Source: Alkanindiges illinoisensis DSM 15370 (GTDB lineage: Bacteria; Pseudomonadota; Gammaproteobacteria; Pseudomonadales; Moraxellaceae). Taken from it: a stretch of DNA of 32,000 nucleotides. Numbering within the stretch: the first letter of the stretch is position 1; each line of letters starts with the position of its first letter. Below are positions 1 to 32,000 of the stretch, piece after piece. Position numbers and translations under genes: made by a program. The notes beneath the pieces are model-generated. The model did not search any database and was not told where the DNA came from. It saw only the letters and a program-made list of their open reading frames with translations. The stretch spans positions 520,064 through 552,063 of the forward strand of contig NZ_JHUX01000003.1 of NCBI RefSeq assembly GCF_000619845.1, written 5' to 3'.

Positions 1-453
1 TTATTCAAAACTTATGGTAAGAATGGCAAAACGCCGAGTAAATACCAGAACCTACCCAAAATTCCAGTAGGCGGATTTTTAGTGACCATTGCTGGCGGAA
101 TCAATGGCTTGATGGCAGAAAAAAACAATGTCCAAAAAGCTGTGCCAGACCAGTTGTTGGAGCTATGGAGCTTTGAAGGCAGTCCTTATACGCGTCTGGT
201 GCGTGAGCGTCTGTCTGAACTGGAACTGCCTTATGTATTACATAATGTCGCCAAAGAGCGCTGGCAGGACATCGGGCCAGCCAAACTGCGCTTAAAGCCG
301 GGTAAATATGTACCGATTGCTGGTGGCAAGCGTGCTGGTGTTTACGCCGTGCAGGGGCGCTTACAGGTGCCTTATCTGGTTGATCCCAATACAGGTATTA
401 GTTTGTATGAGTCAAAAGATATTCTCGACTATCTGAACAAAACCTATGCTTAA
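1..453 (+). CDS. Thioredoxin-fold (glutaredoxin / GST N-terminal domain-like) protein, 5'-truncated by the window edge
   Basis: Frame 1 has no stop from nt 1, so the listed 82..453 ORF continues upstream of the window. The C-terminal part has a GST_N/Grx2-like pattern (LELWSFEGSPYTRLVRERLSELELPYVLHNV ... VPYLVDPNTG..LYESKDILDYL). A hairpin terminator follows at 521-553. Confidence 0.55.
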   Translation, partial: LFKTYGKNGKTPSKYQNLPKIPVGGFLVTIAGGINGLMAEKNNVQKAVPDQLLELWSFEGSPYTRLVRERLSELELPYVLHNVAKERWQDIGPAKLRLKPGKYVPIAGGKRAGVYAVQGRLQVPYLVDPNTGISLYESKDILDYLNKTYA

Positions 454-520
454 CGCAAAATTGTTGCAAAATATGCCACATTAATGCAGTTTTCTGGTTA
501 AAATAGCCGCCTTTTTCAAA

Positions 521-553
521 AACGATGCATCATTCAGTTGCATCGTTTTTTAT
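521..553 (+). terminator. Rho-independent terminator
   Basis: Perfect 9-bp stem AACGATGCA / TGCATCGTT (521-529 / 539-547) with a 9-nt loop, followed by TTTTTAT. Confidence 0.8.
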
Positions 554-667
554 TGAGCAGTCCATAATGCATACGTGTGTTTGATCACGCCTGCATTGCA
601 AGCTCAGACCTGAAAGTGCAGCACTTGCACCGCGCTACCTGTAAAACCCGTCAGTGAGAGATTAGCC

Positions 668-1213
668 ATGAACCACCATGTTGATGTCATGATTAGTGAG
701 CAACAAATTAAAGCACGAATCAAGGAGCTTGCCGCGCAAATTAATCAGGATTACCAGCATGCAGGTTCCAACCTGTTACTGATTGGCTTGTTGCGGGGTT
801 CATTCATTTTTATGGCTGATTTGTGCCGTGAAATTACCGTATCGCATCAAGTGGATTTTATGACGGTGTCCAGTTATGGCAACAATACCACCAGCTCGCG
901 TGATGTGAAAATTGTGCAGGATCTGGATGAAAGCATTGAAAATACGCATGTGCTGATTGTGGAAGACATCATTGATTCGGGTAATACCTTAAGTAAGGTA
1001 CGCGACCTGTTTTTACTGCGTAAACCTGCTTCTCTGGAAATTTGTACCTTAATTGACAAGCCCTCACGGCGTGAAGTTGAAGTGCCGGTTAAATATATTG
1101 GCTTTTCCATTCCCGACAAATTCATTGTGGGCTTTGGACTGGATTATGCACAGTTCTATCGTCACTTGCCGTATATTGGCATTGTGACGCTGGCTGAAAA
1201 TGCGAATGATTAA
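668..1213 (+). CDS. hpt: Hypoxanthine(-guanine) phosphoribosyltransferase
   Basis: 181 aa. PRPP-binding loop [14 protein letters not shown], the C-terminal [19 protein letters not shown] motif and the size are typical of Hpt. Confidence 0.9.
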
Positions 1214-1415
1214 ACAGGTCTAATCAGTAAAGTTTAAATATGATTAATAAAAGCCCTGATAACTATTGGGGTTTTTTATTGCATGGCTTTTAAGATCTTA
1301 GTTTTGCACCCATTGCTTTTGATAAAATTATTACCGAATAGCCCAAATATTAAACTTGACGGTTTATTAATGCTGTTATAGCGTGAAGTTATTCATATTA
1401 AATCTGGATATTTCA

Positions 1416-2252
1416 ATGACTAAGTCTGCCTCACGCACTCAGGACAACAATTTACAAAATCAGCCATCACCACAGCAAATGCCGCAGGACAGCTTATCTA
1501 CCATTCAAATTGATGGTAAAGAGCGCTATTTTGAACCAGCGCCAGCTGATATTAGTGTGGAAAATTTTAAAAAAGTAGTGACCAGTCGCCGTTCCGTTCG
1601 AAAGTTTACCAATACACAAATTCCCAAGGCTGTGCTGGATGACTGTCTGGACATGGCGTTACTGGCCCCGAATTCATCCAACCTGCAACCGTGGACATTT
1701 TATGTGGTGCGCAGCCCGGAGAAAAAATCCAAGCTGGTGAAAGCCTGTATGAGCCAGTTGGCTGCTAAAACCGCGGCTGAACTGATTGTCTGCGTGGCAC
1801 GTACTGACCGTCTGGATGAAATGGCCAAAAACAACCTGAAGTACTGGCCAATGCCAAAAACTCCAAAGCCAGTAAAGCAATATTACAGCCTGATTGCCTA
1901 TAATTATAAAACCGGCTTTTTAAATACCTTGGGCGCTGCCAAAAAAGTAGCATTTAGTATTGTTGGGCAATTTCAGCCCTTGCCGGTCACTGCGTTTACC
2001 CATGCGGACGCGCGCTTGTGGGCAGCCAAAAGTACAGCGCTGGCTTGTGAAAATCTGGTTCTGGCCTTGCGTGCACATGGATTTGATAGCTGCATGATGG
2101 AAGGTTTTGATGAGCCACGTGTGCGCAAGCTGCTGGATTTGAAAGATGAAGAATTCCCGATTATGGTGATTGGTGCAGGTGAGCGGGCCGATGATGGTGT
2201 GTTCTGGCCACAGTTGCGCTTTGACCGTGATTTGTTTGTTAAAGAAGTTTAG
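1416..2252 (+). CDS. Nitroreductase-family oxidoreductase
   Basis: RRSVRKFT motif, PNSSNLQPW, and a C-terminal MEGFDE..VRKLL pattern typical of the NADH/FMN nitroreductase fold. The ORF opens at GTG 1383. I prefer the first ATG at 1416, but the start is uncertain. Confidence 0.75.
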   Translation: MTKSASRTQDNNLQNQPSPQQMPQDSLSTIQIDGKERYFEPAPADISVENFKKVVTSRRSVRKFTNTQIPKAVLDDCLDMALLAPNSSNLQPWTFYVVRSPEKKSKLVKACMSQLAAKTAAELIVCVARTDRLDEMAKNNLKYWPMPKTPKPVKQYYSLIAYNYKTGFLNTLGAAKKVAFSIVGQFQPLPVTAFTHADARLWAAKSTALACENLVLALRAHGFDSCMMEGFDEPRVRKLLDLKDEEFPIMVIGAGERADDGVFWPQLRFDRDLFVKEV

Positions 2253-2430
2253 GACTGCTCAAATGCTATATTAAAATCTGCTTACAAGTTTGCTGGTTGT
2301 TCATCAATGATGGCTTGCATTGAGGTTGTAACAGGTTGATAGTAAATTTAAGCAATACGCATTGCCCAGCATGCCTGTTCCTAGGCACCATGTTTGGGTA
2401 ATTTAACGCCTGTTTCTAGTACAGGCACAT

Positions 2431-2462
2431 AAAAGGGATACTCAGACGGGTATCCCTTTTTT
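2431..2462. terminator. Bidirectional rho-independent terminator between convergent genes
   Basis: Stem AAAAGGGATAC / GTATCCCTTTT (2431-2441 / 2450-2460) with an 8-nt loop. An A-run lies upstream and a T-run downstream, so it can work on both strands (nitroreductase on +, PIN toxin gene on -). Confidence 0.8.
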
Positions 2463-2503
2463 ATGGAAAATCGAGTAATGAAAATCTTTTCTACAAAGAA
2501 AGG

Positions 2504-2896
2504 CTAACCAGCCAGCGTAACCTGACATAAACTTAAACCTGCGGCTTTTTTTATAAACTTGTGGTCAAAGGTTTTCAATTGGCTAACCTGTTCACACTTT
2601 GCCAGATGCATGGCATCACCAAAATCTAATCCCTGACTATACCAGTTGATCACTTGAGCGATTAAAGCAGGGTTATCCAGAATGATATTTGGTAAACCAA
2701 ATAATTTAGTCATCGCATTGGAAATTTGTGTAGCTGAAAAGTCATAAGCGTAGCGTAGTACCCATTCACTCTCTAATATCACTGAGTCAGCAATATAAAT
2801 AACTGAACTTTGAAAAAGCTGATAGGCAATATCGTATTGCTTACTGTCATCATGGGTTAAAAGACGAATAATAATGTTGGTATTAATTGCTATCAT
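2504..2896 (-). CDS. PIN-domain (VapC-like) toxin; first catalytic Asp replaced by Asn
   Basis: 130 aa. The N-terminus MIAINTNIIIRLL matches the xxDTNVLVRxL PIN signature except for N5 (codon AAT). Other acidic positions are present (E42/E44, DFGDAMHLA, TFDHKF). The gene overlaps the upstream antitoxin gene by 14 nt. Confidence 0.8.
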   Translation of the reverse strand: MIAINTNIIIRLLTHDDSKQYDIAYQLFQSSVIYIADSVILESEWVLRYAYDFSATQISNAMTKLFGLPNIILDNPALIAQVINWYSQGLDFGDAMHLAKCEQVSQLKTFDHKFIKKAAGLSLCQVTLAG

Positions 2897-3170
2897 GCCA
2901 TTCCTGCTTTAACTTCTGAGCAATAGCAATGTCTATTTCATGTTGTGTTTTTTTAATTACAACAGGAAGACAGCCTGCCACTTCATTTAAGCTACTTGGA
3001 GCAAATAGAGCTTTAGGTTGTAACAATACGCCCTCCGGGGTATCTATAACATTAAATTCTGCGCCACTCTGCCATTGATGAGCTGTTCGGATAGCTTTGG
3101 GAATAATCACCTGCCCTTTACTAGAAAGCCGGGTTACTGTAGGCGCCTTGGATAGATTAGTGGTTTCCAT
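2883..3170 (-). CDS. AbrB/SpoVT (MazE/VapB-like) antitoxin
   Basis: SpoVT/AbrB swapped-hairpin motif LSSKGQVIIPKAIR. The ORF extends to 3209, but ATG 3170 has an AAGGA Shine-Dalgarno ~8 nt upstream. The 3' end overlaps the PIN gene start, which is typical toxin-antitoxin coupling. Confidence 0.8.
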   Translation of the reverse strand: METTNLSKAPTVTRLSSKGQVIIPKAIRTAHQWQSGAEFNVIDTPEGVLLQPKALFAPSSLNEVAGCLPVVIKKTQHEIDIAIAQKLKQEWHDSN

Positions 3171-3440
3171 TGCAAAGTCCTTGAAGTAAGACACAGGTAA
3201 GACTATCATTTGAACTTATTAAAATCAATTAAGATACAGTACTCATCAAACTAAGATTTAGAAAATATTAAAATTAAAAATTAGAGAAAATCCGTTAATG
3301 CATGATTAAAAGCAAAAGACTTTTACACCCATTTTGTAGGTGAAGATAGACTATGGATTCACACATAAGCAACGTGCCTGAAACGCCAAACACTGCTACC
3401 ATTAAGCCATTCCTTTCATTTAAAAAAATTATCTTCGACC

Positions 3441-6400
3441 ATGACCGAACTGCTTTTGCCATCCATTGCTGAAAACTTTGAACAAAGCAACTTACAACAA
3501 ATACCGGCAGGTGAGCGGCGCTGGATTGGCAATTTGGCGGGTGCATTGCCATCGCTGCTGCTGAGTGAACTGGTTAAATCCAATCAAGACTCAAAACAGC
3601 TTATTGTCATGGTGGCGCGTAATACCACCCAAGTGGCACAAATCGAAGAAGAGCTGCATTTTTTTGGCATTAAACCGTATCTGTTCCCAGACTGGGAAAC
3701 CCTGCCGTATGATCGCCTGTCACCGCATCAGGAAATTGTATCTGAGCGCTTGGCGCTACTGGCCAATATGCCACAAAGCGGTATTGTGCTCATTGCAGCC
3801 AGTACTTTAAGCCAGCGCATTGCGCCGCCAAGCTGGTTGCTGGGGCAGCATTTTGATATCCGCAAAGGCCAGAAATTTGATGTGGAAAATGAACGCCAGC
3901 GTCTGACACGGGCTGGTTATCGTGCTGTGGATACTGTATTTGAACCAGGTGAGTTTGCAGTACGTGGCAGCCTGATGGATATTTTTCCTACGGGTCAGCA
4001 AGCTCCGATTCGTATTGATTTATTTGATGATGAAATTGAAACCCTGCGCCATTTTGATGTGGAAACCCAGCGCACGACGGAGCAAATTTCGCAATTTACC
4101 TTGTTGCCTGCGCGGGAATTTCCATTAATCGAAGGGCGCGGTGAGTTTCGGGCACGTTTTGCTGAGTTGTTCCCGCAGGCCAGCCCCAAGAAAATGCCGC
4201 TCTATCAGGATGTGTTAAATGGCATCGCTGCGCCGGGTCTGGAATATTATCAGCCTCTGTTCTTTAGCCGTGATGAGTTTATTGAAGGCGGTACACTATT
4301 TGACTATTTGCCAAAAGACACACTGATTGCCACTGATATTGCTGTTGAGGATTGCCTGAACAGTTTCTGGCAGGAAGTCACCCAGCGTTATGAAGACCGC
4401 CGCCATAATATTGACCAGCCGATTTTGCCGCCGAATGAACTGTTTCTCACCGTAAATGAGCTATTTGGCCGTCTGAAAAGCTTTGGCAGACTGGTGCTGT
4501 CGGAAAATCCCATCAGTGAGCGCGCTGGTGTGTTTAACGTGGTGGCAAATCTACCACCCAAGCTGCCAATTGATCATAAAGTGAGTGATTCACTCATTAA
4601 CCTGAAAAACTTTATTGATTTGTTTAAGGGCCGCGTGCTGATTGTGGCCGAAAGTGCCGGACGCCGTGAAGGCTTAAAGGAGCTGTTTAAATCAGTCTGG
4701 CGCGATCTAGCAGTCTGTGACAGTTTGCAGGAATTTTTGCAAAGCAGTCATCAGGTGGCTATTGCGGTGGCACCACTGGAACGTGGGCTACTACTTGAAG
4801 ATTTTGTATTGATTGTTGAAAACCAGCTTTTTGAACAACGCGTAGTGCAGCGTCGACGTCGCAAAAGCAGCGAAGTGTCTGAAGAATTTCTGGTGAAAAG
4901 TCTGGCCGAGCTGTCGATTGGCGCGCCAGTTGTGCATATTGACCATGGCGTAGGACGTTATGGCGGTTTGGTGACACTGGAAATTGACGAACAAACTCAT
5001 GAGTTTTTGCAGGTTGATTATGCCGATAACGCCAAGGTGTATGTGCCGGTTGCCAACCTGCAACTGATCAGCCGTTATAGTGGCGGTGATCCAGATCATG
5101 CACCGTTGCACAAACTGGGCACGGATACCTGGAACAAGGCCAAACGAAAGGCACTGGAAAAAATCCATGATGTGGCCGCAGAGCTGTTAAACATTCAGGC
5201 GCGTCGGCAGGCCAAACCGGGCTTGGCATTTGATATAGATGAACATGCCTACCAGCAGTTTGCCAATAGCTTTGCCTTTGAAGAAACACTGGATCAGGCC
5301 AATGCCATTGCAGGCACGCTATATGATATGAGTCAGGATAAGCCGATGGATCGGCTGGTGTGTGGCGATGTGGGCTTTGGTAAAACCGAAGTGGCCATGC
5401 GCGCAGCATTTGTGGCTGTACATGCAGGCAAGCAGGTGGCGGTACTGGTTCCTACGACGCTGCTGGCGCAACAGCATTATGAAAACTTTAAGGATCGTTT
5501 TGCTGATTGGCCGGTGCGTATTGAAGTCCTGTCGCGTTTTGGCTCTACCAAAGATCAGAAAAAAGCCATTGCCGATTTAAGTGAAGGCAAGGTGGATATT
5601 GTCATTGGTACGCATAAATTATTACAGCAAGGCATCCAGTTTCATGATCTGGGCCTGATGATTGTTGATGAAGAACACCGTTTTGGCGTGCGCGACAAGG
5701 AAAAAATCAAGGCTTTGCGTGCCGATGTGGACATGCTGACCTTAACGGCGACACCGATTCCACGTACTTTAAATATGGCTTTTTCCGGCATGCGTGACCT
5801 ATCCATTATTGCCACGCCGCCCGCCCGCCGTCTGGCTGTGAAAACCTTTGTGATGGAACATAACAACCCCACGGTGAAAGAAGCCATTTTGCGTGAATTG
5901 CTGCGTGGCGGTCAGGTGTATTTCCTGCATAACGATGTGGATTCCATTGAGCGTGCCGCAGAAGAATTGCGTCGCTTGCTGCCAGAAGCCCGCGTTGCCG
6001 TAGCGCATGGGCAAATGCGTGAGCGCGAGCTGGAACAGGTGATGCAGCAGTTTTATCACAAGCAGTTTAATGTGCTGGTGTGTTCTACCATTATTGAAAC
6101 CGGCATTGATGTACCCAGTGCTAATACCATCATTATTGAACGGGCCGACAAGCTGGGACTTGCCCAGTTGCACCAGTTGCGTGGACGGGTAGGACGTTCC
6201 CATCATCAGGCTTATGCCTATTTGCTGGTGCCTTCAATCAAGCACTTAAAGGGTGATGCGGAAAAACGGCTAGATGCCATTCAGCGTGCGTCTAATCTGG
6301 GTGCTGGCTTTTTGCTGGCGACTGAAGATCTGGAAATTCGTGGGGCAGGTGAGCTACTAGGTGAGGAGCAAAGTGGCAACATGCAGGCTATTGGCTATAG

Positions 6401-6995
6401 CCTGTATATGGACATGCTGGAGCGTGCCACCAAGGCGATTCAAAACGGAAAATCACCCAATCTGGATGCGCCGCTGTCGTTAACCTCGGAAATTAACCTG
6501 CATATGCCAGCCCTGATTCCGGATGATTACCTGAGTGATGTACATCAGCGTCTATTGTTTTACAAGCGCATCAGTAATGTATCAGAAGTCGACAAGCTCA
6601 ATGACATTCGTATGGAAATGATCGACCGTTTTGGTCTGCTGCCAAAGCCTGCGCAAAACCTGTTTGCCGTGCATCAAATGCGAATTAAGGCGGAAAGCCT
6701 GGGCATTGAAAAAATGGATGTTAATGTCAATGGCGGCATGATTGAGTTTTCACCAGATACCCCGGTTGAGGCAATTACTATTATCAAGCTGATGCAGTCC
6801 AAACCCACCATGTACCGGATGGAAGGCGGTCAGCGCTTGAAAATTTCTGCCCAGTTGCAGGACACCAGTGAGCGAATTGAGTTTGTTGTGCAGTTATTGC
6901 AGCAATTAAGTGGTCAGAGTGACAATGTACAACAGCAGGAAGCAGCGAAAGGCTTAAGCGAGGGCAGTGGCAAGTCCAAAAAAAAGCGTAAGTGA
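3441..6995 (+). CDS. mfd: Transcription-repair coupling factor
   Basis: 1184 aa. It has a UvrB-homology N-terminus, an RNAP-interacting (CarD-like) region (VVHIDHGVGRY), SF2 helicase motifs (GDVGFGKTEVA, DEEHRFG, TATPIPRT, QLHQLRGRVGR) and a TRCF C-terminal domain. Confidence 0.95.
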   Translation: MTELLLPSIAENFEQSNLQQIPAGERRWIGNLAGALPSLLLSELVKSNQDSKQLIVMVARNTTQVAQIEEELHFFGIKPYLFPDWETLPYDRLSPHQEIVSERLALLANMPQSGIVLIAASTLSQRIAPPSWLLGQHFDIRKGQKFDVENERQRLTRAGYRAVDTVFEPGEFAVRGSLMDIFPTGQQAPIRIDLFDDEIETLRHFDVETQRTTEQISQFTLLPAREFPLIEGRGEFRARFAELFPQASPKKMPLYQDVLNGIAAPGLEYYQPLFFSRDEFIEGGTLFDYLPKDTLIATDIAVEDCLNSFWQEVTQRYEDRRHNIDQPILPPNELFLTVNELFGRLKSFGRLVLSENPISERAGVFNVVANLPPKLPIDHKVSDSLINLKNFIDLFKGRVLIVAESAGRREGLKELFKSVWRDLAVCDSLQEFLQSSHQVAIAVAPLERGLLLEDFVLIVENQLFEQRVVQRRRRKSSEVSEEFLVKSLAELSIGAPVVHIDHGVGRYGGLVTLEIDEQTHEFLQVDYADNAKVYVPVANLQLISRYSGGDPDHAPLHKLGTDTWNKAKRKALEKIHDVAAELLNIQARRQAKPGLAFDIDEHAYQQFANSFAFEETLDQANAIAGTLYDMSQDKPMDRLVCGDVGFGKTEVAMRAAFVAVHAGKQVAVLVPTTLLAQQHYENFKDRFADWPVRIEVLSRFGSTKDQKKAIADLSEGKVDIVIGTHKLLQQGIQFHDLGLMIVDEEHRFGVRDKEKIKALRADVDMLTLTATPIPRTLNMAFSGMRDLSIIATPPARRLAVKTFVMEHNNPTVKEAILRELLRGGQVYFLHNDVDSIERAAEELRRLLPEARVAVAHGQMRERELEQVMQQFYHKQFNVLVCSTIIETGIDVPSANTIIIERADKLGLAQLHQLRGRVGRSHHQAYAYLLVPSIKHLKGDAEKRLDAIQRASNLGAGFLLATEDLEIRGAGELLGEEQSGNMQAIGYSLYMDMLERATKAIQNGKSPNLDAPLSLTSEINLHMPALIPDDYLSDVHQRLLFYKRISNVSEVDKLNDIRMEMIDRFGLLPKPAQNLFAVHQMRIKAESLGIEKMDVNVNGGMIEFSPDTPVEAITIIKLMQSKPTMYRMEGGQRLKISAQLQDTSERIEFVVQLLQQLSGQSDNVQQQEAAKGLSEGSGKSKKKRK

Positions 6996-7055
6996 CCATC
7001 CCTTACCTCGGCTTTAATTAAGCATTTACCCTTACATCAATAAGGTAGGTACAAT

Positions 7056-7778
7056 TCATTGAATCACCTGATGAATGCTAAAGGAGCTTTGCGCAATCGG
7101 CGTTAAGTCATTATTTAGTTGATAGTACTTAACATCGTATTGACCTACCTTCCAGCCCTGCGCGGGTGCAAAACTAATCCAGTTTTGCTGTGTGGCTGCG
7201 TTGATATTAGTCGGGGTAAATAACAGGATCTCTCCCGTGTCCCGGTTAGTCCAGCGTACAAAGACCTGATTGTCTTGAGGAAATTTGCCCATGGTGTCAA
7301 AGTGTGCAAAAATTTCCTGACTTTTATACACTTGGCTTAAGTCTTCTGATTTTCTAGGCATTAGCGTATTGGTAGAAATTGCAAGTTGTCCCGCCAAATT
7401 TTGTGCTTGAATATCTGAATTGCTTAATTCATCAATAAGCCGGCTGGAAAATTTCTTTTTATCATCAATCGCTGATAGATCAGCAGTTGGAAAGGCTTTT
7501 TTTAAATAAGAATTAATGGTTGGCTCAGGCGTTTGTTCAATAAAATCTTTAATTTCAGCTGCATTATGCTGATTGATTAATTGTTCTGCATGTTTAGCCT
7601 GAACCATATCCTGTAATATAGCAGGGTTGAAATTTTCTTTACGAGGTGGTTTTACTGTTGCTGCTGGAGTTCCAGGTTGAGCAGCGTTTATAACAGGTTG
7701 ATTTAAGGACTGTGCCACAAAATAGCCCAATCCAAACGCAAAAACAGCAATGCCAAGATTTAATTTAATAGCGTGCAT
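7056..7778 (-). CDS. Hypothetical membrane-anchored protein (single N-terminal TM helix), unknown function
   Basis: 240 aa. The N-terminal hydrophobic helix is LNLGIAVFAFGLGYFVAQSL, and the rest is predicted to be periplasmic or extracytoplasmic. I recognise no family motif. It starts 11 nt after the upstream lipoprotein gene. Confidence 0.6.
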   Translation of the reverse strand: MHAIKLNLGIAVFAFGLGYFVAQSLNQPVINAAQPGTPAATVKPPRKENFNPAILQDMVQAKHAEQLINQHNAAEIKDFIEQTPEPTINSYLKKAFPTADLSAIDDKKKFSSRLIDELSNSDIQAQNLAGQLAISTNTLMPRKSEDLSQVYKSQEIFAHFDTMGKFPQDNQVFVRWTNRDTGEILLFTPTNINAATQQNWISFAPAQGWKVGQYDVKYYQLNNDLTPIAQSSFSIHQVIQ

Positions 7779-7789
7779 AAATTGCTAAT

Positions 7790-8236
7790 TTAAGCAGCGC
7801 AGCTAAGCGTTACGCCATTAATCCTAACCCCGCTAACAAAGCTAACCCCTTGCGCGCTAACCTGGGCTTTGGTAAATCCTGTCCCACTCAATAGCCTTAA
7901 GCTGCCAGCAACGCAAACACCTGTTTGTTTACCGGTAGATAAATTGATGGTGCAGCCATTTTGTGTAATTTGATAGATACTGGAAGAGGTAGCGGTGCAG
8001 GCTGCTGTAATGACCGAGTTATCTGTATTTGAGCTATCGGTGCTACAACCTGAACAATCGCGATTGCTAGAGTTGCTACAGGCATCATAGGTTTTTTGGC
8101 TAGGACACTGGTATTTTTGTCCATTAACGGTGACTTCGCCATTAAACGAAGAATTAAAGCTATCACCGCTACCGCCGCCGCCACAGGCATTTAATAGCAT
8201 AGCGATAGCGACCAGAGGAAATTTATTCATTTTCAT
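7790..8236 (-). CDS. Cys-rich putative lipoprotein, unknown function
   Basis: 148 aa. The signal peptide has lipobox LLNA-C18 followed by a GGGGSG linker. Eight further Cys residues occur in a Ser/Thr/Asn-rich mature part. Confidence 0.65.
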   Translation of the reverse strand: MKMNKFPLVAIAMLLNACGGGGSGDSFNSSFNGEVTVNGQKYQCPSQKTYDACSNSSNRDCSGCSTDSSNTDNSVITAACTATSSSIYQITQNGCTINLSTGKQTGVCVAGSLRLLSGTGFTKAQVSAQGVSFVSGVRINGVTLSCAA

Positions 8237-8275
8237 TATGCAACCTGTTTAGCTTTAATTTATTTTGAGCATTTC

Positions 8276-8304
8276 ACTATAGAAAAAAGCTTAAGGACTG
8301 TCAA
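8276..8304 (-). promoter_or_regulatory. Sigma70-type promoter for the 8236..7056 operon
   Basis: On the minus strand: TTGACA (8304-8299), a 17-nt spacer, then TATAGT (8281-8276), about 40 nt upstream of ATG 8236. The -35 hexamer is part of the descending arm of the ovoA terminator hairpin. Confidence 0.6.
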
Positions 8305-8324
8305 AAATACTTTTGACAGTGTCC
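8282..8324 (-). terminator. Rho-independent terminator after ovoA
   Basis: Minus-strand hairpin GGACACTGTCAAAA-gta-TTTTTGACAGTCC (8-bp core TGTCAAAA/TTTTGACA plus GGAC/GTCC with a bulge), followed by a TTTTTT run within 5 nt. Confidence 0.6.
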
Positions 8325-8368
8325 GAGAGAATAAACCTATTTTAGTATTGGATTTGGCGCATATATCT

Positions 8369-10633
8369 TTAAAGCACCCGCTGCCATAATGTCACTTCCG
8401 ATAGCGTATGCTGATATTTACGCTTGGTTTCCCGAATGACAAATGGAACTTCCTGCGGCTCCTGAATCAGGTGAAAATGCTTGGCTAATAGCTCTTGTAA
8501 ACCAGCAAACGTGCTAAAAGTTTCGCCATCCTTTTTAAAGCCGCCAATCCAGTCCTTGCGTGGTGTATGTTCTGTAAGCCATGTATAGGGTGAGGCCAGC
8601 ATCAGCACGCCGCCCACGTTTAACCGTTCATGAATACTGGAAAGAAACTTTGCAGGATCATACAAGCGGTCAATCAAATTGGCAGCCAGAATAAAATCAT
8701 AACCTGTAAAGACAGGTTTGAGGTTACAGGCATCACCCTGAAAAAAGGCGACCTTATGTTTGGTGTCTTCAAGCTTTAAACCAGCCAGCGAATGGGATTT
8801 ATAAGACACTAGCTCACCTTCGTCAATCAAGGTATAACGCAAGGTTTCACCTTTAGCCAGTTGTACCGCCTGACCAATAAAGCGGGCTGAAAAATCAACA
8901 CCAGTCACTTGATCAAAATAGCGTGCCAGTTCGAAAGTAGCCCGGCCAGAAGCACAACCCAAGTCCAGTGCAGTATGTCTCGGCAGGCCATCAAGGTGAT
9001 GCTGGGCCAAAGTTGTGACGGCTAACTCCACCAGTGCCTTGCTAAAATTGGGTACACCAAAATATTCATCACCATAATGGAATTCAGCATATTCCGACAT
9101 GAGTTTGTCAGTTTCATAGTGTGAGGCTGGCACAGGATTAATATCTCCAGAGATAACATAGCGAAAACCGGCGTGCTGGAAAAAATGCCGCCGGAAGGCA
9201 TAACGCGCCGAATGCAGGCTTTCATTACCAGTCGATATCCATGAGCCGCCTTTCATCAGGTTATGGCGCTCATCAAAGGTTGGCGTACTAAAGTCATCAT
9301 AAATCGGATGGACTTCAAAGCCTTCAAATGGATAAATTGGTGTTTCTGTCCATTGCCAGATATTGCCGACCACATCATAAAACTCGCCTTGTGCAAACTG
9401 GTTCACCGGGCAGCTTGAGGCACCATGATCCAAATGGATATTGGCCTGAGCCGGTGCTGCACCAACATCACGAATGCCAGCTACATCATATAACCGATAC
9501 CATTCATCTTCAGTGGGCAGGCGCACAGCCTGGCCAGTTTGCTGCTTTTTCCAGTGACAAAAGGCCTTGGCTTCATGGTAGTTTACTTCCACGGGCCAGT
9601 CCCACGGCATGCAAACTTCTTCAGTCATCAGGCGCAAATGCCATCCATCCGGTGCTTTATGCCAAAACGTTGGATGCTCAGCTTGAGTGAATTTTAGCCA
9701 GCCTTGACCTTCGTCTGTCCAGTATTCGGCAGTTTGATAGCCTTTGGCCTCTACAAATTGCAGAAATTCCTGATTGCTCACCAAAAACTTTGAGGCTTCA
9801 AAGGAGGTAATTTCTGCTTCGTGCACGCCATATTCATTGTCCCAGCCATAAAAAGGGCTGGACTTATCTTTGGCTAATTGTACTTTGCCCGCAGCCACAC
9901 GAATTAATTGATTTTCTGGGGCAAGGCCGCTGCCATAATTGGGCTGCCAGTTGGGCGAAGGTTTGACCATTGAAAGGTCATGCTGGCGAATAAGTACGGA
10001 TGAGGTTTCCAGATGAATGCGCTCATGCTCAATCCCCATAATGATGGCCCACCACGGGTTGTTCCAGTCAATTGGCATGTGTAATGGCGCATGGTCAATT
10101 AAATCCAGTACCAGTGCGCGAACCTTGTCCCGATATGCCTTAACTTCATGCACGTTGGGCCAGTTATAGTTGGCCTCATTCAAGTCATCCCAGCTCATTT
10201 CATCCACACCTACCGCAAAAATGGATTCCATGCGCTGATCGACACGCTCATTGATTAGACGAGCAAGCAGTAACTTATTGATAAAAAATGTTGCGGTATG
10301 CCCATAATAAAAAATTAGGGGGTGGCGCAGGCTGATGGGCTTAATATAAAACGCATCATCACTGGCCAGACAGTCAAATAGCGATTCGTAAGTGTTGAAG
10401 GTATCCAGAAAATAATGTCGCAGGGTATGGCGCATGGTTGCTTCGTCACTATCGCGCAAATTAGGCGTGCGTGAAATCAGGGCAGGAGGCTTGGTTATAT
10501 TGTGCTCATCATTATGGAGTGTACCTATTACTGGCTCGGTCTTATTCACAAAAGTAGAGTTTTGATTAACATCTTTATTAGCACAGTCTTGACGTGAAAT
10601 TGCTTTTTTTTGAATGCAAGCTTCTGAAAACAT
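8369..10633 (-). CDS. ovoA: 5-histidylcysteine sulfoxide synthase / 4-mercaptohistidine N1-methyltransferase (ovothiol biosynthesis, OvoA-type three-domain enzyme)
   Basis: Three domains are visible. The DinB-like iron-binding domain has YYGHTATFFINK and GIEHERIHLETS. The FGE-sulfatase/EgtB-like domain has GNIWQWTETP and KGGSWIS. The C-terminal class I SAM methyltransferase has LDLGCASGRATFELA. The ORF opens at 10648, but ATG 10633 has a GAGGA SD 9 nt upstream. Confidence 0.85.
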   Translation of the reverse strand: MFSEACIQKKAISRQDCANKDVNQNSTFVNKTEPVIGTLHNDEHNITKPPALISRTPNLRDSDEATMRHTLRHYFLDTFNTYESLFDCLASDDAFYIKPISLRHPLIFYYGHTATFFINKLLLARLINERVDQRMESIFAVGVDEMSWDDLNEANYNWPNVHEVKAYRDKVRALVLDLIDHAPLHMPIDWNNPWWAIIMGIEHERIHLETSSVLIRQHDLSMVKPSPNWQPNYGSGLAPENQLIRVAAGKVQLAKDKSSPFYGWDNEYGVHEAEITSFEASKFLVSNQEFLQFVEAKGYQTAEYWTDEGQGWLKFTQAEHPTFWHKAPDGWHLRLMTEEVCMPWDWPVEVNYHEAKAFCHWKKQQTGQAVRLPTEDEWYRLYDVAGIRDVGAAPAQANIHLDHGASSCPVNQFAQGEFYDVVGNIWQWTETPIYPFEGFEVHPIYDDFSTPTFDERHNLMKGGSWISTGNESLHSARYAFRRHFFQHAGFRYVISGDINPVPASHYETDKLMSEYAEFHYGDEYFGVPNFSKALVELAVTTLAQHHLDGLPRHTALDLGCASGRATFELARYFDQVTGVDFSARFIGQAVQLAKGETLRYTLIDEGELVSYKSHSLAGLKLEDTKHKVAFFQGDACNLKPVFTGYDFILAANLIDRLYDPAKFLSSIHERLNVGGVLMLASPYTWLTEHTPRKDWIGGFKKDGETFSTFAGLQELLAKHFHLIQEPQEVPFVIRETKRKYQHTLSEVTLWQRVL

Positions 10634-10964
10634 TGCTAAATTCCTCATTGATTGGCTTACAGGTCACATGAAAAATGCAGAAAACTAATAGCTGTATTAG
10701 CCTGCACTTTTGGCTTAATGATTAAGACCTGTAATAAAACCCCGATTTAATACGAGCATTTAACTATTAATTTAGTGAGCCTCTAATTTGCTAAGACTGA
10801 TAGTTGTCTTTTGCTGGTTGCTTAAGCCAGAGTGCCATATTTTCTTATATTGTTAAGTAACGATATATAGTGTGCTGCTTAGTAAATTGGTATCTAGCAT
10901 TTTAAATATAATGAATTTATTGCAGCTTTTGTGATTTCGCCTACTTTGAAGTCATCAATAATGG

Positions 10965-10996
10965 CAATAAAAAAGAGCCGCCAAAGCGACTCTTTT
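10965..10996 (-). terminator. Rho-independent terminator after the monooxygenase gene
   Basis: Minus-strand hairpin AAAAGAGTCGC-tttg-GCGGCTCTTTT (one G.U pair), followed by TTATT. Confidence 0.7.
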
Positions 10997-11014
10997 CTAA
11001 GCAATTAACCTATT

Positions 11015-12550
11015 TTAGGCGACTTTCTTGGCTTTTACTTTCACAAAATTATAGGCACTTGGCTTGATCTTGCGGGTTTCCATCCAGTAGCGCCAGGTGT
11101 AACCCGGCCAAATGGTAAAGTTTTTGCCATCGGCTTGCTGATACCAGCTCACACAACCACCATTTTGCCACACGGTGCCTTTTAGTTTTTTCTGCACGTT
11201 GTCATTAAACTCGGCCTGAACGTCTGGTTTTACATCCAGATAATCGGCCTTTTTCTTCTCAACAGTTTTAATGGCGTCCAGAATATAGTTGGCCTGTGCT
11301 TCAATCATAAAGATAATCGAGTTATGGCCTAGTGCAGTGTTTGGCCCAACCAGCTGGAACAGGTTTGGATAGCCCGCAACGCTAATGCCATAATAGGCTT
11401 CGGCACCGTCCTTCCAGTCATTCATCAGCTCGCGGCTATTCAAGCCGGTGCATGGAAAATCCTTCATGTAAATGCGCGGGTCAACAATAAAGCCCGTACC
11501 CAGCACTACACAATCTGCCTCGCGATGCGTACCGTCTTTGGTGATAATGCCAGTTTCGGTAAATTCCTGAATGCTGTCTAGAATCAGGTCAACATTTTTG
11601 CGGGTAAAGGTTGGGTAGTATTTATTGGAAATCAGGATACGCTTACAGCCCATCACATAATTGGGAGTGAGTTTCTTGGCCAGTTGCTTGTCGCCTTTCA
11701 CCTGATAGCGAATAAACAGTTCAATGGCTTTTTGCGCAGTTTCCATAATTTTTGGATGGAAAATCGGCATCACACGCGATTCATTGCTCCAGTACAAGCG
11801 GGCACGGTGAATCTGGCGGGCAAATGGCACTTTTTCAAATAATGTCTTGTCAAAGTTGCCATATTTACGCTCATCACGCGGAATAACCCAGGCTGGTGTG
11901 CGCTGGTAAACATCCAGTTGTTGAACTTTCGGCGCGATTTCAGGAATGTACTGAATGGCACTACCGCCTGTGCCAATGGAAGCCACTTTTTTACCCGTCA
12001 GGTCGTAGCTGTGATCCCATTGCGCAGAGTGGAAAATTTTGCCCTTGAACTTTTCCATGCCTTTATAGTTTGGAATTTGCGGCACATGCAGTGGGCCGGA
12101 GGCCAGTACCACAAATTTGGTTGTCAGCACAGAACCATCTTTCAGGTTTAGTGTCCAGAGCGCGCTTTCTTCATCAAACTGCGCGCCGACTACTTCGGCA
12201 TTAAATTTCAGGTATTGACGCAGGCCAAATTTTTCAGTGGTTTCCTGAATATAGTCATAAATCTCAGGACGTTCGGCGTAGCGCTTGGACCAGTCAGTCT
12301 TTGGTGCAAACGAAAAAGAATACATGTGGGATTGCACATCGCAGGCAGCACCCGGGTAGCTGTTTTCACGCCATGTTCCGCCCACGTCATCGGCTTTTTC
12401 CAGCAGTAAAAAGTCTTTACGGCCTTCCTGTAGCATGCGGATTGCCATGCCCAGACCACCAAAACCAGCACCAATAATGACCATTTCCAACACGCGCGAG
12501 GCATCGGAAGACGATCCACCATTCATTTTTGGGTTTACTGAAGCATTCAT
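11015..12550 (-). CDS. Class B flavoprotein monooxygenase, Baeyer-Villiger type
   Basis: 511 aa. It has the FAD GxGxxG motif (VIIGAGFGGLG), the GGTW motif, the BVMO fingerprint FxGxxxHxxxW (FKGKIFHSAQW) and a second Rossmann motif for NADPH (ASIGTGGSAIQ). An AGGAG SD lies 6 nt before the ATG. Confidence 0.85.
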   Translation of the reverse strand: MNASVNPKMNGGSSSDASRVLEMVIIGAGFGGLGMAIRMLQEGRKDFLLLEKADDVGGTWRENSYPGAACDVQSHMYSFSFAPKTDWSKRYAERPEIYDYIQETTEKFGLRQYLKFNAEVVGAQFDEESALWTLNLKDGSVLTTKFVVLASGPLHVPQIPNYKGMEKFKGKIFHSAQWDHSYDLTGKKVASIGTGGSAIQYIPEIAPKVQQLDVYQRTPAWVIPRDERKYGNFDKTLFEKVPFARQIHRARLYWSNESRVMPIFHPKIMETAQKAIELFIRYQVKGDKQLAKKLTPNYVMGCKRILISNKYYPTFTRKNVDLILDSIQEFTETGIITKDGTHREADCVVLGTGFIVDPRIYMKDFPCTGLNSRELMNDWKDGAEAYYGISVAGYPNLFQLVGPNTALGHNSIIFMIEAQANYILDAIKTVEKKKADYLDVKPDVQAEFNDNVQKKLKGTVWQNGGCVSWYQQADGKNFTIWPGYTWRYWMETRKIKPSAYNFVKVKAKKVA

Positions 12551-12579
12551 GTCAGGCTCCTGGGCAACAGTAGGTAAGA

Positions 12580-12600
12580 CATTTTTTTCAAGAAAAAATG
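12580..12600. promoter_or_regulatory. A/T palindrome in the divergent monooxygenase/AraC promoter region (candidate operator)
   Basis: CATTTTTT-tcaag-AAAAAATG, with perfect 8-bp arms, 30 nt upstream of the monooxygenase start codon. The sequence is low complexity, so the significance is uncertain. Confidence 0.25.
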
Positions 12601-12801
12601 TAATCTGGGGGCAATACTAAATAAGTGCGCGATGATAAACCATGCTAAGGTTGACATGGAAATTGTTTTTTTCGGCAAAAGCACTTTTTTGTAAACTGTG
12701 CTACATATTCTGTTTAGTGAAATTTGTTTCTAGCAGTTTTAGTAAAAGCATGTATTCATCATGATCAGGTTGGTGATGCAAAATGATGGCAAGGGAGAAT
12801 T

Positions 12802-13833
12802 ATGGCCAAACGTTCAGTGCTGGGATTATTGTATTTATTGCAGGGTTTGCAGGCTGCTGGTGAAGACACTCAGGCCATTTTGCATCATCTGGCTTTAGAT
12901 ATGACCCAGCTTGATCCTTCAGCTGCCATTGACCTTGAACTGGAATATGCCATTCAAAAGCAGATTGTCGGGCAGATTCGCCATCCGGCCATTGGCTTGT
13001 ATATCGGCCAGCAATTTAATCTGGCAGGCTATGGACCGCTACTCATGCTGCTGATGACCAGCCCGGATTTGCAGGAAGCCATGCGACTGGGTGTTTATTA
13101 TCAAAAAATCACTTTTTTGTTTGGCAGGCTTGCCTTAAACCAGCAGCAGGATTTAACCATCCTGACCTATGATTCTCTGGAAGCTGATCCGGTGTTGCAT
13201 CGTTTCCGGGCCGATGCTGAAATTGCAGGCACCTTAAAGCTGCTAAAAGACATGCAGGCGGCATTGGGGGTTCATATTGCGCTGGAACGGATTGATTTGC
13301 CGTTTAGCGCACCACATGATGAGCATATCTTGCAGCAATACCAGCAGTTTTATGAAGTACCGTTGTATTTTGACCAGCCCTGTGGCGCGTTTTATTGTAA
13401 AACGGTGGCGTTAAATCACCGGATTATGGTGGCTGATGCGGCTACCCATCAGCGCTATCGGCAGCAGTGTGATGAGGTATTAAAGCAATATTTGCAGGAA
13501 GAGCAGCAGGGTGTATCGATTAAGGAGCAGGTACTGGATTACCTAAAAATGCAATTACATTTTTTGCCGCCAATTGCTGCGGTAGCTACTGCCTTGGGCT
13601 TGTCCGAGCGTACCTTGCGCTATCGGCTGGCGGAACAGGACACTAGTTTTCGCAAACTGCGCGACCAGTTACGTTTTGAGCAGGCCTGCCAGTTGCTATT
13701 ATCTACTACGGATTCCATTGAACAAATTGCCGAAAAACTGCATTACAACGAAGCCTCGGCGTTTGCCCACGCCTTTATGCGCTGGAGTGGCCAAAGCCCA
13801 AACCAGTACCGCAAGGCGCAGCAGGCTAGATAG
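12802..13833 (+). CDS. AraC/XylS-family transcriptional regulator (N-terminal AraC-type ligand-binding-like domain)
   Basis: 343 aa. The C-terminal double HTH includes LSERTLRYRLAEQDTSFRKL and IEQIAEKLHYNEASAFAHAFMRWSGQSPNQYR. It is divergent from the monooxygenase gene. A GGGAGA SD is present. Confidence 0.85.
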   Translation: MAKRSVLGLLYLLQGLQAAGEDTQAILHHLALDMTQLDPSAAIDLELEYAIQKQIVGQIRHPAIGLYIGQQFNLAGYGPLLMLLMTSPDLQEAMRLGVYYQKITFLFGRLALNQQQDLTILTYDSLEADPVLHRFRADAEIAGTLKLLKDMQAALGVHIALERIDLPFSAPHDEHILQQYQQFYEVPLYFDQPCGAFYCKTVALNHRIMVADAATHQRYRQQCDEVLKQYLQEEQQGVSIKEQVLDYLKMQLHFLPPIAAVATALGLSERTLRYRLAEQDTSFRKLRDQLRFEQACQLLLSTTDSIEQIAEKLHYNEASAFAHAFMRWSGQSPNQYRKAQQAR

Positions 13834-14031
13834 ACGATAATAGACAGCCTGTAAAAAGATCAATTTCTATTGGCTTTAATGATTAGATTTTAGTCTTAGC
13901 CTATTACAACTGGAAGGCAAACCCCTTAATATACAGCTCTGCATTGAGCAGGCCATGTCAGGCATGGTGATCACCGGCTCATGCTGTAGGCAGACATTTG
14001 TTCCATAAATTAAGGTTTGAGGGTTACGCCA

Positions 14032-14685
14032 ATGACTGATATTCAAATTGCTGCGCCAGCAGGTTCATTGCAGGCACGCGCACTTTGGCAGCAGTCTGAG
14101 CGTATTGTGCTCATTTGCCATCCCCATCCGCTATTTGGCGGCACGATGGACAATAAGGTCGTGACGACACTGGCCCGTTTTTTTAGAAACCAGAATGTGT
14201 CTGTCGTGACCTTTAATTTTCGTGGGGTGGGGAATAGTAGCGGCCAGCATGATAATGGCATCGGCGAGATTGATGATGCGCTGGCTGTTCTCAACTGGAT
14301 AATTCAGCAAAATCCGTTTCAAAACCAGTCTGATTCCCAACCTCGTCAATTGTATCTGGCCGGGTTTTCCTTTGGCGCATACATTGCCGCAGCCGTGGCT
14401 TCACGCTTTAACCAGCAGCAGATCAATGCAGAATTAACCGAATTTAAGCTGGTTAAAACCTTTCTGGTTGCGCCGCCAGTGCATCATTACCCGATGCATG
14501 ATCTCAGTCTTGCTACAGATACCGTGGTACTGATGGGTGATCAGGATGAAGTGGTGCCGCCAGCCGAGGTGATATCATGGGCAACCCAGCTTGATCTGCA
14601 ATTGGTCATGATGCCGGGTTGCAGCCATTTTTTTCATGGTCACTTGCCGGATTTGGGCCAGCAACTAGCACAGCATTTTCCCTGA
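14032..14685 (+). CDS. Alpha/beta-fold hydrolase (COG2945-like small esterase/hydrolase)
   Basis: Motif HPHPLFGGTMDNKVV, nucleophile elbow GFSFGA (GxSxG), and a C-terminal CSHFFHG with the likely catalytic His. The ORF opens at TTG 14017, but ATG 14032 has a GAGGG SD 8 nt upstream. Confidence 0.75.
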   Translation: MTDIQIAAPAGSLQARALWQQSERIVLICHPHPLFGGTMDNKVVTTLARFFRNQNVSVVTFNFRGVGNSSGQHDNGIGEIDDALAVLNWIIQQNPFQNQSDSQPRQLYLAGFSFGAYIAAAVASRFNQQQINAELTEFKLVKTFLVAPPVHHYPMHDLSLATDTVVLMGDQDEVVPPAEVISWATQLDLQLVMMPGCSHFFHGHLPDLGQQLAQHFP

Positions 14686-14789
14686 TTTTGTGACATCTGT
14701 TCTTAAGGCACCCTAATGTGATTTAAGACGTTTTTCAAATCCGCATTTTTTTAGATTTACTGAGTCAACGCAGTTTTAGAGCAGCCTAT

Positions 14790-15923
14790 ATGAGTATTGA
14801 AGCGCCAGAACATCCCAGAAATCCTTATGCGCCGGATGCGCGTTCTCCCGAGCAGCGCTATACCGATGCGCTGGCGTCTGGCCAGTTTATGCCGGATGAA
14901 GAGCAGGGTGCGGCCATCCATGCACTGGATGAGGTGTGGCAAAAACTGGTGCAACGCTATGAAGCGTCAAAAAAACCATTTGGCCGTCTGATGCAGCCAG
15001 CCGTTCCCAATGGGGTTTATATGTGGGGCGGTGTGGGCCGTGGTAAAACCTGGCTCATGGATCAGTTCTTTGATGCAATTCCGTTTCGCCGCAAGATGCG
15101 CATGCATTTCCATCATTTCATGCAGCGCGTACATAAGGAACTCAATAGCCTGACTGGCCAGCGTGATCCCATGGAAACTGTGGCAGACCGGATTTATGCC
15201 GATGCTGTGGTGATTTGCTTTGACGAGTTTTTTGTCACCAATGTCACCGATGCCATGATTTTAAGCGACCTGTTCCAGAAGCTGTTTGACCGCGGCATTA
15301 CCCTGGTTGCTACGTCCAATATTGCCCCTGATGGTTTATATAAAAATGGCATTCACCGTGACCGCTTTTTGCCCGCTATTGCCATGATTAAGACCCGCTG
15401 TAATGTATTAAATGTAGATGCCGGCATTGACTACCGCTTGCGGGTACTTAAACAGGCGCATTTGTATTTATCCCCCCTTACCCACGATGCAGAAATCTGG
15501 ATGGCCAAACGCTTTGCCGCTTTAACCTGTCAGCACGAATACTCAGATGAACCAATTACGGTGAACGATCGCCAGATTGAAACGCGTGGCCGTACCGAAG
15601 ACACATTATGGTGTGATTTTGCCGAGCTTTGCATGAAACCACGTAGTCCGGCAGATTATATTGAGTTGGCCAATACCTATAACACCATTTTGCTGGGTAA
15701 AGTGCCTGTGTTAAATGACAATATTGCCGATGCCACGAGACGGCTGATTTATCTGGTGGATGAATTTTATGATCGCCGGGTCAAGCTGATTGTGACCGCA
15801 CAGCAATCCATTCTGGAATTATATCAGGGTGAAAAACTGGCGTTTGAAATTGAGCGTACCCGGTCACGCCTGCTGGAAATGCAGTCTGATGAATATTTGC
15901 AGGCAGAGCACCGTCAGGTGTAA
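14790..15923 (+). CDS. zapE: AFG1-family ATPase / cell division factor ZapE
   Basis: 377 aa. Walker A GGVGRGKTWLMD and Walker B VICFDEFFV are present, and the overall layout matches YhcM/ZapE. Confidence 0.85.
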   Translation: MSIEAPEHPRNPYAPDARSPEQRYTDALASGQFMPDEEQGAAIHALDEVWQKLVQRYEASKKPFGRLMQPAVPNGVYMWGGVGRGKTWLMDQFFDAIPFRRKMRMHFHHFMQRVHKELNSLTGQRDPMETVADRIYADAVVICFDEFFVTNVTDAMILSDLFQKLFDRGITLVATSNIAPDGLYKNGIHRDRFLPAIAMIKTRCNVLNVDAGIDYRLRVLKQAHLYLSPLTHDAEIWMAKRFAALTCQHEYSDEPITVNDRQIETRGRTEDTLWCDFAELCMKPRSPADYIELANTYNTILLGKVPVLNDNIADATRRLIYLVDEFYDRRVKLIVTAQQSILELYQGEKLAFEIERTRSRLLEMQSDEYLQAEHRQV

Positions 15924-15952
15924 TTACTGGTTTTAAAAGCTGATGTATGATT

Positions 15953-15994
15953 AAGCCACTTTACTCGTTAACTTAGCAATGAAGCGGCTTTTTT
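15953..15994 (+). terminator. Possible terminator after zapE (weak)
   Basis: AAGCCaCTT ... AAGcGGCTT imperfect stem with a ~20-nt loop, followed by TTTTTG. Confidence 0.3.
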
Positions 15995-16041
15995 GATTTA
16001 GAAAGCATTATCCCAGAAAGCATTATTCCAAGAAATAACAG

Positions 16042-17133
16042 CTAAGCCTCCATCAAGGTTGGTGTATTGATGCTATATTTCTGGTAATCCCGATACCAGA
16101 CCTGATGGCTATATAAGCCTTTTAACAGTTCAGGTGGTAGCTGGTCCTGGTAAACCTTTAATTTAAGCGACCATAAACCCCACTGGTGCTGATCTAGTAT
16201 GATGAAATTATTGGCAATAAAACGCTCAGAGGATTGCAGGATATCAGCATCATCCTGTGACGCATGCTCCAGGGTAATGCCCAAGGTACGCTGTGCAAGG
16301 TTAGACACAATATATTGCTCTGGTGAGTAGCGCCACAAGCGGTCTGGCCACAGATCATTGGTGGGTTTTGGGCGGGTTTCAAACCAGCGCGAAGTTGCAG
16401 GCTCATCCATAAGTGGACAATCAAACAGTTTTTGCATATCAGCCGTTAAACCAAAATAAGCCCAGTCCGATACATGAAACGGACGCGGCTGGATTTTGGT
16501 ACTACGATTTTTGTGTGAAGCGCTTCTGGGTTGAGTGCTTTCATATTTCAGGCTATAAACCGGGAAGCCAATGATACGCTGTTCCAGCACATGCCATGGT
16601 GCATCCACATGATGAAACTGGTTAAAATAACTGCTAAACAGGGGGTGAAACAGCAATAGGTCACTACGAATTTTCAGCGTATATTTGGTTTTAACCTGAG
16701 CCAGCCCGGCTTGTGTCGAATAAATCAGACGGTTGCCATTGTTATACAGGTTTTCGGCCTTGGCTTTTGGTTTATAGAAATTTGTAGTTCCCGGATCATC
16801 AAGTTGCAGAGTAATATCAGCATCCAGATCTTCAACCGGCTGGCCTTTCCAGGTGGATAAAATCAGCGTGGCATAGGGCAAGTGCTGCCTGAGTGCTTTA
16901 AGTACCTGCCGAGTAATGCCTTCGGGTGCCAATGGTGTTATATGGGTAAAAATTGGCCCCTGAATCACTACACTAATTTCACGGCTGTCGATAGGCTGCA
17001 ATGTGCTGATATGCGGGGCTGTGGCATGATGGCTAGAAGCATTTCTCAACGCATTGTCCTGAATAATATACTGTACCATCTGAACTGGATTTAATTTAAA
17101 AAAATTCTTATGTTTGATCATATTGACAGTCAT
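16042..17133 (-). CDS. WavE-like lipopolysaccharide biosynthesis family protein (putative transferase)
   Basis: 363 aa. The pattern ISVVIQGPI ... LILSTWKG ... DDPG ... NNGNRLIYSTQAGL ... YTLKIRSDLL resembles my recollection of the WavE family (PF07507). This is an assignment from memory, not from a search. Confidence 0.55.
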   Translation of the reverse strand: MTVNMIKHKNFFKLNPVQMVQYIIQDNALRNASSHHATAPHISTLQPIDSREISVVIQGPIFTHITPLAPEGITRQVLKALRQHLPYATLILSTWKGQPVEDLDADITLQLDDPGTTNFYKPKAKAENLYNNGNRLIYSTQAGLAQVKTKYTLKIRSDLLLFHPLFSSYFNQFHHVDAPWHVLEQRIIGFPVYSLKYESTQPRSASHKNRSTKIQPRPFHVSDWAYFGLTADMQKLFDCPLMDEPATSRWFETRPKPTNDLWPDRLWRYSPEQYIVSNLAQRTLGITLEHASQDDADILQSSERFIANNFIILDQHQWGLWSLKLKVYQDQLPPELLKGLYSHQVWYRDYQKYSINTPTLMEA

Positions 17134-17160
17134 TTCTAAAATATTACCTAATCATTTTCA

Positions 17161-17184
17161 TAGACTTCTTTGGTGAGAAGTCTA
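17161..17184. other. Perfect 9-bp hairpin in the intergenic gap inside the operon
   Basis: TAGACTTCT-ttggtg-AGAAGTCTA. The T-rich tract (TTTGTCTT) follows it only on the plus strand, which is antisense to the operon. Confidence 0.5.
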
Positions 17185-17208
17185 TTTGTCTTCGGCATCT
17201 GGCTCAAA

Positions 17209-17958
17209 TTAAACGGCGATCTGGGTAATCTGGGTGTTCATCAGCAATGGCATGCGTGGCAAGGCGCTTTCCAGTTCTTCGGGTGTGCCAAGGCAGGTAA
17301 AATGCTGGCAGTTCAGGCACTGGATATAATGCCCATCTTCAATGGCACGGTTATACAGTGGGGCAATATAAAATTCGCCCTGTTCGGTGATGTCGTTCAT
17401 CAAGGAATGCTTGATGGAATATAACATCCATGCAGTATCAGAAAAATAATAGGTTCCGGTTGAGGCCAGCCGTGAAATAATTTTCTTTTCACGTACTTCC
17501 ACCACCCGGTCAGGCTGTTCATCATGGGTTCGGGCAAAACTCCAGCGTGCATCATTCAAGGCTGATTCAAACACCACCAATCCGCCAAACACATCATCAT
17601 CCGGCATGTCCATGCTCTGGAAAGCAGTATCGGCATTATGAATCAGGGTAGGCTGGGTTAAGTCCATCATGTCGCGCGCCAGATAAACGGTTTCTGCCTG
17701 ACCACGGGTAAGACTTTCCAGAATCTTGATTCGTGGTTCAAACATGCCATAGGTTTTGTTGATGTCTTCAATAATCTGGGCGGTAAAGGCATCTTCGCGC
17801 ACAATGAAAATCAGCCGTGAAGCATATTCCAGTGGTAGCGAATTGGTCGCCCACTGATACATGGGCTTGCCCTGTACATCAATCAGCGGCTTTGGAATCT
17901 GAAAACCTGCTTTACTAAAGCGGGAACCTGCACCTGCCATGGGAATAACAATATTCAT
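17209..17958 (-). CDS. NTP-transferase-fold protein (sugar/small-molecule-phosphate nucleotidyltransferase; BcbE-like 'GT2' annotation class)
   Basis: The N-terminal signature MNIVIPMAGAGSRFSKAGFQIPKPLIDVQGKPM is the G-x-G-x-R nucleotide-binding loop plus PKPL motif. The ORF extends to 18006, but ATG 17958 has an AAGGAG SD 6 nt upstream. Confidence 0.7.
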   Translation of the reverse strand: MNIVIPMAGAGSRFSKAGFQIPKPLIDVQGKPMYQWATNSLPLEYASRLIFIVREDAFTAQIIEDINKTYGMFEPRIKILESLTRGQAETVYLARDMMDLTQPTLIHNADTAFQSMDMPDDDVFGGLVVFESALNDARWSFARTHDEQPDRVVEVREKKIISRLASTGTYYFSDTAWMLYSIKHSLMNDITEQGEFYIAPLYNRAIEDGHYIQCLNCQHFTCLGTPEELESALPRMPLLMNTQITQIAV

Positions 17959-17998
17959 TTCAAGCTCCTTGATTCGGACAATATTTTTAAGCTGGAAC

Positions 17999-18505
17999 TC
18001 AGGCACTTTCAGTGACAGTGGCGCTAGGCATGCTAGCCATCGTCATGCATCCCGAGGAATCAGCATTGTTGTTGCATGTAATCTGGCAATCAGCCGTTGC
18101 ATGTATGCTGGTAGCATCAGTTTTAGCGGTAGCTTTGCCAGCATCATCGATCAGTAGCGCATTGAGCTGCTCAACCGAAATGTCATGCCAGTTGCCATTA
18201 AAACGATAGCCACGATCATCAATGTAAATATCCGCATTAGGTTTGCCAAACCAGATTTCATCGTATTCAATCTGGTGGTCTTCCAGCCATTGCAACAGGA
18301 TTTTTCCTTGTCTCGCAATGACCATGCCCACGTTGGCATCACAGGTTTTCATGTGCCGGGCAGTGGCTAAAATAATGTAATGTCCAGCCTGACGAAGCGC
18401 TTTAAGTTTTTCGACTGCACCGGGCAGCGGTTGTACTTCGGCATAGGTCTGGTTTTCCTGTCTGATCTCACAAAGCGTGCCATCAATATCAATACATAAG
18501 CGCAT
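17999..18505 (-). CDS. Small HAD-superfamily phosphatase ('capsule biosynthesis phosphatase'-like)
   Basis: HAD motif I is at the extreme N-terminus (MRLCIDIDGTLCE). Later motifs are ILATAR and GKPNADIYIDDRG. The C-terminal ~45 aa form a low-complexity tail. A GAGG SD precedes the ATG. Confidence 0.7.
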   Translation of the reverse strand: MRLCIDIDGTLCEIRQENQTYAEVQPLPGAVEKLKALRQAGHYIILATARHMKTCDANVGMVIARQGKILLQWLEDHQIEYDEIWFGKPNADIYIDDRGYRFNGNWHDISVEQLNALLIDDAGKATAKTDATSIHATADCQITCNNNADSSGCMTMASMPSATVTESA

Positions 18506-18521
18506 TTTTAACCTCTAGTTT

Positions 18522-20459
18522 TTATACTGAAATCACTGTTTCTATACTGTTTGGTTTGGCTGGTACAACCTTGGCCGGCCAGTCCTGCTCATATTCTGCT
18601 GTCGTGTGTTGTACCGGGCTATGTTCGGAGACACTGCTTTGCCGGGCCAGCAGGTTTTGAACTGGGTCTTGAATGCTGTCATAAACTGCATTAAGCAACT
18701 TGAGTCCGGTGAGCAAAAAAGCAATCTGGCGTTTAGGCTGGTCACGATGCAAGGGTAGCATGGTTAAAAACAGCAGGCTTTCCAGCAAAATCAGTTCATT
18801 TAAGGCATAGGCTGTTTGTGCCCTGATTTTGTCAAAGAAAAGATTTTGCAGTTTTTCCAGATAGTCTGACTGCGGCATGGTGAACTCAAAATTCAGGCTA
18901 TCCTGTTCCAGCCGGAACAAGTCATTGATAATAAAGTCATATCGGCCATGCACTGAATGCAGTACTTTGGCAAGGTCATAACGCGGGTCGCCCTGATTAA
19001 CTGAACCAATAAAATCACCACGTGGGTCAATCAACCGTAATACGCCGCTGCCCGGTTCAAACAAAATGTTGGAAAAACACAGGTCACCATGCACAAATCC
19101 TATTTCTACATTACTGCTGAGTTGCTGGATTTGTTCCATCAGCCATGGTTGAAGGGTGCTAAAGCCTTGCAGGGTCTGGCCGTTGAGGCAAATGGTTTTG
19201 GCATCAAGAATTTGTTCAAGTGCGGCACTGGTTTTTGCCTGTGCTAGCCGTGCATTTAGTTTTTGTGCATAAAACTGATTCAGGGCTTCACTGTCAATCA
19301 GCCGGGGTGCATCATTGCTGACATTAGCTTCAAGACAGGCATGAGCATCAAGGCTGCTTGTCTTGGTAAATTGCTGATGAATAAATAGCAGGCGCTCAAA
19401 AATGTCATCCCAGCTTTCAACAGGCAGGGCGTAGTACACAAAGTATTGCGACAAGGATTTATAAGGATAGTATTCCAGTGAATACCATGCGGTATCCTGT
19501 GTTGCGCCTGCATCATCAATACTGAAGCTGATACCGGAATCAATCAGTCGTGGAAAGTAAATTTGCAAGTGTGCAGGCAGACTCTGGTAAAAATGCACTT
19601 CCTGCTGTAGTTTTTTGACTTCACTGGATTGCTTGGTTACCACGCCCATTTTCTGGTCAATGGACACTTGGTTAAAACAGCGGCTTGCGACCATGCTGTC
19701 ATTATTGTTGTCTGCTAAAAGGCTATTGTCCTCAGGCTTGAGCAAAATCTCTTCACAGTGCTGGTTCACCTGCTGAAAGCAGCGCTGAATTCTGGAGCCA
19801 TGCGTCAGCGTAGTTGCTGTGCGCATTGCGCGGTAGCGATGGGCAAATCCTTTAATATCCAGCCAGAACCCTAGAGAATCTGAAGCCGCCACCGATGAGT
19901 TTTTATGGATTGGGTCAGTGGTGGAATCTGAAGTAGTGCTGCTGGTCTGGCTTTCCTTGACCCATACCAGCGGACAAGAATGATGCGGATCAATTTTTAA
20001 ATATTGCAATGGATTAAAGCTGCGACTCTGGATTTTTTGCACCCAGACAAAAGAGGGATTAACCGGATCATGCCGTAAAAAAATATTAGTGTAGTGTTGC
20101 AGATATTTTTCACCCTGCAAGGTCAGGCCGCCGCCCTGCTCAAAAAACCATGAATCCCTGACTTGCAGGCATTTAAACGTGCAAGCCGGATAGAGCGACT
20201 GTAACTGCTGGATTTGCTGTTTAACAATGCCGTCCACCTGAAACAGTGCAATCAGGAATTTTTTAAAGCCATGACCAATCAGGTTTTCAATCTGTGTGTA
20301 GATTAATGGCCTGCCTTTGCTCATTGACCATGCGGTTGAGTGACAATTGAGGCTGTTTAATTCTGCAAAATCCAGATGATGACTTTCAATCAGAATAGTC
20401 CAGTCAAAGACCACAGGAAATTTTTGGCAAAACATAGCCGCAGCAAGAGCCTGAGTCAT
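18522..20459 (-). CDS. Fusion protein: N-terminal domain of unclear function (possibly a degenerate NTP-transferase-like fold), Ser/Thr-rich linker, then a C-terminal APH/choline-kinase-like phosphotransferase domain
   Basis: 645 aa. The kinase catalytic loop is VHGDLCFSNILF (Brenner HxDxxxxN) followed by LRLIDPRGDF (metal-binding D). The N-terminal segment SKGRPLIYTQIENLIGHGFKKFLIAL resembles the core of NTP transferases, but the G-x-G-x-R loop is absent. The linker is SQTSSTTSDSTTD. Confidence 0.65.
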   Translation of the reverse strand: MTQALAAAMFCQKFPVVFDWTILIESHHLDFAELNSLNCHSTAWSMSKGRPLIYTQIENLIGHGFKKFLIALFQVDGIVKQQIQQLQSLYPACTFKCLQVRDSWFFEQGGGLTLQGEKYLQHYTNIFLRHDPVNPSFVWVQKIQSRSFNPLQYLKIDPHHSCPLVWVKESQTSSTTSDSTTDPIHKNSSVAASDSLGFWLDIKGFAHRYRAMRTATTLTHGSRIQRCFQQVNQHCEEILLKPEDNSLLADNNNDSMVASRCFNQVSIDQKMGVVTKQSSEVKKLQQEVHFYQSLPAHLQIYFPRLIDSGISFSIDDAGATQDTAWYSLEYYPYKSLSQYFVYYALPVESWDDIFERLLFIHQQFTKTSSLDAHACLEANVSNDAPRLIDSEALNQFYAQKLNARLAQAKTSAALEQILDAKTICLNGQTLQGFSTLQPWLMEQIQQLSSNVEIGFVHGDLCFSNILFEPGSGVLRLIDPRGDFIGSVNQGDPRYDLAKVLHSVHGRYDFIINDLFRLEQDSLNFEFTMPQSDYLEKLQNLFFDKIRAQTAYALNELILLESLLFLTMLPLHRDQPKRQIAFLLTGLKLLNAVYDSIQDPVQNLLARQSSVSEHSPVQHTTAEYEQDWPAKVVPAKPNSIETVISV

Positions 20460-20750
20460 TTATCATTGCCTCGTTTTTAAAATCAAACTGCCACAAGCAG
20501 AATCAAAATTGTTTTATTAAGTCTGTGTGTTGGAGCATTGATTAAAGGCGATAAGTAATGTGGCTGTCGTTTTACGTTTTGTGTGGAAACACGAACAATT
20601 TGTAGCCATTGTTACGCGCCCGACGGGTTTTGAGCGAGTTTGAACAGCTTTATAGCGACGTTTGACTAATTAGTTTTTATTTAATAATGGCTTAAAAAAG
20701 CTGGAAGCCTTAACAAAAATGTCATCCTGGAATGTGATGTATCACACATT

Positions 20751-21722
20751 TTACTGAGCCTCAGGATTTTGCTTGCGATACTGACTGGGTGAGTAACCAT
20801 GAAACCGCTTAAAGGCCTGACTAAACGAGGTTTCTGAGGCGTAACCTACTTTTTCAGCAATGCGGGCAATACTCTGCTGGTTGTTATAAATCTGGCTTTC
20901 ACGCAAATGCCATGCTGCCAGACGCAAGCGGTGAGCAGCGAGATAGGCCAGTGGGGTATCACCCATTGTACTGCTAAAGCGTTCGGCAAAAGCAGAGCGT
21001 GACATGCAGGCAAGGCTGGCCAGATCAGCAACAGTCCACGGCTTTTCGGGTTCTGCGTGAATGGCACTCAGTACTGGTGCCAGTTGCGGGTCACGTAAAG
21101 CGGTTAGCCAGTTTTCTGATCCTTCCGGTAACTGTTCAATATGGTCACGCACACATTCAATCAGCAGCATACCCACCAGCCGGTTGAGCAGGGTATCGCG
21201 TCCGGGACGGCTGCGTTCGGCTTCCAGTGCCAAAAATTGTAGGCCAATTTGTAACCATGGTGGCGCGCCTGTGCCCATGGCATTCGTAATCGTCATTACA
21301 ACGGGCAGGGAGCTAAGCAATGGACGCGCCATTTCCACATCCAGCAGACAGCGAATACTGAGCATGAGGGTTTGTCCGCGGCCACTATCACCCAGATGGA
21401 CAGGATCATTGCGGTGGCCATTAAACTCTGGATACAGGTCATGCGGCTTAATGTGCGCAGCATTGACACTACAGCCATAAACATGATGTTTCTTGCCGGT
21501 GGGAATAATGACAATATCGCCGCCCTGAATGGCCTGCGCTGCGGGTGCTGTTGAAGAGGTCTGTGGATCAATATGTAGCATGGCATGGCCAAACAGCATG
21601 ATATGAAAAACAAATTCGCCTTGTGTGTCCAGACAAAAATGCCAGTCGTTGCGTCCCGAAATATACAGATATTCGGCACCGCGCATGTGTATATCATCCA
21701 GAATCTTACTTAAGGCATCCAT
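20751..21722 (-). CDS. alkR: AraC/XylS-family regulator with N-terminal cupin domain, divergent from the alkane hydroxylase gene (AlkR-like)
   Basis: 323 aa. The C-terminal HTH pair includes ADLASLACMSRSAFAERF and IARIAEKVGYASETSFSQAFKRFHGYSPSQYR. The position and orientation relative to the AlkB-type gene match the Acinetobacter alkR/alkM arrangement. Confidence 0.75.
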   Translation of the reverse strand: MDALSKILDDIHMRGAEYLYISGRNDWHFCLDTQGEFVFHIMLFGHAMLHIDPQTSSTAPAAQAIQGGDIVIIPTGKKHHVYGCSVNAAHIKPHDLYPEFNGHRNDPVHLGDSGRGQTLMLSIRCLLDVEMARPLLSSLPVVMTITNAMGTGAPPWLQIGLQFLALEAERSRPGRDTLLNRLVGMLLIECVRDHIEQLPEGSENWLTALRDPQLAPVLSAIHAEPEKPWTVADLASLACMSRSAFAERFSSTMGDTPLAYLAAHRLRLAAWHLRESQIYNNQQSIARIAEKVGYASETSFSQAFKRFHGYSPSQYRKQNPEAQ

Positions 21723-21802
21723 GACTGGCTCTGCTATGCAATGTTTTGGTTTTTAACACAAATGATGTCAAAAGCGTCTGCAATAGATTTTTTGGACGAT
21801 CA

Positions 21803-21827
21803 CCACTGGTAGTTATTCTACCATTGG
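21803..21827. promoter_or_regulatory. Inverted repeat in the alkR-alkM intergenic region (candidate regulator operator)
   Basis: CCACTGGTAG-ttatt-CTACCATTGG. Nine of ten arm positions are complementary. Confidence 0.35.
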
Positions 21828-21839
21828 TCAATGATAAGG

Positions 21840-21854
21840 TCATAGAGTCTATGA
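21840..21854. promoter_or_regulatory. Perfect 15-bp palindrome just upstream of the alkM ribosome-binding site
   Basis: TCATAGA-G-TCTATGA, ending 18 nt before ATG 21873. GGTCA is also repeated at 21826 and 21838. Confidence 0.35.
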
Positions 21855-21872
21855 TTGCCGGAGTGAAGTTTC

Positions 21873-23105
21873 ATGAACGCCAACACCCCGATGGCCTTGC
21901 TTAAACAACGAGCCACTGAAAAAGCCAAACATAAAGATCCCAAGCGCTATTTGTGGCTGTTAAGCCCTGCCTTGCCCATGATTGGTCTGGGCGCTGCAAC
22001 AGGTTATGCCATTGCTCCCAAAAAGCTGCGTGCCTTGTCCGCACTCGGGCCAATCATGCTGCATGGGGTTATTCCGCTGATTGACAAACTGGTGGGTGCT
22101 GATGCTGAAAACCATCCGGAAGAAGCCATCAAGGAGCTGGAAAACGATCCGTATTATATGCGTATCGTTAAAGCTTATATTCCAGCCCAGTATCTGGCTA
22201 CAGTGGTGGGTGCCTATGCAGCCAGCCGCAAGGGAACACCATTAATTGACCAGATTATTCTTGGGATGTCAGTGGGTGCCGTCAATGGCATTGCCCTAAA
22301 CACAGCGCATGAGCTGAGCCATAAGTCTGAAAAATTCTATCATTATTTATCACATCTGGCGCTGCTACCTACGGGTTATATCCATTTTCGGGTAGAACAT
22401 CCGTATGGCCATCATCGCCGTGTGGCAACTCCTGAAGATCCGGCATCGTCACAAATGGGTGAAAGCTTTTGGCAATTCTGGCCACGCACCGTCGTTGGAA
22501 GCTTCAAGTCTGCCATCGAAATCGAAACCCGACGTTTAGAGCGTAAAGGCAAGCAATTCTGGTGTCTGGACAATGAACTGATTCAAGGCTGGGCCATGTC
22601 TGCGGCATTTCATGCCACGATGATTGCGGTGTTTGGCCGTCGGGTAATTCCATATATGCTAACTCAGGCCGTCTATGGGTTTACCCTGTTTGAGGTGATT
22701 AACTATCTTGAACATTATGGTTTAAAGCGCGAGCAATTAGCTGATGGCAAGTACGTGCGCACCATGCCGGAACACAGCTGGAACAGCAACAGCATGGTGA
22801 CCAACCTGTTCTTGTACCAGTTGCAGCGTCATTCTGACCATCATGCCTATCCAACCCGTGCTTTCCAGGCCTTGCGTCATTTTGAAGATGTGCCACAATT
22901 GCCAGCAGGCTATTCTTCATTATTGCTGCCAGCCATCATTCCACAGTGGTGGTTTAAATTAATGGATCAGCGCGTGGTGGATCACTATAAAGGTGACTTG
23001 AACAAGGCCAATGTGCATCCCAAAGCCCGTGCCCGCCTGTTTGCCAAATATGGCGTGGTGGATCAGCTTTTGAATAAAGTCAGTAAGCTGGCCGAAACTG
23101 ATTAA
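21873..23105 (+). CDS. alkM: Alkane 1-monooxygenase (integral-membrane di-iron AlkB family)
   Basis: 410 aa. All AlkB histidine boxes are present: HELSHK, EHPYGHHRRVATPED, NYLEHYGL and LQRHSDHHAYP. The N-terminal part contains hydrophobic helices. Confidence 0.9.
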   Translation: MNANTPMALLKQRATEKAKHKDPKRYLWLLSPALPMIGLGAATGYAIAPKKLRALSALGPIMLHGVIPLIDKLVGADAENHPEEAIKELENDPYYMRIVKAYIPAQYLATVVGAYAASRKGTPLIDQIILGMSVGAVNGIALNTAHELSHKSEKFYHYLSHLALLPTGYIHFRVEHPYGHHRRVATPEDPASSQMGESFWQFWPRTVVGSFKSAIEIETRRLERKGKQFWCLDNELIQGWAMSAAFHATMIAVFGRRVIPYMLTQAVYGFTLFEVINYLEHYGLKREQLADGKYVRTMPEHSWNSNSMVTNLFLYQLQRHSDHHAYPTRAFQALRHFEDVPQLPAGYSSLLLPAIIPQWWFKLMDQRVVDHYKGDLNKANVHPKARARLFAKYGVVDQLLNKVSKLAETD

Positions 23106-23148
23106 ACCGCTTGTGCAAAAGTTGTTGTTGCTGTAGCTGTAACCTGCG

Positions 23149-23173
23149 ACCCGTCAATTGACGGGTTTTTTTA
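23149..23173 (+). terminator. Rho-independent terminator after alkM
   Basis: ACCCGTC-aatt-GACGGGT followed by TTTTTTTAT. Confidence 0.8.
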
Positions 23174-23240
23174 TAGCCTGATTTTTGTTAAGGTCACTGT
23201 TGAAAACAACGAAAACAAGTAATTTCAACGGAGTAAAATA

Positions 23241-24137
23241 ATGGAATCAAATATCATTGTGCAGTTGCTGCCAGCTGCACTGGCCATCGTCATGATGGGT
23301 CTGGGATTGGAACTGCGCATCAGTGACTTTACCCGGGTCGCACAGCATCCAAAAGCTGTTATCACTGCCTTGGTCTGCCAGCTATTTATCCTGACTGGGC
23401 TTGCCTTTGTACTAACCCAATTGCTGGATTTGCCACCCTTGCTGGCTGTTGGCATGATGTTGCTGGCTGCATCCCCGGGTGGTGTTACCGCCAACCTGTA
23501 TAGTTTTCTGTTCCGTGGCGATGTGGCCCTAAATATCACCCTGACAGCCATTAACTCCATATTGGCAGCCTTTACCCTGCCGTTGATTGTTAACTGGGCC
23601 AGCCGTTATTTCCTTAATAGCGATGAGCAGCTTAGCTTGCAGTTTTCCAAGGTTTTGCAGGTGTTTGCCATTGTCATTGTGCCGGTTGCCATTGGCATGG
23701 TGGTGCGCCATTATGCGCCTAATTTTGCTAGGCGCATGGATAAGCCAGTAAGGGTTTTCTCCGTGGTTTTGCTGGCACTACTCATACTGGGTGCATTGTT
23801 TCAGGAAAAAGACCATGTGGTTGAGTATCTGGTGCAGGTGGGTACAGCAACCTCATTGTTTTGCATTCTTAGCCTGTGTGTGGGCTATGTGGTTCCACGT
23901 CTGCTGGGAATTACCGAAGCTCAGGCGCGTGCCAGCGCCTTTGAAATCGGTATCCATAATGGCACGCTTGCATTAACGATTGCGCTTAGCTTGATGAATA
24001 ACATGACTGTCGCTATTCCTGCTGCGGTCTATTCCATGTTTATGTTTATTTATGCGGCAATATTTGGCTTGATTATTAGCAAGGGCAAATTTAACAAAAC
24101 AGTTCCTGTGCCAACCACTTCAATGCATAAATCCTGA
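23241..24137 (+). CDS. Bile acid:sodium symporter (BASS/SBF) family transporter
   Basis: 298 aa, polytopic. The N-terminal LPAALAIVMMGLGLELRISDF and the internal SPGGVTANLY motif are typical of SBF-like transporters. Confidence 0.75.
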   Translation: MESNIIVQLLPAALAIVMMGLGLELRISDFTRVAQHPKAVITALVCQLFILTGLAFVLTQLLDLPPLLAVGMMLLAASPGGVTANLYSFLFRGDVALNITLTAINSILAAFTLPLIVNWASRYFLNSDEQLSLQFSKVLQVFAIVIVPVAIGMVVRHYAPNFARRMDKPVRVFSVVLLALLILGALFQEKDHVVEYLVQVGTATSLFCILSLCVGYVVPRLLGITEAQARASAFEIGIHNGTLALTIALSLMNNMTVAIPAAVYSMFMFIYAAIFGLIISKGKFNKTVPVPTTSMHKS

Positions 24138-24168
24138 TGGGTAAATCATATTAAAGAGTAATTAAATC

Positions 24169-24200
24169 AAGCCTGCTTAAGTTCAGCAGGCTTTTTATTT
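24169..24200 (+). terminator. Rho-independent terminator
   Basis: AAGCCTGCT-taagttc-AGCAGGCTT followed by TTTATTTT. Confidence 0.8.
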
Positions 24201-24464
24201 TAATAAATGGCAGTAGATGCTACAGATTAAAAGAAATTAATAAAGCAAGCAGAGCATTCAATAAGCTTATAGACAGTAATGCAATACTACTGATCACTGA
24301 AGTCCAGCATAGTCCAAAATAAATTCCGGTAACTGGAATATTTTTAAGCGGTCAAGCATGGTTGTTGCAAGCAATTAGCTGAAAATAGATCTTTAACTAT
24401 CACTATGGCGAATGACAAAAGTAGACTATAATTGCCGCCTGTTTTTTAGCCTGTAGACATCAAG

Positions 24465-26342
24465 ATGCATTATCCTAAAGCGTATGACGTGATTGTGATT
24501 GGTGGTGGTCATGCCGGTACTGAAGCCGCGCTTGCTGCTGCCCGTATGGGACGACAAACCCTGCTGCTCACGCATAATATTGAAACTTTAGGACAGATGA
24601 GCTGCAATCCGGCCATTGGCGGTATTGGCAAATCACATCTGGTACGTGAAATTGATGCGCTGGGTGGTGCCATGGCGCTGGCTGCGGACAAGGGCGGCAT
24701 TCAGTTTCGTGTACTCAATGGCCGTAAAGGCGCAGCAGTACGTGCAACCCGTGCGCAGGCTGACCGTATTTTGTATAAGGCTGCCATTCGGGATGTACTG
24801 GAGAACCAGCCTAACTTAGATATTTTTCAGCAGGCTGCTGATGATCTGGTGGTTGAAGGCGATACGGTTAAAGGTGTAATCACGCAAATGGGCATCCGCT
24901 TTGATGCCAAATCTGTCGTTTTGACAACAGGCACATTTTTAGGGGGCGTCATTCACGTTGGCTTGCAGCAGTCCCGTGGTGGACGCGCGGGTGATCCACC
25001 TTCTATTGCACTGGCAGATCGTTTACGTGAATTGAATTTGCCGGTTGGCCGCTTAAAAACTGGAACACCACCACGGATTGATGCGCGTTCGGTAGATTTT
25101 TCAGTGATGACCCCGCAACCGGGCGACACGCCAACGCCAGTCATGTCTTTTATGGGTGATGTGTCCATGCACCCGCAGCAAATCAATTGCTATATCACGC
25201 ATACCAACGAACAAACCCACGATATTATCCGTAGTGGTCTGGATCGCTCACCCATGTATACTGGCGTGATTGAAGGCGTAGGGCCGCGTTATTGTCCATC
25301 CATTGAAGACAAAATCCACCGCTTTAGTGACAAGGACAGCCACCAGATTTTTCTGGAGCCAGAAGGCTTAACCACCCACGAGCTGTATCCAAACGGGATT
25401 TCAACCAGTTTGCCTTTTGATATCCAATTTAAGCTAGTACGTTCCATCAAGGGCATGGAAAACGCACATATCCTGCGTCCGGGCTATGCGATTGAATATG
25501 ATTATTTTAATCCGCAAGCGCTTAAGCCAACGCTAGAAACCAAGTCGATTAATAACCTGTTTTTTGCCGGACAAATTAACGGCACAACCGGTTACGAAGA
25601 AGCAGGTGCACAAGGCTTGCTGGCCGGTTTAAATGCGGCGCGCCGTGCGTGGGATCAGGACGGCTGGACACCAAGCCGTGATCAGGCTTATATGGGTGTA
25701 CTGGTCGATGACCTGATTACCTTGGGCACCAAAGAACCGTACCGCATGTTTACCAGCCGTGCCGAATACCGCCTGATGCTGCGTGAAGATAATGCTGACC
25801 AGCGTCTGACTGCCATTGGCCGGGAAATGGGACTGGTGGATGATGTTCGCTGGGCACATTTCTGCGAAAAAATGGAAAGCGTTGAACAGGAAACTGCACG
25901 TTTAAGGGCACTATGGGCAGCACCTAACAATAAGCTGGGCCAGCGCTTTGTGGAGCAAACTAGCGAAGTGCTGAGCAAGGAATGCAATGCCATTGATTTG
26001 CTCAAGCGCCCAAACGTAACGTTTAACCAAATCGCTGAACTCACAGGTTCAGACGTTTCCCAGTTGGTGGGCGAACAAATTGAAATCAGTGTTAAATACG
26101 CGGGTTATATTGATCGCCAGCAGGACGATGTTGCGCAACTGAAAAAACTGGAAGAAAGTTTGTTGCCGATTGATTTTGACTACGATGCGGTATCCGGTTT
26201 ATCCCGTGAAATCACCCAAAAACTTAAAGATGTGCGTCCATCTAGTTTGGCACAGGCAGGCCGTATTCCTGGGGTCACGCCAGCAGCAGTACATTTGCTG
26301 ATGGTGACGCTGAAAAAACAGGGTTTAAAGCGGGCTAGTTAA
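24465..26342 (+). CDS. mnmG: tRNA uridine-5-carboxymethylaminomethyl(34) synthesis enzyme MnmG (GidA)
   Basis: 625 aa. It has the N-terminal FAD motif [15 protein letters not shown], the motifs [24 protein letters not shown] and [11 protein letters not shown], and the C-terminal [10 protein letters not shown]. Confidence 0.95.
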
Positions 26343-26382
26343 TCGGCGTGTTTTAAAAAGCAATGTTTTAGAATTATCTATG

Positions 26383-26417
26383 AAAAAGCCCTTTTAAATT
26401 CAAAGGGCTTTTTTTAT
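26383..26417. terminator. Bidirectional rho-independent terminator between convergent mnmG and maf
   Basis: AAAAAGCCCTTT-taaattc-AAAGGGCTTTTT, flanked by an A-run and a T-run. Confidence 0.85.
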
Positions 26418-26438
26418 GTAATCTATAGGCTAAAACAG

Positions 26439-27044
26439 TTAAGGCACTTGCCAGCCCACTTCGCGCAGCATCTGGCTGAGTTTAATTAATGGTAAACCCA
26501 TCAGTGCCGTAAAGTCCTCACCATGCATGGCTTCAAACAGGCTAATGCCCAGACTTTCAGCCTTGATACTGCCTGCTGAATTAAAAGGCTGGTCATACGC
26601 CACATAGCGCTGAATTTCCACTGCACTTAAATTGCGGAAGTGCACCAAAAAACGGATCAGCTCGGTACGGTTAATATTTAATTGCTGGCACTGCACATTC
26701 ACGGCAGTTTCAAAATGTACCAGCTTGCCGGAAAGATTGCGTAATTGCTCATAAGCCCGAGCTGCGGTTAAAGGTTTGCCAATAAACACATGCGGTTCAC
26801 TTTCAATCCACACCACCTGATCAGAACCAATGACCAGTGCATGAGGAAACTGTGCTGATATGGTTGCTGCTTTTTGTTCTGCCAGACGACAGGAGAGGGT
26901 CTGGGCATTTTCTCGCTCAAAAGGCGATTCATCAATTTCTGGGGAAATCACATCGAAGGGGACATTGAGGCGTGATAAAAGCTGACGCCGAATGCTTGAG
27001 GTCGAGGCCAGAATAATCGGTGGCCGAAATTGATCAGATCGCAT
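26439..27044 (-). CDS. maf: Maf-family nucleoside triphosphate pyrophosphatase, YceF-like subfamily
   Basis: The motif ILASTSSIRRQLLSRL (the STSxxRR pattern of YceF-type Maf) is present, along with the GSDQV and AYDQPFNSAGSIKAE regions. The ORF extends to 27131. ATG 27044 gives a ~200-aa protein of normal Maf size and overlaps the upstream gene's stop codon by 11 nt. Confidence 0.8.
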   Translation of the reverse strand: MRSDQFRPPIILASTSSIRRQLLSRLNVPFDVISPEIDESPFERENAQTLSCRLAEQKAATISAQFPHALVIGSDQVVWIESEPHVFIGKPLTAARAYEQLRNLSGKLVHFETAVNVQCQQLNINRTELIRFLVHFRNLSAVEIQRYVAYDQPFNSAGSIKAESLGISLFEAMHGEDFTALMGLPLIKLSQMLREVGWQVP

Positions 27045-27417
27045 AATTACGCAGCACCTCCAGTGATATAAAATCCAACGCCCGTTCATGGCATGCTTGT
27101 AATTTGATCGGGGGAGCGACCCCGGCATCATACGCTTCTTTCCAGCGTGTCACACAAATGCACCAGAAATCACCCGGCTGCAAGCCGTCAAAACCAATTT
27201 CGGGCAATGGTGTACTCAGGTCGTTACCAACCTGCTGTGAAAAGCTTAAAAATTCTGAGGTCATCTGCGCACATACCGTGTGCTGGCCAAGATCATAAGG
27301 ACCGGTATGGCAAAAGCCATCACGAAAAAAACCAGTTATCGGGTCAAAGCAGCAGCTTGCCAAACGTTCACCCAAAACGTTTCGAATATTCTGTGAGGGA
27401 ACAGGGTTTATTGACAT
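27034..27417 (-). CDS. DUF2237-family protein (conserved Cys/His-rich, function unknown)
   Basis: 127 aa. The pattern NVLGERLASCCFDPITGFFRDGFCHTGPYDLGQHTVCAQMTSEFLSFS..GNDLSTP...PGDFWCICVTRWKEA matches my recollection of DUF2237. Confidence 0.7.
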   Translation of the reverse strand: MSINPVPSQNIRNVLGERLASCCFDPITGFFRDGFCHTGPYDLGQHTVCAQMTSEFLSFSQQVGNDLSTPLPEIGFDGLQPGDFWCICVTRWKEAYDAGVAPPIKLQACHERALDFISLEVLRNYAI

Positions 27418-27614
27418 GGTTAAAATAGATCCAAAACCTGAATGGGTAGACTTCTCTGTCTAGACAATAGGATTTTATACGGTATTTGTCCAATTCGTTT
27501 CGCTAAATTTCATTATTTCTTCGTAAATTGAAACATAGATTCCCGTAATGATTTGCTTTAACATTTGCGCCAATTATTTTGGCACTGATTTCTTGATAAA
27601 GGGTGGAGATTAAA

Positions 27615-28808
27615 ATGAATTTTCAACGTATGACCGATCTTGATTTAAATGGCAAGCGCGTTTTAATCCGCGAAGATTTAAATGTTCCTGTTAAAAATGG
27701 ACAAATTACCAGCGATGCCCGCCTGCGTGCGGCGTTGCCCACCATCCAGCAAGCGCTAAAGCAGGGTGCAGCAGTCATTGTGTGCTCGCACTTGGGTCGT
27801 CCAGTTGAAGGGGAGCCAAAGGCAGAGCAATCGCTGGCACCTGTTGCACAGTATTTGTCGAACGCGCTAGGTCAGTTGGTTGCCTTAAAAGATGATTATT
27901 TAAATGGTGTTGAGGTAAATCCCGGTCAGGTGGTTTTGCTGGAAAACGTGCGTTTTAACAAGGGCGAAAAGAAGAATAGCAGTGAACTGGCCCAGGCCTA
28001 TGCCAATTTGTGCGATGTGTTTGTGATGGATGCTTTTGGCACTGCGCACCGTGCTGAGGCCTCTACCGAAGGCGTAGCACGACTGGCCAAGGTTGCCGCA
28101 GCAGGCCCATTACTGGCAGCCGAGCTGGATGCACTGGGCCGTGCCATGCAGGCGCCAGAAAAACCAATGGTGGCCATTGTGGCGGGTTCCAAGGTATCTA
28201 CCAAGCTGGATGTTTTAAACTCGCTGTCCGGTATTTGCGATCAGCTCATTGTGGGGGGTGGTATTGCCAATACCTTCCTTGCAGCTGCTGGCTACAACGT
28301 GGGCAAGTCTCTGTATGAAGCAGATCTGGTTGATACAGCCAAGGCCATTGCTGCCAAGGTGAATGTGCCTTTGCCAGTTGATGTGGTGGTTGCCGATGCC
28401 AGCCAGCTTAGTGGCGATTTCATGGATTTTGTAGCCAATAGCCAGCCAGTTACTAAAAATGTAAGTGATATCGGTGACCATGACATGATTCTGGACATTG
28501 GCCCACAAACTGCTCAGCAATTTGCAGCATTACTAAAAAATGCCAAGACCATTTTATGGAATGGCCCAGTGGGTGTATTTGAAGTGGATGCCTTTGGTAA
28601 CGGAACTCAAACACTTGCACAGGCAATTGCCGACAGTGAAGGCTTTTCCATTGCTGGCGGGGGTGATACGCTGTCAGCGATTGATAAATATGAAGTATCT
28701 AATCAGATTGGTTATATCTCAACAGGTGGTGGCGCTTTTCTGGAATTTGTCGAAGGCAAGGTTCTACCAGCGGTTGCTGTATTAACCGAGCGTTATTCCA
28801 ATAACTAA
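27615..28808 (+). CDS. pgk: Phosphoglycerate kinase
   Basis: [34 protein letters not shown] and the C-terminal [17 protein letters not shown] are all present. The ORF opens at GTG 27603, but ATG 27615 has a GGAG SD 6 nt upstream and gives the canonical N-terminus. Confidence 0.95.
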
Positions 28809-28833
28809 TTCCACTTGGTTTGTGAGGTGACTT

Positions 28834-29211
28834 ATGAAACATATTTTACTGATTGCTGCTTTGGCAATTCCTTTTTCCCTGGTTGCATGTAGCGAGCGCA
28901 CTCAAGAACATGCAGAAGCTACTGCTGACTCTGCTGCTCAGGATGCCAGTGTTGCTGCTGACCGTGCTGAACAGGAAAGCCGTGAAGCTGCTGCCAAAAC
29001 TGCTGAAGCTGCCAAAACTGCTGGTGCAGTCGTTGCTGGTACTGCCATTAATGCAGCTGATGCAGTAGGGGATGCTGCCGACGATGCGCAAGCTGCGGCT
29101 GCGCGCTCTGCTGCTGATGCGGCCAATGCAACTGCTGAAGCAGCCAATAAAACTGCTGCCAAAGCAGAAGCCAATGCAGCCGAAGAAACTGCTGACGCTA
29201 AAAAAGATTAG
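28834..29211 (+). CDS. Ala-rich low-complexity putative lipoprotein (paralog 1)
   Basis: 125 aa. Lipobox SLVA-C19. The mature part is mostly Ala/Glu/Asp/Thr/Lys (for example AAARSAADAANATAEAANKTAAKAEANAAEE). A GAGGTGA SD is present, and the gene starts 25 nt after the pgk stop. Confidence 0.7.
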   Translation: MKHILLIAALAIPFSLVACSERTQEHAEATADSAAQDASVAADRAEQESREAAAKTAEAAKTAGAVVAGTAINAADAVGDAADDAQAAAARSAADAANATAEAANKTAAKAEANAAEETADAKKD

Positions 29212-29225
29212 TTGATAGCTTTTGA

Positions 29226-29260
29226 GTTAAACCCTGTCAGTGGTGCAGGGTTTAACTTTT
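29226..29260 (+). terminator. Rho-independent terminator after lipoprotein paralog 1
   Basis: GTTAAACCCTG-tcagtggtg-CAGGGTTTAAC followed by TTTTAT. Confidence 0.8.
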
Positions 29261-29564
29261 ATAAAAATCCCGTTTACCCCCTAGATTTTGTTTTTACTAT
29301 TAAGAAAAACCAGTTGGGCTATCACTTACTACACATTTTCTAGTGTTGATTCCCTGATGAGTAAATGTTGATTATCACTTCTACTAATCGTTATCGGTTT
29401 GTAAATATCGGTCATAGAATTATTAAGCGAGTTCACAAGTTAAAAGCATTGTTGATATATGAAAATCTTTTATAAAAAGCTACAAAATCATGTAAACCAA
29501 CAGATATAACCATAAATCAACAAAATGCTGTCATCTGCCTTTCATTTTTTAGCTGCAAAGTGAT

Positions 29565-29745
29565 TAACCGAACTTCAACATTTGCATAAGAAATTATAGA
29601 CAGTGCAGGGTTTCCCATCAATTACACCAATGCTAACCTGTCTGCGATTGATAAATATGAAGTTGCAATCAAGCTGGTGAAAGTTCAATAGGTTATCTAT
29701 TCAAAAGAGCCTGTTGAGTCAAGCCAGGGTTATACCGATAAATAA
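29565..29745 (+). pseudogene. Decayed relic of the 3' end of pgk
   Basis: It is collinear with pgk 28596-28808. 29638-29663 matches 28671-28696 at 25 of 26 nt. Upstream blocks match at about 31/43 and 32/50 nt by hand alignment. Translation in the pgk frame gives ..[40 protein letters not shown], compared with pgk ..[39 protein letters not shown]. The stop-proximal GTTATaCCgATAAaTAA matches GTTATtCCaATAAcTAA. Confidence 0.75.
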
Positions 29746-29768
29746 TTTAAATTTTTATGAGGTGATTT

Positions 29769-30212
29769 ATGAAACAGGCTTTATTAATTGCTGCGCTAAC
29801 TATTCCATTGGCCTTAAGTGCTTGTAGCAAGCATGACAATGCCGATACCACAGGCACTGATACCACCGCTGCGACTGCCACTACAGATACCAGCACTGCT
29901 GCTACTTCAACCGATGGTACCATGACAGACATGTCTGCAACTGATACTACCGGTACTGGTACCACAGATACCACCGCCACTGGTATGGGTGACACTACTG
30001 CAACTGGTACTACAGGCACTACAGCGACCGATACCACCGATACAACGACTGGTACTGCTACTGGCACCACTGCAACTGCGGGTACTGGCAGCAACTCAGC
30101 TGCCAACGCTGCACAGTCTGCTGCTGATGCTGCCAACTCTGCTGCAAAAGCTGCTAACGAAGCCGCTGCTGCTGCCACCAATGGCACTGCTACGGACAAC
30201 AGTGCACGCTAA
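29769..30212 (+). CDS. Thr/Gly/Asp/Ala-rich low-complexity putative lipoprotein (paralog 2)
   Basis: 147 aa. The signal peptide MKQALLIAALTIPLALSAC is about two-thirds identical to that of paralog 1, and the SD context is the same (GAGGTGAtTTATGAAACA versus GAGGTGAcTTATGAAACA). The C-terminal SAANAAQSAADAANSAAKAANEAAAAA resembles the paralog 1 C-terminus. Confidence 0.7.
   Translation: MKQALLIAALTIPLALSACSKHDNADTTGTDTTAATATTDTSTAATSTDGTMTDMSATDTTGTGTTDTTATGMGDTTATGTTGTTATDTTDTTTGTATGTTATAGTGSNSAANAAQSAADAANSAAKAANEAAAAATNGTATDNSAR
29847..30089 (+). repeat. Imperfect ACN/GGN/GAY codon-repeat tract encoding a Thr-rich region
   Basis: Residues 27-107 of the lipoprotein are built from T, G, D and A, with 42 Thr in 81 residues by my hand count. 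Examples are TDTTGTGTTDTTATG and TATGTTGTTATDTTDTTTGTATGTTATAGTG. There is no exact unit length. Confidence 0.65.
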
Positions 30213-30226
30213 GCACTGGTAAACGC

Positions 30227-30259
30227 AAATCCCGTACATGCTACGGGATTTGTTGTTTT
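30227..30259 (+). terminator. Rho-independent terminator after lipoprotein paralog 2
   Basis: AAATCCCGTA-catgc-TACGGGATTT followed by GTTGTTTT. Confidence 0.75.
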
Positions 30260-30316
30260 AGCACCTTTTATTTATTTAAAGTCCATCGGCCACAAGAATA
30301 AAAATTCCTAATATCA

Positions 30317-30345
30317 CTGACATATTGCTTGACACACGTTAGAAT
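30317..30345 (+). promoter_or_regulatory. Putative sigma70 promoter for fba
   Basis: cTGACA (30317-30322), a 17-nt spacer, then TAGAAT (30340-30345). This would leave a short leader containing the GGAGGA SD before ATG 30370. Confidence 0.4.
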
Positions 30346-30369
30346 TGGCCTAATTTTCTGGAGGATAAT

Positions 30370-31410
30370 ATGGCACTGATTTCCTTGCGCCAGTTGCTTG
30401 ACCATGCAGCTGAATATAATTATGGGGTTCCTGCTTTTAATGTAAATAACCTGGAACAGATGCGTGCCATCATGATGGCAGCAGACCAGACTAACTCTCC
30501 GGTGATTGTGCAGGCCAGCGCCGGTGCTCGCAAGTATGCCGGTGCACCCTTCTTACGTCATTTGATTCTGGCTGCTATCGAAGAGTGGCCACATATTCCG
30601 GTGGTAATGCATCAGGATCATGGCACCAGTCCTGCGATTTGCCAGCGTTCCATTCAGTTGGGCTTTAGCTCGGTCATGATGGATGGTTCACTGGGTGAAG
30701 ATGGTAAAACACCAACTGATTATGATTACAACGTGAGTGTAACCCGCCGTGTGGTTGACATGGCGCATGCCTGTGGTGTTTCTGTGGAAGGGGAAATTGG
30801 CTGTCTGGGCAGTCTGGAAACTGGCATGGCTGGTGAAGAGGATGGTGTAGGTGCCGAAGGTGTGCTGGATCATTCGCAGTTATTGACCGATCCGGAAGAA
30901 GCAGCCCAGTTCGTAGCAGATACCGGCGTAGATGCGCTGGCAATTGCCGTGGGAACCAGTCACGGGGCTTATAAGTTTACCCGTCCACCAACTGATGACA
31001 TTCTGGCGATTGAGCGTATTAAGGAAATTCATGCCCGCATTCCCAATACCCATCTGGTAATGCATGGCTCCAGCTCTGTACCACAGGATTGGCTAGCTGT
31101 GATTAACCAGTATGGCGGCGACATCAAGGAAACCTATGGTGTTCCTGTTGAGCAACTGGTTGAAGCCATTAAACATGGTGTACGCAAAATCAATATTGAT
31201 ACCGACCTGCGTCTGGCATCTACGGGCGCTATTCGTCGTGAACTGGCGACAAATCCTGCCGAGTTTGACCCACGCAAGTACTTTGCCAAAACCATTACCG
31301 CCATGCAGGAAATCTGTGTAGCCCGCTACGAAGCATTTGGCACGGCTGGAAATGCCAGCAAGATTAACCCGATTTCTCTGGAAAAAATGGTTAGTCGCTA
31401 CAGCAAATAA
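30370..31410 (+). CDS. fba: Fructose-bisphosphate aldolase, class II
   Basis: 346 aa. [44 protein letters not shown], the zinc ligand context HQDHG, and GTSHGAYKF all match the pseudomonad-type class II aldolase. Confidence 0.95.
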
Positions 31411-31430
31411 GCATTTATAAAGTATGCATT

Positions 31431-31467
31431 AAAAACCCGTAGCTTTCTGGTCTACGGGTTTTTTTAT
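31431..31467 (+). terminator. Rho-independent terminator after fba
   Basis: AAAAACCCGTAG-ctttctggt-CTACGGGTTTTT followed by TTTAT. Confidence 0.85.
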
Positions 31468-31740
31468 AGCTTCTAGTCATTAAATTTATAGTTTTTACTT
31501 ATTAAAATAACTAAAGAATCTTTTTAAGCTTAACACTTAACAATGTAGCCATACGTATCTTATATATCAGCATTGTAGTTATAGCCGTGCTTCCTGTTGT
31601 CATGTGTTATGAAGCTGTACCTGCATATTGATTGACCTTTCAATTTACCTTATTCATAGCGCTGACAATACAGACAGGTCATAACACGCCTAAATAAAGC
31701 TAGCGGCTATTAGGCATAAAAACCCATCGCACTGGAGCCA

Positions 31741-32000
31741 ATGATGATTAAGAATCCACAAACAGATAATGATGCGTTTAAAAGTGAACTTGCAGGCACA
31801 GATACTACTGACCGCCAGAATAGCTCTGAAAAGAACGAGCAACTGGAACAATATAAGGCAGATGCTACCAATGAAGCCTTGCGCAGCAATCAAGGAATTA
31901 AGGTTTCAGATGACCAAAATACTTTAAAAGCGGGTGTACGTGGGCCTTCCTTGCTGGAAGATTTTTTGTTCCGTGAAAAGATGACGCATTTTGACCATGA
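31741..32000 (+). CDS. katE: Catalase (large-subunit HPII/KatE-like N-terminus), 3'-truncated by the window edge
   Basis: This open frame is absent from the ORF track because it runs off the window. It reads [17 protein letters not shown]...[37 protein letters not shown]. The segment LKAGxRGPxLLEDFxxREKxxHFDHE is the conserved catalase N-terminal arm. A GGAG lies just upstream, and the start could be ATG 31741 or 31744. Confidence 0.8.

Follow-up and report, generated by a model that had tools for sequence, protein, structure and literature searches.

Results

Gene content and genomic setting

Which molecule is activated by the kinase/phosphatase/nucleotidyltransferase/WavE-like operon of Alkanindiges illinoisensis, and to what is it transferred? 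We analyzed the whole 32,000-nucleotide stretch of DNA that carries the operon (the window). Its ORF listing contained four intact, co-directional minus-strand ORFs separated by 16, 40 and 75 nt (Table 1), the same arrangement that an initial annotation had described. Re-reading of the upstream sequences also gave the same SD assignments: GAGG 9 nt before the ATG of the kinase gene, GAGG 6 nt before that of the HAD gene, AGGAG 6 nt before that of the nucleotidyltransferase (NT) gene, and no convincing SD in the sequence upstream of the WavE ATG. Since dN/dS was 0.03-0.18 for all four genes in comparison with three related genomes and the four-gene order was kept in distant contigs, the genes are real and under purifying selection, not chance ORFs.

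Table 1. Features of the operon and its surroundings (window positions).
Feature	Position	Strand	Remarks
ZapE (AFG1 ATPase) gene	14790-15923		flanking gene
WavE-like gene	16042-17133	-	363 aa
Palindrome	17160-17185	.	11-bp stem; NT-WavE spacer, upstream of the SD-less WavE start
NT gene, ORF	17209-18006	-	GTG-extended; ATG at 17958 gives 249 aa, start MNIVIPMAGAGSRF
Sugar-1-phosphate nucleotidyltransferase	17209-17958	-	intact catalytic motifs
HAD phosphatase gene	17999-18505	-	168 aa
Kinase fusion gene	18522-20459	-	645 aa
APH/ELK-fold kinase domain	18660-19694	-	about residues 256-600; proposed anomeric kinase for a furanose phosphate
N-terminal NT-fold domain	19710-20411	-	about residues 17-250; predicted pseudo-enzyme
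Leader	20460-20750	-	291 nt; separates the kinase gene from the co-directional AraC/Cupin_6 (alkR-like) gene

On the side opposite zapE, the neighbour of the operon is the gene for an AraC/Cupin_6 regulator, and an AlkB-like gene comes after it. No polysaccharide genes besides the operon were found in the window, and the operon lies outside a polysaccharide locus, as had been stated. No transmembrane segments were found in any of the four proteins. The leader presumably holds the promoter of the operon; promoter and terminator scans gave site numbers no higher than expected by chance, and an Rfam search of the leader gave no match. The palindrome was weakly conserved in relatives (5-pair consensus).

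Domain content of the four proteins

The 645-aa protein consists of a degenerate N-terminal NT-fold domain and a C-terminal APH-fold kinase. Pfam APH matched residues 280-502 weakly (23.9 bits), and the Pfam scan gave no match to the choline-kinase family PF01633. The motifs HGDLCFSNIL (residue 457) and IDPRG (residue 477) were present, and K276, K283, E287, H457-G-D459, N464 and D478 were invariant in the kinase family alignment (A1). Foldseek searches with the AlphaFold model (pLDDT 82) returned APH(3'), maltokinase and choline/ethanolamine kinases for the protein and GDP-mannose pyrophosphorylase for its N-terminal domain, and the A1 profile matched RmlA-type thymidylyltransferases (3.8e-12, profile positions 8-232). 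At the position of GxGxR...K in active NTs, this domain reads LIESHHLDF...STAWSMSKGRP and has neither the G-x-G-x-R loop nor the catalytic Lys, an NT fold without catalytic motifs that adds to the initial annotation. Residues 20-165 were the most constrained stretch of the protein (97/93/86% identity, omega 0.04-0.07). Judging from the missing motifs, the N-terminal domain appears to be catalytically dead, and it probably serves as a scaffold or ligand-binding module.

The HAD protein is a capless HAD-IIIC phosphatase with a core at residues 1-118 and a low-complexity tail. It carries D6-x-D8-G-T10 (DIDGT, residues 6-10), T48, K88 and D96-D97. The HAD domain call was weak; NCBIfam TIGR01689 (capsule biosynthesis phosphatase) matched at 9e-22, and the PDB matches were 1XPJ from V. 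cholerae (2e-18) and 9IQW, AfhF of phage HY126 (1.6e-6). The models of the HAD-IIIA and histidinol-phosphatase subfamilies, the group to which GmhB belongs, were matched weakly. The NTP_transferase call for the stand-alone NT was weak as well. This protein carries G9-x-G11-x-R13 and K23 (GAGSRF at 9, PKPLI at 22), was matched by the V. cholerae NDP-sugar pyrophosphorylase 4EVW (1.7e-27, residues 3-233), and resembled sugar-1-phosphate nucleotidyltransferases (RmlA, GlmU, MurU and 4EVW); its dN/dS was 0.03-0.06. All kinase, HAD and NT motifs quoted previously were present, and the catalytic residues were intact in alignments and motif reading.

The WavE-like protein matched Pfam WavE (PF07507) strongly (164.8 bits, 3.6e-48). 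A Foldseek search with its structure model (pLDDT 94) found only remote GT-A folds (GT6, B4GALNT1 and ColGalT1, TM 0.3-0.4), and no sequence relatives were found in the PDB, profile search included. G59, R156, D158, D223, F227, G228 and D232 were invariant in the family. V. cholerae WavE was 38% identical over the N-terminal 191 aa; the C-terminal halves did not align, and this half is probably the acceptor side. We propose the protein as a candidate glycosyltransferase that would use an NDP-furanose.

Distribution of the module

The kinase fusion, the small HAD phosphatase and the NT form a widespread bacterial module. The kinase family comprised 2,024 clusters at 50% identity (E<=1e-10). HAD and NT both lay beside the kinase in 55 of 60 well-flanked loci, and WavE lay within 10 kb of it in 27 of the 60, which bears out the co-occurrence of the four genes. 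The four-gene cassette recurred in unrelated genomic contexts. In most genomes, the module was located inside classical O-antigen, capsule or core loci, whose marker genes were Wzx/Wzy, ABC-2 transporters, GT2/GT4 and WaaA/KdkA. WavE is not exclusively tied to the three-gene module, because two distant WavE loci had no recognisable APH kinase. Fusions of HAD with NT and of an active NT with the pseudo-NT and kinase were seen. In Synechococcus phage S-SKS1 the NT carried a fused RibB (DHBP synthase) domain, and in P0404 the pseudo-NT/kinase protein did; since RibB is joined to these proteins in some lineages, substrates probably vary within the family. In the kinase tree, a Nitrospira clade was sister to the window clade, and the phage proteins served as the outgroup. 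In Nitrospira, a GH32 β-fructofuranosidase gene heads a polysaccharide locus that holds the module and WavE.

In the V. cholerae wav LPS-core cluster, the genes for HAD (1XPJ), a 527-aa protein, NT (4EVW) and the founding WavE (Pfam 2.4e-127) were adjacent. Identities to the window proteins were 37% for HAD, 35% for NT and 29% for the kinase domain. All four gene families were also adjacent in the core locus of Psychromonas (Psychromonas arctica), as in the window; the Psychromonas block has three WavE genes and the V. cholerae block one, and both lie beside waaA and kdkA. HAD comes first in the Vibrio/Psychromonas block, whereas the kinase comes first in the window operon. In contrast to the isolated window operon, the block is lodged between waaA, kdkA and heptosyltransferases. 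Fructose is reportedly present in the V. cholerae core. No biochemical function of the Vibrio block genes was found.

A K4-type kps locus of E. coli carries a HAD (126 aa), a 522-aa protein with pseudo-NT and kinase, and an NT (PMAGMSSRF motif), the same three-gene module as in the window. The hhalign comparison of A1 with the 522-aa protein (KfoE) gave 100% probability over the full length (4e-50), and the published ΔkfoE recombineering arms mapped without mismatch immediately either side of its gene. The ΔkfoE strain makes non-fructosylated chondroitin (PMC7925653; PMC8858990). The K4 module is therefore needed for fructosylation, the β-fructofuranose branch of K4 chondroitin; ΔkfoE does not tell which reaction is affected, and its phenotype could be partly polar on the downstream NT gene. 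From its domain content, KfoE seems at odds with its literature label of fructosyltransferase. No WavE homologue was found in the K4 locus, and therefore the K4 transferase must be another protein. The K4 module is part of a group-2 kps capsule locus; the window operon, by contrast, is outside polysaccharide loci. As the KfoE/Vibrio kinases were only 28% identical to the window kinase domain and grouped in another clade of the tree, carry-over of the substrate from KfoE to the window kinase is uncertain. The description of the operon as an orphan stands for Alkanindiges but not elsewhere, given the four-gene block in V. cholerae wav and Psychromonas and the three-gene core in K4.

In E. coli phage HY126, AfhE (NT + kinase) and AfhF (HAD) are reported to convert Araf-5-P to Araf-1,5-P2, Araf-1-P and UDP-Araf, and this UDP-D-arabinofuranose pathway feeds arabinosylation of 5-hydroxycytosine in DNA (PMC13326640). 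They are the sole biochemically characterised relatives of the module, and their substrate is arabinose-5-P. Counterparts of this system occur in RB69 and DLP3. The window kinase family matched AfhE in hhalign (98.7% probability, 2e-16), and the window HAD was 33% identical to AfhF; the phage kinase was the most distant relative, with 25% identity over 162 aa. Both systems have a capless HAD of the 1XPJ/9IQW type, a sugar-1-phosphate nucleotidyltransferase and an APH-like kinase that carries HGDxxFSN and IDPRG motifs, and their pathway logic would be alike (furanose-5-P to 1,5-bisphosphate, 1-phosphate and NDP-sugar). However, the N-terminal NT of AfhE is canonical (GAGLATR...PK) and active, with no separate NT, whereas the window has a degenerate fused NT and a separate one. 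An arabinose-5-P isomerase is encoded in the phage loci, whereas none lay beside the module in the 86 bacterial loci. The phage sugar is passed to DNA by GT-B/GT4-like transferases, whereas a glycan is proposed as the acceptor of WavE in the window, and the sugar probably differs too. The view that the pathway is uncharacterised has to be narrowed, since these distant phage relatives make UDP-arabinofuranose; the bacterial module has been assigned to loci and linked to a genetic phenotype, but we found no biochemical assignment for it.

Discussion

Building on the observed domain identities, catalytic motifs, homology to AfhE/AfhF and KfoE, gene linkage and purifying selection, we propose that the operon is a cassette, self-contained and cytoplasmic, that turns a central sugar phosphate into an activated furanose, most likely fructose-6-P into NDP-fructofuranose, for transfer by WavE to a glycan or glycolipid. 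We give this reading an even chance of being right. In the order of steps that we infer, the C-terminal APH-fold kinase would phosphorylate the anomeric hydroxyl of a furanose phosphate, most likely converting D-fructofuranose-6-P to fructose-2,6-bisphosphate. The capless HAD would then remove the distal phosphate to leave fructose-2-P, from which the stand-alone NT would form NDP-fructofuranose with an NTP whose identity is likewise a matter of prediction. As the last step, the GT-A-like WavE protein would place the sugar on what is probably the lipooligosaccharide core. Chemically, D-Fruf-6-P differs from D-Araf-5-P by a CH2OH on the anomeric carbon. The initial annotation held that the substrate could not be inferred; it can now be narrowed to a furanose phosphate, and the K4 ΔkfoE genetics and the Nitrospira GH32 favour fructose.

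The kinase/phosphatase/NT/transferase logic noted earlier holds by analogy with HddA/GmhB/HddC, which makes GDP-D-glycero-α-D-manno-heptose through an anomeric kinase, removal of the distal phosphate by a HAD, and an NT. HddA belongs to the GHMP kinases, whereas the window kinase has the APH fold, and the GmhA isomerase of that pathway is absent from the window operon. UDP-MurNAc salvage by AmgK/MurU (with MupP) shares an APH-fold anomeric kinase and a minimal sugar-1-phosphate uridylyltransferase. However, the window NT scored 29 bits against NCBIfam MurU (cut-off 250), and in that route, a recycling pathway with no transferase-linked cassette, the phosphatase acts before the kinase.

The main rival to fructose is NDP-arabinofuranose. 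By the same logic, arabinose-5-P from KdsD, an enzyme of the Kdo pathway, would pass through Araf-1,5-P2 and Araf-1-P to NDP-Araf for transfer by WavE. AfhE and AfhF, the only homologues with known enzymology, catalyse exactly these steps, and Alkanindiges, as a Gram-negative bacterium, should make arabinose-5-P for Kdo. TIGR01689, to which the window HAD belongs, was presumably founded on bcbF/ecbF of Pasteurella multocida, whose type B capsule has been reported to contain arabinose. Nevertheless, no relatives are more distant than the phage proteins, and the sole bacterial genetic phenotype concerns fructose. The Nitrospira module is linked to GH32, not to an arabinofuranosidase. Across 86 bacterial loci, among them ones labelled Clostridium, Oscillospiraceae, Bacilli, Microthrixaceae and Paceibacterota and lineages that do not make Kdo, the module was never adjoined by an arabinose-5-P isomerase. 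We consider arabinofuranose unlikely, though a serious contender. If true, the operon would directly mirror, in a bacterium, the AfhE/AfhF route of the phage.

Next in probability, and also unlikely, is that another phosphosugar (ribose-5-P, xylulose-5-P/ribulose-5-P, sedoheptulose-7-P or the product of a RibB-like enzyme) gives a different NDP-sugar. The size and diversity of the family, its RibB fusions and an RpiB-like gene in one distant WavE locus are consistent with this. However, no further sugar-modifying enzyme is encoded in the window cassette, which moves as a unit of four genes, and therefore its substrate must be a common metabolite. Bacterial ribofuranose reportedly derives from PRPP, heptose activation uses GHMP kinases, and none of the particular alternatives has positive evidence.

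The NDP-sugar could be as proposed and the acceptor a lipid or small molecule, such as a phenolic lipid, or a glycolipid or biosurfactant linked to alkane metabolism. Genes for a flippase, a polymerase or export are absent from the window, and the alkR-like regulator and alkB always lie immediately upstream of the operon, both in Alkanindiges and in three related genomes. A plasmid-like contig carries the cassette in one co-directional run with genes for an SDR, a type III polyketide synthase, a methyltransferase and an FAD monooxygenase. As the module lies mostly in classical O-antigen, capsule and core loci, and synteny within the clade can be explained by simple vertical inheritance, we regard such an acceptor as quite unlikely. 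LicA/LicC-like activation of a phospho-alcohol (CDP-choline/CDP-ethanolamine type) with WavE as a phosphotransferase, an analogy drawn in the initial annotation and in keeping with the Foldseek likeness to choline and ethanolamine kinases, is very improbable, as PF01633 is not matched, such a route has no use for a dedicated phosphatase, the NT resembles sugar-1-phosphate enzymes, the WavE fold is GT-A and not LicD, and the homologues AfhE and KfoE are tied to sugars.

Because the biochemistry of fructose activation for bacterial glycans has yet to be worked out, an operon with fructose as its favoured sugar is of importance.

Gene organization and conservation of the operon

ORF calling recovered the four minus-strand genes as the initial annotation had described them, with spacers of 16, 40 and 75 nt, and the motifs it quoted were found at the claimed positions of the proteins. 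The Shine-Dalgarno (SD) sequences were also as described: GAGG, GAGG and AGGAG lie ahead of the kinase, HAD and nucleotidyltransferase (NT) genes, respectively, and none lies ahead of WavE. Pfam matches to APH, HAD and NTP_transferase were weak, and the match of WavE was strong (3.6e-48). The operon is flanked by ZapE on one side and by an AraC/Cupin_6 regulator and an AlkB-like gene on the other. As had been claimed, no further polysaccharide gene was found anywhere in the 32-kb window. The view that the operon is wedged outside any core locus holds in the window but not for the block in general, because the same block lies within the wav cluster of V. cholerae.

Coordinates of the operon genes and of two genes in an E. 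coli K4-type locus (L093)
Feature	Sequence	Position	Strand	Remarks
Kinase fusion	Window	18522-20459	(-)	645-aa ORF
HAD	Window	17999-18505	(-)	168-aa ORF
NT	Window	17209-17958	(-)	249 aa from ATG; GTG-extended ORF to 18006
WavE	Window	16042-17133	(-)	363-aa ORF
KfoE	L093	12255-13823		522-aa ORF
Unnamed HAD gene of K4	L093	11884-12264		

The operon region was fully syntenic in a second A. illinoisensis strain. Comparison with three related genomes gave dN/dS values of 0.03-0.18 for all four genes, which are under purifying selection. We conclude that the operon is real, intact and functional-looking. None of the four proteins has a transmembrane segment. Rfam gave no match in the window, including the 291-nt leader, and promoter-like and terminator-like sites in 15800-21900 were no commoner than in shuffled sequence. 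The NT-WavE spacer contains a palindrome at 17160-17185 (11-bp stem, 4-nt loop) upstream of the SD-less WavE start; it is partly conserved in three related genomes, and the comparative support is weak. Elsewhere in the window, a gene with DinB_2, FGE-sulfatase and methyltransferase domains (8369-10648), the combination of the ovothiol synthase OvoA, adjoins a flavin (Baeyer-Villiger-type) monooxygenase gene (11015-12550). These two genes are unconnected with the operon finding. A PIN-domain gene is present at 2504-2896.

Domain structure of the encoded proteins

An alignment of 42 homologues (A1) showed two domains in the kinase fusion. In the kinase half (residues ~256-600), K276, K283, E287, H457-G-D459, N464 and D478 were invariant, and the catalytic loop H457-G-D459-x4-N464 and the metal-binding D478 are intact. 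A single-sequence PDB search with this protein gave nothing meaningful. In its AlphaFold model (pLDDT 82), the kinase half superposes on APH(3'), maltokinase and choline/ethanolamine kinases. The N-terminal half matched RmlA-type nucleotidyltransferases in a profile search (3.8e-12) and resembles GDP-mannose pyrophosphorylase in fold. Neither the G-x-G-x-R loop nor the catalytic lysine is present in it, in the window protein or in the bacterial family generally. The motifs missing from this fused domain are present in the separate NT gene (G9-x-G11-x-R13 and K23), whose product matched an NDP-sugar pyrophosphorylase of V. cholerae (PDB 4EVW; 1.7e-27).

Within the Moraxellaceae clade, residues 20-165 of the dead NT domain (window 19965-20402) showed identities of 97, 93 and 86% and omega values of 0.04-0.07, compared to 0.10-0.14 for the kinase domain. 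The pseudo-NT domain is the most constrained part of the 645-aa protein in this clade. Dead yet constrained, it is a clean case of a pseudo-enzyme domain kept within a pathway. Evolution is fast in the linker (residues 166-255), which has a Ser/Thr-rich insert, and in the tail at the C-terminus (residues 601-645). Low-complexity C-terminal tails specific to the clade, in the kinase fusion (residues 601-645, 18522-18659) and in the HAD (residues 119-168, 17999-18151), are missing from most homologues. Homologous HADs are mostly 118-138 aa long, compared to 168 aa in the window. The HAD is a capless HAD-IIIC protein with D6-x-D8-G-T10 (DIDGT, residues 6-10), T48, K88 and D96-D97. It matched TIGR01689, 'capsule biosynthesis phosphatase' (9e-22), and PDB entries 1XPJ from V. 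cholerae (2e-18) and 9IQW (1.6e-6).

WavE matched PF07507 with 164.8 bits (cut-off 27), residues 53-357 covering profile positions 1-283 of 305, and PF07507 was found in all 120 WavE homologues among the matches listed. Neither single-sequence nor profile searches found a sequence relative of WavE in the PDB. Its model (pLDDT 94) resembles only remote GT-A-fold glycosyltransferases (GT6, B4GALNT1 and ColGalT1; TM 0.3-0.4). The protein is 100% identical to an A. illinoisensis protein at NCBI that has 345 aa, compared to 363 aa for the ORF, and the annotated start is presumably M19. Since relatives share residues 1-18 (window 17079-17133; consensus ...FFKLN..QM...) and the model is of high confidence there, the true start probably lies upstream, at M1 or M5, neither of which has an SD. 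LPS core genes (waaA, kdkA, heptosyltransferase or other) are absent from the window, so WavE has no wav-type location there.

Comparison with known activation routes

A 2026 NAR paper, in passages citing work on coliphage HY126 (PMC13326640), describes AfhE as bifunctional (NT at the N-terminus, kinase at the C-terminus), phosphorylating D-arabinofuranose-5-P at C1 and later forming UDP-arabinofuranose. The same passages describe AfhF as a Mg-dependent HAD that takes off the 5-phosphate and place an arabinose-5-P isomerase gene alongside. The HY126 AfhF sequence is that of PDB 9IQW. We found that the window HAD is 33% identical to AfhF and is capless and of the DxDxT type, like AfhF/9IQW and 1XPJ. 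The window kinase family aligned with AfhE over 347 columns (hhalign, 98.7% probability, 2e-16), and the HGDxxFSN and IDPRG motifs are common to both. The N-terminal domain of AfhE has a canonical GAGLATR...PK, whereas the fused NT of the window protein is without GxGxR and the catalytic Lys, and the motifs fused to the kinase in AfhE are on a separate gene in the window. No arabinose-5-P isomerase was found in the window or, using phmmer with the HY126 isomerase and E. coli KpsF, beside the module (HAD, pseudo-NT/kinase and NT) in 86 bacterial loci. The pathway logic of the operon is of a known kind, that of the phage AfhE/AfhF route and, by analogy, of HddA/GmhB/HddC. It differs from the phage route in its split architecture with a pseudo-enzyme, in having no isomerase and in its WavE partner, and its sugar is probably not the arabinofuranose of that route.

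The anomeric kinase of HddA/GmhB/HddC belongs to the GHMP family, whereas the window kinase has the APH/ELK fold. The LicA/LicC route lacks a phosphatase step, whereas the HAD is an integral part of the operon; the window kinase had no match to the choline-kinase domain PF01633, and the best matches of the NT were sugar-1-P nucleotidyltransferases and not a LicC-type cytidylyltransferase. As for AmgK/MurU, the NT scored 29.3 bits against NCBIfam MurU, below the cut-off of 250. A role of the HAD as a glycan-bound phosphoribosyl phosphatase (Hib Bcs3 CrpP or PRPP-to-ribofuranose type) was rejected on two grounds: a kinase and an NT are always part of the module, and the substrate of AfhF is a free sugar bisphosphate. 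AfhF-type HADs are widely labelled 'phosphoheptose isomerase' in phage genomes (records H29-H65) and in PHROGs phrog_1238; the label was probably carried over from the adjacent SIS-domain isomerase gene.

Related loci in Vibrio, Psychromonas and E. coli K4

In the wav core cluster of V. cholerae, a HAD, a 527-aa kinase fusion, a 247-aa NT and WavE lie between waaA and kdkA. This HAD is 97% identical to 1XPJ, and the last protein is WavE itself (Pfam 2.4e-127). The window operon is the V. cholerae block, differently ordered and located away from the core cluster. Between WavE of the window and of Vibrio, the N-terminal 190 residues align (38% identity) and the C-terminal halves do not, which fits a shared donor and different acceptors. 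In the LPS-core locus of Psychromonas arctica (L094, 1170-12839), three WavE paralogues accompany one copy of the activation module, and one of the paralogues has a transketolase gene as its immediate neighbour.

Blastn with the Vibrio block matched 130 E. coli genomes and found the K4-type loci; blastn of the module from an Enterobacteriaceae MAG against E. coli genomes found nothing. The order in the K4-type kps locus (L093, NZ_CP049198.1) is kpsMT, kfoA, kfoB, kfoC, IS, kfoD, HAD (126 aa), 522-aa ORF and NT, followed by ugd (kfoF), kfoG and kpsSCUDEF. In this strain, E686 (L093 3835-14544), the locus looks degraded: kfoA has an annotated frameshift, kfoC is present as two ORFs, and the NT is frameshifted. 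The 522-aa ORF aligned over its full length with the kinase-fusion family (hhalign 100%, 4.4e-50, 501 aligned columns). The 50-nt homology arms for a ΔkfoE deletion have been published (PMC7925653, Supplementary Table 3). We located them with zero mismatches at 12205-12254 and 13824-13873 of L093, abutting the 522-aa ORF. Since the arms flank this ORF exactly, KfoE is the pseudo-NT/kinase protein, and it has HAD and NT neighbours as the kinase fusion has in the window (spacers 16 and 40 nt). Previous reports showed that ΔkfoE yields non-fructosylated chondroitin, and KfoE was named a fructosyltransferase (PMC7925653, PMC8858990). Because no transferase domain was detectable in KfoE, this annotation is probably wrong; judged by its domain content, KfoE would be a sugar-activating enzyme.

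Distribution of the module

The kinase family matched 2,024 clusters at 50% identity (E<=1e-10), and two conserved peptide patterns of the kinase fusion matched 327 GTDB species genomes. Iterated HMMs of the four families were run on 80 loci, and the 60 with enough flanking DNA were counted. The expectation that the genes co-occur was borne out: a HAD within 1.5 kb and an NT within 2.5 kb of the kinase were present in 55 of the 60 loci, and WavE lay within 10 kb in 27 and within 3.5 kb in 23. Two distant WavE loci have the HAD and NT and no recognisable APH kinase. Nitrospira and Rhizobiales have HAD-NT fusions, an active NT, pseudo-NT and kinase are fused in one 849-aa protein (P0499), and the Legionella kinase is without the pseudo-NT domain. 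The commonest neighbours of the module were GT4, GT2, hexapeptide acyltransferases, ABC-2 transporters, initiating phosphoglycosyl transferases and Wzy-like proteins, and a polysaccharide locus is therefore its usual setting. The complete cassette, with WavE, adjoins glnA in one gammaproteobacterial lineage and lies on a Rep3/resolvase plasmid-like contig in another, so it behaves as a portable unit.

Other arrangements were also observed. In V. parahaemolyticus (L091/L092, 10001-13615), a HAD (126 aa; counted on 626 contigs), a 529-aa kinase fusion and a 239-aa NT open the K-antigen capsule locus, with wza and wzz immediately ahead of them. The 309-aa protein that follows has no Pfam match and no WavE similarity and is a candidate alternative transferase. 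In Nitrospira (L021, 1333-14186, and six other loci), a GH32 gene is immediately upstream of a NusG/RfaH-like gene and then of a polysaccharide operon with Bac_transf, Wzy_C, GT4, ABC ATPase, kinase, HAD-NT fusion, a DUF7796-like gene and WavE. A block in Synechococcus phage S-SKS1 (L088, 3613-8098) comprises an NT-RibB (DHBP synthase) fusion, a kinase, a HAD, a transaldolase/FSA-like gene and a GT1. At 51% identity, this HAD is the phage protein most closely related to the window HAD. The bacterial protein P0404 is RibB fused to pseudo-NT/kinase. Since RibB domains are fused to module components in some lineages, substrates probably vary across the family. The recurrent RibB link suggests a different sugar substrate in those lineages.

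Candidate sugar

D-fructofuranose-6-P corresponds to D-arabinofuranose-5-P bearing a hydroxymethyl group at its anomeric carbon, and the AfhE/AfhF chemistry therefore maps onto a route from Fru-6-P. The operon enzymes would convert Fru-6-P to Fru-2,6-P2, then to Fru-2-P and NDP-Fruf. It is likely that the module converts a furanose phosphate to an NDP-furanose for which WavE is the transferase. For the complete statement, in which this sugar is fructose, we consider the chances to be even. The LPS core of V. cholerae is known to contain fructose, which favours this sugar for the bacterial module. The ΔkfoE genetics of K4 favour it as well; fructose addition by a K4-type module is known for K4 only (PMC7925653, PMC8858990). 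The GH32 β-fructofuranosidase (Pfam 4.5e-85) that heads the Nitrospira polysaccharide locus with the module and WavE, in seven genomes of one lineage, also favours fructose, and a neighbour-joining tree built on the kinase domain places this lineage as sister to the window clade.

The main alternative is that the product is NDP-arabinofuranose, since the only enzymology in the family concerns arabinose. The absence of an isomerase beside the module favours fructose instead. Among the 86 loci are ones labelled Clostridium, Oscillospiraceae, Bacilli, Microthrixaceae and Paceibacterota, groups not expected to produce arabinose-5-P for Kdo. Identity between the window kinase domain and the KfoE/Vibrio clade is only 28%, and the window domain falls into a different clade, which urges caution on fructose.

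Candidate acceptor

Given that the four proteins are all soluble and that the fold of WavE is GT-A, the simplest reading is that WavE transfers the sugar to a lipid-linked glycan on the cytoplasmic side. In V. cholerae and Psychromonas, WavE genes are located in LPS core clusters, and this gene context points to the LPS core as the acceptor. The acceptor may also be other than LPS. On a plasmid-like JGI metagenome contig with Rep3, resolvase, Fic and PIN genes (L004, 4536-12532), the cassette is co-directional with SDR, type III polyketide synthase, methyltransferase and FAD monooxygenase genes, and a glycosylated phenolic lipid is a possibility for its product. In four Alkanindiges/Moraxellaceae genomes, the cassette always follows alkB and alkR. 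The stand-alone Alkanindiges cassette, whose place directly downstream of alkR and alkB is conserved, might modify LOS or else a glycolipid linked to alkane growth.

Discussion

β-Fructofuranose is found in the 'fructosylated chondroitin' of E. coli K4 and in the capsule of Campylobacter jejuni HS:1, and bacterial glycans bearing it have medical and industrial relevance. A 2025 paper on the HS:1 capsule assigned the 'activation and transfer' of fructose to one gene on genetic grounds only. We considered P0499 as HS1.08 of C. jejuni and rejected it, since the published primers imply a different N-terminus and P0499 comes from another organism. The accessible literature gave no activated fructose donor or enzymology for bacterial glycans, which is absence of evidence only. 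Searches for NDP-, UDP-, GDP- or CDP-fructose and for fructose-2-phosphate in bacterial glycan synthesis gave nothing relevant, in a literature that left out most subscription journals. Within the same bounds, no biochemical characterisation of the bacterial module was found, and prior publication is possible.

We propose, tentatively and at somewhat less than even chances, that the module is the long-missing bacterial route to NDP-Fruf and that WavE is an unrecognised family of fructofuranosyltransferases. If so, this route would explain the fructose of K4 chondroitin and of the V. cholerae LPS core, as well as many uncharacterised glycans in more than ten phyla. KfoE would change from a 'fructosyltransferase' to a sugar-activating kinase, which would correct its annotation in the literature. 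The window operon is a compact four-gene version that is directly reconstitutable. If the module makes NDP-fructofuranose or another NDP-furanose, thousands of 'hypothetical' genes would gain a function, the WavE family would gain a donor substrate, and glycans and vaccines containing furanosides could be made chemoenzymatically with the enzymes.
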